From: a virus
Lineage: Duplodnaviria > Heunggongvirae > Uroviricota > Caudoviricetes
Reading direction: 5' to 3' (one strand)
DNA length: 64,000 nucleotides
Virus record (IMG/VR): IMGVR_UViG_3300020045_008999
Span: 256,001 to 320,000 of that record
This document shows positions 1 through 64,000 of the stretch, piece after piece. The first letter of the stretch is position 1; every line of letters begins with the position of its first letter. Under the pieces are notes generated by a model. That model was not told where the DNA came from. It worked only from the letters and a program-made list of their open reading frames with translations, and ran no database searches. Both the position numbers and the translations under genes were made by a program.

Positions 1-139
1 TCCCTTTGGCCGGTGATGATTTTCTAATTTCAGCATCATTTTCTTTTGCACGAGATGTTAGATAATCATCATTGGATGTATCAAAAAATGATGAGCTTTG
101 GCTTTCATTTAAAAATTCAACGAAATTTTTCACAATCAT
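1..139 (-). CDS. Partial (runs off window edge) late protein with capsid-targeting-like N-terminus MIVKNFVEFLNES
   Basis: Open frame from ATG at 139 to the window edge; late motif TTTATATATAC at 160-170 (- strand). Confidence 0.7.
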   Translation of the reverse strand, partial: MIVKNFVEFLNESQSSSFFDTSNDDYLTSRAKENDAEIRKSSPAKG

Positions 140-228
140 TATAAGTATTTTTATTTATGGTATATATAAATTTAAAAAAATAATATTGTACATATTGTTT
201 CGTTAATGATTGGAAATTAAAAGCTAAA

Positions 229-2088
229 TTATTTCATAATAGCCTCTTTGCGTAGATCTGATTCATCACCGAACCAAACGTTCAAACTATCACTAGAAAG
301 ATTATCTGTGGTAATCATAGTCAGTTTGGGATTTTTAATAATTTCAGCATATTCATCATCTACTAATGCTGCCAGACCTTTTTTATACTTTATCTCCCAG
401 TCTTTAAGGTTTTTGCCCTTTTCCCACTTAGCATATTCTTGATTGGTGTATAAAGATGTTTTATTTTTTGTTTTAATATTTTTCACAACTATAACCGGGG
501 TTTCAACCTTATAAATCATATTATATTCAAATAATTCGGGCCAGAATTTATAAAAGAAATTTAATAATAGTCCGGCGATCGCACTACCATCCTTATCAGA
601 ATCCACGTATAATAAAATACTACCATATCTCATTTTTTCCTTCACTGCACGTTGTCCAAACTTCAAACCCATCGCGGCCATCACATTAACCGCTTCGGCA
701 TTTTTACTCAATTTTTGAATACTTATATCCATACAGTTGATGAACTTCCCACGTAACGCAAATGCGCCCATGTTTTCATCCCGATGTGTTCTGAAATTAC
801 CGATTGCTGAATCACCTTCATATAGACCTAATGAACATTTCCAGCGATTTGTTCCTTTTGCGTCAATCAATTTATCAACCTTTAAGTTAGAAACGGTCTT
901 ATTTAATTCGCGGGCCAATTTATTATCATCTGCCAATTTCTTCTGATCAATCCAATCTAAGATAGATGCCACTATTTCAGATTTCAGTATAGATTGTATC
1001 ATTTTAGGACTAACTTCAAATGTTGTTCCAAAATCACGTACCTCGGTTATCAACTTTTCCTTTGTCTGAGATGAAAATGTAGAATTCACAATAGTAGTAT
1101 CTAAAAATAAAGTTATATGACTTTTGATCTCAGATGGCTTGATATCAACTTTATGTTTTTTGATGAAAAATTCTCTTAATTGGTCAACAATTTGCTTCAT
1201 AATATAATCAACATGAGTCCCACCATCATATGTATCGGTCGAATTAGCAAAACTTATTTGCTGAAACCCATTATCCGACCTACCAACACCAATAGACCAC
1301 GTTTTCGACTTATTAGTTTCATAGAAATATTCACTGGTATATAGTTTAACATAATCTTCAAATGAGTTTATATTAACCAACACACCATTGTAATATATTT
1401 TCAAATTTGGGTTACATCCAGCCAAATCATAAATGCGTTTTTCGATCATTTTACAGTGATTATCATCGATTCCTTTCATACCAAACCTCTCATAATCTGG
1501 CAAAAATGTGATCTCTGTATGTTTCTTAGTAGATTTAATTACTTTGGCGGTAGTTCTCGCGGACATATTATTCGAAAAAGTCTGTGAGAATTTATTTATC
1601 CCATCACAGGTTGATAAGATAAATTCCTTTGAAAATATATTAGTAATTGAGCTACCAACACCATTTGTACCAGCTAATACACGGTCTTCGTCATCATTGA
1701 AGTTACTACCAGCTTTCATATTAGAAAAAATCATTTCCGGTATCCACTCATTATATTCCTTATGTTTCAAAACTGGAATTCCACCATTGTCAAATATCTT
1801 AATTTTATCATTAACAATATCAACTTTTATTATATTAAGTTTAGAACCCACACGTTTACTTTCATCTACAGAATTTGTGATAATTTCATCGAAAATTTTC
1901 ATAAACCCGGGATTGTATTCAACTTCCTGTTTTGTCATCCTATTATCAGCTAATATCCATTTCAATGCCTTATGTGGTTTTACTGATCCAATATACATCG
2001 ACGGGCGATGTAATACGTGTTGTTCATCAGATAGTTTCTTATACTTATCCTCTATTGTCTTGTCTATTTTCTTAGCCATTTGTCTCAA
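229..2088 (-). CDS. DNA topoisomerase II large subunit (GHKL ATPase + TOPRIM; T4 gp39+gp60 equivalent)
   Basis: RPSMYIGS, EIITNSVDE, DNGGIP, GTNGVG GHKL motifs; EGDSA, LRGK, DSDKDG, YKKGLA TOPRIM motifs; probable true start ATG 2079. Confidence 0.96.
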   Translation of the reverse strand: MRQMAKKIDKTIEDKYKKLSDEQHVLHRPSMYIGSVKPHKALKWILADNRMTKQEVEYNPGFMKIFDEIITNSVDESKRVGSKLNIIKVDIVNDKIKIFDNGGIPVLKHKEYNEWIPEMIFSNMKAGSNFNDDEDRVLAGTNGVGSSITNIFSKEFILSTCDGINKFSQTFSNNMSARTTAKVIKSTKKHTEITFLPDYERFGMKGIDDNHCKMIEKRIYDLAGCNPNLKIYYNGVLVNINSFEDYVKLYTSEYFYETNKSKTWSIGVGRSDNGFQQISFANSTDTYDGGTHVDYIMKQIVDQLREFFIKKHKVDIKPSEIKSHITLFLDTTIVNSTFSSQTKEKLITEVRDFGTTFEVSPKMIQSILKSEIVASILDWIDQKKLADDNKLARELNKTVSNLKVDKLIDAKGTNRWKCSLGLYEGDSAIGNFRTHRDENMGAFALRGKFINCMDISIQKLSKNAEAVNVMAAMGLKFGQRAVKEKMRYGSILLYVDSDKDGSAIAGLLLNFFYKFWPELFEYNMIYKVETPVIVVKNIKTKNKTSLYTNQEYAKWEKGKNLKDWEIKYKKGLAALVDDEYAEIIKNPKLTMITTDNLSSDSLNVWFGDESDLRKEAIMK

Positions 2089-2100
2089 TTATTTATAATA

Positions 2101-2174
2101 TTTATACCTAAAAACGTTTGAATTGTTTAAATAAAAATTTTTAATTAAACAATATCTAAATTATACACTATATA
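2101..2174. promoter_or_regulatory. Back-to-back AAAC-N18-TATA promoters driving the two topoisomerase subunits
   Basis: + strand AAAC 2147-2150, 18 nt, TATATA 2169-2174; - strand AAAC 2128-2125, 18 nt, TATAAA 2106-2101. Confidence 0.65.
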
Positions 2175-2187
2175 GTATAATAAAAAC

Positions 2188-3561
2188 TTGATTAATTTGA
2201 AACCAACAAAGAAAACAATTAATGAATTTCTTTCCACTGAATATAAGGAATTCGCACTTTACGTCATTGAAAACAGAGCAATCCCAAGTTATATCGACGG
2301 ATTTAAACCTGTGCACCGTAAAGTTGCACATGTGTCATCACATGTTTGGAAGACTGGAAATGAGAAAACGATTAAGATATACCAATTATCAGGGAAAGTA
2401 TCTGCCGATGTGCAGTACCATCACGGCGACTCAAGTCTTAACTCGGCCATTATTAATATGGCTCAGAAATTTAAAAACAATCTTCCATTAATGATGGATG
2501 AGGGACAATTCGGTACACTTAGATCACCACAACCAGGGGCCGCGAGATACATCGGAACTAAATTAAATTCCATATTTAGATATATTTATTTGGATGATAA
2601 TTTATTAGAATATAATGAAGAAGAGGGCGAGGTAATCGAACCGAAATATTTTCTTCCTATTATTCCGATGGTCCTCATTAATGGATCATCTGGTATTGCG
2701 GTGGGATTTGCTTCCAATATTTTAAACAGAGATCCAAATGATATCATTTTAGCATGTGAGAGTATCATCAAAGGTAAAAAAATTAAATCGGTAGCACCGA
2801 GGATTCCTAGTTTTAGCGGAACATGCATTCAAGATATTGACAATCACAAAAAATGGAATTTATTAGGTGCATTCAAACGTGTAAATACAACTACAATACA
2901 GATAACTGAATTACCGCCATCTATGACATTTGAGAAATATGAAAATATTTTGGAAAAATTGGTAGAAAATAAAACTATTGTTTCATACAACGATAAATGT
3001 GCGAGTGATATTAATTACGTGATAAAATTCACCCGCTCTAACTTAGATAAATTAACCGATGATAAGATTATAAAATTATTTTCACTCAGCGAATCACAAA
3101 CTGAAAATTTCAACACATTGGATGAAAATGGACAATTGAAAATTTTTCAAAGTGATATTGAAATTATAAAAGAATTTACCATTTTCCGATTATCATATTA
3201 TCAAAAACGTAAAGATGCTATTGTTGCAAAATTAGAACGGGAAAATTTAATATTAAATAATCGTCTAATTTTCGTAAAAGCAATTATTGATAATAAAATC
3301 GAAATCAAAAATAAATCAAAGGAAATTATTAATAAATTAATCACCGGGTTGAAAGTTGATCAAATTGATGGATCATATGATTACTTGCTCAGGATGCCTA
3401 TGTATTCAATCACCAAAGAGTATTATGAGAAAATGAAACTAGATATAAAGGACAAAGAAAATGAAATAATAGAAGTTGGTAAGAAAAATGTATCCGATAT
3501 GTATTTAGAAGATTTAATAACCCTGAAAAAGGAAATCAAAAAAATGGAAAAGATAGTATAA
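2188..3561 (+). CDS. DNA topoisomerase II medium subunit (GyrA/ParC-like, T4 gp52 equivalent)
   Basis: RAIPSYIDGFKPVHRK, YHHGD, active-site AARYI, EPKYFLPIIPMVLINGSSGIAVGF, ITELP. Confidence 0.96.
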   Translation: MINLKPTKKTINEFLSTEYKEFALYVIENRAIPSYIDGFKPVHRKVAHVSSHVWKTGNEKTIKIYQLSGKVSADVQYHHGDSSLNSAIINMAQKFKNNLPLMMDEGQFGTLRSPQPGAARYIGTKLNSIFRYIYLDDNLLEYNEEEGEVIEPKYFLPIIPMVLINGSSGIAVGFASNILNRDPNDIILACESIIKGKKIKSVAPRIPSFSGTCIQDIDNHKKWNLLGAFKRVNTTTIQITELPPSMTFEKYENILEKLVENKTIVSYNDKCASDINYVIKFTRSNLDKLTDDKIIKLFSLSESQTENFNTLDENGQLKIFQSDIEIIKEFTIFRLSYYQKRKDAIVAKLERENLILNNRLIFVKAIIDNKIEIKNKSKEIINKLITGLKVDQIDGSYDYLLRMPMYSITKEYYEKMKLDIKDKENEIIEVGKKNVSDMYLEDLITLKKEIKKMEKIV

Positions 3562-3596
3562 AAAATGCCCAGTTTCAATGAACTGGGCATTTTTTT
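3560..3596. terminator. Bidirectional intrinsic terminator
   Basis: A6-TGCCCAGTT...AACTGGGCA-T7 between convergent genes. Confidence 0.9.
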
Positions 3597-4269
3597 AAAA
3601 ATCTATTTCATTCATAATATCCATCATTATTTTATTACGGCGTTCATTTTCTACTTCATATGCTGCTTCGCCAAGTAATTTCATTTCAATTAAGTTTTGG
3701 TGATCGTGATTTTTCTCACTGGGTCTTCGCCAAGCTAAAAAATCTAGCTCCGCTCGCACAGATGAACGATCCATTTTTTCGGACCAGGTCAATTCCACTC
3801 GATTGTCCTTCAGGTTTTTATCACTTCTACTAATCGCATGTCTATTATAAAAACGATTTCGAATTTGAAGTTGTTTTTGATATCCTAACCACTGCTCACC
3901 AGATTCATTTATCTCAGCTAATATCAAATCAAGAACATTTGGTAAAAGTTTGATGGTACCTTTTGATGGTAAATTATCAGACATATTTTCTATAAATGTT
4001 GCTTGGTAATTGTTTTCTTTTTTGAATTGAATGAATTCAAATTTATAATCATTGCCATACAATCCACATTCAACCTTATCAAGTATTACATTGATGACAA
4101 TATGATCAACATCATAAAAGCTATTTAGACTACGATCAATATAGGTACATAAAATATCACCATTTTCATTTTCACCGACTTTAACCGCTTTTTTTAAATA
4201 AACAAGATGTGTAGATTCAAAGTGGTATTTTGTACATATTTCTGTTAAAATGTTACTAGTCTTTGACAT
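3595..4269 (-). CDS. Hypothetical early protein
   Basis: 224-aa ORF; TATATTTG box at 4304-4297 upstream. Confidence 0.75.
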   Translation of the reverse strand: MSKTSNILTEICTKYHFESTHLVYLKKAVKVGENENGDILCTYIDRSLNSFYDVDHIVINVILDKVECGLYGNDYKFEFIQFKKENNYQATFIENMSDNLPSKGTIKLLPNVLDLILAEINESGEQWLGYQKQLQIRNRFYNRHAISRSDKNLKDNRVELTWSEKMDRSSVRAELDFLAWRRPSEKNHDHQNLIEMKLLGEAAYEVENERRNKIMMDIMNEIDF

Positions 4270-4296
4270 AAAAATTTTTATTAGATTATTACCTTA

Positions 4297-4403
4297 CAAA
4301 TATAAGGAAAAAATTATCCATTTTCCTATTTTCCCCGTAGTATTTTCATTCATCAAAAAGTATATAAAAAATGCATTATTATACAAATAAATATGTATAT
4401 TTG
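4297..4403. promoter_or_regulatory. Divergent pair of Bacteroidota sigma-A-type -7 boxes (TAnnTTTG)
   Basis: TATATTTG on - strand 4304-4297 and + strand 4396-4403, each about 30 nt before a start codon. Confidence 0.7.
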
Positions 4404-4434
4404 CATCTAAACTTATAATTAACTACATATTTTT

Positions 4435-5004
4435 ATGGAAAAATTAACCAAAGGTGTCAAGCTTATTTTATTGATAAATATTGCTGCTTTTATTTTTAGT
4501 TCGATATTCTCACAGTTCACCGCTGATTATTTAGCGTTGCATATTTATAGTAGTCCAAAATTTTATTTATGGGAATTCATCACTTCACTTTTTATACATG
4601 GTGGTTTAATTCATTTATTATTTAATATGATGACTTTAGTATTCTTAGGCCCATATGTTGAAAAATATTATGGTACAACACGTTTTTATATAATTTATAT
4701 CATCATGGGTATTATAGCGGGCCTATTACAAATATCATTGATGTCAATTGACATTCCACTTGTTGGGGCATCCGGATCATTATTTGGCGTACTTACATTA
4801 TATGTAATACAAAATTACAATACTAAAATGTTTTTAATGTTCATACCGATCGGTATCAAAGCCAAATATATACTAATTGGTTTAATTGCGATTGAACTCT
4901 ATTCAGCATTCTTTGTTTCTGATAACGTTGGACATTTTGCACATTTAGGTGGGGCAGCATCTGGTTTATTAATACATAAATATTATCATGGTGTACGTAA
5001 TTAA
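4435..5004 (+). CDS. Rhomboid family intramembrane serine protease
   Basis: Multiple TM helices, HLLFNM, catalytic GASG and HLGG motifs. Confidence 0.95.
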   Translation: MEKLTKGVKLILLINIAAFIFSSIFSQFTADYLALHIYSSPKFYLWEFITSLFIHGGLIHLLFNMMTLVFLGPYVEKYYGTTRFYIIYIIMGIIAGLLQISLMSIDIPLVGASGSLFGVLTLYVIQNYNTKMFLMFIPIGIKAKYILIGLIAIELYSAFFVSDNVGHFAHLGGAASGLLIHKYYHGVRN

Positions 5005-5335
5005 TCGATTAAGTACCCGATCAATAGCTATAAAATGTACCATACCTTTAGTTTTTACGGATGATTACAGTGTTGGTATGGTTAATCATTCAATTATATT
5101 TCGCTTGAATGATGACAATAATGTTTATTACATGAAGCACAAATCAAGTGATAAGTTACTCAATTTAGCTTCTGGTAAATATGGATTGCGAAAACATCAT
5201 ATGTATTATGATTATACCCATGTGGTTATTGATGCTATGGAATTTGTAATACCATGTAGAATCATAAGTATACCAAGCATAAAGGCCAGAAGACGAATAG
5301 TAATTAAACATTTATTGGATGATGGAAAGGATTAA
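4988..5335 (+). CDS. Hypothetical protein with C-terminal RxxxIxxLL motif
   Basis: Coupled ORF; ends RRIVIKHLLDDGKD. Confidence 0.7.
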   Translation: MVYVINRLSTRSIAIKCTIPLVFTDDYSVGMVNHSIIFRLNDDNNVYYMKHKSSDKLLNLASGKYGLRKHHMYYDYTHVVIDAMEFVIPCRIISIPSIKARRRIVIKHLLDDGKD

Positions 5336-5651
5336 CGCGGATCAGTATTCTGCATTAGTGTCATTTCCGATAGAAATAGAGGCCGGTGTTGTGATTGGTT
5401 TTATCACAAAGACTATCGAATTCAATAAAGATAACTATGGTGAATACCACGTAACATTTAATGATTTTCACTTATTGCGTGAAAGTATATCTGATGATTT
5501 CAATATACCATATGAACATATCGGGTTTAATGTTAAAGAAGTATACGATGATGTGGAACAAATAAAATATAATGATATTGCCAATGCTTATTATTTTGAA
5601 ATCCCGAAAGCGGTATTACGGAATTATAAAATAAAAATACTTTTAGAATAA
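5319..5651 (+). CDS. Hypothetical protein with C-terminal RxxxIxxLL motif
   Basis: Coupled ORF; ends RNYKIKILLE. Confidence 0.7.
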   Translation: MMERINADQYSALVSFPIEIEAGVVIGFITKTIEFNKDNYGEYHVTFNDFHLLRESISDDFNIPYEHIGFNVKEVYDDVEQIKYNDIANAYYFEIPKAVLRNYKIKILLE

Positions 5652-5674
5652 ATATGGATCATAATATCATAAAT

Positions 5675-5708
5675 AAAAAAGGCACTCGAATTTCCAAGTG
5701 CCTTTTTT
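5675..5708. terminator. Bidirectional intrinsic terminator
   Basis: A6-GGCACT...AGTGCC-T6. Confidence 0.85.
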
Positions 5709-5709
5709 A

Positions 5710-6630
5710 TTATTTTTTTTCACGGTGATATTGCCAAGGAATTCCTTTTTCATAATCAGCAATTGCATTATCGATCAGTGTTTGTGTATCAATTAGTAAT
5801 AGTTGTGCTTCCTTTTCCAAAACATTACTAAGTCTACTTTCTAGATCAACTTTATATTGGTCCAATTCTTTACGTTCCTTTTGATTACTATATTCAACTT
5901 CAATGATCTTTGTATTGTGATTAGCATTTTCTAACTCAGCTGTTCTTACTTTATCTTCACGTTCCATTACTGCCTCGAGTCTTTTATTAATATCATTTAT
6001 GGTGGTGAGCATTTCTTCTTCAATTTCTTTATTATTTACAAAATTTGATTCTGTGGACTTAGCCAATCTCACTTCTAATGTTTTAATAGTTTGTTGTGAT
6101 TGTTCAATAACACCATTTAACGCTTCTATATCAGCAGACATAGAAGATACTTCGGTCATCAATGCTTCTATTCTTAGGATGTGTTTTTTATCATCGATTG
6201 ATTTCAAAGCCGTATTGCGTTCCATTGTATTATTGAAGTCAAGTTCTAAATGTGATAGTTTATCAATCGATTTATTGTACTCTAATTTCAAAGCGGCCAA
6301 TTCATTTTCCAATAAAATAACTTCCTTGGAATTACTATTTTGATTTAAATTATCCGATTTAAAATGTTCTTCGATGTAGGGTAGAATTTTTTTAGCGACC
6401 ACACTTGGTTGCGCGATCTTATTGGTTTTTAAAAAAAGAATGAAATCAGTTTTAAAATCAATAAATTGAAAATAATCTGGATTGTTTTCTACTACTATTG
6501 GATCCATCTTGACGCTGCCATCCTTCCCTACATATTTGTAGTCAATAATAAATGCCTTAGCTTTTAATATGACTATTTTTTTATCATCAGTTGTTAATTG
6601 AAAATCTTTTAAAATTTTATATTTTGACAT
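5710..6630 (-). CDS. Coiled-coil late protein
   Basis: Heptad-rich C-terminal two thirds; late motif at about 6651-6662 (-). Confidence 0.8.
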   Translation of the reverse strand: MSKYKILKDFQLTTDDKKIVILKAKAFIIDYKYVGKDGSVKMDPIVVENNPDYFQFIDFKTDFILFLKTNKIAQPSVVAKKILPYIEEHFKSDNLNQNSNSKEVILLENELAALKLEYNKSIDKLSHLELDFNNTMERNTALKSIDDKKHILRIEALMTEVSSMSADIEALNGVIEQSQQTIKTLEVRLAKSTESNFVNNKEIEEEMLTTINDINKRLEAVMEREDKVRTAELENANHNTKIIEVEYSNQKERKELDQYKVDLESRLSNVLEKEAQLLLIDTQTLIDNAIADYEKGIPWQYHREKK

Positions 6631-6674
6631 GAGTGTATAATATTTATCTCTTATATATAAAAATTCTTGCTTAG

Positions 6675-7172
6675 TTGGGTTTTTTTGATTATTTTTGTTT
6701 AAATTATTTTTATATGGATAAAGTTAATTGTGTTTACCGACTTGGTTTATTTTTCAGTGAATATGTAGGAATGGATAATATTAAATTTCATTCACCAGAT
6801 TACCTATATGAAAAAATGGAAGTATTATTTAACATACCAGAGATGATATTAACACCATATGAACACGAATGGGGTTGTCATGAATTTATTATTAAATACG
6901 AAGGCACATGGGGGCCTATTACTGATACCTGTATTACTCGATTTATACTTTTTATATTCCATGCACGTGCACCTACTAGTGCAGAGAATTATATCAACAA
7001 CTTCGAAAAGTTTATATGTCCAATTCAAGATATAGTTTTAACTAATAACTATTTCCCAATGCATTTCAAAACTCTCAATTCTATTAATGAAATAATAGAA
7101 TTGTTAGAAAGATCTTCTGCCCACAAAAATATTATCCGATCATTATCAATAAAAAAACTTTTATCAAAATAA
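6675..7172 (+). CDS. Hypothetical protein with C-terminal RxxxIxxLL motif (probable start ATG 6714)
   Basis: ORF ends RSLSIKKLLSK. Confidence 0.7.
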   Translation: MGFFDYFCLNYFYMDKVNCVYRLGLFFSEYVGMDNIKFHSPDYLYEKMEVLFNIPEMILTPYEHEWGCHEFIIKYEGTWGPITDTCITRFILFIFHARAPTSAENYINNFEKFICPIQDIVLTNNYFPMHFKTLNSINEIIELLERSSAHKNIIRSLSIKKLLSK

Positions 7173-7466
7173 TTCGCTGGCTTGCTTAGTGGCTGATTAA
7201 AGACTAAAAATAACCAACACATACTAATCATTAAATTAAGAAAATACAAATGAATCAAGAAAATACAAATGAGCCATTAAGCAAGACTGCTGTTATAAGT
7301 CGGTTTTTATACGAAATGGCTGAAAAACATAATATTTCGGTAGATGGTATAGTAATAGGAATTGAAGAAATACATCCTAAAAGAGTTGATGGTAAAGTGA
7401 AATTACAGGTTATGAATTTAGATTTTCATAATTTAGAAGAGTTTTTGACTGAAAATGGCTTATGAA
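7173..7466 (-). mobile_element. Integron-cassette-like insertion 1 (attC-like hairpin 7171-7298 plus one ORF; slightly decayed)
   Basis: Arms CTTGCTTAGTGGCT (7181-7194) and AGCCATTAAGCAAG (7272-7285); GTTATAAG at 7292; near-complementary GGCTTATGAAC at 7457-7467. Confidence 0.65.
7250..7465 (+). CDS. Cassette-borne hypothetical protein
   Basis: ATG inside the hairpin loop; residues EPLSKTAVISR encoded by the right arm and GTT site. Confidence 0.75.
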   Translation: MNQENTNEPLSKTAVISRFLYEMAEKHNISVDGIVIGIEEIHPKRVDGKVKLQVMNLDFHNLEEFLTENGL

Positions 7467-7480
7467 CATACCAATTATCA

Positions 7481-7849
7481 ATGAGTAACGAAAATTCCAA
7501 ATACGAGGCACTTATGCCGATTTTAAAAGAAATTGATGCATTTGTTAATTTAATTGACAATTGGGATGGTTATGGTGCCATACCATTATTATCAGTGGTT
7601 CGTGATAATGCAATAATAGTGTTGAAATATTTCACCATACCACCCAGTGATTATTACCCAAATCCCCAGGGTACTATATCTATAAAATACGATTGTGATA
7701 TTCACCAACTGAATTTAGAAATTGGTACTACTCAATTCACATATTACACAACATTCAATGGTGTTCTACAAGAGAATGGAAGTTATCTGGATATTACCGA
7801 AATAAATTTAATGTGTTTAAAACTGCTAGTTCCTAATTTATTTTTATAG
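7481..7849 (+). CDS. Hypothetical protein (NWDGYGA motif)
   Basis: 122-aa ORF containing LIDNWDGYGAIP, a motif I recall from phage hypotheticals. Confidence 0.75.
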   Translation: MSNENSKYEALMPILKEIDAFVNLIDNWDGYGAIPLLSVVRDNAIIVLKYFTIPPSDYYPNPQGTISIKYDCDIHQLNLEIGTTQFTYYTTFNGVLQENGSYLDITEINLMCLKLLVPNLFL

Positions 7850-7860
7850 TTAGTAAAATA

Positions 7861-7893
7861 AAAAAAAGGCGTGAAATATTTCACGCCTTTTTT
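7861..7893. terminator. Bidirectional intrinsic terminator
   Basis: A7-GGCGTGAAATATTTCACGCC-T6 palindrome. Confidence 0.9.
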
Positions 7894-7914
7894 GTTTATA
7901 CTAATATAACACTA

Positions 7915-9309
7915 TTAAAATAAATTTTTAATTCTTTTGAACATGTTCACAAACCAATTATCGTTACTTGGTTTGATTTTACCTGGTTCGGAATTTTTAG
8001 GCAAAGTGATCATATCCAATATTTGTTTAGTAGTATCATCGCCATTACTTGGTTCGGGTGTAGAATCTAATCTAGATTTAGTGTTATATGAATTTGACCC
8101 CGCTTTCTGTTCAAATTCACTATCTTGTGAATATCCTAACTTAAGCATTTCAGAAACTAAAGCATGCCATTGCATTTCACCAGTGTAAATAAATTTACCA
8201 TCACTGAATATAGTTCCTAATGGTAGTGGTAATTTTGAATCATTTGCTTCTGATAACATATCACCATTAGCATCACCTATAGTAATAATATATTTACCAT
8301 TTTCAAATAATGAAACAAATGCATCACCATTAATACCCTTTATACCTGATACTTTATTTCTTATGGCAGCAATTACTTCCGGCTCAAACTGATACCCAGC
8401 GTCGGAATCTGTTATTGATTCAGAGACACTAAATAACATGCCATTTTTTTCAGGCGCAACCGCCATTTTATCAATTCGTAATTGTAAGTCGTCAATTTCC
8501 ACTTGTGCTTTTCTAATGCGTTCCGTAGCATTTTCTTGTTCTTGTTTCTTACGCTCTTGCATTTTCTTCAACTCAGCGGTAACTTGTTCATTTGTTTGCA
8601 ATATTGCTTGACCTAATTCATCACGGTGAATTACACCAGCATCAATTAATTCTTCTCTGGTTACTTTCAGATGATTTACAGAAGATTTTTGAGTTTGATC
8701 CACACCAGGGTTTGTTTCATCTGTAGTCACTTCATCTACATTTTCTGCCAATACCGGGGCTGTGCCCAGCGGCTTAGTATCTCTAACAATATCACCCAAT
8801 AAATCATTAATCGTTGCTAATGTCGCTGGTGATACTTCAACCGGATCAGTGTTGCCATATAATATATCTGATAATTTATCGATTGGTCTTTTTACGGACG
8901 AAAGTAAAATTAATGGTAAAAATTTATTTGTTATTTTACATTCAACTGTAGAAGTAAACTCAAAATCTGATGGATCGTACATCCCACCCAATTTACCAAT
9001 TTTAAGTTCAGCATCATAAAACTTTTCTAGAAGTCTTCCACGCATTGATTCATCGGTTTCACAAGTATCAACCTCTTCGAAATCAATAGTTTCATCATCA
9101 CGTATAGTAATTTTGAATATTAAGTGATCCAACATGCCTGACAGAAATCCACCCTTGATAAATGCTTCATCACTATTGATTTTTACATTTCCTCGAATTG
9201 TAGAAAATCCGATCACACCCGGCATCTTATACTTACCTAAAATTAGTGGTTTTGTTTCAACTGTGATGTTTTCATCTGTTATTTCTTCACTGTTATTATT
9301 TTCGGACAT
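7915..9309 (-). CDS. Hypothetical early protein with central coiled coil and amphipathic C-terminal helix
   Basis: 464 aa; ends NWFVNMFKRIKNLF; TATATTTG at 9349-9342. Confidence 0.8.
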   Translation of the reverse strand: MSENNNSEEITDENITVETKPLILGKYKMPGVIGFSTIRGNVKINSDEAFIKGGFLSGMLDHLIFKITIRDDETIDFEEVDTCETDESMRGRLLEKFYDAELKIGKLGGMYDPSDFEFTSTVECKITNKFLPLILLSSVKRPIDKLSDILYGNTDPVEVSPATLATINDLLGDIVRDTKPLGTAPVLAENVDEVTTDETNPGVDQTQKSSVNHLKVTREELIDAGVIHRDELGQAILQTNEQVTAELKKMQERKKQEQENATERIRKAQVEIDDLQLRIDKMAVAPEKNGMLFSVSESITDSDAGYQFEPEVIAAIRNKVSGIKGINGDAFVSLFENGKYIITIGDANGDMLSEANDSKLPLPLGTIFSDGKFIYTGEMQWHALVSEMLKLGYSQDSEFEQKAGSNSYNTKSRLDSTPEPSNGDDTTKQILDMITLPKNSEPGKIKPSNDNWFVNMFKRIKNLF

Positions 9310-9425
9310 AGTTTATAAATTAATTAAAGTTATTTTGTTTACAAATATATAAAAAAGTACGGATATTTGAATCAAAAATAATAATTATTTTTAAAAAGAT
9401 AGTGTGATTTTTTTATATATACCAT

Positions 9426-9641
9426 ATGGGAAATGATATTAAAAAATTTGAACAATTCATAACAGAGTCTAATAATGTGTCTAGCGATATATTTGACTTC
9501 ATATCTGAGCATGGATTTGATGTAACTCGTGATTATGTCACTAAGGAAGAAGCGGAAAATATCTTAATAGATATTAGTGATTTGGTAGATGATGAGAAAT
9601 ATCACTGGACCGAAATTGAACTTAAAAAAATAACAAAATAA
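9426..9641 (+). CDS. Small late protein with capsid-targeting-like N-terminus
   Basis: MGNDIKKFEQFITES; late motif TTTATATATAC 9412-9422. Confidence 0.75.
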   Translation: MGNDIKKFEQFITESNNVSSDIFDFISEHGFDVTRDYVTKEEAENILIDISDLVDDEKYHWTEIELKKITK

Positions 9642-9643
9642 TA

Positions 9644-10282
9644 ATGAACCAAGATATTATAATGAACATCAATCGAATTGATTCTGAATTGAAAAATTTA
9701 TTCGACACCGTTTCGATTACTGAAAAAAGCAATAATAAAGGATTCTATTTTGAGATTATAGCGGAATCTACTATTAATAATAAAAAATTCACACTAGTTA
9801 CCGAATTAAATCAAACGGATTTATTAGGAAATGTAATTAATTGGAATTATTTATCGGATCCAAGTATTTCTAATTCACTTACCGTAGAACGCACATCTAA
9901 TTTAGAAACAATACACTCAGATATGTTTGAAATTGTTACTAAAAAAAGGTTTGATAAAGACTATTTAAATAAATTAACTGAAAATTTAGAAGTAATTAAT
10001 GAATCTAATAATGGTCTAGAAGATGAAAATATAATTAATAAAATAAATAATATATTTATATATCATGATGTTGCACCTTTTTCCGATATAAAAAAAGAAA
10101 TTTCTTACAATGAAAATGTCAATATTTTTATTAAAACCCCATATAAATTAAAATTCACATTAAATGAACAGGTAAAGGATTCAACTAAGATTGCAATTGA
10201 ACAACAAGTAATGAAAATAGATTATATAGATTATATATCATTTAAACTTGACAACTCTGTAGAAATATCAGTAACTGAATAA
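9644..10282 (+). CDS. Hypothetical late protein
   Basis: 212-aa ORF directly downstream of 9426. Confidence 0.75.
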   Translation: MNQDIIMNINRIDSELKNLFDTVSITEKSNNKGFYFEIIAESTINNKKFTLVTELNQTDLLGNVINWNYLSDPSISNSLTVERTSNLETIHSDMFEIVTKKRFDKDYLNKLTENLEVINESNNGLEDENIINKINNIFIYHDVAPFSDIKKEISYNENVNIFIKTPYKLKFTLNEQVKDSTKIAIEQQVMKIDYIDYISFKLDNSVEISVTE

Positions 10283-10286
10283 AAAC

Positions 10287-10312
10287 AAAACTCACCAAAC
10301 GGTGAGTTTTTT
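10287..10312. terminator. Bidirectional intrinsic terminator
   Basis: AAAACTCACC-AAAC-GGTGAGTTTTTT. Confidence 0.85.
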
Positions 10313-10313
10313 A

Positions 10314-10979
10314 TTAAAATATAAATTGTCGAATATTATTACCGGCATACATTTTATGAAGTAATGAATCAGTTGAATTGTAAATGGGGTAATTATTTAA
10401 CGTTTTAGAGTCGTATAGTTTAATTGCTTCAATTCTTATACGCGCTTCCCATCCCATTAAAGAATCTTTATTTAAATCATAGGATATGTCCTGTATATTT
10501 GATAACTCTGGTAGGATATTTTCAAGTAATTTTTGCGCAATTACCAAACTACGATGTGCTAATTTTAATTTTTTTGGATCGTTATTTCGTAAATCTCGTT
10601 TAGCCACACCACAATATGATTTGATAATTTTAAAAGTTCTACACATGCTTAATATGCTTTCGGAATCCCAATTGCCACTAAATATTACAATATCTGAATA
10701 TATAGTACCATCTGCTAAAAACAAATTACTATAAAATTGTCGCTCAGTAGTCCATATATATTCAGTGTTACTATCAATGTCTGCATATTTAAATGAATGT
10801 AAATTAGGTAGATATGTTTGATCGCTTTCATCAAAAATTGAATCCCATTTATACATTCTTAAATAATCATAATCACTATTTTCATGATTGGTCCCAAATA
10901 ATCGAGAACCAAATTTAAATTCTTTGTAATCAGAACCACATAATCGCTGATGTTCGGCTAATGTAATTTCCATATTCAT
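10314..10979 (-). CDS. Pol-beta superfamily nucleotidyltransferase (RlaP/YcgL-like)
   Basis: FGSRLFGTNHENSDYD = GS-x-DxD signature; start more likely ATG 10979 or 10973 than TTG 11003. Confidence 0.8.
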   Translation of the reverse strand: MNMEITLAEHQRLCGSDYKEFKFGSRLFGTNHENSDYDYLRMYKWDSIFDESDQTYLPNLHSFKYADIDSNTEYIWTTERQFYSNLFLADGTIYSDIVIFSGNWDSESILSMCRTFKIIKSYCGVAKRDLRNNDPKKLKLAHRSLVIAQKLLENILPELSNIQDISYDLNKDSLMGWEARIRIEAIKLYDSKTLNNYPIYNSTDSLLHKMYAGNNIRQFIF

Positions 10980-11063
10980 AATAGTAAAATTTAATTCATA
11001 CAAATAAAGTAAACTTTTATCTAATATTATAATATATTTCTATAAAAAATAAATATAATAAAT

Positions 11064-11408
11064 ATGGAAACACGTACTATTACTGAAGTTAAGACATTTA
11101 AGCTAATATTAAACCCAATTCATGAAAGATGCGAACATGGCCAAATCGTAGTAATTTCAACAGATCGTGATAAAATAATAGAGTTTTATAATAATGAATT
11201 AGTTCCGGGTGGATATACTGATGAGGGTATCAATGCTTGGGACAATAGTGTAAAAATATGGCATAAGCAATTTCGAAGAAATGGACCACTCGAATGGTTT
11301 AACCCGGTAAGTGATATACTAAATGGATTAGACATGCACCACCATGGTATATCGTATGAATGGATTGAAGAAGACACATATCATAATACCACTATCGTTA
11401 AAGTATAA
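11064..11408 (+). CDS. Hypothetical protein
   Basis: 114-aa ORF; AAAC-N18-TATATT at 11011-11038. Confidence 0.75.
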   Translation: METRTITEVKTFKLILNPIHERCEHGQIVVISTDRDKIIEFYNNELVPGGYTDEGINAWDNSVKIWHKQFRRNGPLEWFNPVSDILNGLDMHHHGISYEWIEEDTYHNTTIVKV

Positions 11409-11520
11409 AAATATTTAATAAATTCGACAAAAATATGTATTGAAAATAAAAATAAAAAAAAAACATAAATTGATTACAAACTAAAAATATTTGTATAACT
11501 TTGTGAAAAATAATTAACAT

Positions 11521-12993
11521 ATGATCGAACTAAAGAACAGCCACGAGAAATTAACTGCAACGATTCAGCATATGCTGATCGATACTAAGTATTCGCTACC
11601 ATATTATGGTAACTTCAACCTTTTTATAAATTTTCACGCAAATAGTAATATGCCAACGGCTGGGGTTAATATGACTACTGCCGGGATGAATTTCTATTAC
11701 AATCCAGCATTCATCGATCGACTAAGTCAAAAAGAAGTAAATTTTCTTACCTTACACGAGGATTTTCATTTATTATGGGATCACCCTAAGAGAACATTAA
11801 GTGGTCAATATGATCACAAAATGTCTAATATCGTACAAGACATGATTATAAACCATGTTATATGGGAAGATATTAGTCATGATTTTGTTGAAATCCCGAA
11901 AGATGAAAGTGGTCGTAATATGGCACTCTTTGTTCCTAAAGAATATACTGGTAAATTGATTTTTGAAGTGTTATATGAGTGGCTGCGCGATAAGCGTGAA
12001 GAACACAATAAAAAGAAAAAAGAAAATCAGAGTTCTTGTAGTTCATGTGGTGGATCTGGTGAGAAAGAGAAAGAGAAAGGCGATAAAGGTAAACAAGAGG
12101 GTAACGGCGACGGAAAGTCTGATGAAGAGGGTCAGGGAAGTGGAAACGGAAGTGAACAATCTGATGGCGAATCTGAAAGCTGTCCAGATTGCAAGGGAAG
12201 TGGTAAAGACCAATCAACTGATTCATCTGGAAATCCATCATATGGTCCATTTGGACAAAACCCAAAAGGCCCTGGATCTATAGACACGTATTCATTAGAT
12301 CAAATTTTTGATAACATGGATAACAACAATGGAGAATACCTAGATCAACATATAAGTGATGAGGTTCCGGAAGAAATGAGAGAGGGCATGATTAAGGAAG
12401 CTCTTGATAAATTACAAGCAAGAGGATTATGTCCGGGTGACATTGAGGAAACACTAGGTAAGTTAAGGAAAAAGAAAAAAGATTACTTAAAACATATCAA
12501 AAGATGTATTGCAAACCAATTATTTGGGACTAAAAAAGTTAAATCAATTACTAGACCGAATCGTCGTGGTATTTTAGGGGTCAAAGGTTCCCGTAAAATT
12601 AAAAATAGAATCAATATCATTCTTGATGTGAGTGGTTCCATGTCTGGTTTAGTCGAGAGAGTATTGGAATATGTATATAAAAATGACGTTGAAATTACGT
12701 TGATCGAAGCAGACACACAGGTAAATTTTGTAAAGCATCTCAAAAATACTAAAGGCTTGGATAAAGTTCCAATTAAAGGAATGGGTGGGACTGTTTTACA
12801 ACCCGCCATCGATTATGTTATTGAAAATCTGAATTCCTATTCAACACTAATACTGACCGATGGATATTGCGACACATTAATTACCAGAGAATTAAAACAC
12901 CCAGTACTTATTATTTCAGCTGGTGTTGAAGTCCCGTTAGCCGAGACGAATAATAAAACCAAACAAATTGTTGTTGATAATGAAACAAGATAA
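11521..12993 (+). CDS. DUF2201-type metallopeptidase-like / vWA protein (partner of MoxR-like ATPase)
   Basis: PTAGV, HEDFH (HExxH), low-complexity linker flanked by CSSCGGSG and CPDCKGSG, MIDAS DVSGS, GMGGT, LTDG. Confidence 0.9.
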   Translation: MIELKNSHEKLTATIQHMLIDTKYSLPYYGNFNLFINFHANSNMPTAGVNMTTAGMNFYYNPAFIDRLSQKEVNFLTLHEDFHLLWDHPKRTLSGQYDHKMSNIVQDMIINHVIWEDISHDFVEIPKDESGRNMALFVPKEYTGKLIFEVLYEWLRDKREEHNKKKKENQSSCSSCGGSGEKEKEKGDKGKQEGNGDGKSDEEGQGSGNGSEQSDGESESCPDCKGSGKDQSTDSSGNPSYGPFGQNPKGPGSIDTYSLDQIFDNMDNNNGEYLDQHISDEVPEEMREGMIKEALDKLQARGLCPGDIEETLGKLRKKKKDYLKHIKRCIANQLFGTKKVKSITRPNRRGILGVKGSRKIKNRINIILDVSGSMSGLVERVLEYVYKNDVEITLIEADTQVNFVKHLKNTKGLDKVPIKGMGGTVLQPAIDYVIENLNSYSTLILTDGYCDTLITRELKHPVLIISAGVEVPLAETNNKTKQIVVDNETR

Positions 12994-12996
12994 ATT

Positions 12997-13028
12997 AAAA
13001 AAGACTGGTGTTACATCAGTCTTTTTTT
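12997..13028 (+). terminator. Intrinsic terminator
   Basis: AAAAAGACTGGTG-TTA-CATCAGTCTTTTTTT. Confidence 0.85.
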
Positions 13029-13240
13029 AATATTTTTATTTACATTTTTTAAGAGATGGATAACCATATGCATATTTATTAAGATGCCCTTATCGCCTAC
13101 ACTTCTACTGTATTAATCAGTAATAAAAATATTATAAAAAAATATAAATATTAGCTTGTAAATATTAAAATATTATTTACATTTGTGAACGAATTGATTT
13201 AATAATAAAAATAACTTAAATAACTTAAATTACCTTATCT

Positions 13241-14371
13241 ATGAGTACTAAAAAACAATCTACATTAACCCCTGAGTTGATTGCAAAACTTCAAACAATG
13301 TCTCCTCGTGAACAAAAATATTTCAGAATTATGTGGCCAAAGTCTGGTGTATTATATATTACTGCTAAACCAGGTATTGCGAAGTCTGCCATTGCAAAAA
13401 CAATAGCCAAAAAAATGGGATTTGCATACATTGATCAACGTTTGTCAATGAATGATGAAACCGATTTTAAATTTCCTTTCCTTACGGATGAATCGTATGA
13501 TGGCAACATTTTCAAAGTATCCGACACTGCCGTACCAAAATGGGCATTTGATGCTAATAAGCAACCAACTATTATCCACTTTGAAGAATTGAACCGTGCC
13601 CCGACCTTTGTAAGAAATGCTGCTTTGCAAATTTTACTAGAGCGTCAAATTGGTGACTTTAAGTTCAATGATAATGTATTGATGATGGCATCTGGAAACC
13701 TTGGTGAGGAAGATGGGGCTGATGTTGAAGAATTTGACTCTGCATTAAACAATAGACTTATCCACATATCACACACCCTAAGTCCAAAAGAGTGGATTGA
13801 AAATTACGCAGTGGATAATATACACCCATTGGTTTGTGACTATATCAGTACACACGGTGAGAAATTGGCACAAGATAAAAATGAAAACTCAAAAGCATAC
13901 GCAACCCCTCGTTCATGGACTTTCCTAAGCGATTGGATTGTTGAAAACTTTGGATATGATTCATCTGCTAGAGATTTCATCCCGGCCTTAACCGAAATTG
14001 CACATGGCTATATTGGGGCTGGTGCCAAGCGTTTTGTCCAATATTGTGAGGATATGGTAAACATTTCAATATTTGATGTAATTAATAATTACGATGGTAT
14101 TGTTAAGGAATTGGCAAAATACAATCGTGACAAAAAAGAAGAATTGTTACAATCACTTAAAGGGCATAAGTTAGGGGAATTAAATACTGCACAATTAGAC
14201 AATGTTGCAAAATTTCTAAAATCAATTTCCGACGATGCATTAACTGCCTATTTAATTTATGTAGTTGAAGAGTCAAAAGAAGTTGGTGTACAAACGGTTA
14301 AAGATTTCATGCGTACCCATTTTAGAGAAGAATTGATTCAACTTAACGACCGAACTATTGCGCAAAGTTAA
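13241..14371 (+). CDS. MoxR-like AAA+ ATPase (AAA_5 type)
   Basis: Walker A variant AKPGIAKS, Walker B IHFEELNRA, ASGN, DSALNNR, ATPRSW; TACATTTG box 13178-13185. Confidence 0.9.
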   Translation: MSTKKQSTLTPELIAKLQTMSPREQKYFRIMWPKSGVLYITAKPGIAKSAIAKTIAKKMGFAYIDQRLSMNDETDFKFPFLTDESYDGNIFKVSDTAVPKWAFDANKQPTIIHFEELNRAPTFVRNAALQILLERQIGDFKFNDNVLMMASGNLGEEDGADVEEFDSALNNRLIHISHTLSPKEWIENYAVDNIHPLVCDYISTHGEKLAQDKNENSKAYATPRSWTFLSDWIVENFGYDSSARDFIPALTEIAHGYIGAGAKRFVQYCEDMVNISIFDVINNYDGIVKELAKYNRDKKEELLQSLKGHKLGELNTAQLDNVAKFLKSISDDALTAYLIYVVEESKEVGVQTVKDFMRTHFREELIQLNDRTIAQS

Positions 14372-14380
14372 TACCAAATA

Positions 14381-14599
14381 ATGGTAATTAATATTGTTAT
14401 TATGCACCACTTGGGTGTATTCAAATCAAGTGAAATCACAATCGAATATGATGACTATCAAGAACTAATTGCGGTTTCTGATGGGTTTCACCTAAATGGA
14501 TATAACATGGCCTTAGAAAGTGGTGGCCATGTTATAATTCCACCGGGGGTGATAAAAGAATCTATAATGGTAATAAATATAATAAAACACGATGAGTAG
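14381..14599 (+). CDS. Hypothetical protein
   Basis: 72-aa ORF in operon. Confidence 0.7.
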   Translation: MVINIVIMHHLGVFKSSEITIEYDDYQELIAVSDGFHLNGYNMALESGGHVIIPPGVIKESIMVINIIKHDE

Positions 14600-15164
14600 A
14601 ACAAAATTAGTCATATTAGGGGTTTCGTATAATCATTCTGATAATGGTTCATGCATATTAGTATTATCCGAGGTACATGGTGAGCGTAAAATACCAGTAG
14701 TCATTACAACTAATGATGCAATCATATTAACTGAACTGTTAGAAGCTATTGATGATAATGTGCCAATTCTAAATGTATATACTACCTTTACTGAAGCTCT
14801 TAGTATGTTCAATGCTGACGTAAGGGAAGTTGTAATAACAGATTTCAGTGAGGGCATATTTAAATCATTGCTTGTGGTTGGTAATTACATTGAGGATTAC
14901 ACCGTCAACTCTAAGTTAGGTGATGCATTAATTTTGGCTACTTTAAATAAAATTCCAATTTATGCGAATGTGGATGTTCTTGATCGTACTGGTATACTCA
15001 TGTCAAATGAGGGAAATATTACTATGGAAGAGGATAAAGTAAATCGCCGGGAGCGTGGACCTTATTTACCTCAACAAGATTTAGAACAACAATTAGCGGA
15101 TGCAATAACCGCAGAAGATTTTGAAAAGGCGGCCCAAATTCGAGATCAAATAAATAATATGTAA
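14592..15164 (+). CDS. Bifunctional nuclease (DUF151)-like protein with C-terminal UVR domain
   Basis: LVLSEVHGERKIPVVI, EGIF, DALILA, IPIYA; UVR LEQQLADAITAEDFEKAAQIRDQI. Confidence 0.85.
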   Translation: MSRTKLVILGVSYNHSDNGSCILVLSEVHGERKIPVVITTNDAIILTELLEAIDDNVPILNVYTTFTEALSMFNADVREVVITDFSEGIFKSLLVVGNYIEDYTVNSKLGDALILATLNKIPIYANVDVLDRTGILMSNEGNITMEEDKVNRRERGPYLPQQDLEQQLADAITAEDFEKAAQIRDQINNM

Positions 15165-15190
15165 AGTTAGGTTAGATTAGGTTTATATGT

Positions 15191-15224
15191 AAAAAATGCA
15201 CTGATATTATCAGTGCATTTTTTT
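15191..15224. terminator. Bidirectional intrinsic terminator
   Basis: A6-TGCACTGAT-AT-TATCAGTGCA-T-tract hairpin between convergent genes. Confidence 0.9.
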
Positions 15225-15225
15225 A

Positions 15226-16713
15226 TTATTTTAAATTCCAGAACTCATAGTTCGTTGCGTGACTCATTTTGAAAATAGTTTCAAGAATCTGAATGTAGCT
15301 CGTGATGAATTTATCCACTTGATCACCCCCCACATTACTTATTTCGGTTTTCGAAAGTATATATAAATATCCGCCATCTTTTTGTAAATAGCCAATCGCA
15401 CGTTTTTTATTAATTGATGCTATATTCATCGTTGGTATAAATATTTCAGTATATAACACGAATGCTGCATCATCATTAACAAATGTAAAGTCTAAATCTA
15501 AGTGACTTACCCATTTATTATAGATTGAAATCCATTTTGGTAGGTCCTTGTAATTCTGTTCTTTAATTTTGGCTCGCTGTTCCAAATATTTGGCATTACT
15601 TGCTGCCTCTTTTTCCGCTGCTACAATTTTTTCACTACGAGGTATCCAATTTTCAATATCGACATTGTCTTTGATAGAATCCCATCTATCAGATATATCC
15701 TGGATGACTTCACTTATCTTATCATTAGATTGTGATTTAAATATGATATTTCCCTTTTCAGTCTTTATATAAATATTAATAAAATTCTCATCTACGGTTT
15801 TATAGGCCTTGTGGAATTTTTGTCCCACTTTTTTATCATTGTAATAGGATTGGTCTTTTTCAAAACCAATATTGACCGACCTACCGGCCAGACTATAAAA
15901 CGTTGCATGTGATGATGGTTTAGAATCTTTTGCTATTAATTTATCGTCCATGTATGCAAAAATGGCAACCGCTAATTTTCTGGAGATTGTAGTCTGTTCA
16001 GGACTGAAAGAATTATGGGTAGTTTTGACATTATGTTTCATTTTAATCACCTCAATGACATCAAATCCTTTTCGATTTAAAAAACATATTTGTTCAGGTT
16101 CGCGACTATTGATGACCGCAGTGGTATCCTTACGACTTTCATCTTCTATCGCATCATAGCCAGCTTTTAATAAAATATTACTTTGATCTGTACCACTCAA
16201 TATTTCATATTCACCAAAGTCAGATGAGAATATATCTACTTGAAGATTTTGAAAAAACATTCTTCCCCAATATCCAGAATTGCGTTTACCCAAACGTTCT
16301 GGGAAATATTTCTTTGTCAATACAAATGCTTCTTGTGACTCATAATATGTATAATTCAAAACACTTTGCATTTGTCGATAACAATCTTCTTCGGTGTTAA
16401 TTAAACTAAGGTATAATGTCTTACATCGATTATTTTTTTGCAAAATTCTGATATTTTCTGTATTTTGACCATACCAAAGATCAGAGGGGTAATTTAATAC
16501 ATATGCCAACGGATATGCATAATTACCAACCGGGTCACTATGATTTGGGCTATCATAGGCCGTTTTATCTAGCAAATCCCCTTTATGATTACTAAATTGA
16601 ACATAATATGACTTATCTTTAATAAGCTTTGCATATTTGCGTTTAAATTCGGTGAATTTTTTTGGGAATTTGTCAACATAATGCAATTCCTCATACATTT
16701 TTATATACTTCAT
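15226..16713 (-). CDS. Late protein with capsid-targeting-like N-terminus; possible ADP-ribosyltransferase fold
   Basis: MKYIKMYEE; PVGNYAYP, AGYDAIED, EPEQICFLN; own late motif TTAATATATAC 16727-16717. Confidence 0.55.
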   Translation of the reverse strand: MKYIKMYEELHYVDKFPKKFTEFKRKYAKLIKDKSYYVQFSNHKGDLLDKTAYDSPNHSDPVGNYAYPLAYVLNYPSDLWYGQNTENIRILQKNNRCKTLYLSLINTEEDCYRQMQSVLNYTYYESQEAFVLTKKYFPERLGKRNSGYWGRMFFQNLQVDIFSSDFGEYEILSGTDQSNILLKAGYDAIEDESRKDTTAVINSREPEQICFLNRKGFDVIEVIKMKHNVKTTHNSFSPEQTTISRKLAVAIFAYMDDKLIAKDSKPSSHATFYSLAGRSVNIGFEKDQSYYNDKKVGQKFHKAYKTVDENFINIYIKTEKGNIIFKSQSNDKISEVIQDISDRWDSIKDNVDIENWIPRSEKIVAAEKEAASNAKYLEQRAKIKEQNYKDLPKWISIYNKWVSHLDLDFTFVNDDAAFVLYTEIFIPTMNIASINKKRAIGYLQKDGGYLYILSKTEISNVGGDQVDKFITSYIQILETIFKMSHATNYEFWNLK

Positions 16714-18482
16714 TTAGTATATATTAAATTTCTTTTCAAAGTAATATTACCATATATTATGGATGTAATTTCAGTTGGTGCGTCAACGAAATCTAGAAGC
16801 ATGTTTGTATATTTTTTACATAACTGCCACGACCGGATGTGTGATGGGATAAAGCTATTTGGCACCACAATGCCAATTTGATAATTAGGACTTGATTCAA
16901 CTAGCTCAAAAACTCGTCGATAATTACTTCTGGATAAGTATATATTATCATAATCTTGTAGGTTAATATATTCTGGTCTTACATTGACAATAATTAAATC
17001 ATCTTCGCTAGGCATTAGTGTTATTTTATAGTTTGGAAAAAAATGACAATACTCAATTTTATCAGAATATAACATGTTATCCCATATCTTATAATTATCT
17101 TCTATTTCAGTAGCATCATCTACAATATAATTAATTATAATTAGTGCACTTTCAAATTTTTCTTTAGATTGAATGCTGCTGAATTCCATACTATGTCTAA
17201 TAGATAGCATGTGATTTCTCAATAATTCAATGGTGTTTGGATTTATTGATCCATACCCACTTACTGCTGACACAAAAGACCCCACTTCGATCGCATCATA
17301 ATTAAATTTATCCAAATATTTCACAATCATATCGGGGTGTATTTTGTCTAAAAAGTGCAATTTTGTGGAGTGGATGTTTCGACCAAACCCATTGTGGCCA
17401 ATTAATTTATAAGATAAATTAATTCCTAATTCAGTATCGATATCAGTGTCTAACACATCACCAGTATAATATCTCGTCAATGCTAGTGCAATTATACTCG
17501 TAATTCTTCGATGATCCAACCTACCAAAACTTAGCAATTTTATCACGAATTTCTTAATATCGGATACGTCACAGCCCGTAGCAAATTGTTCATATTTTGT
17601 GTAAGCAGTCTTATCATTTAATTTAGATAAAGGTATCTGTTTAATTGATGGTCGATATATCAAATTGAATAAATTGATATTGCATTTATTCAGTAATTTA
17701 CTAACTTCATTATGCCAATATGTATTTATTTTATTATAAGCGGAATGTACCACACCATCTCGCTCAACGGTGATTCCGATTTTAGAACTCGGGTCGTATG
17801 AGTCAAGTGAAAAATCATACCAAACAAATTGAATTCGGTTATTTGTATAATATTTATAATTGCTTTTACTGGTGACGATACACCAAGATGTATCATGTGC
17901 TAATTCTATAATGTCATTCTGGCTATCTACTTGCACTATCAACTGATGACCATCTTGATAAACAATGTGTGTATTGGTCAAATTGTTAATAACCGCAAGT
18001 ACTTTATCTAAGTCATGTACACTGTCTTTTAGAAAAAGAATAGCAGAATTACACATTTCATAAATAGTTTTGTATTTTGATATCTTATCAGTAAAGGTAC
18101 TTAAATGTGGATGTTTGCTCAATTCCAGTAAAATAGGATAATACGTTTTTATAGTACTTTTAGACAGTGACTTATAATCCGTTTTCAATACACTAGGAAG
18201 TATTGATATTACTTTATTGATAAATAAATCATCCTCAACGATTTGTATTAGATCTATAAGTTTTTCATACCCATGTTTGTATATATCTATCTTAATAGAT
18301 TTATCATTTAAGTTTCGGATTCTTGTGTATAAACTTTTAAAATCTTCAATATCAATATCATTTGAGAAAAGATATTCGGTAAATTTACCAATATAACCGG
18401 GGTGGTCTGAACATAACTCTTTCAAATGTTCAAATATGGTTAATTTCTTTTTAATGATAGATGCTGCCTGTTTTATACTCAT
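16710..18482 (-). CDS. Hypothetical early protein with SWCI motif (large-phage family)
   Basis: 590 aa, LAHDTSWCIV; TATATTTG at 18507-18500. Confidence 0.75.
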   Translation of the reverse strand: MSIKQAASIIKKKLTIFEHLKELCSDHPGYIGKFTEYLFSNDIDIEDFKSLYTRIRNLNDKSIKIDIYKHGYEKLIDLIQIVEDDLFINKVISILPSVLKTDYKSLSKSTIKTYYPILLELSKHPHLSTFTDKISKYKTIYEMCNSAILFLKDSVHDLDKVLAVINNLTNTHIVYQDGHQLIVQVDSQNDIIELAHDTSWCIVTSKSNYKYYTNNRIQFVWYDFSLDSYDPSSKIGITVERDGVVHSAYNKINTYWHNEVSKLLNKCNINLFNLIYRPSIKQIPLSKLNDKTAYTKYEQFATGCDVSDIKKFVIKLLSFGRLDHRRITSIIALALTRYYTGDVLDTDIDTELGINLSYKLIGHNGFGRNIHSTKLHFLDKIHPDMIVKYLDKFNYDAIEVGSFVSAVSGYGSINPNTIELLRNHMLSIRHSMEFSSIQSKEKFESALIIINYIVDDATEIEDNYKIWDNMLYSDKIEYCHFFPNYKITLMPSEDDLIIVNVRPEYINLQDYDNIYLSRSNYRRVFELVESSPNYQIGIVVPNSFIPSHIRSWQLCKKYTNMLLDFVDAPTEITSIIYGNITLKRNLIYTK

Positions 18483-18552
18483 AAGATAAAATTAAGCTAC
18501 AAATATAGCAAATATAATATATAAATGATATACCTTTACCCAAAATATAAAT

Positions 18553-19731
18553 ATGAAAATAGATATAAATAAAGTAAAGACAACCCCTGGTGATATGGGA
18601 TTCAATTTTTGTGTATTTGGTAACCCTTCCAGTGAAATCATAGACTGGGCACAGCATTGGGATTTTCAATTGGAAATGTCAGGTCCATATACTAATATTA
18701 TGTTAAATGATTCATTAAAAATTAGCGAAATTTTTAATGAACCAACCCAATACACCTATGTTGATGGGTTTAGTCCAAACTTAAATAAGAATTTACATGT
18801 TGGGCATTTTTCAAATCTAATTATTGCAAATGCTTTTCAGAAATTAGGAATAGGTGAGAAATTTATCGCAATTTTTGGCGACACTCTTAATGGTACGACT
18901 AATAAAGAAGAGGCATTGCAACAATACAATGAATACTGTTCGGAATTTGGGTACAACGTGGATGCTACATTCTTTGCATCACAGATGGTAATTGATGATG
19001 ACAGTATATTGAAGCCCGGTGAGGGTACTTATGAGGGCTCAAGGGTATTTGATCTGGGTGATGAAAAAATTGTAGGGATAAAGAGTTCTGGTGTAACTAC
19101 ATATTTTTACCAAGATGTTGCCTTGGCGAACAATTTGAATTCATCAACATTATATTTAACTGGACTTGAGCAAGAAAACCATTTCAATTCTCTTAAAAAA
19201 ATATACCCACACACGAATCACGTGGGATTAGGGTTAGTATTATTAGATGGTAACAAAATGTCAAGTAGTGAGGGCAATGTCATATATATGAAAAATTTCA
19301 TCAACGACCTATTACCATTGTTCGATAATAACATAAAACTGGTATATAATATTATTGCCGGCCAAATATTAAAATCACAAACTGGGTCTAATAAATCAAT
19401 TGATCAATCACTTATAAATAATCCTAAAATATCGCTTGGTCTTTACATGAGTTATACAATGGCCCATATAAAAAGCTGTGGTGTAGTCACTGTAGTTAAT
19501 GAAAATTTCATTTCAAAAGAATTGGAATTTGCCTACTTTAAAAGTAAGTTTAATTTAGCACCGTGCTTATTATTTATGCAATTGGTGAACCATTGTAAAA
19601 AGATTAATAAATTATATGAACAACTGCATATTAAAGGGAATGATGAACATATTAAAATATTTTCTGATTTAATATCTGATTTAGAATTAGGAATGTCTAA
19701 ATTAGGAATGTTTTCAATTGATAAGGTCTAA
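18553..19731 (+). CDS. argS: Compact arginyl-tRNA synthetase
   Basis: FSPNLNKNLHVGH (HIGH), KSSGVTTYFYQD, YLTGLEQENHF, GNKMSSSEGN (KMSKS-like), LYMSYTMAHIKS (DALR-like), LGM near C-terminus. Confidence 0.85.
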   Translation: MKIDINKVKTTPGDMGFNFCVFGNPSSEIIDWAQHWDFQLEMSGPYTNIMLNDSLKISEIFNEPTQYTYVDGFSPNLNKNLHVGHFSNLIIANAFQKLGIGEKFIAIFGDTLNGTTNKEEALQQYNEYCSEFGYNVDATFFASQMVIDDDSILKPGEGTYEGSRVFDLGDEKIVGIKSSGVTTYFYQDVALANNLNSSTLYLTGLEQENHFNSLKKIYPHTNHVGLGLVLLDGNKMSSSEGNVIYMKNFINDLLPLFDNNIKLVYNIIAGQILKSQTGSNKSIDQSLINNPKISLGLYMSYTMAHIKSCGVVTVVNENFISKELEFAYFKSKFNLAPCLLFMQLVNHCKKINKLYEQLHIKGNDEHIKIFSDLISDLELGMSKLGMFSIDKV

Positions 19732-19817
19732 TTAGAAAAGCAGACAATGTGTCATGTTTTCTCTATATGGTATAAAATTGGTATAACATCAAATATAAAA
19801 AATAAACTTAAATAAAT

Positions 19818-21677
19818 ATGAACAACGAAAGTAAAATTATTGGGATTGACCTTGGGAGTTACAACTCATCAGTGTCCGTTTATGAAGGTAATGAAATTAA
19901 GGTAATTGCAAATTCCGAGGGTGGATTGACAACACCATCGTATGTGGCATTTACTGCGGATGGGATTAAAGTTGGTGAGGCAGCAAAACGACAAGCAGCA
20001 ACTAATCCAGCGAACACTATTTTCAATATTAAACGTTTGATGGGGAAAACATATGATCAGGTTAAGGATATTAAAAGACCATATGAAATAGTTGATTCGA
20101 GTGGGAGAGCAGCGGTAAAAATTGATGATAAAGTATATTCCCCAGAAGAAATTTCGGCGATGATACTACAGAAAATGAAGAAAACAGCTGAGGACTTTCT
20201 TGGTCATGAAATTAAGAAAGCGGTGATCACTGTACCGGCACACTATAACAGCGACGAGCGTCAAAGTGTTATACTAGCTGGACAGATTGCTGGTTTAGAA
20301 GTAGAGCGAGTTATCGCAGAGCCAACCGCCGCAGTACTTAATGTCGATGCCAAAAGTGAAAAAAAATATGCAGTCTTTGATTTTGGCGGTCAGACTACTG
20401 ATTTTTCGATTGTCGATGTTGCAGATGGGGTTTTCGAAATACTATCAACAGATGGCGACCTAGACTTAGGTGGTAGTAGTATTGACGAATTGTTAGTGAA
20501 CTACCTTGCAGATGATTTTAAGGCCTCTGAGGGAATTGATTTGAGAAAAGATGTTATGGCACTACAGCGTCTGTTTGAAGCCGCTGAGAAGGCTAAAATT
20601 GAGCTATCTGGATCTGCAACTGTTGACATTAACATTCCATATGTTACTGCAACTGAAACCGGTCCTAAGCATCTAGTTGCGAAACTGACAAAGTCTAAAT
20701 TTGACCAACTTATTGCGGACATTGTAGCGAGAGCCATGGTAAAAGCAAAAAGTGCATTGACAAGTTCTGGACTTGGAGTTGATGAAATTGATGAGGTATT
20801 ATTAGTTGGTGGATCATCTAGAATTCCTTTGGTGCAAGAGGAATTGGAAAAGATATTCAATAAAAAACCATCCAAGTCACTGAACCCAGATACTTGTGTA
20901 TCTACCGGAGCAACTATACAAGGTGGGGTTTTATCTGGTGGAAATACTGATATTTTACTTTTGGATTTACTACCAATATCAATTGGTATTGAAACTTCTG
21001 GTGGGATCATGACCAATTTAATTGAGTCCAATACTACCATACCAGCAACTAAATCACAGGTTTTCAGCACAGCGGTGGATAATCAACCAAGTGTGGAAAT
21101 ACATGTATTACAAGGTGAGCGTCCTATGGCGAAAGATAATAAGTCCTTGGGTGTATTCACGCTTGAAATTCCGCCGGCACCAAGAGGGGTTCCACAAATT
21201 CAAATATCTATTGATGTAGATAGTAATGGAATTTTAAATGTTACTGCCGAGGATAAAGGAACTGGTAAGAAAAACAATATTAGCATTTCTGGCTCTACTA
21301 CACTATCAGAAGAAGAAGTAGAACGCATGAAATCAGAGGCCATGGAAAACGCGGAATCTGACAAGGTAGAGATGGATAAAGTAATTGCATTAAATAATGT
21401 TGAGGCAGTTATATTTCAGACTGAGAAAGACCTTAAAGAATTCTCAGATAAGATGACCGAGGATGAAATAGCAACTTTGAATAGTACTATTGATAAATTG
21501 AGATCGTTGCACACGGATAAGAAAACTGATCTAATTGAGGATGCCATCAAATCTGCAAATGATTCATGGGCTATTATTTCCGGACGATTATATTCAGAAA
21601 ATCAAGCGAATGCTGCCGATACATCATCTGATGTTAGTGAAGAAGTTGAATTTGAAGAAGTGAATGAAGATAAATAA
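19818..21677 (+). CDS. dnaK: Chaperone DnaK (Hsp70)
   Basis: IIGIDLG, TTPSYVAF, VITVPA, EPTAA, VLLVGGSSRIP, DNQPSVEIHVLQGER, PPAPRGVPQI. Confidence 0.97.
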   Translation: MNNESKIIGIDLGSYNSSVSVYEGNEIKVIANSEGGLTTPSYVAFTADGIKVGEAAKRQAATNPANTIFNIKRLMGKTYDQVKDIKRPYEIVDSSGRAAVKIDDKVYSPEEISAMILQKMKKTAEDFLGHEIKKAVITVPAHYNSDERQSVILAGQIAGLEVERVIAEPTAAVLNVDAKSEKKYAVFDFGGQTTDFSIVDVADGVFEILSTDGDLDLGGSSIDELLVNYLADDFKASEGIDLRKDVMALQRLFEAAEKAKIELSGSATVDINIPYVTATETGPKHLVAKLTKSKFDQLIADIVARAMVKAKSALTSSGLGVDEIDEVLLVGGSSRIPLVQEELEKIFNKKPSKSLNPDTCVSTGATIQGGVLSGGNTDILLLDLLPISIGIETSGGIMTNLIESNTTIPATKSQVFSTAVDNQPSVEIHVLQGERPMAKDNKSLGVFTLEIPPAPRGVPQIQISIDVDSNGILNVTAEDKGTGKKNNISISGSTTLSEEEVERMKSEAMENAESDKVEMDKVIALNNVEAVIFQTEKDLKEFSDKMTEDEIATLNSTIDKLRSLHTDKKTDLIEDAIKSANDSWAIISGRLYSENQANAADTSSDVSEEVEFEEVNEDK

Positions 21678-21691
21678 TTGATAATAAATAT

Positions 21692-21729
21692 AAAAAAATG
21701 GTGTTGAATATTCAACACCATTTTTTTTT
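21692..21729. terminator. Bidirectional intrinsic terminator
   Basis: A7-TGGTGTTGAATATTCAACACCA-T9. Confidence 0.9.
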
Positions 21730-21856
21730 AATAATTCAATGGATATTTAAACCGGTCATCGCATAAAAGAAAAAGATTAAAAGAAGAATCTGAGCGTAAG
21801 AAATTTGAAAAACTTTCTTTGAAATACAAAACGTAGTCTTGTTACTAACTACTTTA

Positions 21857-22375
21857 TTATATTCTTGGTTTATTTTTTTCTTGCATATATTTAACAACAT
21901 CTTCATATTTAACATTCCCCGGTGATTTAAATAAGATTTCAGAATTCCCAGTTGGTTTCAATTCCTTTTGAGTTGTTGCCTGATCGACCACCATATCTTT
22001 GGCATCTCTTACAACCTTTTCATTTTCCAACATTGTTCTGATAATAAATCCTAAGTAAGAATCAATTCCAACTGATTTATATTTATCATTATTGAATTTG
22101 ATAATGTATTCCACCTCTTCACAATAAGTAGCAATTGATTCATCGCGAATATAGTAATCTATATAAAAGTTCACATTACCAACATTACCAACACGATTAG
22201 CAGTCGTGTTATACTTGGTATTATAATAGTGTAAAAATGGATCTTTTGTACTAAAAATCCGGTCGCCCGATTTTTTATCGGTAATGGTTGCTGAAAAACC
22301 CAAATTGGATTTATAATATTTACTTTTTTTTATCTTTTCGAGAACTGCGGGCCCGGTTACTATATTTATGTTCAT
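21857..22375 (-). CDS. Hypothetical late protein; weak resemblance to part of T4 gp23 capsid protein
   Basis: INIVTGPAVLEKI...RVGNVGNVNFYIDYY. Confidence 0.5.
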   Translation of the reverse strand: MNINIVTGPAVLEKIKKSKYYKSNLGFSATITDKKSGDRIFSTKDPFLHYYNTKYNTTANRVGNVGNVNFYIDYYIRDESIATYCEEVEYIIKFNNDKYKSVGIDSYLGFIIRTMLENEKVVRDAKDMVVDQATTQKELKPTGNSEILFKSPGNVKYEDVVKYMQEKNKPRI

Positions 22376-22857
22376 TATTCGGTGGTATTGTTATTGTTTA
22401 GATTCGCATAATCCACAAATATCTTCGATATGGATTGATTATATATATCAATTTCACCACTCCCCGTAATGGCATATGTATCTATTAGAGTTGTAACATA
22501 ATATTCTTGTCCCGATTGATGAATTTTTCCCAAATATGCATTATTACTTAATTTAAAGACATTTAGACCAATAGTATAGAATCCTAGTTTATTTTGCATT
22601 AAAGTCATGTTGTCTTGAAAATAACTCTTGGTATGTAGGCGAACGATATCAAATGTATTGCGTTTGATTCCATCAACATCCTTAAATTGCTGAATATCAA
22701 TATTGTAATAATGTAGCATGACTTCATACAATATATCAAATTCATTATTATCGATGATTGAATCTATAATTTTTTTATAATTCAATATACCATCTTTACC
22801 AGTTTTCGCAATTGCATCAATCTTCCGATATGTTTTCTTAATTATCTTCTTATTCAT
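22375..22857 (-). CDS. Hypothetical late protein
   Basis: 160-aa ORF, translationally coupled to the downstream gene. Confidence 0.75.
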   Translation of the reverse strand: MNKKIIKKTYRKIDAIAKTGKDGILNYKKIIDSIIDNNEFDILYEVMLHYYNIDIQQFKDVDGIKRNTFDIVRLHTKSYFQDNMTLMQNKLGFYTIGLNVFKLSNNAYLGKIHQSGQEYYVTTLIDTYAITGSGEIDIYNQSISKIFVDYANLNNNNTTE

Positions 22858-22859
22858 GA

Positions 22860-23858
22860 TTATAATGTTGTATCGGATTTTGTTTCATCTTCTTCGCCTG
22901 TCGTTGAATTAGGCTCATCTAACTTAGCTTTTATGGCATCATCCTTGTCAGTAGAAACGATCTTACCTTTCAGAATTGGGAACGCTTTTGATGAATCATC
23001 TTTCGTAGTAGTTACTAATAATTCATCTTCTTTCAAAGCCCTGCTCAATTTTGCATCATCTACATCCACATAAAATGCATCAGTTACACTTTTATTCCCA
23101 TTTGACCAATATTTAACTGCTTCCCCGGTAGTGAATTTATATTCACCATTAGAAAATTTAGAGTTCCATATATATTTTTCATCTTTTTCGGCTGCATCGA
23201 CATCAAACTCGGTAGGTGTAGACGTTTCTACCCCATTCGCTGGGTCTGTATTTTTTGCTTCGATATTTTTCTCAATATCTATTTTTTTTGTACTAACTTC
23301 CTTGGCTTTATCCATTAATGATTTAGCCATTTTTTGTAGTGTTGGTGATTTTTCAATCTGTTCCGCACTCAATCCAATTCCATTGTTTATCATATCCAAT
23401 TCCGTTTGTAAAAATTCTTGTGTCATGTCAAATTTCTTCAGCACTATATAATCTTTAACAAATGGGCTGCTTTCGTTTTTTATGATGAGGTCCATTTCTT
23501 TATCATATTTTGCCTTGGCATTTGCAATTTGTTTATCGATTGTGCTGTCTGCTTTTTGGTATTTAATTACTAAATTTTTCATTTCGTTTTGATCACCAAC
23601 ACCACCATTATCAATAGACAGTTGTAATTCACCAATGGCTTTTATAGTAGCAATTTTAGGCTCACGTATTTTAATTAATTCAAGTCGATATTTTTTTAAA
23701 AGATTATCTATTTCTGCTACAGATCCGATTGATTTGGAAATATTTATTGCAATTTTAGATTTTATGTTGTTGAATAAATTTTTAAAAACACCACCCAATA
23801 GTTCTTCATTTACAATAGTTAACTTGGTGTGTGATGTTCTGGGTTTTATATATCTCAT
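22860..23858 (-). CDS. Late coiled-coil protein with capsid-targeting-like N-terminus
   Basis: MRYIKP...IVNEE; late motif TTAATATATAA about 23888-23878. Confidence 0.75.
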   Translation of the reverse strand: MRYIKPRTSHTKLTIVNEELLGGVFKNLFNNIKSKIAINISKSIGSVAEIDNLLKKYRLELIKIREPKIATIKAIGELQLSIDNGGVGDQNEMKNLVIKYQKADSTIDKQIANAKAKYDKEMDLIIKNESSPFVKDYIVLKKFDMTQEFLQTELDMINNGIGLSAEQIEKSPTLQKMAKSLMDKAKEVSTKKIDIEKNIEAKNTDPANGVETSTPTEFDVDAAEKDEKYIWNSKFSNGEYKFTTGEAVKYWSNGNKSVTDAFYVDVDDAKLSRALKEDELLVTTTKDDSSKAFPILKGKIVSTDKDDAIKAKLDEPNSTTGEEDETKSDTTL

Positions 23859-23938
23859 CGGAAAAATATGTTTTTTATTATATATTAAAAAAACCTTTTC
23901 ATGTTATTTGAGTATAATGCTAAAGTAAAACACTTATT

Positions 23939-24406
23939 ATGAGAAAAGAAATAGAAATGGTTGGAGATTTTCAGCGTCAATTTGAAGCACCTGTATTAGA
24001 AACACCAACAATACCAGACACACAGAGGTGTGAATTGAAAATAAGTCTAATACAAGAAGAGTTAAATGAAATTAAAGCGGGGATCCAAGAAAATAACATG
24101 ATCGAAGTGATGGATGGTGTCGCAGATTTATTATACGTTACATTTGGTTTGATCAATGAATTTGGTTTAAATAAATCCATTGTGGATATATTCAATGAGG
24201 TACATCGTAGTAACATGACCAAAGCATGTAATACATTCGAGGAAGCCGAACAAACGGTATCTTTTTATAAAGAGAAAGACAACACTGATTCATATATCAA
24301 AGTAGTAGGGGATACATACGTGGTATATAGAAGTGGTGATAATAAAGTATTAAAATCAATAAATTATTCACCAGCTAATATTGCACAACATTATGAAATT
24401 ATCTAA
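23939..24406 (+). CDS. MazG-like / PRA-PH nucleoside triphosphate pyrophosphohydrolase
   Basis: LIQEELNE, DGVADLLYVTFG, FNEVHRSNMTK, KVLKS; AAAC-N18-TATAAT at 23891-23918. Confidence 0.9.
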   Translation: MRKEIEMVGDFQRQFEAPVLETPTIPDTQRCELKISLIQEELNEIKAGIQENNMIEVMDGVADLLYVTFGLINEFGLNKSIVDIFNEVHRSNMTKACNTFEEAEQTVSFYKEKDNTDSYIKVVGDTYVVYRSGDNKVLKSINYSPANIAQHYEII

Positions 24407-24704
24407 ATATATTGTAAAATTTGAAGTAGTATCGGAAAATCAATCAACTAACAGAATCATCGGAATTGATACCATATTAGGTAATTTTCCAAATGAAATA
24501 GAATCTGATTCTCCAATAGATTTGTTTTTTAGTGAACAACTCATATTTGCTGGTGTTTTATATACAATAAGTAATACAAAATCAGAAATATCACTCAAAG
24601 ATGATGAACTTTGTCATATCAAGCATATTACTTTGTCTATTCCAGATGATGGTGTGGACCCATATTATGATCCAGAAACATTTGATTTTTGTGATTTTCT
24701 TTAA
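24393..24704 (+). CDS. Hypothetical protein (internal RIIGIDTIL motif)
   Basis: ORF in operon; start ATG 24393. Confidence 0.65.
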   Translation: MKLSKYIVKFEVVSENQSTNRIIGIDTILGNFPNEIESDSPIDLFFSEQLIFAGVLYTISNTKSEISLKDDELCHIKHITLSIPDDGVDPYYDPETFDFCDFL

Positions 24705-24718
24705 TTAAATAAACGTAA

Positions 24719-25897
24719 ATGTCAATTAAAATAATATTAACACAAATAATGAAAAATGAGACCAAAGTTATTGAGCGCATGCTTAATACTACACTTGGCT
24801 TCATTGATGGTATTGCCATGGTTGACACTGGTTCTACGGACAATTCAATTCAATTGGTTCGGGATTGGGGGGAAATTCATGGGGTTGAGACATATATAAT
24901 ATCTAGACCATTTGATAATTATGAAAATTCTAGAAATGCCGCCATTGATTTAGCAAATAAGAATTTTCTTTCGAAAAATGATAACCATGATTATTTTGGT
25001 TTTTGGTTGGATGCGGATGAAGAATTATGTATTGATGGGGATTTTGACAAAACTAAAATAACAAAAGATTTATACCAGTTGACTACCAAGATGGGTAACA
25101 TGGTTTATACTAGGAATGAATTGTATCGCTTATCTAAACCATTTAGGTTTTATGGAATTTTACATGAATATTTAGTATGTTCTGACACAACAATATCTAC
25201 CGGCTTATTAAATGGCATCAGTGTGAATGTTAATTCCGATGGTGCATCATGGACAAATGGGTCAATCGCAGATAAATATAAAAAACATGCCGCATTACTA
25301 GAGGACCACCTAGATAACAACAGTCGAGATCCAAGGTGGGTTTTTTATACGGGACAATCATATTTTGATTCTGCATCATTAGTTAATAATCGAGTGGAAA
25401 ATGATGAACGATTAACCAGAGCTATCAAGTATTATAAAGAACGTGTAGGTATTAAATCGGGCTATGTTGAAGAGCGATTTTATTCACAATTCAGAATAGG
25501 ATTGTGTATGAGTAAATTAGAACGACCATGGAAAGACACTATGGAAGAATACCTTAAAGCATATTCACTCGATTCAAATAGAGCTGAACCACTTAAAGAA
25601 ATTATTGAATATTATGTTAGTGTGAAGGAATGGAATTTAGCTTATATCTATAGTAAGTTCGCCAAAATAAATCACCATGGTAAGTCACCCTATCCAAGTA
25701 GGGTATTGTTTGTCAGTCCGGATTTGTATGCTTGGAAATTATTAGAATATCATTCTGTTGTGTGTTATTACAGCAACCGGAAAGAAGAATCAAAATCGGT
25801 CTATAAAGACTTGATGAATATTTTAAAAGAATCACCTCAATTATTTTCGATGGAAGACCGTCTGAAAATAACTGCAAATGCTAAATACTTTTTATAA
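24719..25897 (+). CDS. GT2 glycosyltransferase with TPR repeats
   Basis: IMKNE, VDTGSTD, WLDADE (DxD), YGILHE, RWVFYTGQSY, TPR helices. Confidence 0.9.
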   Translation: MSIKIILTQIMKNETKVIERMLNTTLGFIDGIAMVDTGSTDNSIQLVRDWGEIHGVETYIISRPFDNYENSRNAAIDLANKNFLSKNDNHDYFGFWLDADEELCIDGDFDKTKITKDLYQLTTKMGNMVYTRNELYRLSKPFRFYGILHEYLVCSDTTISTGLLNGISVNVNSDGASWTNGSIADKYKKHAALLEDHLDNNSRDPRWVFYTGQSYFDSASLVNNRVENDERLTRAIKYYKERVGIKSGYVEERFYSQFRIGLCMSKLERPWKDTMEEYLKAYSLDSNRAEPLKEIIEYYVSVKEWNLAYIYSKFAKINHHGKSPYPSRVLFVSPDLYAWKLLEYHSVVCYYSNRKEESKSVYKDLMNILKESPQLFSMEDRLKITANAKYFL

Positions 25898-26457
25898 TGT
25901 TGATATCGATAATTGGCGCGCCCTCTAGTGGGAAATCCACCTTAGCAACCTCGGTACAGTATTCCATGAAAAAAAGTGGAATGAATTCAGTATTTGTAAC
26001 TGAGGCCGCCACCGACTATATCGCAGAGTATGGGATACCTAATTCTGCTATTGAACAAATGGTTATTTTTTATAAGCAATTGAATAGAGAGAAGATGTAT
26101 ATGGAAAGTAAGGATTATATAATTTGTGATTCCAGTTCATTGTTAAATTATTTTTACTTCCGGACAATGTTTCCGCAGAAACCCTCTGGTAAGGATATTG
26201 CAACCATCAACCACGTTCAAAAGGAAATATTAAAATCGATCAACCAATGGGACTATATTTTTTACATACCCCCGATGGATATAGATCCTAATGATGGAAT
26301 ACGCTTCCATAATCATTCAGAAATAACGGAATTAGACATTCGTATAAAATCATATCTGAATATGGAAAATATTAATTATATTGATCTAAGTAATGTTCCA
26401 TTGGATGATCGTGATGCATTTATAATTAACACTATATCAAAAAGTCCCATTAAGTAG
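25897..26457 (+). CDS. P-loop kinase/ATPase (NadR/AAA_28-like)
   Basis: IIGAPSSGKST, ICDSS, DGIR. Confidence 0.8.
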   Translation: MLISIIGAPSSGKSTLATSVQYSMKKSGMNSVFVTEAATDYIAEYGIPNSAIEQMVIFYKQLNREKMYMESKDYIICDSSSLLNYFYFRTMFPQKPSGKDIATINHVQKEILKSINQWDYIFYIPPMDIDPNDGIRFHNHSEITELDIRIKSYLNMENINYIDLSNVPLDDRDAFIINTISKSPIK

Positions 26458-26468
26458 TGGGATTTTTT
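26439..26468 (+). terminator. Intrinsic terminator
   Basis: AAAAAGTCCCATT-AAGT-AGTGGGATTTTTT. Confidence 0.7.
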
Positions 26469-26521
26469 GGTTAAGTCGTTTTTTATACATATATTTGTAC
26501 TATTAATCAAAAATATTTATT

Positions 26522-26785
26522 ATGGTAACTAAGAAAAATAAAACCGTGGAACCATTTCGTCCAATTAGTGTCATAGCAAATGAAATTGTAGCAGACTGGG
26601 GTGCTAATGTAAATTTTGGTGCGGTGCCTCATCTGAATGCGTTATTACAACTTGATAAAATTTCAGATTCGTATGGTCTAGATAGTGCTGAATTAACTAT
26701 CGCGTACTTTCTTTCAAATGCATCAACCTGGCGAGGTGAGACTGCCCGACGCATTAAGTTAGAGTTAAATCGAATGATCAAATAA
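26522..26785 (+). CDS. Phage hypothetical protein
   Basis: YFLSNASTWRGETARRIK motif; TATATTTG box 26490-26497. Confidence 0.8.
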   Translation: MVTKKNKTVEPFRPISVIANEIVADWGANVNFGAVPHLNALLQLDKISDSYGLDSAELTIAYFLSNASTWRGETARRIKLELNRMIK

Positions 26786-26868
26786 TGATTAAACGTTTGT
26801 CGCCTGTGGTAGTTGGGAAAATAAAGCCCAAAACACCGAATAATTACTAATCATAAAAACACAAAACA

Positions 26869-27072
26869 ATGTCAAAGTTAAAGACCGAAACCCAATTACC
26901 ACAAGCAATTGTTAGCCGTTCGGTTGATGATTTTGATTATACGTGTTTCAAATGTAAAACTTATAAAACAAATAATTTAGATAATTTATTCGACCATCGC
27001 CAATATTGTAAAATAAAAACAAATAAAATAAAAAAAATATGGAATCAATTAATGCAAATGCTATCTGTTTAG
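26869..27072 (+). CDS. Cassette-borne small C2H/C zinc-finger-like protein
   Basis: ATG in hairpin loop; YTCFKC...H...C. Confidence 0.65.
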   Translation: MSKLKTETQLPQAIVSRSVDDFDYTCFKCKTYKTNNLDNLFDHRQYCKIKTNKIKKIWNQLMQMLSV

Positions 27073-27248
27073 ATTGTGGAACTGCAAAAGAAAATCCTGA
27101 AAATGGTTTTTGTATGAATGGTCACGATAACTGGCTTGAAGAAATGGATAAAATAGAAAGATTTTCAGAGGCTTCAATTAAATTTAATAAAACAACTTCT
27201 GAATTGATGTTTCATATTCAGCAGAATGTTTCTATAACTGAAGGCTAA
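27039..27248 (+). CDS. Cassette-borne small Zn-ribbon protein
   Basis: ICLDC...FCMNGH; stop TAA lies within GGCTAAC. Confidence 0.7.
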   Translation: MESINANAICLDCGTAKENPENGFCMNGHDNWLEEMDKIERFSEASIKFNKTTSELMFHIQQNVSITEG

Positions 27249-27487
27249 CAATATACTTTGGTAGAAGCTATGGTAATTATTGAACAACCAAATAGCGATG
27301 GGTATATGTTCTTATAAAAGAATGTAATTTACCAGTAGACATTGTAAAAGCGTTGGTTAAAAATTATTCGGTATTTCTGGCCCCGATGAGTCCGGATAGT
27401 TGGGATTTTAAAATTTATAATAGATTGGGTGTTATAGAAAATAAAAATTGGTCACCAATTAATGAATGTACAATAAAAACAAATTGA
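27249..27487 (+). pseudogene. Remainder of gene interrupted by cassette 2 (first three codons at 26785-26793), with a later frameshift near 27303-27308
   Basis: ATGATTAAA + CAATATACTTTG reads MIKQYTLVEAMVIIEQPNSDGY; removing 2 nt from TATATG continues VLIKECNLPVDIVKALV to TGA 27487. Confidence 0.6.
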
Positions 27488-27493
27488 AATCAT

Positions 27494-27670
27494 ATGGGAA
27501 ATGTAGTAAAATTTAAAGTATCCGTATCTAATTTAGAACAGCGTAGTTTAAATAGAGTAAGGGAAATTAATTTGAAAAAATTAAATGATATGAAACTTCA
27601 AGGAAAGACTAAAGAAATGTGTTATCCTAAGTTTACCAAAATATTTGTAGATAATAACTATGGGACATAG
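27494..27670 (+). CDS. Small basic hypothetical protein (58 aa, below ORF-track cutoff)
   Basis: MGNVVKFKVSVSNLEQRSLNRVREINLKK...; overlaps next start. Confidence 0.55.
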   Translation: MGNVVKFKVSVSNLEQRSLNRVREINLKKLNDMKLQGKTKEMCYPKFTKIFVDNNYGT

Positions 27671-28016
27671 ACAAGAAATGACCAAAGAGCAGCGGATGGA
27701 CTGGGACCTGAGACAATATCAAGCTAAACTAGATGCGAATAAAGGTAGTAATTTTGAATATTGGTCTAGTAAGCACGATGAAATGATTGAGAATGATTGG
27801 GATTTATATATTTTCATAAATGATAGGAGGCAAAATATGGGATTGTCATGTGAAGAATATTATACAAATAGTGAATGCCAAGCAAAGGAGATAGTTGAAT
27901 CATTGAGATCTAATAATAATTTTGCAAGAATTATATCTGGATATAGACAAACGGTTCAACGAGTTAAATCATTTTCGATCATATATAAACCAAAGAAAAC
28001 GAAAAAATCCACCTAA
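27660..28016 (+). CDS. Hypothetical protein
   Basis: 118-aa ORF. Confidence 0.75.
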   Translation: MGHRQEMTKEQRMDWDLRQYQAKLDANKGSNFEYWSSKHDEMIENDWDLYIFINDRRQNMGLSCEEYYTNSECQAKEIVESLRSNNNFARIISGYRQTVQRVKSFSIIYKPKKTKKST

Positions 28017-28027
28017 TGGTGGATTTT
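28002..28027. terminator. Bidirectional intrinsic terminator
   Basis: AAAAAATCCACC-TAAT-GGTGGATTTT. Confidence 0.85.
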
Positions 28028-28028
28028 A

Positions 28029-28673
28029 TTATTTAGATAAAAGATGTATTAGATCTTCGGTCAATTTAGAAATCATTTTTTTACCACCTATATTGATTGA
28101 TGGAATATTTTTTACCATAGAATAGTTTTTATCACCATCCACTGCAATACTGTTTATTTGATTTATAATTTCATCATCGCTGCCATATTTAGTAATATAG
28201 TAAGACTTCAGCTCAGTGATAAAGTGTGATAGATTAACCCCTTTTTTATAGTTGTATTTGAGCATTTGTAGCTCATTATCCTGTTTTTCGATCATTATGT
28301 ACCACACCGAGCTTTTAGGCACCTTAACGCTCTCTAAATAGTTGAGACTGGCAGCCGCTTTTGTTCCCTTTGGCAATTGGACAACCTTGCCATAGTAACG
28401 CGGACCAAGGTCTTCTTGTATTTTTTTGGTTTTGTCATCCGACTCATTTTCCACAGTGGGCTTAATTGGCAATATACTCTTAGTATCTGCATCCACCATA
28501 GAAACTGAACTTGTTTGTGGCAAATTTGGATTACATGGCAATTCCTCTCCGGTAAGCGGTTCCAATCCAATTTCAATAGCTTCTCCTTGTTTTACTTTAG
28601 TTTTAGCTATATCGGAGAATTTCTTAAATGATTTAATTTTACTATCATTAGTTTCACCGGACTTTCTTATCAT
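28029..28673 (-). CDS. Hypothetical late protein
   Basis: KIKSFKKFS near N-terminus; late motif 28706-28696. Confidence 0.75.
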   Translation of the reverse strand: MIRKSGETNDSKIKSFKKFSDIAKTKVKQGEAIEIGLEPLTGEELPCNPNLPQTSSVSMVDADTKSILPIKPTVENESDDKTKKIQEDLGPRYYGKVVQLPKGTKAAASLNYLESVKVPKSSVWYIMIEKQDNELQMLKYNYKKGVNLSHFITELKSYYITKYGSDDEIINQINSIAVDGDKNYSMVKNIPSINIGGKKMISKLTEDLIHLLSK

Positions 28674-28722
28674 GTTAAATTGTTATTTTATAATAGTATA
28701 TATTAAATTTTAATATTTGTTT

Positions 28723-28977
28723 TTAATTACTATGTTTATAATAGTATTTATCTACCATATAATTTCTATAATTTTTGATAATATTGAATTTATCAAAGAA
28801 AATAGAAACCAAGGGCTGCATTTTATCTAAAAACATTGCCATTATTTTATTATTATACAAATAAGGGGATAAGGTCTTATTTAAAATATTTTTCTCATAA
28901 TCGACATAATTAGTTTGATTATCATTCCGGTGTTTAAGTTTGTGAAGTTCTGGAATATCTTTGCTTTCGTATAACAT
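28723..28977 (-). CDS. Small protein coupled to baseplate wedge gene
   Basis: TAATG coupling to the gp6-like gene. Confidence 0.7.
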   Translation of the reverse strand: MLYESKDIPELHKLKHRNDNQTNYVDYEKNILNKTLSPYLYNNKIMAMFLDKMQPLVSIFFDKFNIIKNYRNYMVDKYYYKHSN

Positions 28978-30707
28978 TAAATTTTAGTTTTATTTTTAAT
29001 AGACACAACCCCTTTTTTGATGATGTTCACCGAGCGCAATCCAGACCCTTCGATGCCGGCTGAATAGTAAATTGAATTACGATCATACCAACCGCCTCGA
29101 ATAATTGGTAGTTCTTGTGCATCAAATATAATATCACCCAAAATTGGATCAATGCCGATGCTCTTAGATTTATCATGAGTTGATGCAATTACTTCGTACT
29201 TTATTGTATCGGAATTAGCATATTCATTTTTCTTATTAATATCATTTAAAATTGCGGTTCTATGATAATCTTCGTTATTTCTGGATACAAATGATATGTC
29301 AACGGAATGTACATCACTGAGTCCGACTATTTTTGCGATTAAATCTGCCTTAGGAATACGATCCATTGTGGTTAAATTTAAAAAATATTCAGAGATTATG
29401 TCGTATATTTGTGTATTCACATCCGCATCTATTGCATTGTCATAGGTTACTATAAACACATTCATTATATAATATGATAACTTCGGTGAATCTATGCGAA
29501 ATCTTTTAGAGAGCACTATATTACCACCAGCCTTTATATATTTGATGAGTTTGGTTTTTTCATAATTATCTAACTCAAATGCACTGGTACTAATGTCAAA
29601 GTAACTAGTATTTTTATTCTTAAAGAGTTTAATATTGGGTGTAGCAACGATATAGATACCACCATCTGACTCATATGCATTTACATGTGAAAATACACCT
29701 AATTTCTTAATGTGATATGCAAATTGTTTTGGCATACCAATTACGAAATTATTACTCACTATCGGAAGTACATTTCTGGTAAATTCGATTGGTTCCTTAT
29801 CCGCCCCAAAATTGATATCAGTATAAATTTGTGTATCAAATACACGAGTTGGATCAATAGAATTACCAAACCCATCAATTGCATAGGTGATGAAATTCCA
29901 ATCGTTAGTAGTTCTTCTGAAAATAGATCCAGATCCACCATTTGATAATAAATAAGTAATACTTATGTTTGCACCAATTGCTGGACATTGTCCATACCCA
30001 CCATTGCCAAATATTATATCAATTCCACCATTAAAGCCTGTTCGTACAATGCATGCTTTTTCATCAGGTAACATAGAATATAAATCGGTTTTGGTTTCCC
30101 AAAATTCACCATCAACCGTAACCTCATAATTGAAATTTTCTATGTCTACATTTTCCCGAATATTGACCTGTAGGGTTTGGTTAATTTGACCAGTTCCGGT
30201 GAATGTTGTAGTAGCCCATTTCCCCTGAATGATAGGGATAAAAATCACACTATTATTAGATACGTTGTATGTTATTTTATCGGATCCAATATTTATGGAA
30301 TATTCCAAACCGTTAGTTTTGTTTCGAAGTGGTGTTCTATTATAAATAGTCATGCGACTACCTGGAACTTCATCTTCCACATCTCCACCCGCTTTAAATG
30401 TGAATTTCAAAGTACCGGTGGCCGATATTGCCCGGCTTGGTATATGGCCCGCAAATATTGCTCCATTTCTAATGATATTTTCATTTCTACCATTGTTCTG
30501 ACTCAAATCGAGATATTTCAGGGACTGCTTTAAGTATGCCAATGATAATTGGTGTAAGTTTTCAACAACATATAAAATTTGACCATATGGTGAAGCATTG
30601 GAAAATACCATGTCTACTTTGTTGTATTGAGTCTTTAGGTATTGTTCAATATCAGCTTTAATTTGTGTGAATGTTAGTTCAGTTAATTTCATTGGGGTGT
30701 ATCGCAA
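28977..30707 (-). CDS. Baseplate wedge subunit (T4 gp6-like)
   Basis: LTFTQIKADIEQYL, IIFGNGGYGQCP..GANISITYL, GADKEPIEFTR; late motif about 30723-30712. Confidence 0.8.
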   Translation of the reverse strand: MRYTPMKLTELTFTQIKADIEQYLKTQYNKVDMVFSNASPYGQILYVVENLHQLSLAYLKQSLKYLDLSQNNGRNENIIRNGAIFAGHIPSRAISATGTLKFTFKAGGDVEDEVPGSRMTIYNRTPLRNKTNGLEYSINIGSDKITYNVSNNSVIFIPIIQGKWATTTFTGTGQINQTLQVNIRENVDIENFNYEVTVDGEFWETKTDLYSMLPDEKACIVRTGFNGGIDIIFGNGGYGQCPAIGANISITYLLSNGGSGSIFRRTTNDWNFITYAIDGFGNSIDPTRVFDTQIYTDINFGADKEPIEFTRNVLPIVSNNFVIGMPKQFAYHIKKLGVFSHVNAYESDGGIYIVATPNIKLFKNKNTSYFDISTSAFELDNYEKTKLIKYIKAGGNIVLSKRFRIDSPKLSYYIMNVFIVTYDNAIDADVNTQIYDIISEYFLNLTTMDRIPKADLIAKIVGLSDVHSVDISFVSRNNEDYHRTAILNDINKKNEYANSDTIKYEVIASTHDKSKSIGIDPILGDIIFDAQELPIIRGGWYDRNSIYYSAGIEGSGLRSVNIIKKGVVSIKNKTKI

Positions 30708-30895
30708 TTTTCTTATATATTAATTTACGATCTGTTCTTAGTGAATAATATAAATGTTGCGATGGGACTTATCTCGGTTTATTATCTACTTTATATTTAT
30801 TTGGTACAATAGTTTATTATCATCCCTATATATGTTCAATGGCCGCCGATCTGGTTTGAGTTTTTAATATATAGTATAGAAAAATAAAAGATTAG

Positions 30896-31612
30896 ATGAC
30901 TATAGCAGAATTACTGCCTTTATTTGAAAAATATGGAATTGGTGGGGTATTAATATTTGGGGTAATATACGTATTATTTACTATATTTAAAAATAAACTA
31001 ACACTTGATGGAATAAGTACATTTATTACAACAAAGATATTTAAAAGCTCTAAATCAAATAGCAGCGGTAGACATATATCAGAATCTGATATATTAAATC
31101 ATGATTTGTTTAGTTTCATTGACCTTTGGATGTATAGTAAAATTCCAACAATAACATTTCACACTGAATTTAGAACAGTGGTATTTCGTAAATACCTAGT
31201 GTTATACTTGGCCAAACATAAGACTGAAATATTTAAATATGTTCAATCAACTGATTACAAAGAAATGGATGATTCCCAATTGTGGCAAAGTATCCTTAAG
31301 TTAATCAATGATGTGATATTCGAATATGAAAAGGACATGATATTGGCCGGAATACCTAGTGTCGTTATTGAAAAAATGAAAGGTAGAAACAACGAATCAG
31401 TATCACTTATGATTGATTTGATAGAGGGAATATGTACTTCTAGCTTCTATGATTCGAGTGATAATTTATTAAAAGTGTACAGCATATTAAATATAATTTT
31501 ATCTATATTACAAAGCACTATATATGGATCTGAAAAAACATGCACATCAATTAATGGACAGCTAAAAGGGCAAACTTTTGTAAAAGATGGCATTACTTAT
31601 AAAGAACCATAA
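30896..31612 (+). CDS. Late membrane-anchored protein (single N-terminal TM; holin candidate)
   Basis: YGIGGVLIFGVIYVLFTIF TM; late motif 30863-30874. Confidence 0.55.
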   Translation: MTIAELLPLFEKYGIGGVLIFGVIYVLFTIFKNKLTLDGISTFITTKIFKSSKSNSSGRHISESDILNHDLFSFIDLWMYSKIPTITFHTEFRTVVFRKYLVLYLAKHKTEIFKYVQSTDYKEMDDSQLWQSILKLINDVIFEYEKDMILAGIPSVVIEKMKGRNNESVSLMIDLIEGICTSSFYDSSDNLLKVYSILNIILSILQSTIYGSEKTCTSINGQLKGQTFVKDGITYKEP

Positions 31613-32118
31613 ATTTCAGAGACATTAAACATTGGGTCGGTTATTTCGATATCATAGTCTGTAAAGTCTTTGAAATCAAAAGCATCCGACTCAATTCGTC
31701 GGTCTATTGAATCATTATTATCATTTCTTTTTTCTAGTCTTTTGCGGCGAATAGACTCATCAATATTAACATATATAACGGTGCATGCATTTCTCTCTTC
31801 GGTGGTAAGAGAATTGATTTCCATTGGTGTCATTATACATACTTGACACTTTTCAAATTCTTGTTTATGTATACCATAATACCATAGTTTTTCCATACCA
31901 TCAAATAAAAATTCAAACTTTTGATATACTACCATATTGTCCAAATCGGACACAAATGATTCATTGTCCATGTAATTATAAGTTACCCCGCGAATTTCAC
32001 CATTTCTGATGGGCCTTGTTGTTGACTTGGTACACGGGACCAATCCAATTTCGACCAATCCATTTAATAAATAGTCTTTTCCACTTGTCGCTGCCCCTAC
32101 TAAAGTTATCTTTTTCAT
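31597..32118 (-). CDS. gmk: Guanylate kinase-like
   Basis: GAATSGKD, TTRPIRNGEIRGVTYNY, WYYG. Confidence 0.88.
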   Translation of the reverse strand: MKKITLVGAATSGKDYLLNGLVEIGLVPCTKSTTRPIRNGEIRGVTYNYMDNESFVSDLDNMVVYQKFEFLFDGMEKLWYYGIHKQEFEKCQVCIMTPMEINSLTTEERNACTVIYVNIDESIRRKRLEKRNDNNDSIDRRIESDAFDFKDFTDYDIEITDPMFNVSEIYGSL

Positions 32119-32216
32119 ATTTATTATATATAATTGATACTAATTTGTTGTTTAATATTATAATTATATTTACATTTGTACACGAATAATTTAATATTAT
32201 AAATACCAAAAAATAT

Positions 32217-32723
32217 ATGAAAATATGTATTATTAGTCACGCGAGGTGGGGGAAGGATACACTAGGTGAATTTTTACTAGAAACGCATGGTATAAAGTTT
32301 GCATCATCATCACAAACCGCAAATGATCTTTTTATATTTGATACATTAAAGGATCAATATGGCTACTCCACGGTTGAAGAGTGCTTCGAGGATCGAATAA
32401 ATCACCGCGATGAATGGTATCAAATGATTTGCGATTTCAATCGTGATGATCGAACTAAACTAGCAAGATGTATATTAGACCGAGCCGACGCATACGTTGG
32501 GATGCGAGATTTGCAGGAAATGGAATCAGCAGTTGCTGAAAAATTATTCGATCACATCATATGGGTGGATGCATCAAAGCGACTACCACCGGAGCCGATC
32601 GAATCCTTTAATATTCCACAAAGTTTTGCTGACATTACGATCGATAACAATGGAACTCTTGAAGAATTCAAGCTAAAAGCGTGGGAACTTGGTGAGTTTT
32701 TAACAAAAAAGGATGTTCATTAG
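32217..32723 (+). CDS. Deoxynucleoside monophosphate kinase-like
   Basis: HARWGKDT, YVGMR, IIWVD, IDNNGTLEE; TACATTTG 32171-32178. Confidence 0.75.
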   Translation: MKICIISHARWGKDTLGEFLLETHGIKFASSSQTANDLFIFDTLKDQYGYSTVEECFEDRINHRDEWYQMICDFNRDDRTKLARCILDRADAYVGMRDLQEMESAVAEKLFDHIIWVDASKRLPPEPIESFNIPQSFADITIDNNGTLEEFKLKAWELGEFLTKKDVH

Positions 32724-32737
32724 AACATCCTTTTTTT
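32705..32737. terminator. Bidirectional intrinsic terminator
   Basis: A6-GGATGTTC-ATTA-GAACATCC-T7. Confidence 0.9.
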
Positions 32738-33098
32738 AATCATTATCCAAATCATCAACCGGTGTTATTTCATCCGTTTTAGCTTTGGAAAAATTATCAA
32801 AATTCATTATTTTTCCGGCGGGTTTTGCCAATTTTCTATCACGTAACGCTTGTTTAATTGCTTTGGTATCTACTTTTTTAACTCTACTCTTTTTACCAGT
32901 TCTGGGACCATGGTTTTTACCCATTTCCAATTGAACTTTTTGAATGGATCCTGAACCAGTGTTATATGGAAAACTAATATCACCAGAACCAATAGTACTA
33001 CCAGCGACATCCCCCGCATAAGCGGATGGTTGTGCCGAAACTATTGCACCCATACCACTAATCTCACCATCCTCATTTATACCTTTAATATGTTTCAT
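32736..33098 (-). CDS. Small late protein with capsid-targeting-like N-terminus
   Basis: MKHIKGINED; late motif 33130-33120. Confidence 0.75.
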   Translation of the reverse strand: MKHIKGINEDGEISGMGAIVSAQPSAYAGDVAGSTIGSGDISFPYNTGSGSIQKVQLEMGKNHGPRTGKKSRVKKVDTKAIKQALRDRKLAKPAGKIMNFDNFSKAKTDEITPVDDLDND

Positions 33099-33146
33099 GT
33101 TTACTGAAATTTAGTTTATGTATATATTAAAAGTCAAATGTCATAA

Positions 33147-34043
33147 TTATGGTACTGCGTTAATTGCCGCCAGATCATTCATTTGAATGTAATAAGTCCC
33201 AATGTCATTATTCAGAAAAAATAGCAATTCAAAAAATTGTGGACCATTACTCATTATATTGGGTGAAAACAAGTAAATAAAATCGGAATTTGTTAAATCT
33301 TGATCAATGTATTTAATTCGCCCATGGTCGTATAGGTATTTTCTAGCAACCCTCAACCTGGCATATACCTCAGATCGGCTACTTGTGTATTTTATATCTG
33401 ATAAAATATACCTATTAATACTTTCTTGAATTTCAACCACCTCATGTGATTTTGGAATTTTTTTATTTGGACCAGCAAATACTGAATAAAACGATAGTAG
33501 ATTATTTATCTTCAAGCGTAATCTAATACTGTCTAATTTAGGATCTAATATCCGGACTATATTATTATCTGAATACATCCCAGCCCCCTTGACCATTTGA
33601 TCATCAATTAAGTGATATAATTCATGTAAAATAGTGTATCTAGCGGATGGGTCGTTTATTATAGATTCATCTATAATAATGAAATGTGTATGGTACCGGG
33701 AGCTTCTAACATATAAACCACGTAAGTTGGTAAGCGCGGTATATTTTTCATCCTTTAAGGATACCACTATTATTTTTATTTTAATAATGGCGGTAGTTAT
33801 ATTTCGCTTTTGAATTGCTGTCAATTTAGTGGAATTTGTGACGTCTGATAAAATCTCAGCTTTACTATCAATAACCACACTATGGGTCGTTTTTTGATTT
33901 CGATATTTTTTAATAATACCATTAATTGATGAATCTGTTCGATATTCGCGATATGATTCCAGTGGGTTATTAAAAAAAATATTGCCGTTGAGATAAAGAA
34001 TCCCAACCAGCAATATTATTAAATAGTATATCGAATGTTTCAT
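33147..34043 (-). CDS. Membrane-anchored zinc metallopeptidase-like protein
   Basis: N-terminal hydrophobic helix; TILHELYH (HExxH) with downstream SEVYAR third-ligand candidate. Confidence 0.7.
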   Translation of the reverse strand: MKHSIYYLIILLVGILYLNGNIFFNNPLESYREYRTDSSINGIIKKYRNQKTTHSVVIDSKAEILSDVTNSTKLTAIQKRNITTAIIKIKIIVVSLKDEKYTALTNLRGLYVRSSRYHTHFIIIDESIINDPSARYTILHELYHLIDDQMVKGAGMYSDNNIVRILDPKLDSIRLRLKINNLLSFYSVFAGPNKKIPKSHEVVEIQESINRYILSDIKYTSSRSEVYARLRVARKYLYDHGRIKYIDQDLTNSDFIYLFSPNIMSNGPQFFELLFFLNNDIGTYYIQMNDLAAINAVP

Positions 34044-34318
34044 TATTCGGTTTTGATAAATTCACCGCTTTCGAAATCGATGTTCCCTTTACCATATTTT
34101 CCAAAAATAACTTCGGCCAATGCTTTATCAGCATCAACTACTTTAACAAATGCTTCGGTTAGTTGCTGTTTTTTTTGCTCTATGGTAATTTTTTGTACCT
34201 CTAATGAACCCAAATCATATGTAATATTTTGGATTTCTTTTTGAATTCCCTGAATATCTTCAAGTTCTTCTCTAGTTAATTTTGTTCTTTCTTCGCTCAT
34301 GGGATTATTTTTTTTCAT
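34043..34318 (-). CDS. Small coiled-coil phage protein
   Basis: Coiled coil ending KYGKGNIDFESGEF; AAAC-N18-TATAAG 34350-34323. Confidence 0.75.
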   Translation of the reverse strand: MKKNNPMSEERTKLTREELEDIQGIQKEIQNITYDLGSLEVQKITIEQKKQQLTEAFVKVVDADKALAEVIFGKYGKGNIDFESGEFIKTE

Positions 34319-34386
34319 ATTACTTATATAGAATATTATTAAGATAGTTTAAATAAAATATACATAAATTTGAAAAATTCATTAAA

Positions 34387-35022
34387 TTATTCAGGCACTA
34401 TCGTTGTTGTGCTGGTAGTTGTACTAGTTGTCGTGATTTCAGGCTCTTCTGGGATCATTGTTGTAGTACTGGTAGTAGTACTGGTAGTAGTAGCCTCTGG
34501 TTCTTCAGGTACCACTGTTGTAGTACTTGTAGTACTTGTAGTACTAGTTGTCGTGATTTCCGGTTCTTCTGGCACCATTGTAGTAGTGCTGGTAGTAGTG
34601 CTGGTAGTAGTACTAGTAGTTGTTTCGGGTATAATGTTCACCGAACTAGATTTAATCCATAATTCAGGGGCTACATTATACGATAGGTCACCCTGTACTT
34701 GTAATAATAATCCATCAATAAGTAGTTCATCATCCAATTCCGATCCGGTAACAGTATATTCGTTTTGCGATAATAAATACTGTCTTAATTGGTCAATTTC
34801 TGCATATGATCGTGTTGTTATTCTTGATGAATATATTATTTTCCCACCGTATAATGGGGCCGCGCTAGGGGCCGGGTCGATGGAATCTTCTACAACAAAT
34901 TTGTATTTTTTCTCAGCGGGAATTCGAATAAATTGAGTTATTTCTATATATACTATAGATACTTTACTATTATTATCTCTAAGATCAGTGAAGTAAGTAA
35001 TTGGTGTTGATGTTTGTATCAT
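34387..35022 (-). CDS. Protein with mucin-like Thr/Ser-rich C-terminal repeats
   Basis: About 5 units of TTTSTTTSTTT(M/V/I)(V/I)PEEPE(I/A). Confidence 0.8.
   Translation of the reverse strand: MIQTSTPITYFTDLRDNNSKVSIVYIEITQFIRIPAEKKYKFVVEDSIDPAPSAAPLYGGKIIYSSRITTRSYAEIDQLRQYLLSQNEYTVTGSELDDELLIDGLLLQVQGDLSYNVAPELWIKSSSVNIIPETTTSTTTSTTTSTTTMVPEEPEITTTSTTSTTSTTTVVPEEPEATTTSTTTSTTTMIPEEPEITTTSTTTSTTTIVPE
34390..34630. repeat. Imperfect tandem repeat (unit about 57-63 bp) encoding Thr-rich units
   Basis: GTACTAGTTGTCGTGATTTC at 34421 and 34541; GTAGTAGT(G/A)CTG subrepeats. Confidence 0.85.
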
Positions 35023-35041
35023 TTTTATTTATTTTTATTTT

Positions 35042-35809
35042 TTAAGAAAAATCAAAAGTATATTGTCCTACTACGTTTGAATACCCAGAAAAGTTTCCTG
35101 ATGTATCAAATGCTCTTACTCGGTACCAGTACTGAGTATTTACGGTAACTGTACCATCAGAATAATCATTACTATAAGATGTATCCACAATAGTGAAACC
35201 ACTGTTATTATTAGTAGTGCTTCTCTCTACCTCATACCCTCCTATCCCTACATTATCGGTAGACACTGTCCAACTTAAATTAATTTGTGTCGACGATATT
35301 AAACTTGCTGATAACCCAGATGGGTTCGTTGGTGGTGTAGTATCAACGATAGCACAAGAACCCATTGATGTTATGACACCACTTCTGGAAATATATGCAT
35401 ATTTATACGCTTCAAACTCATCGATGAATCTCCAATAACTATCAAATCCATCATAAATAGTTGTTAATGTAGAATTGGTATACAGTATTGAACTTACTAC
35501 CAAAACACTATCCGGTGAATATAAATAAACACCCTCAAACGAGCCTGTTGCACATGTAGTACTCGAAGATCCAGATCCGGAATTTAGGTCTAATAAATGA
35601 GTGTATGCGGTAACTACTGTGTGTTGGTAGCCATACCATTCACTTATTGTGGCTGGATTAGTTGCCGAAGGCTTAGGTGATGCACCTGAGCGTATTATCA
35701 CAATTGACCCATTCTCAGCTTCATCTAATGATATTTGAGTTGTACGCGAGCGGCCTAATTCTACATTAATGTCACCCATTGATATTTGTCCAGATGATGG
35801 TAGTGTCAT
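35042..35809 (-). CDS. Tail-associated protein with C-terminal fibronectin type III domain
   Basis: MTLPSSGQISMGDINVELG; DTTPPTNPSGL...LSWTVSTDNVGIGGYEV...YWYRVRAFDTSGNFS. Confidence 0.85.
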   Translation of the reverse strand: MTLPSSGQISMGDINVELGRSRTTQISLDEAENGSIVIIRSGASPKPSATNPATISEWYGYQHTVVTAYTHLLDLNSGSGSSSTTCATGSFEGVYLYSPDSVLVVSSILYTNSTLTTIYDGFDSYWRFIDEFEAYKYAYISRSGVITSMGSCAIVDTTPPTNPSGLSASLISSTQINLSWTVSTDNVGIGGYEVERSTTNNNSGFTIVDTSYSNDYSDGTVTVNTQYWYRVRAFDTSGNFSGYSNVVGQYTFDFS

Positions 35810-35835
35810 ATTTTATATTATTTTTATATTTTTTA

Positions 35836-38800
35836 TTACTCTAATTTACTAATTCGCAATTCCAGATTTTTTATTACAGTAGCTTGTTCTTTGATTCCCT
35901 CAATTAACAATGCAACCAATTTTTCGTATTTTACTGCTTTATATCCATTATCGCGAGTATCTACTAACTCAGGTAATATTTCTTCAATTTCCTGAGCGAT
36001 AACCCCTATATCACTACCACTATAAACATTTTGTTTATCATTCCATTCAAATGTGTATCCACCTATTTTAGATATTTTATCTAATGCGTTGGGGATTGGT
36101 TTTATGTTATCTTTTAGTCTTTTATCAGAAGAATAAAAAGCGATTACATCTCCAGTGGATCTGAATGTACCATCCTGTGACATTGTAAATTTAGACCCGG
36201 CCGCTGTTGCAGTACCAAAGTGAAAACCTATTGCATCCACGCCACTAACCACACCCGCAGTTCCTTGAAAATAACTCAATCCATAAGGTGTAGCATTTCC
36301 TAAATAATATATAGGTGATCTACCATTTGCCACATAAGTTGTGCATGCAAATCCACCGGATCCAGATGCATATATTGTACCGGTAGCGGTTACCGAAGAT
36401 GCGAATGAAGCCGTTAAATTAGCACCCAATGATAGAGCCTCCCTAAACACATATGCACTACCATTATACCCAAACGTTTTTAAAGATAATCGTGAGCCAT
36501 AAGTACCAGTAGAACCATCTGTGATACCTATTATTTCAAATGCGGTGTTACCACCAGCTATCCCATTGTCAATAGATCTTAAATATCCATTTAAAGATAC
36601 ATAAGAGTTACTTATTAAGCCTGTTCCGGTAATACTTCCAGAAGACCAGATACCACTAACTGATATAGTCGACCTAACAATCCCAGCTTCCGCAACATAT
36701 AATCCCCAGCCAGAACCTTTACCAGCACCCCAAAATGACTCATTTGAAAATCCGATACCATACATATTTCCTAGAGTCGAATCCGTTGGAAGATATGAAG
36801 AGCCAATTGTATAAATAGGGTTGGATTTATCCCCATTTCCTCCAACACTGTTAAAACTACCAACTAGATGCCCAGATGAGTGTGCACTTCTTCCAATATT
36901 CCCTGACATGTCACCACCCGATTTAGGTAAAGCATATGTACCAAAATTACTAGAGTCTAACAAAGTTTTCCAACTAGAAAATGTATTATTATATACTGAT
37001 CTATACTTCATAACGTCAGTACCTTCCCAGTTTATGTATAGCTGAGTTCCATATGAAGCCCCACCATTCTCGTGTCTCATATTTAAGTAATTCCCCCAAA
37101 GGAAACTACCACCATTGGTTGGATTGTATGCATCTTGCCACCCCATAGTACCTGCTGGTGTATCAGAAAACATAGTATTAGCGTTAGTAGTACTACCAAC
37201 TCTATCTAGTACTATACTTTTTCCAGCAATTAAAGATGCTGCTGTACCTGTTAGTCCCGTACCTGCACCATTAAAGATTGTCCCATTGAAGGTTGTTGCT
37301 GTTACAGTACCTGCTGTTGAGAATCTAACTTGCTCTGCTCCATTTATAAACACACCTAGTCCATTTGATGCCGTTCCAGCACTTCTAATATTACCAAATG
37401 ACCAAGTATCACTATACCAGTTAAAGTTAAGTAATTTAACAGGTTGGTTTGAACTATAAGAAGGTTGTGTTATAGTAATTGCATTGCTTTCTGTAGCAGA
37501 TGCTAATGTAACTGTGCCTGTGTTAAGTATATTAGTAGCAGTAGTTGCACTACTTGCATTGCCGGCTAAGTTACCTATGAATGTTGGCGCAGTGACACTT
37601 GCAGTAAATACAGTAGTTCCATCAGCTTTAAATCTAACAGTTTCGGACCCGGCATTATTACCGCCAATAATTAAATCCGCTCTAGTTCCAGATACTGCAC
37701 CAATTCCACTTTGGATGTAATTTAAACCACCACTGGTTATAAGTCTAAAGTAGCCATTAGTTCCTCCGGTATCCCCTAGTATTAGAGGAACTTGATTTGG
37801 TATAGTTAAACTTCCGGTTAGAGCTCCACCTGATAATGGTAGTTTAGTAGCATCAGCAACCGTTATATTAGCAGACCCGTTAAATGCCACACCGTTAATG
37901 TTTCTAGAAGTTGCTAATATAGTAGCTGATGCGACTGCACCTGATACATCAGCACCTAGTATATCAAATGAATTGGTATTTAAAGAAGTACTCGGTCTTA
38001 GTGAAGTTCCCGTGGCAAATTCAACATAACCGCCTTCAGCTCTTGCACATATTTTAATCCATGTATATGGTATTACGAAAGCTGATGTATAATTGACTAC
38101 TCTAAAATTGGCCGCAATACTACTACTATTCCCCCCTATTGGTAAAATGTAGTATAGAACATCCCATGTAGTTAATGGAATACCAGCAGCTGTAGCAGTT
38201 TTATTTGTTGCACCACCTACACCAGTTATTGTTCCCGAAGTCGGACATGTTATATCAAAGTAACCATTTGTACTAAAATGTGATCCATTTCCGTTACTCA
38301 TTAAGATAAAGCGTTGGCTCCATAAAACATCGTAGGTTGCACTAATGGTAATAGTTCCGCCACCAGTTACTACTGTTCTTGCTATATTTATAGCATCTAT
38401 TGAGGTGCTGTCAGTTATAGTGCTCCATGCTTGTGTATGTGAAGTTAAGCTCCATCTAGCATCACCTAAACTATTAAAATCAGTAATTCCAAATCCCCCA
38501 ATAGTAGTTGGCTTTGATGTTATTCCTGACCATGTCACATTTGTAGCAGTTGTTGCATTTCCGCTTAAAGCTCCTATAAAAGTCGGTGCTATTATATTTC
38601 CGTAGGAACTAAGAACTCCGACATTAGTTATACTTAGTAAACTAACTGCAACAGTACTGTTAGAAGGCATTCTACTAATAGAAAATGAGTCACCATTTCT
38701 ACCCATTTGAAGACCCCAAGATACATCTGTTAAGTCTTTTGTATTTGTTACAGGATTATAATTAGTCCATAAGGCAGTGCCTACATACCCAGTAACCCCT

Positions 38801-41800
38801 GATGAGTTTATTGTAAGCATTCCTAACTTAGACTGTGCATTGTCTCCTGTTGTAGGTGCCCAAAGATACCCTAAAGGATTATTAGTTCCGATTCCTACAA
38901 AACCATTATTCTTTATTCTTATAGCTTCTATAGGAGATGCTATGTCACCTACTGTCAAGCTTAAGTCCCCTAAGTAACCAGCACCTAGAGAAAGAACTTT
39001 AGTAGAGTAATTATAGTTTAGTCGTCCTTTATAATATACATCAACACCTATATCAAGATTAGAGTTGCCATCAGCACTCCCTAAGATCAGAGACTTTGCT
39101 ATTGAAACATCGTTAGCACTTACTGTTAAATTCTTATTCCCGCCTACAGTAATTCCTAACTCAGTAGTGTTACCACCTGCGAATATAAATGCTTTATTAG
39201 CACTAGCATGAGCACTATTATAAACACCTACTTGTAAAGTAGATAATCCATTATCATTTACAGCAGTAAAACTTGAGTACCCACTAGTAGAAGTCTCTTT
39301 GTAGTTTAATCCATTAGAGTCTTGAAAAGCCTTACTATTTGCTACTGAGGTAGCTCCTGAAAATATAGGAATAAAATTATTTGTTCCACCGCCTTCAATA
39401 ATTGAATTTGTTATTCCGTATCCTGCTAAAGTTGTAGGGTTTGCAGGTGCTGATAACACACCGGTAGAACTTACTACAACAAATCTGTTTCCAGTTCCTG
39501 TTAAATTAGATAGTGTGTTTACGCCAGTGGTTCTTAGTGTTCCTGTAACTTCTAGTCTATTTCCTGTGGAAGCTCCTCCAATACCTACATTCCCTGAGTT
39601 ATCTGCATGAAATACGGACATGCTAACATTATTCAACCATTCCATTGTTTGTCCACTAAACAAGTGTCTCCATCTAGCAGTTCCCGTTCTAGTGTATGAA
39701 AAAGATAGGTCTTCACCTGTAGTGGAAGCATAGTTGATCATGTCCGATCCAAAAGATCCAGCAACCTTTCCTATGTTTAAAATAGAAGATGTAAATATTG
39801 AATTATTAGTACCCTCTATTCTTGTATTTCCTAGTAATCTAGTGGTTCCTGCTACATCAAGCATGTAGCTCGAATTAGTATTTGTTCCTAATAATAAGTT
39901 TCCATACCATCTACCAAATACTGTTGCGGTATTTCCAAATACAGAAGTGTTGGAACCTAGACCTGTTACTGCATGCCCAACAACTAATTGATTAGTTTGC
40001 CCATCTGCTAGTACTTTACTATTCAATCCTATTAATATGGAACTTGTTGAAGTGGTGTTAACTGTTGAACCGTTTGCTATATATCTTCCTGCATCATGCC
40101 CTAAAAATACATTACCGGATCCAGTGGTATTTCCATAACCTGATTCATATCCCAGGAATGTATTATTACTTCCTGTGGTTGTTAAATAACCGGATCTAGT
40201 TCCTAAGAATGTGTTCTGACTACCTGTGGATGCTGTGAATCCTGCTTGATACCCTAGAAATGAATTGTTATTCCCTGTTGTTGTATTAAACCCAGTTTGG
40301 CTACCTACATAGGAATTATTTACTCCCATAGAGTTCAGATACCCTGCTTGATACCCTAGAAATGAATTGTTGGTTGCTGTAGTGTTAAACACCCCCGCCC
40401 TGTTTCCAATGAAGGTGTTTCCTATTCCAGAAGAATTGTACATTCCATTGTTGTCACCTATGAATACATTTGTTGCACCACTTCCTCTTTGTTGAAATAA
40501 CTTAGTATTAGAGCTGTTGTATAATTCTATTAAAGGCGTTGATATTGTAACTAACTGTATACTTAAAACTATAGTTCCATTAAAGTCTGATGTAGGTGTA
40601 ATTGTAAGTGCTCCTGTCGTCGAGGTTCTTGGTTGTATACTTCCTGTATTGTTAATTCCAACTTGAGTATGCCCCCCAAAATCTAATATAAAGGATCCTG
40701 CTGTTCTATTTGTTATTGTCCAAGTGATATTATATACATTGTTACTTAGAGCACTATTTGCTACTATAGTTGTAACACTTCCAGGAACGTGAGTGTAACC
40801 AGTTGTAAAGTCAGACCCTGTCCAAGAAGCATCAACTGTTCCTGTTGTTAATATATTCGTTCCCGCAGAAGGAGCATCACTAGAACTAGTTCCTCTTATG
40901 GTAGTCATTCCATAAAGTCTTGAAGTCCCATTAACGTCTAACTTAAATCCCGAATTTGTTGTAGATCCTATTATAAAATTCCCACTACTTGTAAGTAATA
41001 ATTTAGTGTCATCTGCTATTGTAGGGGACGTTAAATCTGTGGTTGTTCTATTCAAAAAATGTAAATCCCCTGTACCTACACCTCCAGCGGAAGTTCTTTT
41101 GAAAATTATTCCAGCTTTAAAATGATTATTATTTCCTGTTATAAACAATATACCTGTCGTGTTCCCGTTATTAGATGCTGTGTTTTGTACTGTCAGTGGC
41201 CAATTCTCTATAACATTTGTATTAGTTAATAAAGCTCTGGTAGATCCTGTTACATCTAATTTATAACCGGATGTAGAAGTCCCGCCTATAACAGTATCAC
41301 CTAATAGTTTAGTCGTTCCGGTTACCTCAAATTTAAACCCATTGTCTATTATGGATCCTATTAAGGTATTACCATTACTCTTTATAACTAATTTAGCATC
41401 AGTAGCTACAGTTATTGGAGTTGAGTTTGCATTACTACTAGTCAGAAAATACAAGTCCCCTATTCCAAAGGAACCTGTTCTCTTAAATATAATTCCACCT
41501 TTAACGCTATTAATATCACCTACTCCTATTAAAATACCGGTTGTGCTACCAACTGTAGCTGTGTTGTTGGTTACTGTTAAGTTCCAATTCTCACCAGTAG
41601 TAGTATCTAGATTATGAACTCTACTTTTTCCTATTGTATCTAGCCTATAGCCATTGTCAGTGTAAGTTCCACCATTTTGTAGTAATAAATTTCCTGTATT
41701 GCTAAAGAACTGACCTTGTGTAGTTCCTCCTGTTAAAAAAGATAGGTTGTTGCTAACTCCATGAATTCCTGTTGACATGTTGCCGTTAGGTACGGTTGAA

Positions 41801-42780
41801 AATGCTACCTGACTCACTCTCAAGAATCCCAGTGATGTAACACCATTTACTCTTAATCCAAAATTGCTTACATCGGTGAATGCCCCATTTACATATGACG
41901 GATTTATATCAACACCTACTAGCACATCATTATTAGCGGTAGCTGTTAGGGTTTCAGAATGATAAGTCCCCCTTGCTAATAATCCAGATGCATTGATATT
42001 TCCGGTTATGTACAATCTTGAAGCATCGGTATTTCCACCAATACCTAGGTTACCTGATGGGTTTACATACAAAGATACAGTGTTGTTTGCTCCTAAACCT
42101 AGCCAACTATTTTCAGTATTTACTAAGCCTAAAAATGGATTGAAACCGGTTAGTCTTAATGCGGCATGACCACTGCCAATATTTCCACCTTGTAATGTAA
42201 CCCCACCCGCCACTGGTGAGCCGGAACCTACTAATACTTGTGGTGTTGATACCGTTCCGGAAAACGTAGCATTACCACCATTAGAAATTGTTAATCTAGG
42301 AGTAAATGTAAAGCTGGCTTGTATGCCACCACCACTACTCTCTGCAATTACAAATGGTGTAGTATTTGCATAGGTAAGTATAGGAAATCCACCAGCTTTC
42401 TTGGTAAATCCTAATCTTGCATTTCCCGTATCAACCGTGAAATAAACATCATCTGAATTTATTGATAGTGATCCGGTTAAAGTACCACCGGATAGCGGTA
42501 AATAGTTATGGGTGTGTCCCGATAGTGAATATAATCCAGCATGATTTCCCCATCCAAATGCTGTATCCCAGTTAGATATGTTAGTCCCAGTGATAGTATT
42601 TGCGACATGGGTAGTTGACATTACCCCCAAGTCGGTAACCACTTGTGCGTTAGTTCGTCTTGATATCGTTTTCCCATCCACAGTAGAAACCGTTAAGAAA
42701 TTACCAACATTATTTGGTATAGATCCGATTAAAACCAAACCCCTTGCGTCAATGTCTACTAAAAAAGGCTTCGTCGGCAT
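35836..42780 (-). CDS. Long tail fibre / receptor-binding protein with C-terminal peptidase S74 intramolecular chaperone
   Basis: 2314 aa, G/S/T/N-rich repeats; C-terminal SSDKRLKDNI...GVIAQEIEEILPELV...YEKLVALLIEGIKE. Confidence 0.92.
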   Translation of the reverse strand: MPTKPFLVDIDARGLVLIGSIPNNVGNFLTVSTVDGKTISRRTNAQVVTDLGVMSTTHVANTITGTNISNWDTAFGWGNHAGLYSLSGHTHNYLPLSGGTLTGSLSINSDDVYFTVDTGNARLGFTKKAGGFPILTYANTTPFVIAESSGGGIQASFTFTPRLTISNGGNATFSGTVSTPQVLVGSGSPVAGGVTLQGGNIGSGHAALRLTGFNPFLGLVNTENSWLGLGANNTVSLYVNPSGNLGIGGNTDASRLYITGNINASGLLARGTYHSETLTATANNDVLVGVDINPSYVNGAFTDVSNFGLRVNGVTSLGFLRVSQVAFSTVPNGNMSTGIHGVSNNLSFLTGGTTQGQFFSNTGNLLLQNGGTYTDNGYRLDTIGKSRVHNLDTTTGENWNLTVTNNTATVGSTTGILIGVGDINSVKGGIIFKRTGSFGIGDLYFLTSSNANSTPITVATDAKLVIKSNGNTLIGSIIDNGFKFEVTGTTKLLGDTVIGGTSTSGYKLDVTGSTRALLTNTNVIENWPLTVQNTASNNGNTTGILFITGNNNHFKAGIIFKRTSAGGVGTGDLHFLNRTTTDLTSPTIADDTKLLLTSSGNFIIGSTTNSGFKLDVNGTSRLYGMTTIRGTSSSDAPSAGTNILTTGTVDASWTGSDFTTGYTHVPGSVTTIVANSALSNNVYNITWTITNRTAGSFILDFGGHTQVGINNTGSIQPRTSTTGALTITPTSDFNGTIVLSIQLVTISTPLIELYNSSNTKLFQQRGSGATNVFIGDNNGMYNSSGIGNTFIGNRAGVFNTTATNNSFLGYQAGYLNSMGVNNSYVGSQTGFNTTTGNNNSFLGYQAGFTASTGSQNTFLGTRSGYLTTTGSNNTFLGYESGYGNTTGSGNVFLGHDAGRYIANGSTVNTTSTSSILIGLNSKVLADGQTNQLVVGHAVTGLGSNTSVFGNTATVFGRWYGNLLLGTNTNSSYMLDVAGTTRLLGNTRIEGTNNSIFTSSILNIGKVAGSFGSDMINYASTTGEDLSFSYTRTGTARWRHLFSGQTMEWLNNVSMSVFHADNSGNVGIGGASTGNRLEVTGTLRTTGVNTLSNLTGTGNRFVVVSSTGVLSAPANPTTLAGYGITNSIIEGGGTNNFIPIFSGATSVANSKAFQDSNGLNYKETSTSGYSSFTAVNDNGLSTLQVGVYNSAHASANKAFIFAGGNTTELGITVGGNKNLTVSANDVSIAKSLILGSADGNSNLDIGVDVYYKGRLNYNYSTKVLSLGAGYLGDLSLTVGDIASPIEAIRIKNNGFVGIGTNNPLGYLWAPTTGDNAQSKLGMLTINSSGVTGYVGTALWTNYNPVTNTKDLTDVSWGLQMGRNGDSFSISRMPSNSTVAVSLLSITNVGVLSSYGNIIAPTFIGALSGNATTATNVTWSGITSKPTTIGGFGITDFNSLGDARWSLTSHTQAWSTITDSTSIDAINIARTVVTGGGTITISATYDVLWSQRFILMSNGNGSHFSTNGYFDITCPTSGTITGVGGATNKTATAAGIPLTTWDVLYYILPIGGNSSSIAANFRVVNYTSAFVIPYTWIKICARAEGGYVEFATGTSLRPSTSLNTNSFDILGADVSGAVASATILATSRNINGVAFNGSANITVADATKLPLSGGALTGSLTIPNQVPLILGDTGGTNGYFRLITSGGLNYIQSGIGAVSGTRADLIIGGNNAGSETVRFKADGTTVFTASVTAPTFIGNLAGNASSATTATNILNTGTVTLASATESNAITITQPSYSSNQPVKLLNFNWYSDTWSFGNIRSAGTASNGLGVFINGAEQVRFSTAGTVTATTFNGTIFNGAGTGLTGTAASLIAGKSIVLDRVGSTTNANTMFSDTPAGTMGWQDAYNPTNGGSFLWGNYLNMRHENGGASYGTQLYINWEGTDVMKYRSVYNNTFSSWKTLLDSSNFGTYALPKSGGDMSGNIGRSAHSSGHLVGSFNSVGGNGDKSNPIYTIGSSYLPTDSTLGNMYGIGFSNESFWGAGKGSGWGLYVAEAGIVRSTISVSGIWSSGSITGTGLISNSYVSLNGYLRSIDNGIAGGNTAFEIIGITDGSTGTYGSRLSLKTFGYNGSAYVFREALSLGANLTASFASSVTATGTIYASGSGGFACTTYVANGRSPIYYLGNATPYGLSYFQGTAGVVSGVDAIGFHFGTATAAGSKFTMSQDGTFRSTGDVIAFYSSDKRLKDNIKPIPNALDKISKIGGYTFEWNDKQNVYSGSDIGVIAQEIEEILPELVDTRDNGYKAVKYEKLVALLIEGIKEQATVIKNLELRISKLE
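40000..40470 (-). repeat. 17-aa NxFLGYxAG beta-roll repeats in the tail fibre
   Basis: Identical 29-mer CCTGCTTGATACCCTAGAAATGAATTGTT at 40241 and 40343 (102 bp = 2 x 17 codons). Confidence 0.85.
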
Positions 42781-42796
42781 ATTTTATAATTGATTT

Positions 42797-44239
42797 TTAT
42801 TTATGTATTACTATCCTGTATTGTGATGTGGTCGGTGGAATATTCACCGCTACATTCACTACAGTAGTTGATGATATGGTTACTTGTGTTTCTACCTGAA
42901 TTCCGCTAGATACCTCATATACCGCCACCATTACACCAATCGATGACAATCCATGCGTGAAGTTAAATGAGGTGGCGACACCATCACCGAAAGTGGTACC
43001 ATAATTACCAGTAAAAACATTTAAAGTGGTTATTAATTTTAATGGTGTTACGATTCTTGCATCATCTGTTCCCGCATTAGTTTCTGCTTGGGTTGCAATT
43101 TCAGCAATACCAGTTCTCGTTTCGGTAGCGGTTCTCGATGATAAATTTGCCGCAGTAATGGCCTTAGCAGTATCGGTACCGGTTTGTGTTTCTGCATCAG
43201 TAGCGAGTTGTACAATACCTTGTGCCGAAGTTGTTGCCTGAACGATATCTGCAATATTCTTGTTCACAACCGTCCAATGTGCTAATGTAGTCGGGTTATC
43301 TTGGTTGGCGATAATCATATCACCAATTTGAACTGCTTCGGTAAAGAATACACCAGCCACTGTTATCACATAAGTCCAACCATTTTTAATCCCGGCAATT
43401 GGTGTCGCGTCCAATAATGGACTATTTGTACTGGCATTATATCCCCCTTTATTCACTAAACCACCAGTTATTGCTGAATTGACAATTGCAATCTCAGCAG
43501 CTATTTTAGTACTAGACCACGTAGTAGTCGAAGCGGTTGCTGAATCGTTGATAGTACACCATACTAAATCGTTTGTGATTTGTGATCCTAGTAATTTACC
43601 CCACGCAGCGGTTGTCGCAGTAACTGCACGCAATACCCAACCAGCGGTTAGACCGGACAAGTCTAATAAATTAACCTCGGCTGCCGAAGCGGTTACGTCT
43701 GATATACTACTCAATGTATGTGAGTGTGATAAAGCCGCTGCCCCAATATCGGTATTTGTCATTGACCTAGTTGAAAAGCTGGTCACGTGTCCGTCACCAT
43801 TAACTACAACGTTACTGATAACCAATGCACCGGTTAGTGGTGCCCCTGTCAATGTATTTCCTGAAAAAGTTGGATGTGTATAATCATTTGCAGTTGGTGA
43901 ACCGGTGAACCCAAGATCTGATAAAGTCATGGTTCGAGTTGTTGCCGATGTTATATGGCCCTCTGCATTGGTCACCAGTGTCGCTAGTACAGTTGCACCT
44001 GATAAGGTAGGATTTACCGCCCCAACAACCGGATGTGTATATAATGCTCCTAAATTTAACCACTCATTTGGATTTGACAATCCAGTATATATGTATGCAG
44101 TTTTATCAGTAGTATTCCAATAGGTAAATCCGGCAATTCTACCCACTAATGAAGGGGCTGATGCTAAATTTTGTAAGGTTACGTTAAGCAATTGATTATT
44201 ATTCAAATCAATATCAACTAAAAAATTCTTTTTTGCCAT
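42797..44239 (-). CDS. Tail fibre/structural protein
   Basis: GIVQLATDAETQTGTD / GIAEIATQAETNAGTDD fibre repeats; TWSSTKI; C-terminal THGL domain. Confidence 0.8.
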   Translation of the reverse strand: MAKKNFLVDIDLNNNQLLNVTLQNLASAPSLVGRIAGFTYWNTTDKTAYIYTGLSNPNEWLNLGALYTHPVVGAVNPTLSGATVLATLVTNAEGHITSATTRTMTLSDLGFTGSPTANDYTHPTFSGNTLTGAPLTGALVISNVVVNGDGHVTSFSTRSMTNTDIGAAALSHSHTLSSISDVTASAAEVNLLDLSGLTAGWVLRAVTATTAAWGKLLGSQITNDLVWCTINDSATASTTTWSSTKIAAEIAIVNSAITGGLVNKGGYNASTNSPLLDATPIAGIKNGWTYVITVAGVFFTEAVQIGDMIIANQDNPTTLAHWTVVNKNIADIVQATTSAQGIVQLATDAETQTGTDTAKAITAANLSSRTATETRTGIAEIATQAETNAGTDDARIVTPLKLITTLNVFTGNYGTTFGDGVATSFNFTHGLSSIGVMVAVYEVSSGIQVETQVTISSTTVVNVAVNIPPTTSQYRIVIHK

Positions 44240-44252
44240 TTTTAATATTTTT

Positions 44253-44663
44253 TTAATTCAGCAATGCTATACCAGAGAATGCCGCATTGAACCGCACTAC
44301 TATTGAGGTATTGGAAATATACTCAACCGCACCATTCATTTCGGTACCCGCACTATCTAAGACAGTTACAGATGGTCTCTTACCCAACGAATGTGTTATA
44401 TTCCACACTGTTGCCGGAACATTTTGTGTATATGTTTCAGTCAAAATTGGCAGTGGTGAACTTGGTCCGGTTGGTCCTATTGGTCCCTGAGGCCCGGTAG
44501 CACCAATTCCAGTCAAACCCGGTGTATAATCACCTGTCCCAACATCTTCTAAATAGTTGCCATATCCATCATAATATTTCCCATTAATAATCTGTACAAT
44601 TCTTCCGTATCCATCTGATTGTAGATTATTAATTTGATATTCTGGAATTCTTCCGTCTGACAT
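44253..44663 (-). CDS. Small structural protein with short collagen-like segment
   Basis: GATGPQGPIGPTGP; WNITHSLGKRPSVTV; late motif 44691-44681. Confidence 0.75.
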   Translation of the reverse strand: MSDGRIPEYQINNLQSDGYGRIVQIINGKYYDGYGNYLEDVGTGDYTPGLTGIGATGPQGPIGPTGPSSPLPILTETYTQNVPATVWNITHSLGKRPSVTVLDSAGTEMNGAVEYISNTSIVVRFNAAFSGIALLN

Positions 44664-44707
44664 TTCTATTATTGCTTTTTCTATATATTAAAACTCTTTC
44701 TGGTTCT

Positions 44708-45343
44708 CTAAACTATTGTCATTTTAATATTAGAATTATTTAAAAGTTCTTCAAGATCTGCCTTTCTTAAATATTTCTTAAATTCACCATTTTCGTCATT
44801 GATGTTTTGCAAAATCCACTCGGTACCGTTAGAAGTATTATAAACATATTTATGCCCGTCTGAGTCTAATTCAATAACTCTTGAAGACAATTTATCGTAG
44901 AATTTTTTAATGTCTTCTTTGATTTGGTATAGTTTACATTCTTCCCATTCTTTATTACGTTCATCCCAAGTTTGGAATATAACATATTCTGGATTTTCCA
45001 ATTCGCTTGCTTCGGTACGGTATATGAACATGAATTTGCAAGATTTGGAAATAAAAGTATTGTAATCATCGGTATCTTCTACCTTTGATTTTTTTAACCC
45101 AACACTTGATATTGCATTTAAAAATTTAACATTATCGGATAAATACTCTATGTGTAATTTATTTTCATAATCATTTTTATCCAAATTAAATGTTTCGATT
45201 ATGTCAAGTTCAACTGCCCCGATGGAATCTAAAATCACATTGTGCCATAGGCTGAGTGATTCATTTATATCAATAAGTTCCTTTACCAATGACAAATCGA
45301 CCACAATTGATTCATTGAATTCGCTATATCTTTTAATTTTCAT
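44708..45343 (-). CDS. Late protein with capsid-targeting-like N-terminus
   Basis: MKIKRYSEFNES. Confidence 0.8.
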   Translation of the reverse strand: MKIKRYSEFNESIVVDLSLVKELIDINESLSLWHNVILDSIGAVELDIIETFNLDKNDYENKLHIEYLSDNVKFLNAISSVGLKKSKVEDTDDYNTFISKSCKFMFIYRTEASELENPEYVIFQTWDERNKEWEECKLYQIKEDIKKFYDKLSSRVIELDSDGHKYVYNTSNGTEWILQNINDENGEFKKYLRKADLEELLNNSNIKMTIV

Positions 45344-45354
45344 TCGTATATTTG

Positions 45355-45378
45355 GATTTTAATATATATATTAAAATC
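45355..45378. promoter_or_regulatory. Perfect 24-bp palindrome holding two superimposed divergent late promoter motifs
   Basis: GATTTTAATATATATATTAAAATC contains TTAATATATA on both strands, 11-12 nt from ATGs at 45343 and 45391. Confidence 0.75.
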
Positions 45379-45390
45379 ACAACTTTATAT

Positions 45391-46806
45391 ATGGAAATTT
45401 TGAAATTCGACACATTCACTACCAGTGATATAATAACAGAAACAGTGGATTTGGGTGAAATAAAGGACTCGAATAAGCCATCATATACGAATACTAACAT
45501 TGTACAGGAAATGTGCATTGCTATGATACTAATAAACAATTCTTTTCTGGATAAAATATTAGATGCCGGCCAATCAGCCCGATATCGCGAAAATTCACAA
45601 GTATTTTTAACGGATTTGAAAAGCTTACTTATGTCAAATAATCGCTTAGTATTCGGTAAGTTCATTGAAAATAAATGTGTAGTGGACAATGAAACTGCCC
45701 TGATTAATCAAGCATTTGACGGTGTTGAATTTGATATTGTCAAAAGTTGGGATAAATTGATTTCATCTAGGATAACTGCTCGGAATATAATTGACAAATT
45801 AATACCAAATGATAAACTGGATGTGGCATCAATATCTAAAATTTATTGGATAGGACCAAATAAGACAAAGCAATTCAATGAAGATCTTGTTATCGAATTA
45901 TTAGATGGTAAACAATATAGTTTTTTCATAAATAAATCGTTGAGCATGTCAAAGTCGTCTAGTTTCAACACCTTTGCGGATGAGGTGATGGGAAGTGATG
46001 TAGAAAACTTGTATGGTGAACGAAACATACAGGGTTGGGATAAATTAGCACAGAATTTTGTCAATATATTGTATGAAAACGCAAATAAAGAAATTCAATT
46101 ACATATTGAAAAATTCATAGAACCCAATAGGATGGCAGATTTAGGATGGTTTGAATATTTTGAGCTCACACATACTGACAAACGCTATAAGTTTTTGGGC
46201 GAATATATTAAGGAATTTGATAAAAACATTTCTAAATTTTCAGATTTAATGAATGAAATTTGGAAACACAGAGATATATGTTTTCTTGACCCAATCCAAA
46301 TTTATAACCAATGGATGAAATCAAAAATATTTATTCTAAATTCTAGAATTTTAGAACATTCATTCACCGAGGCGTTGACCACCAATAATATAAATGATAT
46401 TACTAAACTAGAGGACGGTTTTAAACTTGCTGATGGGTTTGTTAAGATGAAGTTAGTTAAAACAATTGTTAATAAATTAGGTGCCCTGGAAAGACCGGCA
46501 TATTATTTGGGATCCAATGGTAGAGCATTTGTACAAGCACCATCTAGAGACTTTTTTAGGAATAATTATGATCGGTTTTCCGTTAAATTTGATTACCATG
46601 TTAAAATGATAGTTGATCAAGACGATGAAGACAATAATGAATTTGTTATTAAAATTTTATTGGAAATGGATAATGAATTATTATTATCGGTTTATATAAA
46701 TGTTGATTTTGTGGGTGGGATATCCAGTAGACTTACCGCTAAATATAGATTCGAACCGGTTTCGGATTTTAACAATAGAGTTTCCGATACCAAACTGGAA
46801 GAATAA
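45391..46806 (+). CDS. Late protein with capsid-targeting-like N-terminus; possibly degenerate restriction-endonuclease-like fold
   Basis: Start MEILKFDTFTTSDIITE (ATG 45391); QEMCIA...YWIGP...EDLVIEL..YSFFINK. Confidence 0.6.
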   Translation: MEILKFDTFTTSDIITETVDLGEIKDSNKPSYTNTNIVQEMCIAMILINNSFLDKILDAGQSARYRENSQVFLTDLKSLLMSNNRLVFGKFIENKCVVDNETALINQAFDGVEFDIVKSWDKLISSRITARNIIDKLIPNDKLDVASISKIYWIGPNKTKQFNEDLVIELLDGKQYSFFINKSLSMSKSSSFNTFADEVMGSDVENLYGERNIQGWDKLAQNFVNILYENANKEIQLHIEKFIEPNRMADLGWFEYFELTHTDKRYKFLGEYIKEFDKNISKFSDLMNEIWKHRDICFLDPIQIYNQWMKSKIFILNSRILEHSFTEALTTNNINDITKLEDGFKLADGFVKMKLVKTIVNKLGALERPAYYLGSNGRAFVQAPSRDFFRNNYDRFSVKFDYHVKMIVDQDDEDNNEFVIKILLEMDNELLLSVYINVDFVGGISSRLTAKYRFEPVSDFNNRVSDTKLEE

Positions 46807-46825
46807 TATTTTGAATATATAGTAC

Positions 46826-49800
46826 ATGGCTATAAAATTCTCAATACCAAACATTCTATCATTGACTTCAACACAACCACATGATGGGAATTTATTATTT
46901 GTACCAGACATCAAACATTTGGTAGCTTTTGTTGAGGGAAATCTATCAGAAGTTGAACAGGGAATTACTGGTTTTGCTGATATAATGACTAAGTCAGCTA
47001 TATCTAAAAATTTAAACCAATGTGCCAATGATGAAGTATTTAATACGTATAAAAATATCGCTGGAATAACGCTACCATTAGAAAATACTAATTATTTACA
47101 AAATGGTAAATTCAAGGTCCCTATCGAAGATATTACCCTGTCAACTAGTGCAAATTATTCGGGGATGAAAGCCTTGGAGAAAAGTATAATCGAATCATTA
47201 TTTGAATCACAAAAGCCATATATGGCTATTTATAAAGGGATTTCGCAAAGTATGATTAAGATAGAAGATATCGTTGCATGCGTTTTGGCTATTGGTGGAA
47301 GATCATTAAAACCGGTTAATAATCCCAAAGCACTAGGATATGTGAAGAATCGATCAATCCTAGTAAGCGGGTTGGCCAATATGGAACTATTGTCTAACCT
47401 AGTACCCAGTGACATTTACACAAAAACAAAGCCATCTGACCTATCGTTGATTACGGTTGAAGAAAGTCGCGATGTTAAATATTCAACTGGTGAATTCGAC
47501 CCAAGTGTAAATTACGATTATTCATATGAATACTTTAATGAATCGCGCATCATATTAAATGACACTACAGTTGATGAAGATCCTCAGGATGGAAAACCAC
47601 CAGTTGTGGTATTCGGAATATACAACTCAAAGGGTGAGGTTTTGGATAGTGTAGAAGTTCCAACATGGTTGTCTGAATCAGGCAAATTTTTTGGTCAATT
47701 TGATAAACAGACTGACTTTAAATACAAATGGATGAAGGGTAAAACCACAAAGTATTCGCATACCCAACCAGAGGGATCCAAATGGAAAAGAGAAACGTAT
47801 CAATCTGATACTGATGTTAATGGGTTTTTAATTAAGAAGGGTGAAGCGGTGCTGTATTTTGATAAAACACAAACCAGTGATCATGAATTATATAATAACT
47901 ATTTTAGTGATGAAGTATTAAAAGAATTATCGAATGAAGATTTGATAAGTTCGGATAAAGTAAAGTCATTCGATGATGTTAAACAAAAAATCTTGGACAG
48001 CAGTTCCGGAAGTAACATGATTGAACAACTGCTATCAATGATGGTGAATTATAATTATATGAAGTTATATGATGGGGTCGAGACACCATTAGATAAGTAT
48101 GCATTCAAAGCAAAGAAGATTAATTATGACGGTAAATCCATTTGGATAGATCCTGAATCTGACTATGATTTGAAAGTTATCAAAATTGATTCCACATCCG
48201 CTATTAAATATTGGGACGTTACGTCGAAATCTGAAATTAAATCAGAGGTTGTTTTCTTTGACAGTAGAAGTATTGACATATATGTATCTGATCGCATGAC
48301 CCTTGGTAGTATAGATAATATAAATCCAACAGCACCACGCACCGCCACCACTACATTTAGTGCTATAGTTAAAAATAATGGAATTGCTTGGAATAGTTAT
48401 AAAGATGTTAATATGATTTCTATACCGAATCCATTGGATAGTGATAACTTCACTATAGAAGTGAGTAAAATTGGTAAGTCTGAATCCAAACATACCTTTG
48501 TTTTAGATGATAAACCAGGACCAAGCGAGCGATTAGGCATCCATATAAGTAATGCTGGGAAAGGATTGAACATTGGACAATATTCGATGACTACTCAGCG
48601 CGTCACTAACATAAGTAATCAAGTAATGGTTAGGGATTTTGGAAAATCACAATCAAAACTCATTGACATAGCACTCATTAATAATGATTACCTTAAAAAA
48701 TCTACAAAATACTCATCTGGTGAATATGGACAAGATTCACAATGCACAATTGAATCACTAATTAGATTTATGGAATATGGTGGTGATGTAGAAACATATT
48801 ATATGGTAGAGGGTATTCTGAGCAGCACCAATGATGGTCTATCTGTTGATATAGTTGGTGGTGGAAAAAGTGGACGTGGTTATTATAAACTAAAAGATGT
48901 GGTTAAGGCAGTGCGTAAATTCATATCCTTATTAATTCACTTATCGGTGAAGATTTTCCCACCAATTACAAAAGCGTTAGAAATAATTTCAAATCCGACA
49001 AAACTTCCTAATTTTGTGGTGGATATTATTAGGGCAAAAATTGGGGATGATTTTGGTGCCGGCGGGGTAAAATTTGAAACATTTTCATCTAAATTCATAA
49101 ATGGCATATCCATTGCAATGTCCAATATAGACAACATAAAACAGGATATAAATCTAGATTTCGAAAGTAAGAGATCTCAAATTGTGGATCATATTAATAA
49201 GACCAAACTTAAAAATTATTTTTATGTCAATAATGATCTAGAAGTCAAGTGTCTTTTGGATGGTGAATCAATATACGAACTATTTAATATAACCATTGGT
49301 ATTAAAGTGAGCGATATGATACCTAAATTGAAATTATATAAAAATAAAAAAATCGGTTCGGATGCTATACTTGCATCTGGTTCCAATTTAAGCCCTGAAG
49401 ATATAGAAGTGCTCAAAGTTGATTCAGCACTTTATAAAAACCTATCATCAGTAACTTCGGTTTCTACACTATCCGATATTAGTGTTGTATATTCAACCGG
49501 AGATTATATAGAAGGGGTTGATTATGAATATACCTATGTTTCTGAGAAAGTTTCTGAGATCATACAAATTGGTGAAGCATTAGTGGAATCGGGTGATTTG
49601 ATCGGTGCCTTGAAAGTATATTCACAATATATATTATTAGATCCCGGCAATCAAACCATTCAGGATAAATATAAAAATACGTTCGATCGGGCTGGGAAGG
49701 ATTATTTATATGAAATGGGGTTAAATAATCCGTTATTTGATCTTATGTTGGGGATGATTAGTGCACCCATTAAAATGGTAAAGGAGATCATTGATTATTT

Positions 49801-50422
49801 GGCTAAATTTTTTAAAAGTTTGAGTAATCCATTTACACTTCCTAAAAAAATATCAGAATTCGTAAGTTTCCAATGGGTATTAGAATTATTTTCAAAAGAG
49901 GGCATAATGAAAGCACTTGGTATGAAAATAAATATACCAGGCTTGAAGAAATTGATCAATTCAAGTGGTGATGTTGATCTATCCGGTATGATAATTATAC
50001 CATTTATGGCGGCATTGCCAAAATTTAACGCGGATCAATTTAATGATGTTAATTTGAATTCATTAACCGGTGGGGTGCGTTCTATATTTTTAGTAATAGA
50101 GAATATTTTTAATATGTTTATTGATTTGATCTGGGCCATTATGGGACTAGCACCATTACTTAAAAAACGACCATATTTAAATATGTCCGGAGAAATTACA
50201 CCAGACATCACTGGTGATATATCAGACTACATAATCAATATGATATTGGGACAAGAAGACAATCAATTCATCAGGGGGGATGTAAGTTCAACCACTATTT
50301 TGAGATCATTTGTATATGATATAAAATTACCAGATGGTCGAATGATTAAGGACCTGGATCGAGCAGAATTAGATAAGTGGATATCAGATAATGAAAATTT
50401 AAACATTGAACTAAACTTTTAA
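46826..50422 (+). CDS. Large late (probably structural) protein
   Basis: 1198 aa; GAATATATAG 46813-46822; internal duplicated motif YSTGEFDPSVNYDYSY / YSTGDYIEGVDYEYTY. Confidence 0.75.
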   Translation: MAIKFSIPNILSLTSTQPHDGNLLFVPDIKHLVAFVEGNLSEVEQGITGFADIMTKSAISKNLNQCANDEVFNTYKNIAGITLPLENTNYLQNGKFKVPIEDITLSTSANYSGMKALEKSIIESLFESQKPYMAIYKGISQSMIKIEDIVACVLAIGGRSLKPVNNPKALGYVKNRSILVSGLANMELLSNLVPSDIYTKTKPSDLSLITVEESRDVKYSTGEFDPSVNYDYSYEYFNESRIILNDTTVDEDPQDGKPPVVVFGIYNSKGEVLDSVEVPTWLSESGKFFGQFDKQTDFKYKWMKGKTTKYSHTQPEGSKWKRETYQSDTDVNGFLIKKGEAVLYFDKTQTSDHELYNNYFSDEVLKELSNEDLISSDKVKSFDDVKQKILDSSSGSNMIEQLLSMMVNYNYMKLYDGVETPLDKYAFKAKKINYDGKSIWIDPESDYDLKVIKIDSTSAIKYWDVTSKSEIKSEVVFFDSRSIDIYVSDRMTLGSIDNINPTAPRTATTTFSAIVKNNGIAWNSYKDVNMISIPNPLDSDNFTIEVSKIGKSESKHTFVLDDKPGPSERLGIHISNAGKGLNIGQYSMTTQRVTNISNQVMVRDFGKSQSKLIDIALINNDYLKKSTKYSSGEYGQDSQCTIESLIRFMEYGGDVETYYMVEGILSSTNDGLSVDIVGGGKSGRGYYKLKDVVKAVRKFISLLIHLSVKIFPPITKALEIISNPTKLPNFVVDIIRAKIGDDFGAGGVKFETFSSKFINGISIAMSNIDNIKQDINLDFESKRSQIVDHINKTKLKNYFYVNNDLEVKCLLDGESIYELFNITIGIKVSDMIPKLKLYKNKKIGSDAILASGSNLSPEDIEVLKVDSALYKNLSSVTSVSTLSDISVVYSTGDYIEGVDYEYTYVSEKVSEIIQIGEALVESGDLIGALKVYSQYILLDPGNQTIQDKYKNTFDRAGKDYLYEMGLNNPLFDLMLGMISAPIKMVKEIIDYLAKFFKSLSNPFTLPKKISEFVSFQWVLELFSKEGIMKALGMKINIPGLKKLINSSGDVDLSGMIIIPFMAALPKFNADQFNDVNLNSLTGGVRSIFLVIENIFNMFIDLIWAIMGLAPLLKKRPYLNMSGEITPDITGDISDYIINMILGQEDNQFIRGDVSSTTILRSFVYDIKLPDGRMIKDLDRAELDKWISDNENLNIELNF

Positions 50423-50458
50423 GGTGTTTTGTATTATAATAAAAAAATACATTTTACC

Positions 50459-50665
50459 ATGGGCAAAAAAACAAAAGATCATAGAAGAAAAGTTGCTAAT
50501 CGCAATACTACTATTACGAATTCCAAAAAAAGTGCACATAAAATGCAAGAAGAGTTCATTCAACAAATAATCGAACGAGAGAAAAATAATGGTAGTCTTG
50601 GGCATTCTGATATATTATCAGACAGTACCCTTAGTGTTATTGACGTAGATGGACCAATCCTATAA
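50459..50665 (+). CDS. Small basic protein
   Basis: MGKKTKDHRRKVANRN; AAAC-N18-TATAAT 50413-50440. Confidence 0.7.
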   Translation: MGKKTKDHRRKVANRNTTITNSKKSAHKMQEEFIQQIIEREKNNGSLGHSDILSDSTLSVIDVDGPIL

Positions 50666-50667
50666 TT

Positions 50668-51708
50668 ATGAAAAAAAGTGATTTACATATTGGTTTAGTA
50701 ACCGATGATAGTGCTATTAATGAATTTTTATATGTACATGCGGAACTTGGTGTTAGGCCAAGTAAATTGAGTTTGCATATGGATTTTGACACTGATATGT
50801 TTTATGAAGTAGTTAATGCATATTCAATTAATATTATAAATACAGTAACCGATTTACTAGAGGGTGCGGAATGTGTCATCAACAATACTCGTTATTTTGC
50901 ATTCTTATCAAAATCCACTTATATTAGCTTTGTTGTATTAAATGCTAATGATCCGGAAAATTCTGAGGTGACCAATGTGTCATTTTTGTTTCGAAATAGT
51001 GAAACTGAAACAGTAAACACTATTGTTGATAGTTTAGAACCAATAGAAACTCAGGTATCTATTGATGGTATTGAATATCAAAATATGGTAACCCTTGATA
51101 ATGGCACCATAACATTAGAACGATTTGAAATTAGTAAAATAGATCACAGTAATATTTCATATTACTACAATGACGAAGTTTTGGAAGCGGCAAATCAAAC
51201 TATAACAGAAATCAATTCAATAACTAAGGGGATTACAATTGTCAATGGTGATAGAGGGGTTGGTAAAAGTAGTTTAATTAACTATTTAACGACCAAAATC
51301 ACTAAAAATATCATACATGTACCTACTCAAATAGTAGAAATATTTGATACAATTGACATTCATCAATTTTTGAAACACAATACTGATAGTGTTATAGTAA
51401 TAGATGATTTTGATCTAGATTTATACCAAAGTACCAAAATAATGAATTCCATAGTGCAGTTGGTAGATGGATTTAGGGCCAATTGTTATAATATACAATT
51501 TATATTATGTTCCAATTTTGTAACTGATTTTACAATTTTATCAAATGCTAACAATTTACTAAATACGATATTGGTAGAAGATCTAACAGAAATTAAATCC
51601 AAAAAACTATCAAAATTTCTGAAAATTAAACACCAGGTGGGTACGAATAAATTAATACATATTATCAAGGGGACACAAGATAATTGTAAAAAAGAAATAG
51701 GTTACTAG
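50668..51708 (+). CDS. AAA-family ATPase (divergent)
   Basis: GDRGVGKSS Walker A, VIVIDD Walker B, LVDG, ILCSN, terminal EIGY. Confidence 0.75.
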   Translation: MKKSDLHIGLVTDDSAINEFLYVHAELGVRPSKLSLHMDFDTDMFYEVVNAYSINIINTVTDLLEGAECVINNTRYFAFLSKSTYISFVVLNANDPENSEVTNVSFLFRNSETETVNTIVDSLEPIETQVSIDGIEYQNMVTLDNGTITLERFEISKIDHSNISYYYNDEVLEAANQTITEINSITKGITIVNGDRGVGKSSLINYLTTKITKNIIHVPTQIVEIFDTIDIHQFLKHNTDSVIVIDDFDLDLYQSTKIMNSIVQLVDGFRANCYNIQFILCSNFVTDFTILSNANNLLNTILVEDLTEIKSKKLSKFLKIKHQVGTNKLIHIIKGTQDNCKKEIGY

Positions 51709-51709
51709 T

Positions 51710-52030
51710 ATGATTAATAATATGAAAGATGAAGATATATTAGAATATCTTATGACATCTGAATTTACAGATGACATAAGTTCGGAAGAATCTCGCCTAT
51801 TGTTGAGAAAATTCCGCACTCATTATCGCTTAGTTTCAACCAAAAATGAACAATTGGGATATAAAATACAAGAATTGTCCAATGAAATATTAGATTCTGC
51901 AAGAATTTATGAGGAACAACAAAGTATTAAAAATAATGAAATTAGTAGCATGGTCAAGAAATTAGCAACTGAGTTGGAACGTAAATTGACATTGAGAGAA
52001 CGTATAATTGGTAAAATAAATAGAAAATAA
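51710..52030 (+). CDS. Coiled-coil hypothetical protein
   Basis: 106 aa, ends KLTLRERIIGKINRK. Confidence 0.7.
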   Translation: MINNMKDEDILEYLMTSEFTDDISSEESRLLLRKFRTHYRLVSTKNEQLGYKIQELSNEILDSARIYEEQQSIKNNEISSMVKKLATELERKLTLRERIIGKINRK

Positions 52031-53154
52031 TGAAATTAGAAGATTTTAAAAAATTAGAAAACAAAATATCAAATGAAAATTTCCACAGTGGATATGGGAA
52101 TATTGACCGAGTTATGTTCGCACTATCCATATTTGGACATGTCGCTTCGGTATTCTTGGCCTATTTTTTGATATTTAAAACAATATCAAGTGCCGTTGAA
52201 AATGAAATAGTCGCCGGGATATGTACAGTAATTTTATTATGTGGGTTAGAATTATTAAAACGTGAAATATTTGACAAATTTTCTATCCAACATTTGAAAT
52301 TCAAAGCATTGTTTAAAAAAGAAGTGATTCCGCTATTATTGATTAGCTTTTTACTAGTGTCGGTTTCTTTTTATGCTACCATAAATGGTGCTAAGGAATT
52401 TTCGTCAAAAGAAAAGGAAATTGAAGAATTAGCAACCACCCAAATAGATACATTATCTACTGGGATAAAAACGAAGTATGAGACCAAAATTGCACAATAT
52501 GAATCAGAAATAAAATCCACTAAGGAAAAGATTGAGATGAAAGATGCTGAGCAAACTAGTATTGAGAGTGGTGATCGGGTTACCTCGACACAGAGGCAAC
52601 GGGTTAAAGATTTGAAAGATGAAAAACTCACACTAAAAGCAGATATTAGTAAAGCAGAAGCTGATATTGCCGCAATTAAGTTAGAAGCTGATAAAGAAAT
52701 TGCAAAGGTATCAACCGCAATTTTAGACAGTACTGATAAAAAGAAAAATGAAAACAGTTCAAATACCTTAATGTTCATTTTAATTTCTAGTATCGTAGAG
52801 GTTTTAATTGTTGCTGGGGTGTATTTTAATGAATACTACAAACACCGTTCGTATAATGAACACCGAAGTAAATTAGATCGCGATCCAAATTACCAAACAT
52901 GGGTATTGTATAATAGCATATTGGAGTCCATATATAGTGATGAAACTAAAATAAATGACAAATTATCAAGTGCCAAATCGATCATTGAAATTTGTAAAGT
53001 AAATGGTGTTTTAGTTTTACAAAAAGATGTCCTGAATATGATGAAACTATTTAATACAATAGGCATCATTAGAAATAGCGGATCAGTTAAATATATATCA
53101 AAAAGTAAAGAACTGTCCATCGAATTATTAAAAAATCATTTCAAAATAAAATAA
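52030..53154 (+). CDS. Multi-pass membrane protein with coiled-coil loop
   Basis: Three N-terminal TMs, long coiled coil, fourth TM, C-terminal soluble domain. Confidence 0.8.
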   Translation: MKLEDFKKLENKISNENFHSGYGNIDRVMFALSIFGHVASVFLAYFLIFKTISSAVENEIVAGICTVILLCGLELLKREIFDKFSIQHLKFKALFKKEVIPLLLISFLLVSVSFYATINGAKEFSSKEKEIEELATTQIDTLSTGIKTKYETKIAQYESEIKSTKEKIEMKDAEQTSIESGDRVTSTQRQRVKDLKDEKLTLKADISKAEADIAAIKLEADKEIAKVSTAILDSTDKKKNENSSNTLMFILISSIVEVLIVAGVYFNEYYKHRSYNEHRSKLDRDPNYQTWVLYNSILESIYSDETKINDKLSSAKSIIEICKVNGVLVLQKDVLNMMKLFNTIGIIRNSGSVKYISKSKELSIELLKNHFKIK

Positions 53155-53173
53155 TACCATAATTACACATAGT

Positions 53174-53205
53174 AAAAACCCAGGTTTCAAACACTTGGGT
53201 TTTTT
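53174..53205 (+). terminator. Intrinsic terminator
   Basis: AAAAACCCAGGT...ACTTGGGTTTTTT. Confidence 0.8.
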
Positions 53206-53257
53206 GTTTATTTACATTTTTTTGTTTTTATATATAGGATAATAAAATATATGTAAG

Positions 53258-53833
53258 ATGAAGAAATTTAGTAAAGTATCTGGATTTGATGTAGTTAGCA
53301 CCCCAATAGTAACAAATGATAAAACCAATGAGTATAATGACATTCGTGATCTATTAATGGGATTAATTGATAATTCACTTAGGGTGACATCATACGGTTC
53401 TGCTAGGCATGAGATATTACAAACTACTAAAATATCCGGGAAGGAAATGTTAGTAGAATCATTGATTAATATGTTTAAAGATAAAGAAGTTGCTACCAAG
53501 GTAAAAGCATTGGAAGTTTTGAAAGAAAGTGTGAAAGATTGGGAATCAATTGATGCCTCAATTGACAACATGCTGAAAGCAAAGGAATGCTTTACATTTC
53601 TAGTTAATAATGATGATTCAGTGCGCAAATTGGTTCAATTTATGCAACGTACTACCGAAGAATCATTCGAGCCTTTAACCGATATACTTCTAGAGAAATA
53701 TTCTCCATTAGCATTAGATCATAATGTTGAGGTGATTCATAATATGATTATATCTGGCCATTATGACAACAATATGCTTGCTAAATTATCGGATAAATTT
53801 CAAAAATATAAATCAACATCGGATAATGAATAA
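53258..53833 (+). CDS. Hypothetical late protein
   Basis: MKKFSKV; late motif TTTATATATAG about 53226-53237. Confidence 0.75.
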   Translation: MKKFSKVSGFDVVSTPIVTNDKTNEYNDIRDLLMGLIDNSLRVTSYGSARHEILQTTKISGKEMLVESLINMFKDKEVATKVKALEVLKESVKDWESIDASIDNMLKAKECFTFLVNNDDSVRKLVQFMQRTTEESFEPLTDILLEKYSPLALDHNVEVIHNMIISGHYDNNMLAKLSDKFQKYKSTSDNE

Positions 53834-54608
53834 GGAAGCAATCACCCAGGAAATAATTGAGGGAATTACCAATAAGTCAATTATGAATAAATTAATTGAT
53901 GTGGTTTTTGTGCATGATAACCCATGTACAATAACAAACGAAATGACTCATAAGGTAAATGGTGAACTTAAAACGATTACTACTACCCAAACACATACTT
54001 TGAAGTCACACAAAATGATTGTTAAAAACAATCTTATATTTACCGATGAGGTGAATACAACACAGACCATAATGAAGAACACTCACGTATACGATTGTGC
54101 CGCATTGCGTATAAATAGGGAATTCATATCAAGTATTGATTCCTATTCAACTCTGGTGAAGTCATCTGATAGTACTAGATTCAGCATAAGTGGATTATCT
54201 AGGTGGTTCAAAAAACCATCAATCAAAGAACTGATCAATAAAATATTAGATTTTAGCGACGGTCAAGATTGGGTTTTGCTGAATGATGAAACTTATAAAA
54301 TTATCTCAAATTCACCTTATTTTGATTTGGTATCGGTATCCGATAATAATTTATTATCAGGAGTAGGAATCCTTAAAATGTCTGGACGATCGATTTCAGT
54401 TTTTTTAAATCCAAATATTACTAAGAATAAGCGTTCATATACCACTAAAACATTTAATACTAACAAAATCTATACAGGTAAAAATACCTCAGTAAGTATA
54501 ATGATAAAGGATGGATTTGATATAACCATGTTGAATGAAAATGGATATATGATTTCAATAGAGTATAAAATTGTTAAAAATGATGACATTAAGTGCATAA
54601 TTATTTAA
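53826..54608 (+). CDS. Degenerate major-capsid (gp23/gp24)-like paralogue candidate
   Basis: ELINKIL...DWVLLNDETYKIISNSPYF...GVGIL...ISVFLNP...KIYTG; start ATG 53826. Confidence 0.5.
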   Translation: MNKEAITQEIIEGITNKSIMNKLIDVVFVHDNPCTITNEMTHKVNGELKTITTTQTHTLKSHKMIVKNNLIFTDEVNTTQTIMKNTHVYDCAALRINREFISSIDSYSTLVKSSDSTRFSISGLSRWFKKPSIKELINKILDFSDGQDWVLLNDETYKIISNSPYFDLVSVSDNNLLSGVGILKMSGRSISVFLNPNITKNKRSYTTKTFNTNKIYTGKNTSVSIMIKDGFDITMLNENGYMISIEYKIVKNDDIKCIII

Positions 54609-54618
54609 TATATAGATT

Positions 54619-55989
54619 ATGCAAAAATATTCAGAAAAATATATTAACAATTCAGACATTTTAAAAAATGCCATCATTGGTATGGAATTTGAATTTTTTA
54701 CAAATGAGTTATCTTTCTATAAAACACTGGAACTTTTAAATCAAGAACTCTCACCGGTTAAAGTATGGGGATTCAAAGAATACCACTCAGATTTCAAACC
54801 CGATGCGAATAATTTCAAATTAGAACCCGATTATTCCGGTTCGGCAAATATGTGTGAGTTAATAACCGGACCACTTGATTATTATACAGCTAAATTTTAC
54901 TTGGTAAAAATTCTTAAATTCATTCAAAAGAATGGTTATACTAACGAAAAGTCATCAATACACTATAATATTTCATTTGGAGAGCACGGGAATCTAAATG
55001 ATTTGAATATTTTAAGAATGATTTTGAATATTGATGAAGATGAAATATATAACATATTCCCAAGTCGTAAAGGTAATGTATATGCAAAGAGTGTTCGCAG
55101 CATCGTGCCCTACAGAGACTATGATTTCAATAATATTTCTATAGAAGTGGTTAAAAACACACTTCGTTTACCAAGTGACAAATACTATGGTGTGAATTTT
55201 CTACATATAAATGACGATATCAGCGAACAGCGATTAGAGTTTCGCTATGTAGGTGGTAAAGATTATGATCGTAATATTGGCCATATTACATACTTCATGG
55301 ACAAATTTATCATGAATACCTGGGAATCGATCGGTGTTGGTTTTACTGATGGGGATATAAATGAACTAGAGAAATATTTAGATAAGAATTTATCAAATTT
55401 CAAGAGTTTTGCAACCTATGACAGCTTTTTAGTTGAATTTCCAATGATTGTGATTCAAATCGATCAAATTTCATTATATAGTGTAGTGGCGGCTTATTAC
55501 GACAACATATATAAGGAATTATTTGATTTAATACAAGCAACTGAAAGTCTTGGTGATTGCATCGTAAATTATGTTACTAAAACTCAAAAAATGGAAATTA
55601 TTGATGCAACAATCAATGCAACTAATAATATTTCCGGTTATGATTTTATAGAATGTAATGTAACCAGTGGTATATTCAATGATTGTTTTTTCTACAATAG
55701 TGATGTAAAGGAATCACAATTATTGAACTCTAAAATAGACGGGTGTGAGGTTTTGAATTCCAAGGTGATAAATTCCATTGTGGAATCATCTAATTTGAAT
55801 TCTTGTTTTTTTATGAATGGTTATTTGAATAGTAATATGGAAGGTGGGGTATTCAGAAGTGGGAAATTAGGACCATATGCATATATTAGCTCAACTACCA
55901 AAATAATAACAGAAACCGGAAACTTCTTTGATACCACATATGATGCTGGTGACAAAGGGAAAGGGAAAATGGGACCATATGAAAAATAA
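54619..55989 (+). CDS. Putative amidoligase (COOH-NH2 ligase type 2) with C-terminal pentapeptide-like beta-helix
   Basis: IGMEFEF, LEPDYS, CELIT, SSIHYNIS, KYYGVN, LEFR; 5-residue repeats; late motif 54604-54615. Confidence 0.8.
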   Translation: MQKYSEKYINNSDILKNAIIGMEFEFFTNELSFYKTLELLNQELSPVKVWGFKEYHSDFKPDANNFKLEPDYSGSANMCELITGPLDYYTAKFYLVKILKFIQKNGYTNEKSSIHYNISFGEHGNLNDLNILRMILNIDEDEIYNIFPSRKGNVYAKSVRSIVPYRDYDFNNISIEVVKNTLRLPSDKYYGVNFLHINDDISEQRLEFRYVGGKDYDRNIGHITYFMDKFIMNTWESIGVGFTDGDINELEKYLDKNLSNFKSFATYDSFLVEFPMIVIQIDQISLYSVVAAYYDNIYKELFDLIQATESLGDCIVNYVTKTQKMEIIDATINATNNISGYDFIECNVTSGIFNDCFFYNSDVKESQLLNSKIDGCEVLNSKVINSIVESSNLNSCFFMNGYLNSNMEGGVFRSGKLGPYAYISSTTKIITETGNFFDTTYDAGDKGKGKMGPYEK

Positions 55990-55996
55990 TAAAAAT

Positions 55997-56383
55997 ATGA
56001 AATATATTAAAACATTTTCATTAAACGAGTCTATAAATGACATACTACCACCAGACAACAGTTATTGTATGTCTAATCCAGAACAATTTACTCGTTTCAA
56101 GGACTTTTACAAAGTGGTGAAAATCGATAATGTAAAACATGTCGGGAAATATCTAAAGGAAATTGCATTAAAAGTTGGAAGTGATAAATCTATTACCCCG
56201 GGTGAAATATTGATGTTTTTCCATAGACATAACGGGATCACTTATCGCATTCAAATATATGAATATACTGACAATTATTTTGCGGTAACTTTTACACATG
56301 CTGCTATGAAAAAAGCATTTATATGCGATGGTGAAGACGGGTTGGTTAAGTTAATAACCGATTTTCAATTATCTTGGATATAA
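55997..56383 (+). CDS. Late protein with capsid-targeting-like N-terminus
   Basis: MKYIKTFSLNES; FICDGEDGL near C-terminus. Confidence 0.7.
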   Translation: MKYIKTFSLNESINDILPPDNSYCMSNPEQFTRFKDFYKVVKIDNVKHVGKYLKEIALKVGSDKSITPGEILMFFHRHNGITYRIQIYEYTDNYFAVTFTHAAMKKAFICDGEDGLVKLITDFQLSWI

Positions 56384-56464
56384 TTACACTATTCAATGAA
56401 CTTTCACCCAGTATATTACTATAATTGTTAATCAATGTATTACATTTGTGCAAACTAATTATTT

Positions 56465-58024
56465 ATGAGTGGGATTCGAAACATCAAGCAAATTATAAAC
56501 AACCATAAGAAAAAATTTGGAAACAAATTTGAAGTGTACTTCCACCAAGATTTAGACGGGGTTTGTTCTGCATTAGCTATTATCAATTATCTAAATAAAT
56601 ATGGAATGGTGTTAGTGGACACTCACATCATTCAATATGGCTCACTCGAATATGCTGTTAAAAATCCTAGGCCGGGATCTATGGCAGTATTAGTTGATTT
56701 TGCTAATTTCAAAACAATATTTTCAATCGCTACTGACCACCACGATAAACAACGAGGTGGTGTATCTGGAACATCACATACTAAACCATCCAGGTCCAAT
56801 GCGGAAACAATTTCAAGGGAAATATCTACTGATATTTTTGTGCATGTTGATGTTGAAATGATACAGACTATTGATTCGGCCAACTTTTTCAAATACAAAT
56901 TAAATCCACTACATATACAAAGTACAGTTTTCACGTTACGTAGAAATTCTTCCCCGGGTAATAATAGATTTAAATTAGGCTTAGCGTGTAATAAAATTTT
57001 ATTATCATATAAGAATAAACGAATTTCAATTGGTGATTATCATAATAAAAATTTACTAGAATGTTTAGTATTAGATTCTACGCCCAGCATGTATTCTATT
57101 TACAATAATCTACAGCGTTATATAAAGAATGCCACTTCCTTGGAATGGAATATGTCTTATCGCTCTCATAATGTGCCTCACCAGATGTTATCTCAGGTAG
57201 AACTGTACAACAATATAAGTGAGTATAAAAAAACGCGAATAAGTACGAAAGATATTCATATTGATTGTGATTTGAATGCAATTATACAGAATGGGATTGG
57301 TGATGTGTTCAAAACCGGATCATATGATAGGTATATTCCATTTGAACATAATCCGAAATGCGATTTCTTAGTTACTTTACTACCCATGGGCTTCATCCAA
57401 GCATCGCGCAACCCATTTATAGAAAGAAATCAAATAGAAATCAATCTAGCGGATGTTACCAAAGAACTATTACATAAACACAAGCATATATTGGAAAATA
57501 TTAATATATCGTTAAGTGATATAAAGCGAATTTATGAAAGCGAGATTGCTAAGATGAAAAGTAAGTTTGGGTCAGATTACTCAGCGATAGGATTTAATTT
57601 TGAAGATCTAAAAAACTACTATACTAATTCCATTATATCATTACCATATAGAAATGATGGTGACTTTAAAACTAGAAACATAATGAATCTCGAAAATGAT
57701 ACATCCATTCAAAAATTAATGGATAAAAAGTATTCACTGTGGACCGAAGTTGATAAAGAATTTATGAATTGGTACAGAATACCAATATTTGATATAATTT
57801 TACAAAATTCAGGTGGACATAAATCGATTACTAATATACAAGGGTTGAATTTCTTGGAATGTCGCCACGACTTATTGAATCGCTATTACAAGACTGAATC
57901 CGCAAATGAAGTTATGGAAATACTGTTTAAGGATTTCGTTAAAATAATGAAAGATATGTACACTACTGATAATTATGAAATGCATAATGATCTTATTCTT
58001 GGTGCAATTGACAATATTGAATAG
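56465..58024 (+). CDS. DHH-family phosphoesterase
   Basis: YFHQDLDG, LVDF, TDHH, SNA, SGGH; both GAAC-N18-TATAAT (56398-56425) and TACATTTG (56441-48) upstream. Confidence 0.85.
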   Translation: MSGIRNIKQIINNHKKKFGNKFEVYFHQDLDGVCSALAIINYLNKYGMVLVDTHIIQYGSLEYAVKNPRPGSMAVLVDFANFKTIFSIATDHHDKQRGGVSGTSHTKPSRSNAETISREISTDIFVHVDVEMIQTIDSANFFKYKLNPLHIQSTVFTLRRNSSPGNNRFKLGLACNKILLSYKNKRISIGDYHNKNLLECLVLDSTPSMYSIYNNLQRYIKNATSLEWNMSYRSHNVPHQMLSQVELYNNISEYKKTRISTKDIHIDCDLNAIIQNGIGDVFKTGSYDRYIPFEHNPKCDFLVTLLPMGFIQASRNPFIERNQIEINLADVTKELLHKHKHILENINISLSDIKRIYESEIAKMKSKFGSDYSAIGFNFEDLKNYYTNSIISLPYRNDGDFKTRNIMNLENDTSIQKLMDKKYSLWTEVDKEFMNWYRIPIFDIILQNSGGHKSITNIQGLNFLECRHDLLNRYYKTESANEVMEILFKDFVKIMKDMYTTDNYEMHNDLILGAIDNIE

Positions 58025-58095
58025 ATATTTTATACACTTATGTCCGAGGGGGGAAGTATATTCTAATATATACTTAAATAAAAATAGTGTAATTA

Positions 58096-58491
58096 ATGGA
58101 GTTCTTTTGTGTATATTGTAAAAATAGAAAAAAGTTTGATAAGTATGTAAAAAGTTGCGCAATCAAACGAAAGTATATCATTGATATTAAGAAAATCATA
58201 GAAGAAGAAGAAATTAGTGATTACAAAAATGACAAAACCTACATAAAAATTCTCATATTAAATAAAATTCAACAAGCAATTGAGAAAAATATGAATATTT
58301 ACTATCTACCTAATTTCGATGATAGTTTTGATTTCGAAAAGTTATTGAATATTAAACAAATAATTGGCAGGGGTAACAATTTCAACATTCTGATATTCTG
58401 GAATGAATTTAGAAATGACCAAGAGATGCTATCGGCGGCAATCGACAATATTCCAAAATTCAACACCTCACAAATAATTAAGGATATTTAA
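58096..58491 (+). CDS. Hypothetical late protein
   Basis: 131 aa; CTAATATATAC 58063-58073. Confidence 0.7.
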   Translation: MEFFCVYCKNRKKFDKYVKSCAIKRKYIIDIKKIIEEEEISDYKNDKTYIKILILNKIQQAIEKNMNIYYLPNFDDSFDFEKLLNIKQIIGRGNNFNILIFWNEFRNDQEMLSAAIDNIPKFNTSQIIKDI

Positions 58492-58731
58492 CTATTTTAA
58501 CAATTCATCAATTCGGCGTGTTCTATATTCACTAAGACTAATAAATCGATGGATGTACATTCTACCAGTAAAACCATCATCTAATACAATTTTCCAGATC
58601 GGTGATGAAGTAAAAGTAAGTACGCCAGTATGCCTGGGAATTTCTTGAATCAAAGTATATTTTTTACCGGTTGTCAATCTACGGGAACTATTCGATGAGT
58701 CTACACATATCACGATATCACCTGGTTTCAT
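58492..58731 (-). CDS. Small SH3/KOW-like early protein with C-terminal RxxxIxxLL motif
   Basis: MKPGDIVICVD...LTTGKKY...RFISLSEYRTRRIDELLK; TACATTTG 58753-58746. Confidence 0.75.
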   Translation of the reverse strand: MKPGDIVICVDSSNSSRRLTTGKKYTLIQEIPRHTGVLTFTSSPIWKIVLDDGFTGRMYIHRFISLSEYRTRRIDELLK

Positions 58732-58824
58732 AAAAAATATTTTTACAAATGTAAAAATATTTTTTATATATTATGGAAACCTATTAATTTAATATATAGC
58801 TATTATACAAATAATCATATAAAA

Positions 58825-60591
58825 ATGGCTTTATTAGGTTCTTCACCATTGGGATTGACAGCTGAATCAGTTTCCACAACTTCCAATAATGTGGGCACAT
58901 ATCAACGTGGTCAGGTACTCACTGATGTTAATTTGTATAAAAGTTTGTTTCAAAATAATGGATTTGTACCCGCTTCTAATTATACAAATGGTGATATAAA
59001 TGCCGATGGAAGTGATGATACATTTGATATAAGTGTGTCTAGTATATTGGATTATACTGATAAGTACCCATCTATGCGACTACTAGCCTCTGATTTTGCC
59101 TACTTAAAAGATTTAGGGGTATATCCAAATAATAGATTAATGATTGCTAGGCGATTTCCGGCCGGGGTTCCAAATGATTTAACTACAATTTCAGCCGCGC
59201 CATTATCAACCCTAATATCATGGATACCGGATGGTGAGGATTTTATAGAAGTTACTTATGGGGAACATTGGGTTGATTCGGAAGCCTCATTTAAAGATAT
59301 TTTAAACGAAGCTGGTAAAGATTTGACCACTACCGGCATCGGTAATATTGCAGCTGGTGGTGGTGGTGCAATTCCATTACCTGGATTTATGGAAGGACTT
59401 CAGTACGATATTATGAAACGAATGGGAATTGTTGATGATGCCAAACAAATACCCGCGGGTAATCCTAACTTAATAAGAGAAGCGAAAATGCGTAAAACCA
59501 TGAAAGATGGTGAGGCGGGTGCTGGTGTACATTGTGATTTTGATATTAAAATGGTGGTTACTTATGAGCAAAAATTTTATGCGGGTGTAAGTCCAACCTT
59601 AGTATATTTTGACATAGTTGCTAACTTACTTAGTTTTGGTACGTCAGATTCATATTTCCAATTTAATAACAAATTTGGTACCGGTGTAAGTTCAATCATA
59701 AATGATTTAATCAGTGGGGATGTGGTTAGAATAACCAATGCGATTACTAAGTTCGTGACCGAATTCATTAACGCGGTAAAGAGTTTCGTGAAAGATTTGA
59801 TTAAAAAAATATCAAAAATAGTTCAAAATAGTGCGGATGTTGGGGCAATGGCTTTGAGTTTTGCAAATGGTCTAACCGAGGCATTGGTGGCACCAGTGAT
59901 TAAGAAATATAAAATAAGACTTATTGGGGTTGCAAATGCGTTAACCGGTACAACGTCAACACCGTGGCACATTACCATAGGAAATCCCAAAAGACCGGTA
60001 TTTAGTAGTGGTGATATGTTAATTGCTGATATTAAACTAACAATGGGGTCGATGCTTGCATATAATGACTTACCTGCAATAATTACAGCGGAAATGACAT
60101 TCAAAAATGCCAGAAGCTTGGGTGGTGATGAGATATATGAAAAGTTCAACAATGGTGCCGGTAGGACTTCCAAACGTTTAAACCTTTCCTTGGTCGAATA
60201 TTCACATGGTGATAATCCAGATGGTGTTGATAAAACATATTCGCCAACTGAACGTGTAAATCCTAATAAAGTGATAGAGCGCGGCCAAATAGAACCAGTG
60301 TCTAGCCTAAATCCTATGGGTGTGAATGCCACAGGACAAATGCAGCCGGTATTATCCGGTGTATTGGTATCACCAAGTGTTATTAATCCTATAAATGCCA
60401 GTGAAATATCACCAGTGCCGGTTCCTAAAATCGCATCACAATACAATTGGTCGGTAGTGCTCGAAAATACCGGTGGTACTGTTGAATACGCATCTGGTGT
60501 AGCATTAACAGAAGCCGCGGCACAAAATAGTATAAACTTGTTTGCAACTGGTGGGACCATCAAAGACCAAAGTATCCAGGCTGTAGTCTAA
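58825..60591 (+). CDS. Putative baseplate/tail structural protein
   Basis: Late motif 58788-58799; first gene of the operon with gp53-like and hub-lysozyme genes; PWHITIGNP. Confidence 0.6.
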   Translation: MALLGSSPLGLTAESVSTTSNNVGTYQRGQVLTDVNLYKSLFQNNGFVPASNYTNGDINADGSDDTFDISVSSILDYTDKYPSMRLLASDFAYLKDLGVYPNNRLMIARRFPAGVPNDLTTISAAPLSTLISWIPDGEDFIEVTYGEHWVDSEASFKDILNEAGKDLTTTGIGNIAAGGGGAIPLPGFMEGLQYDIMKRMGIVDDAKQIPAGNPNLIREAKMRKTMKDGEAGAGVHCDFDIKMVVTYEQKFYAGVSPTLVYFDIVANLLSFGTSDSYFQFNNKFGTGVSSIINDLISGDVVRITNAITKFVTEFINAVKSFVKDLIKKISKIVQNSADVGAMALSFANGLTEALVAPVIKKYKIRLIGVANALTGTTSTPWHITIGNPKRPVFSSGDMLIADIKLTMGSMLAYNDLPAIITAEMTFKNARSLGGDEIYEKFNNGAGRTSKRLNLSLVEYSHGDNPDGVDKTYSPTERVNPNKVIERGQIEPVSSLNPMGVNATGQMQPVLSGVLVSPSVINPINASEISPVPVPKIASQYNWSVVLENTGGTVEYASGVALTEAAAQNSINLFATGGTIKDQSIQAVV

Positions 60592-60606
60592 AAAATAATT
60601 TATAAA

Positions 60607-61059
60607 ATGTTAATTAAAGGATTAGGTAATTTGAAAAAAGATTTGGAATCAGGGTTATACGATTTCACAACAGCAACTTGGGCAGATTTCCAAGCACCTA
60701 CATACACTTACGAAGCTACATTGGGGGATGAAATGCGACTTGATTTAGTATGTAGGGAAGTATTTGGCAATGATGAAGATATTGAATTTTTAATGAATTA
60801 TAATAACATTGATAATCCACTAAATGTAATGACTGGTGATATTATCCGATATACTAGTGTGCAAGATTCACGTAGAGGAATTTATGCTGCTATTGAAAAT
60901 TCAGCGGTTGCAGCTGGGCTTATATTGAGTCGCAGGGGTACTCGTACTGACCCAAATCGAACCACTTATTTGGACAATTTAAATTCACTTACACCAACAA
61001 TGCGGGCAGTGTCCGGTAGTTCAGTAAATGTAGTTGGTAATAAAATAATTATTGGATAA
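60607..61059 (+). CDS. Baseplate wedge protein (T4 gp53 / LysM-like)
   Basis: EMRLDLVCREVFGN...LMNYNNIDNPLNV..GDII. Confidence 0.7.
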   Translation: MLIKGLGNLKKDLESGLYDFTTATWADFQAPTYTYEATLGDEMRLDLVCREVFGNDEDIEFLMNYNNIDNPLNVMTGDIIRYTSVQDSRRGIYAAIENSAVAAGLILSRRGTRTDPNRTTYLDNLNSLTPTMRAVSGSSVNVVGNKIIIG

Positions 61060-63839
61060 TGGCTTTATTTCATGGACGTTTAAAGGGGAATGGTGGCAAT
61101 GATGGTGCATTAATATTCAAATTGGGCCCATTGTATAATATTTTATTAAAAGATGATAATATAAGTATAGATCCCACTACTGATGCAGAATCACTTGCAA
61201 ATAGGATGGGGATCATTGATAATACAAAATATAATGTTGTCCTTTTAGAAAATAAAAAGATCAATGTCTCATTTGAATTAGTCAATAATAACATTAAGAA
61301 AGCCCAAATGTATTCAGAATCGCTCATTGTAATTAGTGAGCAATTAATTACACTTGGGAATGCTATTACGACAGTTATCACGAACACACTTAGTGCTGAC
61401 AAGTTAATATTTACCTATCAAATTAATATAGCATCATTCGTATCAGACTACGGATATGATAATAAATTAAATTTATTTATAGGCAAAGTAAATAATATAA
61501 TAGCAACAGTATTATCCGAAAATAACATAAATACATCCGTTGTAGAAACACCGACTTCGATTACAAACATACTTAATGGATCTGATGCCAAATATACGAC
61601 CAAATATACGGTTCAATCCGAGCAAGTCGCACAACAGTTAGTACCAAATTCCGATGAAGATCAGATAATTGATGAGTCCATAGACTCAACAACAGTAGAG
61701 AATCCCAACAATAGTATGGGCGATGAGCAAGAAATTGGGAGAGCTGAGTCAACTGGTGAAGATGATATTCAAGGCTCTGATAGCGGTGGGGAACGCGTTC
61801 CGGGGATCACCAATATATTTCCAAATACTTATTATCCCGAAAAAATAGAAATGGGTGTTACTGCACCAGAACAGTCGAAGGGTGAAATCGCACAGGGAAT
61901 TGGTACATTACCATTTATTTGGTACAACGTATATCAAATCTCATATGCTGACATAACTTATTTTCTGTTATCTGATAATGGAATTTGTCCTACAATGAAA
62001 ATTGTTTTCTATGATTCACTAGGAATCATGAGCGATAATGGGATTCCTATAGATGATTCCAAAATAAAAGTTTATATTGATTCAGGTGCAAGTAACTTAA
62101 AGCCAATATTTCTTGAATTTAAAATTTCAAACTTTTCGGTGGTTGATGGACTTTACAATATTCTAGGAGTATTAGATCTTAGTAAATTATATCTTCCAGA
62201 TTTCAAAGCTTATAAAGATAAGAGTAGCTTTGAAGCACTACAAGAAATCGCTAAAGAATTGGGACTCGGATTTAATTCAAATTTGGCCAATACTGATGAT
62301 GCGATGACCTGGGTAAATACGGGAGATAAAGTATATGATTTCATTGACAGTATAGTATCAACCTCTTATAAATCTGATTACTCATTCATGTTAGGTTATA
62401 TAGATTATTACTACAACTACAATTATGTTGATATAGAAGATGAGTTATCCAGAGATATTAGTAATGAACAGGCAGTAACTAGCTTTGGACTAGAACAGGC
62501 CGCTAATGCCCCGACAGAAGATCAGATTGGATCATTGACGTTATCAAACGATACATCGTTCGAGGGAACGAATATGTTTATTGAAAAATATAAAATTATT
62601 AATAATTCAACCAATGTTTCGTTGTTAGAGGGTTATTTAACAAAAACTAAATATTACGACGAAAGTAGTAAAGAATTGTTAGTATTTGATATTGATTCAA
62701 TTTCATCAGAGGGTGGTAAAATTGTTATGAAGAGTGGTGATCAAGATTTTTATAATAAAAATATAAATTTGGTTTATAATGGAAAAATAGATGTTGATAA
62801 TGCTCATAAAAACTATAATTATTCAAACATACAAAATGATAGAAATGTTACTGAATTAAGTAAACTTGCACTGGATACCGTATTGGCAAATCCAAATTAT
62901 AATTTATACAAATTCCAAAAAGTAAAAGTTATAATATCTTCGGAAACTGCAACACCATCACATACTTTAGTAAATGAAAGACTCACCGGTGATTGGTTCA
63001 TAATTGACATAAAGTTCGAATTGATCGGGGCCAGATTTTACCAAAAGGTACTCTTGATTAAACGCGAATTGGAAGCTTTAGCCGGGGAAGAGTATAGGTC
63101 TGAAAATAGTGTATATGGGGAAACTAATGAAAATGGTGAGGGGTCCAATCCAGATAATTTGGACAATACGGATGTAGCAAATGTTGCAGCGAACGCAAGA
63201 TCCCCATTAACAAATAATAGTAAGTTGTCAGATAGGTTAAAACCCATCATAGCGGCGTTTGCATATTGGAAAATTACAAACAAATATTATAAAAAGGCAA
63301 TTTTGGGTAATATTAAAAAAGAATGTAATTTGGTCCCACAATATGAAGATTTATCCGGATGGGCAAATAGTAGTAATGCCAGAATACGACAATATTTTTC
63401 CAGAAGAGTACGTAATTATAGCGAAGCGCAGTTAACGGTTTTGAAGAAAGATTCACCTCGATTTGCGGAGGCTATATATGGTGTAAATTCGGGCATGGGG
63501 TTAGGTAATGATAAACCAGGTGATGCTTGGAAATACCGCGGAGCGGGTTATATCCAACTAACCGGTAAGAGCAATTTCAGAACATGGGGTAAATATGCTA
63601 ATGTTGATTTAGTTGCCAATCCAGGGATATTAATTTCAGATCCATATAAATCAGCAATAGTAGCGGTAGGATTTATAGTAAAACAAATAAAAAATGGGAA
63701 TTTTACTAATCAAAACTCAGCAAATAGAGCAGTGACTCAAATAATTGGTGGTGGTAAACTCAATTTAGATGCCGGTGTTGGTGCTGAAATATTGGCAAGA
63801 GTTAATGATTACTCAGATGACTTTAATAACGTGGTGTAA
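61059..63839 (+). CDS. Baseplate hub-like protein with C-terminal GH19-like lysozyme domain
   Basis: SSFEALQEIAKELGLGF and GDWFIIDI hub-like segments; AILGNIKKEC and DAWKYRGAGYIQLTGKSNF muramidase motifs. Confidence 0.8.
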   Translation: MALFHGRLKGNGGNDGALIFKLGPLYNILLKDDNISIDPTTDAESLANRMGIIDNTKYNVVLLENKKINVSFELVNNNIKKAQMYSESLIVISEQLITLGNAITTVITNTLSADKLIFTYQINIASFVSDYGYDNKLNLFIGKVNNIIATVLSENNINTSVVETPTSITNILNGSDAKYTTKYTVQSEQVAQQLVPNSDEDQIIDESIDSTTVENPNNSMGDEQEIGRAESTGEDDIQGSDSGGERVPGITNIFPNTYYPEKIEMGVTAPEQSKGEIAQGIGTLPFIWYNVYQISYADITYFLLSDNGICPTMKIVFYDSLGIMSDNGIPIDDSKIKVYIDSGASNLKPIFLEFKISNFSVVDGLYNILGVLDLSKLYLPDFKAYKDKSSFEALQEIAKELGLGFNSNLANTDDAMTWVNTGDKVYDFIDSIVSTSYKSDYSFMLGYIDYYYNYNYVDIEDELSRDISNEQAVTSFGLEQAANAPTEDQIGSLTLSNDTSFEGTNMFIEKYKIINNSTNVSLLEGYLTKTKYYDESSKELLVFDIDSISSEGGKIVMKSGDQDFYNKNINLVYNGKIDVDNAHKNYNYSNIQNDRNVTELSKLALDTVLANPNYNLYKFQKVKVIISSETATPSHTLVNERLTGDWFIIDIKFELIGARFYQKVLLIKRELEALAGEEYRSENSVYGETNENGEGSNPDNLDNTDVANVAANARSPLTNNSKLSDRLKPIIAAFAYWKITNKYYKKAILGNIKKECNLVPQYEDLSGWANSSNARIRQYFSRRVRNYSEAQLTVLKKDSPRFAEAIYGVNSGMGLGNDKPGDAWKYRGAGYIQLTGKSNFRTWGKYANVDLVANPGILISDPYKSAIVAVGFIVKQIKNGNFTNQNSANRAVTQIIGGGKLNLDAGVGAEILARVNDYSDDFNNVV

Positions 63840-63860
63840 TCATAAATTAATATATAGTGT

Positions 63861-64000
63861 ATGGCTAATATAGGTAAACAGATAGTAGATGTAAATGGTA
63901 AGGTAACCCAGGTTACCAATACAATGACTGGTGGTAAAAATAAATACAAAATTGCGACTAGTGATCGATTTGTACCGGCAGATCTATACCTAGTACCTGA
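63861..64000 (+). CDS. Partial late protein (runs off window)
   Basis: MANIGKQIVDVNGK...; TTAATATATAG 63847-63857. Confidence 0.7.
   Translation, partial: MANIGKQIVDVNGKVTQVTNTMTGGKNKYKIATSDRFVPADLYLVP

Follow-up and report, generated by a model that had tools for sequence, protein, structure and literature searches.

What is the segment at positions 7173-7466, which directly follows the stop codon of one gene and carries the start of another inside a hairpin loop, and how did it come to be there? The window (the whole stretch of 64,000 nucleotides that was analysed) covers positions 256,001-320,000 of a 596,785-bp virus record, which is 98% complete with a G+C content of 31.9%. The sequence-only reading had described an attC-like cassette with arms pairing at 13 of 14 positions and two apparent decay mutations, and all of its features were recovered where it had placed them. 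Our analysis indicates that this 294-base segment, called E1 below, is probably one mobile gene cassette of a hairpin-led type, present as a single copy and now degenerate. The coordinates of E1 and of E2, the other family member in the window, are given in Table 1.

Table 1. Features of E1 and E2 in the window, with the junction preceding E1. The arrow marks the insertion junction.
Feature	Position	Strand	Remark
Stop of upstream ORF 6675-7172	7170..7172	+	TAA, the left part of the TAA↓C junction at which family members insert
E1 degenerate 5' junction and spacer	7173..7180	+	from alignment with the homologous L021 and L022 hairpins
E1 L-box stem, left arm	7181..7194	+	14 nt; pairs covary across 34 family members
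E1 loop	7195..7271	+	77 nt, A-rich, mostly unpaired
Conserved motif in E1 loop	7222-7231	+	
E1 cargo start codon	7250-7252	+	ATG, inside the loop
E1 cargo ORF	7250..7465	+	71 codons, ORFan
E1 stem, right arm	7272..7285	+	within coding sequence (codons 8-12)
E1 R-box core	7292..7300	+	GTTATAAGT, 6 nt 3' of the stem; GTT at 7292-7294
E1 3' core	7457..7467	+	GGCTTATGAAC, reverse complement of the 7292-7300 core plus one extra G
E1 cargo stop	7463-7465	+	TGA; intact copies instead have TAA within nnnnnTAAC
E2 ('cassette 2')	26795..27249	+	with AAC, stem and core
E2 stem	about 26805-26817 / 26891-26903	+	the core, GTTAGCC, has its mirror at 27243-27249

The two arms of E1 form 13 Watson-Crick pairs and one G-T pair over 14 nt, as first described, and start 8 bases past the upstream TAA; a repeat search extended the inverted repeat to 23 nt (83%). 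The position directly after a stop codon and the mirroring of the core at the gene end, with one extra G, were likewise confirmed (Table 1). Because the ATG of the ORF sits in the hairpin loop, the right arm is coding sequence, and both this arm and the GTTA core lie within the ORF, which corrects the earlier description. The total hairpin site measures 124 bp. Its folding z score was -2.66 on the sense strand and -0.21 on the antisense strand, and its stem ranked among the 10 strongest of the 6,744 long-range stems of the whole genome. No T run follows the stem. The first ~19 residues of the cargo protein are encoded by the hairpin module, and matches to other phages are confined to residues 1-29/33. 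The five small cargo ORFs tested, including that of E1, and the ORFs flanking E1 had no match in Pfam or PHROGs. Deletion of 7173-7466 in silico leaves TAA, a C, a 13-nt spacer and the ATG at 7481, the normal short intergenic spacer that had been predicted for an excision. Within the loop, a 16-nt direct repeat (7239-7273, spacing 19 nt) creates a second, out-of-frame ATG at 7269; the homologues of E1 have the same two loop ATGs, but 4 nt fewer before the first. A possible two-way terminator lies beyond E1 at 7862-7893, where a perfect 19-nt palindrome with A/T runs on its flanks separates two convergent ORFs, 7481-7849 (+) and 7915-9309 (-).

A family of such hairpins exists in this genome and outside it. 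The genome-wide scan for long-range stems yielded seven members. Their loops measure 73-79 nt, and GTTA follows every stem. A covariance model, R1, was seeded with three homologous hairpins, E1 and those of L021 and L022 (88% mean column identity), and was run on the whole genome with speed filters, where it scored E1 at 138 bits, M2 at 63, N4 at 50, E2 at 43, N7 at 30 and the copy at 585,466 at 29. With the filters off on fetched loci, it added N5, N6 and copies near 205.0, 87.4 and 98.9 kb, as well as a weak match at 487 kb. In total, R1 located 11-12 copies at scattered positions in the genome and over 20 on contigs of other phages, with best E values reaching 1e-11 for the genome and 1e-34 for the other phages. 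The sequence-only reading had suggested such a scan as a check, and further members were thus obtained both genome-wide and in other phages. Its statement that chance is unlikely is borne out by the strand-biased fold, the rank of the stem and the covariance-model matches (E values from 2.5e-11 to 1e-3). The E1-type hairpin pattern was absent from 185,579 representative bacterial and archaeal genomes, and searches of the E1 region against cultured phages with megablast and blastn returned nothing real.

The remaining copies were aligned to R1 by Infernal. Over the 34 aligned copies, 93.9% of the cells were paired, compared to 63% after shuffling and 33-46% with slid partners, the pairing being somewhat inflated since the alignment was fitted to R1. 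The covariation result is nevertheless robust, because the slid controls are low and the arm sequences are wholly different. Seventeen of the 19 pairs had changed on both sides, and the AAC and GTT pairs were near-invariant, both being kept and paired in 27-29 of the 34 copies. E2 and N6 differ by one additional base in each arm, and these two additional bases pair together. The earlier remark that arm sequences differ completely while the structure is kept does not apply to all copies: E2 and N6 share arm cores, as do M2, N4 and N5. At window positions 26813-26830, the inner end of the E2 left arm (TTGGG) can pair with the nearby loop sequence CCCAA, a possible alternative local hairpin. Close to the end of the genome, three family hairpins occur within 850 nt at positions 585,466-586,720 (L015 2466-3720), namely the copy at 585,466, N7 at 585,830 and N6 at 586,184. 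At genome positions 4,398-4,480 (L012), an ORF with an E1-like leader, with neither left arm nor stem, gave a partial R1 match (E = 0.24) and probably represents a cassette with a more strongly eroded hairpin.

Intact copies follow one layout: TAAC↓G, a spacer, an arm, a loop of 73-79 nt holding the start codon, the second arm, GTTAnnnnn, the cargo and nnnnnTAAC. The upstream (T)AAC is followed by a G/C-rich spacer of 6-13 nt, the stem is 12-18 bp long, and the spacers are asymmetric, the 3' one having 1-7 nt as opposed to 6-13 nt for the 5' one. GTTA is present in all members, and the core that it opens extends over 9-17 nt. The 9-mer starting at GTTA is mirrored downstream, at 9/9 positions in M2, N4 and N6 and at 8/9 in E2 and N5. 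The mirrored 9-mer lies at +226 to +418 nt and ends in TAAC, of which the TAA is the cargo stop codon in the intact genome copies. When the ends were joined in silico, they completed a bipartite attC-like hairpin, and the simulated circular junctions were 2.4-7.9 kcal/mol more stable than the integrated form (DNA parameters), with an R box of 13-16 bp. A circularly permuted DNA unit predicts such a mirrored, cassette-specific core; a model at the RNA level alone does not. The number of genome members, the strong covariation, the mirrored ends and the circular junctions thus support the attC-like, structure-conserved family that had been postulated.

The wear of E1 becomes visible by comparison with its closest relatives. 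The E1 hairpin type is found on four other IMG/VR phage contigs, each time with a TAAC↓G junction and a 9/9 mirrored core, at +175, +277, +193 and +361. The cargoes of these four homologues are unrelated to one another and to that of E1. Protein similarity among E1-type cassettes ends after the N-terminal 16-20 residues (29-34 in the two best pairs of E1), and the similar part is the hairpin-encoded part. Compared to the L021 and L022 copies, E1 is missing 3 nt (CGT/CGG) at the crossover (alignment columns 4-6), so that its junction reads TAAT TCGC versus TAAC GTT TCGC in the homologues. Of the two decay mutations proposed earlier, the extra G in the 3' core stands, whereas the supposed change from AAC to AAT is better read as this 3-nt deletion. 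As a result of the extra G, the ORF ends in an in-frame TGA where TAA is usual. Among the E1-type copies, E1 alone is damaged at both ends, with neither the TAAC↓G junction nor an exact mirrored core. Because 3 nt were lost at the crossover and 1 nt was gained in the 3' core, E1 appears to be a fixed fossil, and the comparison gives good support to the view of an older, fixed insertion, a worn-out cassette copy. The stem of E1 is still perfect despite the damaged ends.

One hairpin type precedes five unrelated cargoes, and with the shared end modules this shows reassortment beyond what simple whole-cassette exchange explains. On L026 (2193-2290), half of an E1-type hairpin was observed: the left arm is replaced, but the 3' part of the loop, the right arm and a core with a 9/9 mirror remain. 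A short-loop hairpin comes next, in which the spacer behind AAC, GTCCTGC, and bases that come after GTTATAG are complementary. In L051 and L050 / L022, cassettes with different cargo have a common R-box type of ~17 nt (GTTATCAGGA.. pairing with ..TCCTGATAAC), from which it follows that R boxes also come in families, and conserved end modules of 40-80 nt are common to several of these cassettes.

Evidence for mobility comes from arrays and from a pair of cultured sibling phages. Contig L022 carries an array of four hairpins, with TAAC↓G junctions at 2299, 2692, 3071 and 3466. The sequences that flank the cassette differences between the Polaribacter phages P12002L and P12002S are 97.6-99.8% identical. 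At one TAAC↓G site of P12002L, P12002S has an insertion of 1.08 kb, which consists of three hairpin-led cassettes. In a second region, unrelated cassettes take the place of one another, with the left breakpoint exactly at CAAC↓GT and the right one exactly at AAC↓; the breakpoints of this block replacement share AAC (plus GT) and no flanking homology. R1 matched the P12002S hairpins at these boundaries with E values of 4.6e-7, 2e-4 and 8e-4. Since the replaced blocks start with a hairpin and end in AAC, the cassette phase is hairpin first and cargo second. The opposite phase, with the cargo first and the hairpin last, was rejected because the singletons and the P12002L/S blocks begin with the hairpin. 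Short-homology recombination could explain the first junction, as it lies inside ~14 nt common to neighbouring hairpins, and homologous exchange between modules thus also occurs, or is possible, in this pair. An empty allele of the E1 locus, which the sequence-only reading had proposed to look for, was not found: neither flanking protein has relatives in viral contigs, and the upstream ORF has none in metagenome contigs. A clean 420-bp indel between near-identical relatives of L022 (L036 3150-3569 against L035 3593-3599) proved to be the insertion of an ordinary small signal-peptide gene without a hairpin.

The hairpin could also be an RNA element, that is, a long-range 5'-UTR helix enclosing the start of a small gene, in a unit that spreads by ordinary recombination alone. 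Such a helix could repress translation or couple it to the termination of the upstream ORF, or could serve as a double-strand RNase site in read-through transcripts. Hairpin control of this kind is found in the e, soc and I-TevI genes of T4. This was our initial reading, because the three non-Watson-Crick positions in the 17-18 bp stem of M2 are all G-U on the sense strand and because the start codon lies in the loop. Other observations point the same way: in M2, as in E1, the sense strand folds better than the antisense strand; one stem position, non-Watson-Crick on the sense strand, is G-U in 24 of the 34 aligned copies; the left arm begins 3-19 nt past the upstream stop; and E1 and N7 retain perfect stems with damaged ends, N7 having a TAAG junction and no mirrored core. 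The RNA reading leaves unexplained the invariant AAC and GTT, the mirrored cassette-specific core and the block exchanges cut at AAC in the sibling phages. Moreover, the loop lacks an ATG in N7, N6 and the copy at 99 kb (the loop ORF of N6 has just 14 codons, yet its mirrored core is 9/9), the G-T wobbles fit a folded single-stranded DNA as well, and no Rfam family matches the hairpin elements. The mirrored-core test and the AAC breakpoints therefore demoted a purely RNA-level 5'-UTR stem, whether a T4 e/soc-like element or a site for RNase III, and we consider this explanation unlikely. In view of the short distance between the upstream stop and the left arm, and of the perfect stems of the damaged copies, the stem of the mobile cassette may have an added role at the RNA level.

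Somewhat less probable still is that the hairpin and start module is a portable expression signal, shuffled by homologous recombination of the phage between similar modules without a site-specific enzyme in the manner of the PeSL cassettes of T4-type phages. These promoter-early stem-loop modules can form mini-circles, which arise without a known recombinase (Arbiol et al. 2010, PMC2839356). In both systems, small ORFan genes each stand behind a conserved expression-signal or stem-loop module and are shuffled between related phages; judged by analogy, PeSL cassettes are the closest functional analogue without a recombinase. The ~88% identical hairpin modules before unrelated cargo, the end modules common to different cassettes, the P12002L/S junction within ~14 nt of common sequence and the complete array-bearing phages devoid of a recombinase would all agree with this explanation. 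It does not account for the block replacement whose breakpoints share no more than AAC (plus GT), nor for the singletons of the genome at TAAC sites without a neighbouring homologous module, and homologous exchange needs neither covarying arms nor a mirrored core. The anatomy also differs. PeSL modules have short G/C terminator hairpins beside a sigma-70-type early promoter and are exchanged through homology at variable points, and they have no AAC and GTT core, mirrored 3' end or in-loop start codon; in place of the short G/C terminator and homology exchange, we found here a 77-nt loop, no T run and AAC breakpoints.

If the cassettes move by site-specific recombination, which enzyme could be responsible? 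No IntI was found in the genome. Its sole tyrosine recombinase, in the whole 597 kb, lies at 108,239-108,661 (L017 1330-1959), consists of ~209 aa with a catalytic domain only, scores 37.6 bits to PF00589 and shows weak XerA/XerC/XerD-like matches; it matched neither the integron-integrase model nor any solved structure. It is located ~155 kb from E1 among LRR genes, with an LRR-repeat gene flanking it, the R1 search placed no hairpin beside it, and it has no relatives in viral contigs. The two complete 35-kb phages with arrays, P12002L and P12002S have no tyrosine recombinase. The simplest guess is that the recombinase is a host enzyme. In CTX-phage, integration by XerCD takes place on a folded single-stranded attP hairpin. 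There, too, a phage strand folds into a mimic of a recombinase site, a precedent for a host-supplied enzyme, but the event is the integration of a whole genome at dif and not of gene cassettes at TAAC, and we saw no dif-like site in our analysis.

A further alternative is a single-strand 'peel and paste' transposition by an HUH enzyme, similar to IS200/IS605. The target of IS200/IS605 elements and of derivatives with hairpins is a fixed tetranucleotide, on the 3' side of which they insert, and their cleavage sites are read through pairing with a guide next to the hairpin. The cassettes resemble them in that insertion is always 3' of TAAC, the 3' end could be recognised by pairing with the core beside the hairpin, and folding is strand-specific. 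Against this, the Y1 transposase (PF01797) was absent from five records (the E1 genome, its two complete 35-kb relatives and both Polaribacter phages), and each unit has one hairpin in place of subterminal hairpins at both ends, which makes this mechanism very improbable. A chance inverted repeat in AT-rich intergenic DNA, for which it could be said that a loose descriptor (stem, AAC, GTTA and near-mirror) matched the reversed genome 35 times against 23 times for the real one, is already refuted by the R1 E values, the covariation and the exact mirrored cores.

The preferred reading, that of a mobile cassette, invites a comparison with integrons. The size range of integron attC sites includes the 124 bp of E1. 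The imperfect hairpin resembles an attC site in its apparent AAC...GTT R box, its spacer, which is unpaired, and its putative L box; as in attC sites, the structure is kept and the sequence varies, the cassette ends at the core, and arrays of small accessory genes are formed. Measured against the attC core RYYYAAC ... GTTRRRY, the 5' site of E1 reads AAT after the 3-nt loss, and its 3' GTTATAA fits GTTRRRY at 5/7 positions. The putative L box has the stem, the asymmetric spacers and a conserved G-T wobble; no clear pair of extrahelical bases was identified. The cassettes are bounded by the core and their ends complete the site when circular, in E1 only with one indel. On the other hand, in an integron the cargo lies upstream of attC on the top (non-recombined) strand, whereas here it is downstream of the hairpin on the folding strand, with the wobbles on the coding strand and the crossover on the gene-sense 5' side. 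The loop of 73-79 nt is unpaired and holds a start codon and a leader peptide, and the R box of 9-17 bp is cassette-specific. Nor was a complete integron found, that is, an IntI with its characteristic insertion and an attI and Pc platform beside an array, and the copies are dispersed singletons in this genome. With no IntI, and with its cargo downstream of the hairpin on the strand that folds, the system is not a canonical integron.

Two published observations come close to it. Qi et al. 2023 (PMC9892861) described attC clusters without an integrase (CALINs) in 17 phages, P12002L included, and P12002L_attC1, the one site of this layout that they tested, is the site whose IntI1 junctions were not verified. 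In our analysis, P12002L_attC1 corresponds to the short-loop site before a methyltransferase gene, with the TAAC↓G ... GTTAGGC layout of the family. The attC-like kind of site was therefore already known; the long-loop class with a start codon, the cargo on the folding strand and the dispersed insertions in a huge phage are not described in Qi et al. 2023 or in the related literature consulted. Loot et al. (bioRxiv 10.1101/2022.09.11.507474) described IntI-driven cassette insertion at genomic attG sites in E. coli and Vibrio. The likeness is that single cassettes are found outside arrays at very short motifs (GWT there, TAAC here) and are expressed from local signals; the difference is that attG events are produced by IntI, whereas the family resides in a lytic-looking huge phage without a known integrase.

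We propose the following model. In an intact cassette, the crossover C after the target TAA is followed by a short G/C-rich spacer, a stem-closed loop, the GTTA core and the cargo, whose 3' end is the reverse complement of the GTTA core and usually supplies the TAA stop. When the ends meet in a circular cassette, the coding strand would fold as a bipartite hairpin composed of an R box (AAC and GTT plus the cassette-specific core) and an L box, a layout that matches the bottom strand of an integron attC site, which is the strand that recombines. The enzyme exchanging this folded strand with a TAAC target would be a structure-specific recombinase, most likely of the tyrosine type and possibly from the host, so that cassettes would be placed after stop codons. 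The hairpin loop would double as a translation start region encoding a leader of ~16-20 residues, and each cassette would in this way bring its own start. In E1, the loss of the crossover nucleotides on the 5' side and the addition of one base to the 3' core have left a fixed resident gene that may still use the hairpin loop as its 5' region. The data directly show the anatomy, the family and its covariation, the mirrored ends, the gain and loss of cassettes at AAC in the sibling phages and the decay of E1; from them we infer the folding of the single strand in vivo, the enzyme, the exact crossover and the use of the loop ATG. A wider interpretation, to which we give slightly less than even credence, is that the units are self-expressing cassettes, in which one folded site on the coding strand would be at once the recombination substrate, the translation start and the code for the N-terminal leader, and which would work in IntI-free lytic or huge phages.

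This hypothesis implies that an enzyme, perhaps a host Xer, runs an integron-like gene capture that scatters single genes after stop codons, in phages that carry no IntI and often no tyrosine recombinase at all. The family connects a 597-kb uncultured phage to cultured Polaribacter phages, and would extend the published picture of phage attC sites to a long-loop class with a start codon, to dispersed single insertions and to systems without an integron integrase. The small ORFan genes of large phages are mostly without a known route of arrival, and the cassette family offers a concrete and testable one. In the proposed route, accessory genes would arrive in cassettes that insert at TAAC where a gene ends and that carry a start codon of their own, and E1 would represent the end state, in which the cassette ends have eroded and an ordinary resident gene is left.

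Follow-up and report, generated by a model that had tools for sequence, protein, structure and literature searches.

Introduction

Integrons are seen as devices of bacteria that require a domain specific to the integrase IntI. In CTX-phi, folded single-stranded DNA is integrated by the host XerCD recombinase, and the whole phage enters at dif. The promoter/stem-loop cassettes (PeSLs) of T4-type phages were reportedly described by Arbiol et al. in 2010.

Bacteroidota have been described as essentially without integrons (PMC9024848; bioRxiv 10.1101/2024.07.02.601686). IntegronFinder 2.0 detected only In0 and one Salinibacter integron in Bacteroidetes (PMC9024848), and a 2024 preprint places Bacteroidota among the clades earlier found without integrons (bioRxiv 10.1101/2024.07.02.601686). 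Single integron cassettes inserted at attG sites in bacteria, following a G|WT rule, were reported by Loot et al. (bioRxiv 10.1101/2022.09.11.507474). Qi et al. 2023 found clusters of attC sites without an integrase (CALINs) in virulent phages, including Polaribacter P12002L, a Bacteroidota phage; neither a mapped gene insertion nor an Xer-like enzyme was reported in that study (PMC9892861). Our full-text search of the literature returned no description of a Flavobacterium-type cassette system in Bacteroidota and phages.

Here we analyze a locus at which a short unit, made of a folded site, two small genes and the inverse of the site's core, splits a gene of a huge lytic phage. A first-pass annotation had proposed, from the sequence alone, that this unit is a stand-alone, integron-like cassette. 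We compare the locus with related phages, with metagenomic contigs and with chromosomal arrays of Flavobacterium-type bacteria.

Results

A phage gene is split after its third codon

The window, that is, the whole stretch of 64,000 nucleotides analyzed here, covers positions 256001-320000 of a 596,785-bp IMG/VR phage record, 32% G+C. On its plus strand, gene p87 (26522..26785; 87 aa, phrog_13953 family) ends in a stop codon that overlaps the start of the next gene (TAATG). This second gene, named tgt, is split after codon 3. Its first three codons (ATG ATT AAA; 26785..26793, plus strand) are cut off from the remainder, codons 4 to 81 (27249..27487, plus strand), by a 455-bp unit (26794..27248) that comprises the hairpin site, two ORFs and the inverse core, and whose breakpoints slide within a shared AAC. 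The target portion upstream of the junction consists of these three codons only. An in-frame ATGAT.AA lying exactly at the left breakpoint and coupled to the upstream stop is unlikely to have arisen by chance.

Deleting 26794-27248 fuses ATGATTAAA to CAATAT and yields MIKQYTLVEAMVIIEQPNSDGYMFL*, a frame of 25 codons; a 2-nt correction is then needed to reach 27487. The first-pass annotation had recognized this slip and placed it at about 27305. The frameshift is real, but it is caused by an extra TT at 27312-13. Since tgt is frameshifted, it is a pseudogene.

The open frame 27299-27484 had zero matches in a word-indexed search. With an exhaustive profile search, the same frame recovered one short relative, P0014 (90 aa, 64% identity), in which 22 N-terminal residues precede the match. 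The rebuilt 81-aa tgt, lacking both 26794-27248 and the TT at 27312-13, aligned with P0014 end to end from the first Met, with a score of 243. Moreover, the 21 residues found just after the right junction (QYTLVEAMVIIEQPNSDGYMF) scored 31 against QITLDGAIKLIERLSDDEYIF of P0014, and none of 5000 shuffles scored as high. P0014 itself starts MISNQ and its DNA, in contig L073, starts ATGATAAGTAATCAA; in this contig the gene is preceded by tRNA genes, and no hairpin is present upstream. The proposal that excision restores the start of the target ORF is therefore supported, because an intact homologue aligns end to end with the rebuilt frame.

Both junctions are compatible with exchange at AA|C (G|TT on the complementary strand); the AAC common to the two sides hides the exact bond. 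The G|TT of the minus strand fits the G|WT rule of attG sites. The predicted joint of the empty site is ATGATTAAA onto CAATATAC, and that of the excised circle is GGCTAA onto CGTTTGTC. No empty-site allele or circle junction was found, and exact empty-site scans of metagenome and viral contigs gave nothing. The occupied right junction was likewise absent from the metagenome contigs, the only set scanned for it (by exact match), and no second copy of the phage was found; since even the occupied junction is missing from the metagenome contigs, the absence of the empty site is uninformative.

The block around the unit is lineage-specific: related megaphages lack 26458-28028 altogether. Five related huge-phage loci have flanking proteins 42-64% identical to those of the window. 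In four of these five loci the genes encoding proteins of 186 and 214 aa are directly convergent and 40-115 bp apart; the gap is about 690 bp in the fifth, L010, and 1570 bp in the window. At the nucleotide level, the phage collection contained no relatives beyond 67-69% identity in one flanking gene. Searches of Pfam, PHROGs and Atlas gave no function for the cargo ORFs or for tgt.

A folded site at the left end and its inverse core at the right end

The left end of the unit carries an attC-like folded site of about 130 nt (26788..26917, plus strand), which scores 79.4 bits (E 1e-12) with our covariance model R1, the site being part of the training set. The site consists of the left junction ATTAAAC with its AAC (26792-94), a 7-nt spacer (GTTTGTC, 26795-801), the left arm (26802-17), an AT-rich and in particular A-rich loop of 73 nt (26818-90), the right arm (26891-906), the spacer AATT and the core GTTAGCC (26911-17). 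The arms match at 14 of 16 positions. At the other end, the inverse core GGCTAAC (27243..27249, plus strand) is the exact reverse complement of GTTAGCC, and the complementarity runs to about 14 nt. All the elements listed in the first-pass annotation (the AAC, the arms, the two cores and the extended complementarity) are present in the sequence.

Taken by itself, the hairpin is not statistically special: 29 comparable inverted repeats occur within 1.3 kb, and the integrated hairpin, with its open 73-nt loop, is no more stable than shuffled sequences (z -0.2 and -0.8). Its significance comes from comparison, namely from covariation, from matches to the covariance model, from the pairing of core and inverse core and from the intact homologue of tgt. 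When the ends of the unit were joined in silico, a complete two-helix site appeared on both strands. On the plus strand the joined ends fold with -17.2 kcal/mol (z -2.4; 2 of 150 shuffles as low), against z -0.1 and no such fold for the integrated form. This predicted folding would fit a circular or single-stranded intermediate. Rfam contained no family matching the site.

The site belongs to a family conserved in structure

Sites of the same kind are found in the arrays described below, and they share one layout. A nnnnAAC is followed by a spacer of 5 nt, in most cases GTTnn, and by an arm of 14-27 nt; the AT-rich loop measures 55-75 nt, and 1-3 nt separate the second arm from the closing GTTnnnn. 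This is the architecture of attC (nnnnAAC, spacer, stem, loop, stem, spacer, GTTnnnn), in which structure is kept over sequence. In support of this, 28 sites were aligned independently with MAFFT, and RNAalifold predicted from the alignment a stem of 14 bp in which 13 pairs are changed on both sides. In the same alignment, 85.5% of the cells were paired, compared with 58% in shuffles, and 106 cells were doubly changed, compared with 38. The covariation score reached 0.659 against 0.18 for shuffled alignments, none of 500 scoring as high, and it was 0.11-0.18 in slid controls. The arm sequences vary among sites, and only their pairing is retained. One stem pair is G.T on the gene strand in 27 of the 28 sites, and is seen in place of bulged bases; this fixed asymmetry marks the polarity of the site.

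The cargo gene recurs in other contexts

The unit carries two plus-strand ORFs. The first (26869..27072; 67 aa, CxxC...HxxxxC) starts at an ATG in the hairpin loop and has residues 8-17 encoded by the right arm and the GTT core; a homologue is present in contig L072. The second (27039..27248; 69 aa, CxxC-x11-C-x3-H) has its stop TAA inside the inverse core and ten homologues at 55-88% identity. We considered the ORF after the cargo stop as a continuation of ORF 2 and rejected it: all homologues stop at this point, and the longer ones are extended N-terminally.

At the DNA level, ORF 2 is 82-86% identical in eight metagenomic contigs, in at least four differing contexts, and the homology is confined to the gene and ends at TAAC. 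These contigs have nothing else in common with the phage. Metagenomic arrays and a Flavobacterium genome also contain the gene, and homologues are present in Bacteroidota assemblies; it was not found in IMG/VR. In each contig the cargo unit has the left end GTTAG..GTTCGGTT and the right end AACTGA....TAAC, and the two ends pair and covary: the pair is GTTAGCC/GGCTAAC in the window, GTTAGCGG/CCGCTAAC in most others and GTTAGTGTT/AACACTAAC in L069. Between the left end and ORF 2 there is either nothing, a zinc-finger-like ORF (in the window and in L072) or another gene of 71-87 aa. The hairpin sequences beside homologous cargo genes are unalignable, so the evidence that links a hairpin to its gene comes from this single insertion and four array ends.

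Scattered cassettes in the phage genome

Run on the whole phage, model R1 detected 13 sites (E<1e-4), which are spread over about nine places; three of the sites came from outside the training set. A second site of the family lies in the window (7164..7298, plus strand, 63.1 bits) and leads a 71-aa ORF (7251-7465) that ends TTATGAAC, a degenerate inverse core of GTTATAA. An exact inverse core of GTTnnnn occurs 164-411 nt downstream of 8 of the 13 phage sites, compared with 4% of control GTTAnnn sites (P 6.5e-9), and in 5 of those 8 it coincides with the stop of the ORF starting in the loop. The notion of single, scattered cassettes, which the first-pass annotation had put forward from one locus, thus extends to 13 sites, 8 of which have intact ends.

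Two related phages of 634-642 kb have only one to two weak R1 matches, so this lineage acquired its cassettes recently. Note that scanning for the strict structure by itself detected just 5 phage sites against about 1 expected, and profile and covariance searches were needed.

Chromosomal arrays set the polarity of the cassette

In the arrays L060, L064, L066, L069, L070 and L077, the GTTnnnn of every site and the nnnnAAC of the site that follows are exact reverse complements, and at every junction in five arrays the start of the cassette pairs with its own inverse core. L077, a contig of a Flavobacterium metagenome-assembled genome, carries the ORF 2 homologue in an array of five to six sites. 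Its last cassette ends CTCGCATAAC, followed by TTATATATG and, 50 nt on, by the gene of a 276-aa tyrosine recombinase. The arrays of G001/L077, G027, G035 and G014 all end in nnnnAAC, followed by a T-rich, TATA-like sequence and no hairpin, with an Xer-like recombinase gene within 50-1600 nt; the enzymes of G027, G035 and G014 are 38-41% identical and lie at the same array end. Arrays beside a recombinase and an attI-like junction are therefore present in four Flavobacterium-group genomes; the phage has scattered cassettes only. R1 matched 36 of 61 relatives of the L077 genome, with arrays of dozens of sites.

Two independent lines indicate that, on the cargo strand, the cassette consists of hairpin, gene(s) and nnnnAAC: the insertion starts with the hairpin and ends in GGCTAAC, the target resuming at the next base, and toward the recombinase gene the arrays stop at AAC, with no hairpin there. 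On the same grounds we rejected the classical reading of the plus strand, in which the cargo gene would be followed by its own hairpin. Read on the opposite strand, this is the classical order of attI, G|TT cassette and attC. The earlier minus-strand reading (G|TT, cargo, nnnnAAC-hairpin, G|TT) accordingly agrees with the breakpoints of the insertion and with the recombinase end of the four chromosomal arrays.

The array-linked recombinase is Xer-like

The 276-aa enzyme of L077 scored 192.6 bits on XerA and 167 bits, in two stretches, on the integron-integrase model TIGR02249; both values are under the cut-off, which is 265 bits for TIGR02249. Aligned with IntI4 (PDB 2A3V), the enzyme matches at residues 14-178 and 203-273, skips IntI4 residues 182-248 and is about 43 residues short; with XerA/XerC-like structures it aligns unbroken. 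Neither the array-linked enzyme nor the phage has the IntI-specific extra domain. The first-pass annotation had postulated an IntI-like recombinase, absent from the window. A tyrosine recombinase does stand beside the Flavobacterium arrays, but it is Xer-like and not a strict integron integrase.

The absence of the enzyme extends from the window to the phage as a whole: the 597-kb genome contains no homologue of the array-type recombinase and no TIGR02249 match. The only tyrosine recombinase of the phage is a catalytic-domain protein of 209 aa. Its candidacy as the responsible enzyme has no support: it is 22% identical to the array enzyme over 113 residues, and where its relatives occur, in phages of Cellulophaga and Maribacter, sites of this kind are missing from the vicinity. 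Because the phage lacks a homologue of the array recombinase, we propose that a host enzyme acts on it in trans.

Discussion

The in silico comparison establishes the structure of the site, the grammar of the cassette, the breakpoints of the insertion, the recombinase-linked arrays and the scattered phage cassettes. On this basis we consider it probable that 26794-27248 is one integron-type gene cassette placed at AA|C by a tyrosine recombinase, likely a host Xer-like enzyme acting in trans.

In the scheme that we favor, the ends of the unit would join in a circle or a single strand and fold into a two-helix site, with a core helix of 14 bp and an arm helix of 13-16 bp. A tyrosine recombinase would then swap strands at AA|C (G|TT on the opposite strand), using as partner a secondary GTT site in codons 3-4 of tgt. 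The insertion would split tgt with target bases neither lost nor duplicated, and the 2-nt frameshift would be acquired later. The enzyme would most likely be the Xer-like recombinase found at the AAC end of the large Flavobacterium arrays, acting in trans during infection. Once inserted, the cassette may be expressed from the start codon in its loop, and its two Cys-rich proteins may bring a benefit.

A different role for the hairpin, which we consider unlikely, is that of an RNA structure in the 5'-UTR and early coding region that controls translation of small phage genes, the insertion itself being ordinary phage mosaicism produced by illegitimate recombination. Such a role would account for the position of the start codons: in 17 of 40 sites an ATG in the loop opens an ORF that reads out through the right arm and the core, compared with 2 of 40 in the reverse control, and the GTT core is in frame (Val) in 14 of these 17. 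The stem pair that is G.T on the gene strand in 27 of 28 sites would also be G.U in RNA. In chromosomal arrays, 0 of the 8 sites examined start an ORF in the loop, and the genes there are classically oriented. A role in translation does not explain the exact chaining of core and inverse core along the arrays, the ending of the arrays at a recombinase gene or the base-precise AAC breakpoints at either side of the insertion. It is possible that the hairpin has a dual role, in RNA and in recombination.

Another explanation, to which we give very little credit, is a regulatory cassette of the PeSL type, shuffled by homologous recombination between similar promoter/stem-loop repeats. Here too each small accessory gene is led by a stem-loop with start signals, and the sites lie in a hyperplastic region that is missing from relatives. 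Recombination of this kind needs shared sequence, and what the sites share is the pairing alone, their arms and loops being different; the 721-bp region has no significant sequence copy elsewhere in the phage genome. Since tgt and the cassette ends have only AAC in common, there is no homology through which they could recombine.

The AAC at both junctions, together with the short length of the unit and its lack of an enzyme of its own, could also be taken for the mark of a small, non-autonomous, MITE-like transposon with a 3-bp target duplication, a reading that we find highly improbable. Beyond AAC, the two ends (GTTTGTC... and ...GAAGGCT) are not inverted repeats, so the combination of terminal inverted repeats and target duplication is lacking. 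Furthermore, in the arrays AAC always falls within an inverse core of 7-16 nt whose pairing partner is the GTT core of the same cassette, which identifies AAC as sequence of the element and not of the target. Finally, the abundance of similar repeats and the unremarkable fold z-scores of the integrated hairpin might suggest that short inverted repeats came to lie together by chance in AT-rich DNA; this explanation is refuted by the covariation, the R1 matches, the tgt homologue and the inverse-core statistics, and its probability is negligible.

Understood as an integron-type cassette, the unit can be compared with the described systems. With integrons (IntI, attI and attC; VchIntIA-attC, PDB 2A3V) it shares a folded, imperfect palindrome with nnnnAAC/GTTnnnn cores and an inner stem, and the pairing of the first bases of the cassette with its own inverse core; its junctions are compatible with a crossover at G|TT. 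The Flavobacterium arrays likewise have a tyrosine recombinase gene as their neighbor and an AT-rich junction resembling attI, and the strand opposite the cargo genes reads attI, then cassette, then attC, repeated. Unlike in integrons, the linked enzyme has 276 aa, misses about 43 residues relative to IntI4 and falls below the TIGR02249 cut-off. In the sites, which are about 130 nt long, one G.T pair is conserved and the AT-rich loop, 55-75 nt in length, is unstructured. Classically, a promoterless ORF is followed by its attC; in the phage cassette the ORF opens within the loop and is read away from the site, and in this and many other cassettes the gene is thus antisense to the classical direction. 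The hosts, moreover, are Bacteroidota.

As in SALIN/attG insertions, a single cassette with its site and CDS stands outside arrays at a G|WT position, with no integrase or att site nearby, and should in principle be excisable from there. The recipient here is, in contrast, a phage genome; a phage gene is split, the candidate enzyme is of another family, and the start codon is borne by the cassette. The phage CALINs resemble the present case in having integron-type sites in lytic phages. R1 found nothing significant in Polaribacter P12002L (best E 0.034), and the 130-nt family is therefore a subfamily apart from the P12002L sites.

CTX-phi offers a parallel, as the phage carries a folded hairpin site on which a host recombinase of the Xer family acts in trans, a mode of action that we infer for our locus; there the whole phage integrates, whereas here small cassettes move into the phage. 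PeSLs resemble the phage sites in that stem-loops with start signals precede small accessory genes, in plastic parts of the genomes of large lytic phages. They recombine by sequence homology, whereas conservation here is limited to the structure and the AAC/GTT cores.

The locus is a natural experiment. Its recoverable empty site maps the breakpoints to AAC and tells which hairpin travels with which gene, and cassettes are seen to land outside arrays, here within a gene of a lytic phage whose 597-kb genome does not encode the enzyme. Three questions become testable: whether an Xer-like enzyme carries out integron chemistry on folded DNA, whether hosts and phages draw on one pool of cassettes, and whether cassettes with a start codon in the loop are a phage-adapted class. 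In the widest reading, for and against which we see the balance as even, Flavobacterium-type bacteria and their phages would share an undescribed integron analogue run by an Xer-like enzyme without the IntI domain. The host enzyme would drop self-starting cassettes at any GTT of an infecting lytic megaphage, and this would give the phage an array-free way of gaining genes, at the cost of occasionally splitting one of its own.

A lineage-specific block of small genes

The main cassette (window 26794-27248), which splits a small phage gene after codon 3, lies in a 1.57-kb block of small genes on the plus strand (window 26458-28028), together with an 87-aa gene upstream, the interrupted gene itself and ORFs of 58 and 118 aa. 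Five related huge-phage loci have the conserved pair of convergent genes (186 and 214 aa) on either side, with the entire block absent between them.

The interrupted gene has the C-terminus CTIKTN, unlike its intact 90-aa homologue P0014. Its 3' end carries one copy (window 27467-27484, TGTACAATAAAAACAAAT) of a direct repeat whose other copy (27007-27024, TGTAAAATAAAAACAAAT) is found at the 3' end of cargo ORF 1; the copies match at 17 of 18 positions, and both directly precede the ATG of the following gene. This repeat may be a coincidence of A-rich sequence, or it may be the scar of a second recombination event. Separately, 28 nt within the loop of the cassette hairpin (26826-26853) are 79% complementary to 27354-27381, within the interrupted gene.

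Cassettes and arrays in phage and Flavobacterium-group genomes

The family of the main cassette has a second member in the window (7164-7467), whose hairpin site is matched by R1, our covariance model of the attC-like hairpins, with 63 bits. Its left junction is without AAC, its 71-aa ORF starts at an ATG inside the hairpin loop (7251), and its inverse core is degenerate (7460-67, TTATGAAC). The loop also carries TACTAATCAT, which recurs in the loop at window 26845-54 and in the site at 425.8 kb of the phage genome (G000). At two places in this genome, G000:C1:87417-88004 and G000:C1:585463-586301, two or three sites are closely spaced and make up a mini-array with one or two cassettes; the left-junction AAC is lost at the 585.8 kb and 586.2 kb sites.

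In Flavobacterium-group chromosomes, dozens of 130-nt sites of this family are present per array (G035:C1:2308517-2324443, G035:C1:3739266-3768006 and G027:C12:208068-226572). The array ends share AAC followed by a T(A/T)(A/G)TATATA-like sequence, and those of G014 and G027 also carry a TATACACCC.AAT..GGGTAGAT motif. These array ends are candidate attI sites. No recombinase homologue adjoins one of the G035 arrays. The only tyrosine recombinase of the phage (G000:C1:108068-108697, equivalent to L009:1330-1959) is a 209-aa protein consisting of the catalytic domain only, and it is most closely related to proteins from Cellulophaga phage phi46:1 (37% identity), Maribacter phage Panino and Bacteroides phage BS-TP1.

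The recombination site encodes a common leader peptide

Unrelated cassette proteins have a common N-terminal leader, ..Q..Q..V(S/M).(S/R)(V/L), as seen, for example, at window 26869-26925, at 31 kb, 87.4 kb, 185.5 kb and 425.8 kb of the phage genome, and in contigs L064, L069, L072 and L077. They share it because the right arm and the GTT core of the site are translated. The leader peptide of the cassette ORFs is imposed by the recombination site.

Follow-up and report, generated by a model that had tools for sequence, protein, structure and literature searches.

Putative integron-like cassettes of a phage genome whose genes are predicted to start inside their own recombination site

The window analyzed here is a 64,000-nucleotide stretch of phage DNA, bases 256,001–320,000 of a viral record of 596,785 bp that is 98% complete, and its G+C content is ~31%. 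It contains two hairpins, each with the ATG of a small gene in its loop (table 1). The arms of hairpin 1 are 23 nt in length, match at 83%, and are separated by 69 nt, and those of hairpin 2 are 16 nt in length, match at 88%, and are separated by 73 nt. Mismatches between arms of both hairpins place a G opposite a T on the + strand, which marks this strand as the folding strand. Centroid folds of the + strand consist of a 13–14-bp stem around an open, A-rich loop that is unpaired. In both window ORFs, the right arm and the GTT triplet encode residues 8–15, and the two loops share an exact 10-mer located 18 and 14 nt 5′ of the ATGs of hairpins 1 and 2, respectively. A sequence-only reading had described the hairpins, the loop ATGs, the common 10-mer, and the arm-encoded N-termini, and all were found at the positions it gave. 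Comparison of the whole window to Rfam RNA families yielded nothing at gathering score.

Table 1. Features of the two hairpin elements of the window and promoter-like patterns upstream of them
Feature	Position	Strand	Basis or remark
Bacteroidota-type promoter pattern (TTG...TAnnTTTG)	6667..6697	+	One gene 5′ of cassette 1
TAAT: stop of upstream gene and degenerate 5′ triplet (AAT, not AAC) of hairpin 1	7170..7173	+	Comparison to canonical L048 homologue
Left arm of hairpin 1	7176..7198	+	Inverted repeat, fold
Loop of hairpin 1	7199..7267	+	Holds 10-mer (7222–7231), 19-nt tandem duplication (7234–7252/7253–7271), and ATG 7250
Right arm of hairpin 1, also coding	7268..7290	+	Inverted repeat
R′ box of hairpin 1; GTT is Val15	7292..7299	+	Sequence, translation
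Cassette 1 gene, 71 aa; alternative in-frame ATG at 7316	7250..7465	+	ORF from loop ATG
Inverse R box of cassette 1; one G more than in homologous cassette	7457..7467	+	Comparison to L048
Bacteroidota-type promoter pattern (TTG, 20 nt, TAnnTTTG)	26467..26497	+	One gene 5′ of cassette 2
AAC triplet at 5′ edge of hairpin 2; candidate crossover point and left boundary of cassette 2	26792..26794	+	Similarity to L011 copy begins exactly there; family-wide homology breakpoints at AAC
Left arm (L″) of hairpin 2	26802..26817	+	Inverted repeat, fold, covarying stem
Loop of hairpin 2, A-rich, 73 nt	26818..26890	+	Holds 10-mer (26845–26854), SD-less leader, and ATG 26869
Right arm (L′) of hairpin 2; ORF codons 8–13	26891..26906	+	Inverted repeat, translation
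R′ box and extension of hairpin 2; GTT is Val15	26911..26925	+	Complementary to end of cassette 2
Cassette 2 gene 1, 67 aa, Cys/His-rich	26869..27072	+	ORF from loop ATG
Cassette 2 gene 2, 69 aa; stop TAA within terminal inverse box	27039..27248	+	ORF
Inverse R box with final AAC; right end of cassette 2	27236..27249	+	Score of 20 vs. 14 for control

The first gene of cassette 2 has no in-frame ATG ahead of codon 62, and inspection by eye revealed no in-frame GTG or TTG. The two ORFs of this cassette (26869–27248) overlap by 34 nt, and both encode small products with CxxC plus H/C patterns, possibly zinc ribbons. Downstream of its terminal box there is no hairpin and no significant fold. Cassette 1 looks slightly decayed relative to its canonical homologue, with AAT in place of AAC and an extra G in the terminal box. 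The tandem duplication in its loop brings ATG 7250 into frame with the GTT, and the ATG of the second copy, at 7269, is followed by a stop after three codons. The duplication is old, as indicated by the presence of the same head peptide in other metagenomes.

The two hairpins are members of a family of at least 83, with 11 in the phage genome (11–12 by profile) and 72 in 27 other viral contigs. Members in the phage genome were found with a profile made from nine copies of the same genome; scans based on perfect stems and duplex energy failed to separate real sites from controls. Members elsewhere were found with a degenerate right-arm pattern. It led to the retrieval of 32 IMG/VR loci, of which 25 were positive and, with the addition of L011 and L012, 27 of 34 loci account for the 72 hairpins. 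In these 27 contigs, hairpins form co-oriented arrays with a spacing of 300–1,300 nt. Those of the phage genome are mostly solo, with one three-site array at 585.4–586.7 kb. In this array (genome positions 585,466–586,715; L007:1466–2715), the first gene has a loop start, the second hairpin lacks an ATG and is followed by a gene that begins ~37 nt past the GTT, and the third has an eight-codon head that stops six codons past the Val, with the real gene 39 nt past the GTT. An exact 27-mer of the head had no match in viral contigs and the hairpin had none in GenBank phages by blastn. In bacterial genomes, 38 of 40 matches to the degenerate pattern lacked a family hairpin by profile, consistent with chance, and the only true members found by this search are in Flavobacterium fluviatile TAPY14 and one short contig of a MAG. 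The contig of the cultured strain TAPY14 (L088:4345–4880) has two hairpins with gene ATGs, at 4798 and 4416, inside them, and the strain could serve as a host for experiments.

Across the family, structure is conserved more than sequence, and members have the R″-L″...L′-R′ architecture of attC sites with almost invariant AAC and GTT triplets. An alignment of 46 diverse members gives a consensus stem of 17 pairs, and compensatory double changes are seen in 16 of them. Paired cells make up 88.6% of the stem, compared to 58.6% in shuffled alignments and 36–46% when the partner column is slid, and the covariation score of 0.718 (0.194 in shuffles) was reached by none of 500 shuffles. One stem pair is a G·T in 44 of 46 sequences, and its retention marks the + strand as the folding strand. 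Strand asymmetry is also seen in the boxes beyond the stem, as detailed below, and the better-folding strand is the + strand, which is the mRNA sense, in 56 hairpins versus 24. From the family census, stem covariation, complementary cassette ends, breakpoints at the AAC, recombinase-linked arrays, and identical heads on unrelated bodies, we interpret both elements of the window as putative integron-like mobile gene cassettes.

The location of the start codon varies across the family. In 37 of 83 hairpins, there is a loop start, an in-frame ATG located 8–19 codons before the GTT with at least 40 codons beyond it. In the remaining 46, the ATG of the gene is mostly 18–53 nt after the GTT, and a loop start is thus predicted to be a frequent but optional property. 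Many genes with a loop start have no other nearby ATG. In methyltransferase bodies with a loop start, the first conserved motif is seven residues past the Val, and in L048, the head and R′ box together form a lipoprotein signal peptide. ATG 7316 of cassette 1 is a possible second start, in a context like the leaders of cassettes that lack a loop start. None of 33 distinct loop leaders has an SD-like motif. Position −3 is an A in 73% of leaders and positions −11 to −13 are A in 79–94%, and G is rare, at 0–15% per position from −25 to −1. These features match the rules of initiation in F. johnsoniae, and the leaders have the properties of an SD-less initiation region of Bacteroidota, which are absence of an SD, an A at −3, and low structure (PMC6847099). 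The site probably acts as a translation module that carries a ribosome landing zone, a start codon, and the first 14 codons.

The loop might additionally hold an autonomous promoter, with an ACTAAT block as a −10-like element, such that a cassette would be transcribed wherever it inserts. ACTAAT is present in 24 of 37 start-bearing hairpins and 11 of 46 others, and either ACTAAT or ACTAAA is present in 30 of 37 and 20 of 46, mostly 17–18 nt before the ATG. However, this spacing is dominated by one subfamily and therefore reflects relatedness. Other findings also speak against a promoter in the loop. Neither loop has a sigma-70-type site on the + strand, and counts for the region equal those of shuffles. 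The Bacteroidota-type TAnnTTTG is in just 3 of 83 cores. ACTAAT is not a general upstream motif of the phage (30 occurrences vs. 11 in the control), unlike TATATA, ATATAT, and TAATAT, which between −40 and −7 of the 761 ORFs of the whole genome are enriched ∼10-fold (185 of 761 vs. 16 in a coding control) and may represent a promoter or leader motif used phage-wide. All nine of nine cassette loci in the phage genome are co-oriented with both neighbors and set directly after the upstream stop codon, and promoter patterns of the host type are located one gene upstream of both window cassettes. Hence a promoter in the loop is quite unlikely. The claim of the sequence-only reading that both window cassettes are co-oriented with their flanking genes holds, as both flanking genes are on the same strand.

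The shared 10-mer had been put forward as a conserved motif of the loops. Instead, it is confined to close relatives, in 4 of 37 start-bearing hairpins and 0 of 46 others, and only its ACTAAT/ACTAAA core is enriched. Nor is the 10-mer enriched genome-wide (3 + 3 copies, equal to the reversed control). Because three of its six genomic copies occupy homologous places in the loops of three family members, the match between the window loops is attributed to homology and not to chance. An ORF on the minus strand that would start at the complement of the 10-mer was rejected, given the poor conservation of the motif's CAT portion. The site had also been predicted to initiate both translation and, possibly, transcription. 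Loop ATGs, SD-less leaders, and heads favor the first function, but the absence from the loops of any sigma-70-type or Bacteroidota-type promoter, the co-orientation of all nine loci, and the host-type promoters one gene upstream speak against the second. We suggest that the site is probably a translation module dependent on read-through transcription, rather than a transcription module.

The two ends of each body were compared, using the 14 nt from the GTT of one hairpin and the last 14 nt up to and including the AAC of the following hairpin. The termini of a body are complementary at an average of 10.7 of 14 positions, versus 6.8 (SD of 1.6) for random pairs and 7.0 for boxes of the same hairpin. 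In 21 of 46 box pairs, complementarity extends to 13 of 14 positions and the sole mismatch is always a G·T, on the + strand and at the same position (21 of 21). A second class of box pairs has a one-base bulge. Cassette 2 is in the bulged class; its start box at 26911–26925 matches 27236–27249. Such boxes would pair only in a circularized unit, which is a hallmark of integron cassettes.

When cores are at least 90% identical, the downstream box is similar in 46% of pairs and the upstream box in 0%. For one core type, all 11 of 11 contigs have the same beginning of the R′ box and then an almost invariant leader of ∼34 nt, ahead of different genes. At L033:4489–4660 and ten other loci, this leader ends in AACGT directly 5′ of the ATG, and the conserved unit extends past the GTT. 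Copies of the same cassette in different contigs are 93–96% identical from the AAC onward and 46–57% identical before it. In solo cassettes of the phage genome, a hairpin is at the upstream end, and the downstream end is a bare inverse box not followed by another hairpin. Together, the correlation between cores and boxes, the invariant leader, the breakpoints at AAC, and the solo cassettes indicate that a cassette consists of AAC, hairpin, GTTA, gene or genes, and inverse box. The proposal of the sequence-only reading that the gene lies inside its own site, in reverse relative to classical cassettes, is therefore upheld by the core and box correlation, breakpoints, and solo cassettes. Crossover is predicted to occur at the AAC upstream of the hairpin, with the folded + strand cut between AA and C on its 5′ side. 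A cut at this position, 5′ of the hairpin, is the geometry of the folded attC bottom strand. Neither megablast against phage records nor searches of viral contigs with two flanking proteins uncovered an empty site or a near-identical relative for the window cassettes. Their mobility is predicted from the family, in which the same cassette can be behind different neighbors in other contigs.

A classical phase would have crossover between G and TT and assign the hairpin to the upstream cassette, so that bodies without a start borrow the ribosome site, ATG, and 14 codons of the preceding site. It would account for identical heads of 14–15 aa on unrelated proteins that diverge directly past the Val codon of the GTT, as well as for out-of-frame or early-terminating heads that precede genes with their own ATG. 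In L011 and L012, moreover, each body runs directly into a hairpin with an inverse box that fits the beginning of the same body. But solo cassettes have their hairpin upstream and none after the inverse box, and homology between copies begins at the upstream AAC, not at the GTT. In addition, core type never tracks the upstream box and is instead followed, in the type described above, by one R′ box start and leader. We consider the classical phase very unlikely. Because both models of phase yield the same circle, occasional use of the opposite strand could explain swaps of heads.

Arrays adjoin a recombinase. In three Logan contigs (L048–L050), a homologue of the cassette 1 gene (71% identical) occupies cassette three of a four-cassette array. 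This array closes with an AAC, 56 nt ahead of a co-oriented tyrosine recombinase of 265 aa (4351–5148 in L048). The order is the same in a complete viral contig of 53 kb, where the enzyme is 266 aa. These array-linked enzymes score best against XerA/XerC and lack the extra domain of about 40 aa found in IntI integrases, as residues ∼217–259 of IntI4 (2a3v; ∼43 residues) have no counterpart in the alignment. Matches to PF00589 are absent from three of five complete array-bearing phage contigs. In the 597-kb phage genome, the search for a cognate recombinase returned nothing beyond a 210-aa frame, the sole match to PF00589 (37.6 bits; 29.7 bits with the XerA model). This frame (G000:C1:108065–108697; L010) weakly matches Xer-type tyrosine recombinases over their C-terminal half and adjoins no cassette, and tblastn with it found no match in the array loci. 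As with single attC sites or CALINs (attC clusters without an integrase), no integrase is within reach of these sites; the two window sites are solo, and the nearest recombinase-like frame is at 108 kb. Cassettes of the phage would be orphans that are movable only with an enzyme provided in trans, or fossils. Hairpin ends of the IS200/IS605 type were rejected because there is one hairpin per unit, boxes are complementary, and a tyrosine recombinase is beside the arrays. A leader that acts on RNA only, as a translational operator or processing site of paralogous small genes without DNA recombination, would suit a start codon in the loop and better folding of the mRNA-sense strand, but is highly improbable given body termini that pair only in circular form, arrays that abut a tyrosine recombinase, the sharp breakpoint of cassettes found behind different neighbors, and unrelated downstream proteins.

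Solo integron-like cassettes, each with a gene that runs out of its own site and can start in the loop, are in our assessment the likely explanation. The layout is an AAC, a short spacer, a covarying stem of 13–16 bp around an A-rich loop of ∼70 nt, a spacer, and GTTA with ∼10 additional nt. Beyond this box are one or two small genes and an inverse GTTA box that ends in AAC. The folding strand, which tolerates G·T wobbles, is the sense strand of the gene and the equivalent of the attC bottom strand. Given a cut between AA and C 5′ of the hairpin, the mobile unit would be the hairpin and its downstream gene. Since this gene exits from its own site, the loop holds the SD-less, G-poor start region and ATG, and the right arm and GTT are read as codons 8–15. 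The loop ATG is predicted to be used for initiation, and the closing stem may keep the start region open in any context. Transcription would be supplied by the surrounding operon, and cassettes would be moved by the 265-aa Xer-like recombinase, absent from this phage.

In textbook cassettes, a promoterless gene is followed by its site. Like classical integrons (class 1 and Vibrio chromosomal), the family has a structure-defined imperfect palindrome with AAC/GTT triplets, cassette starts that complement the inverse core and form a full site in the circle, and arrays that adjoin a tyrosine recombinase transcribed away from the array. As in Vibrio repeats, cores of sites are homogeneous over unrelated cargo. 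Unlike in classical integrons, genes of the phage family are on the folding strand, exit their own site, and point toward the recombinase, rather than being expressed from a Pc at attI/intI and followed by their own attC; expression of the Pc type is impossible in this arrangement. The loop is long (∼70 nt), conserved, and often coding, a conserved G·T wobble is in place of the characterized extrahelical bases (a putative equivalence), and the 265-aa enzyme is Xer-like and without the IntI insert. Among T4-type phages, PeSL cassettes have a stem-loop and an expression signal 5′ of small variable genes, for which gene shuffling has been proposed. PeSLs bear an early promoter, and homologous recombination is their presumed route of movement. 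They are not known to have AAC/GTT boxes, complementary cassette ends, or a tyrosine recombinase.

In reverse integrons of Treponema denticola, each gene still precedes its attC, and the integrase is 5′ of the array. What these integrons (mentioned in 10.1101/2020.05.09.085589) share with the arrays described here is a common orientation of the recombinase and the cassette genes. Integrons are regarded as rare in Bacteroidota (PMC9024848), and those reported so far in phages are a few complete ones and clusters of attC sites (PMC9892861). Phage CALINs, including that of Polaribacter phage P12002L, have attC cassettes that often encode methyltransferases in virulent phages, and one of their attC sites was recombined by IntI1 (PMC9892861). 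The cassettes studied here are similarly of attC type and in phages, and P12002L infects a member of Flavobacteriia; the family model found zero members in P12002L, which has published attC sites. The text of PMC9892861 mentions neither starts within sites nor an enzyme of the Xer type.

A text search of the literature yielded no account of a cassette variant of reversed polarity with a start borne by its site. Among described systems, ORF-11 and ORF-18 of attI1 come closest to a start carried by the site (PMC8876359). In class 1 integrons, attI1 carries an initiation region and short ORFs across the crossover region (ORF-11, ORF-17, and ORF-18), which boost expression of cassettes without start signals of their own, and N-terminal fusions are known (PMC8876359). 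The analogy has limits. ORFs of attI1 are in the platform site, serve the first cassette only, and act mainly by translational coupling, whereas here, each cassette has the start in its own attC-like site and the protein carries the head as an in-frame fusion. If correct, our interpretation identifies a large family in phages of the Bacteroidota type and at least one cultured Flavobacterium genome that combines opposite polarity, a simpler Xer-like enzyme, and a site that codes and initiates. A recombination site would thereby be able to tolerate, or even exploit, protein coding. The family also offers a testable model of context-independent translation in bacteria that do without an SD, and a ready explanation for orphan N-terminal peptides common to unrelated phage proteins.

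Such heads are modular in both cassettes. Three other, unrelated bodies carry exactly the head of cassette 1, whose own body is found with five different heads. Metagenome proteins P0002 and P0003 have unrelated bodies and share the exact head of cassette 2, and similarity of the DNA (∼93% by eye) extends exactly from AAC to GTTAGC. Crossover at AAC alone does not explain heads shared by unrelated bodies. They could arise from homogenization of site cores, as in Vibrio repeats, or from occasional recombination on the other strand. One tentative and rather unlikely extension is that the hairpin is a portable module for gene starts, in which recombination of the less-favored strand between G and TT, within the Val codon, occasionally grafts the ribosome landing zone, ATG, and 14-codon head of one site, in frame, onto unrelated bodies. 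The system would then not only capture genes but also build N-terminal fusions, and could cause start-less fragments to be expressed. At L012:1980–2090, a copy of the cassette 2 head has its left arm and ACTAAT block replaced such that no hairpin is possible, with start and head intact, and a head can thus outlive the recombination site.
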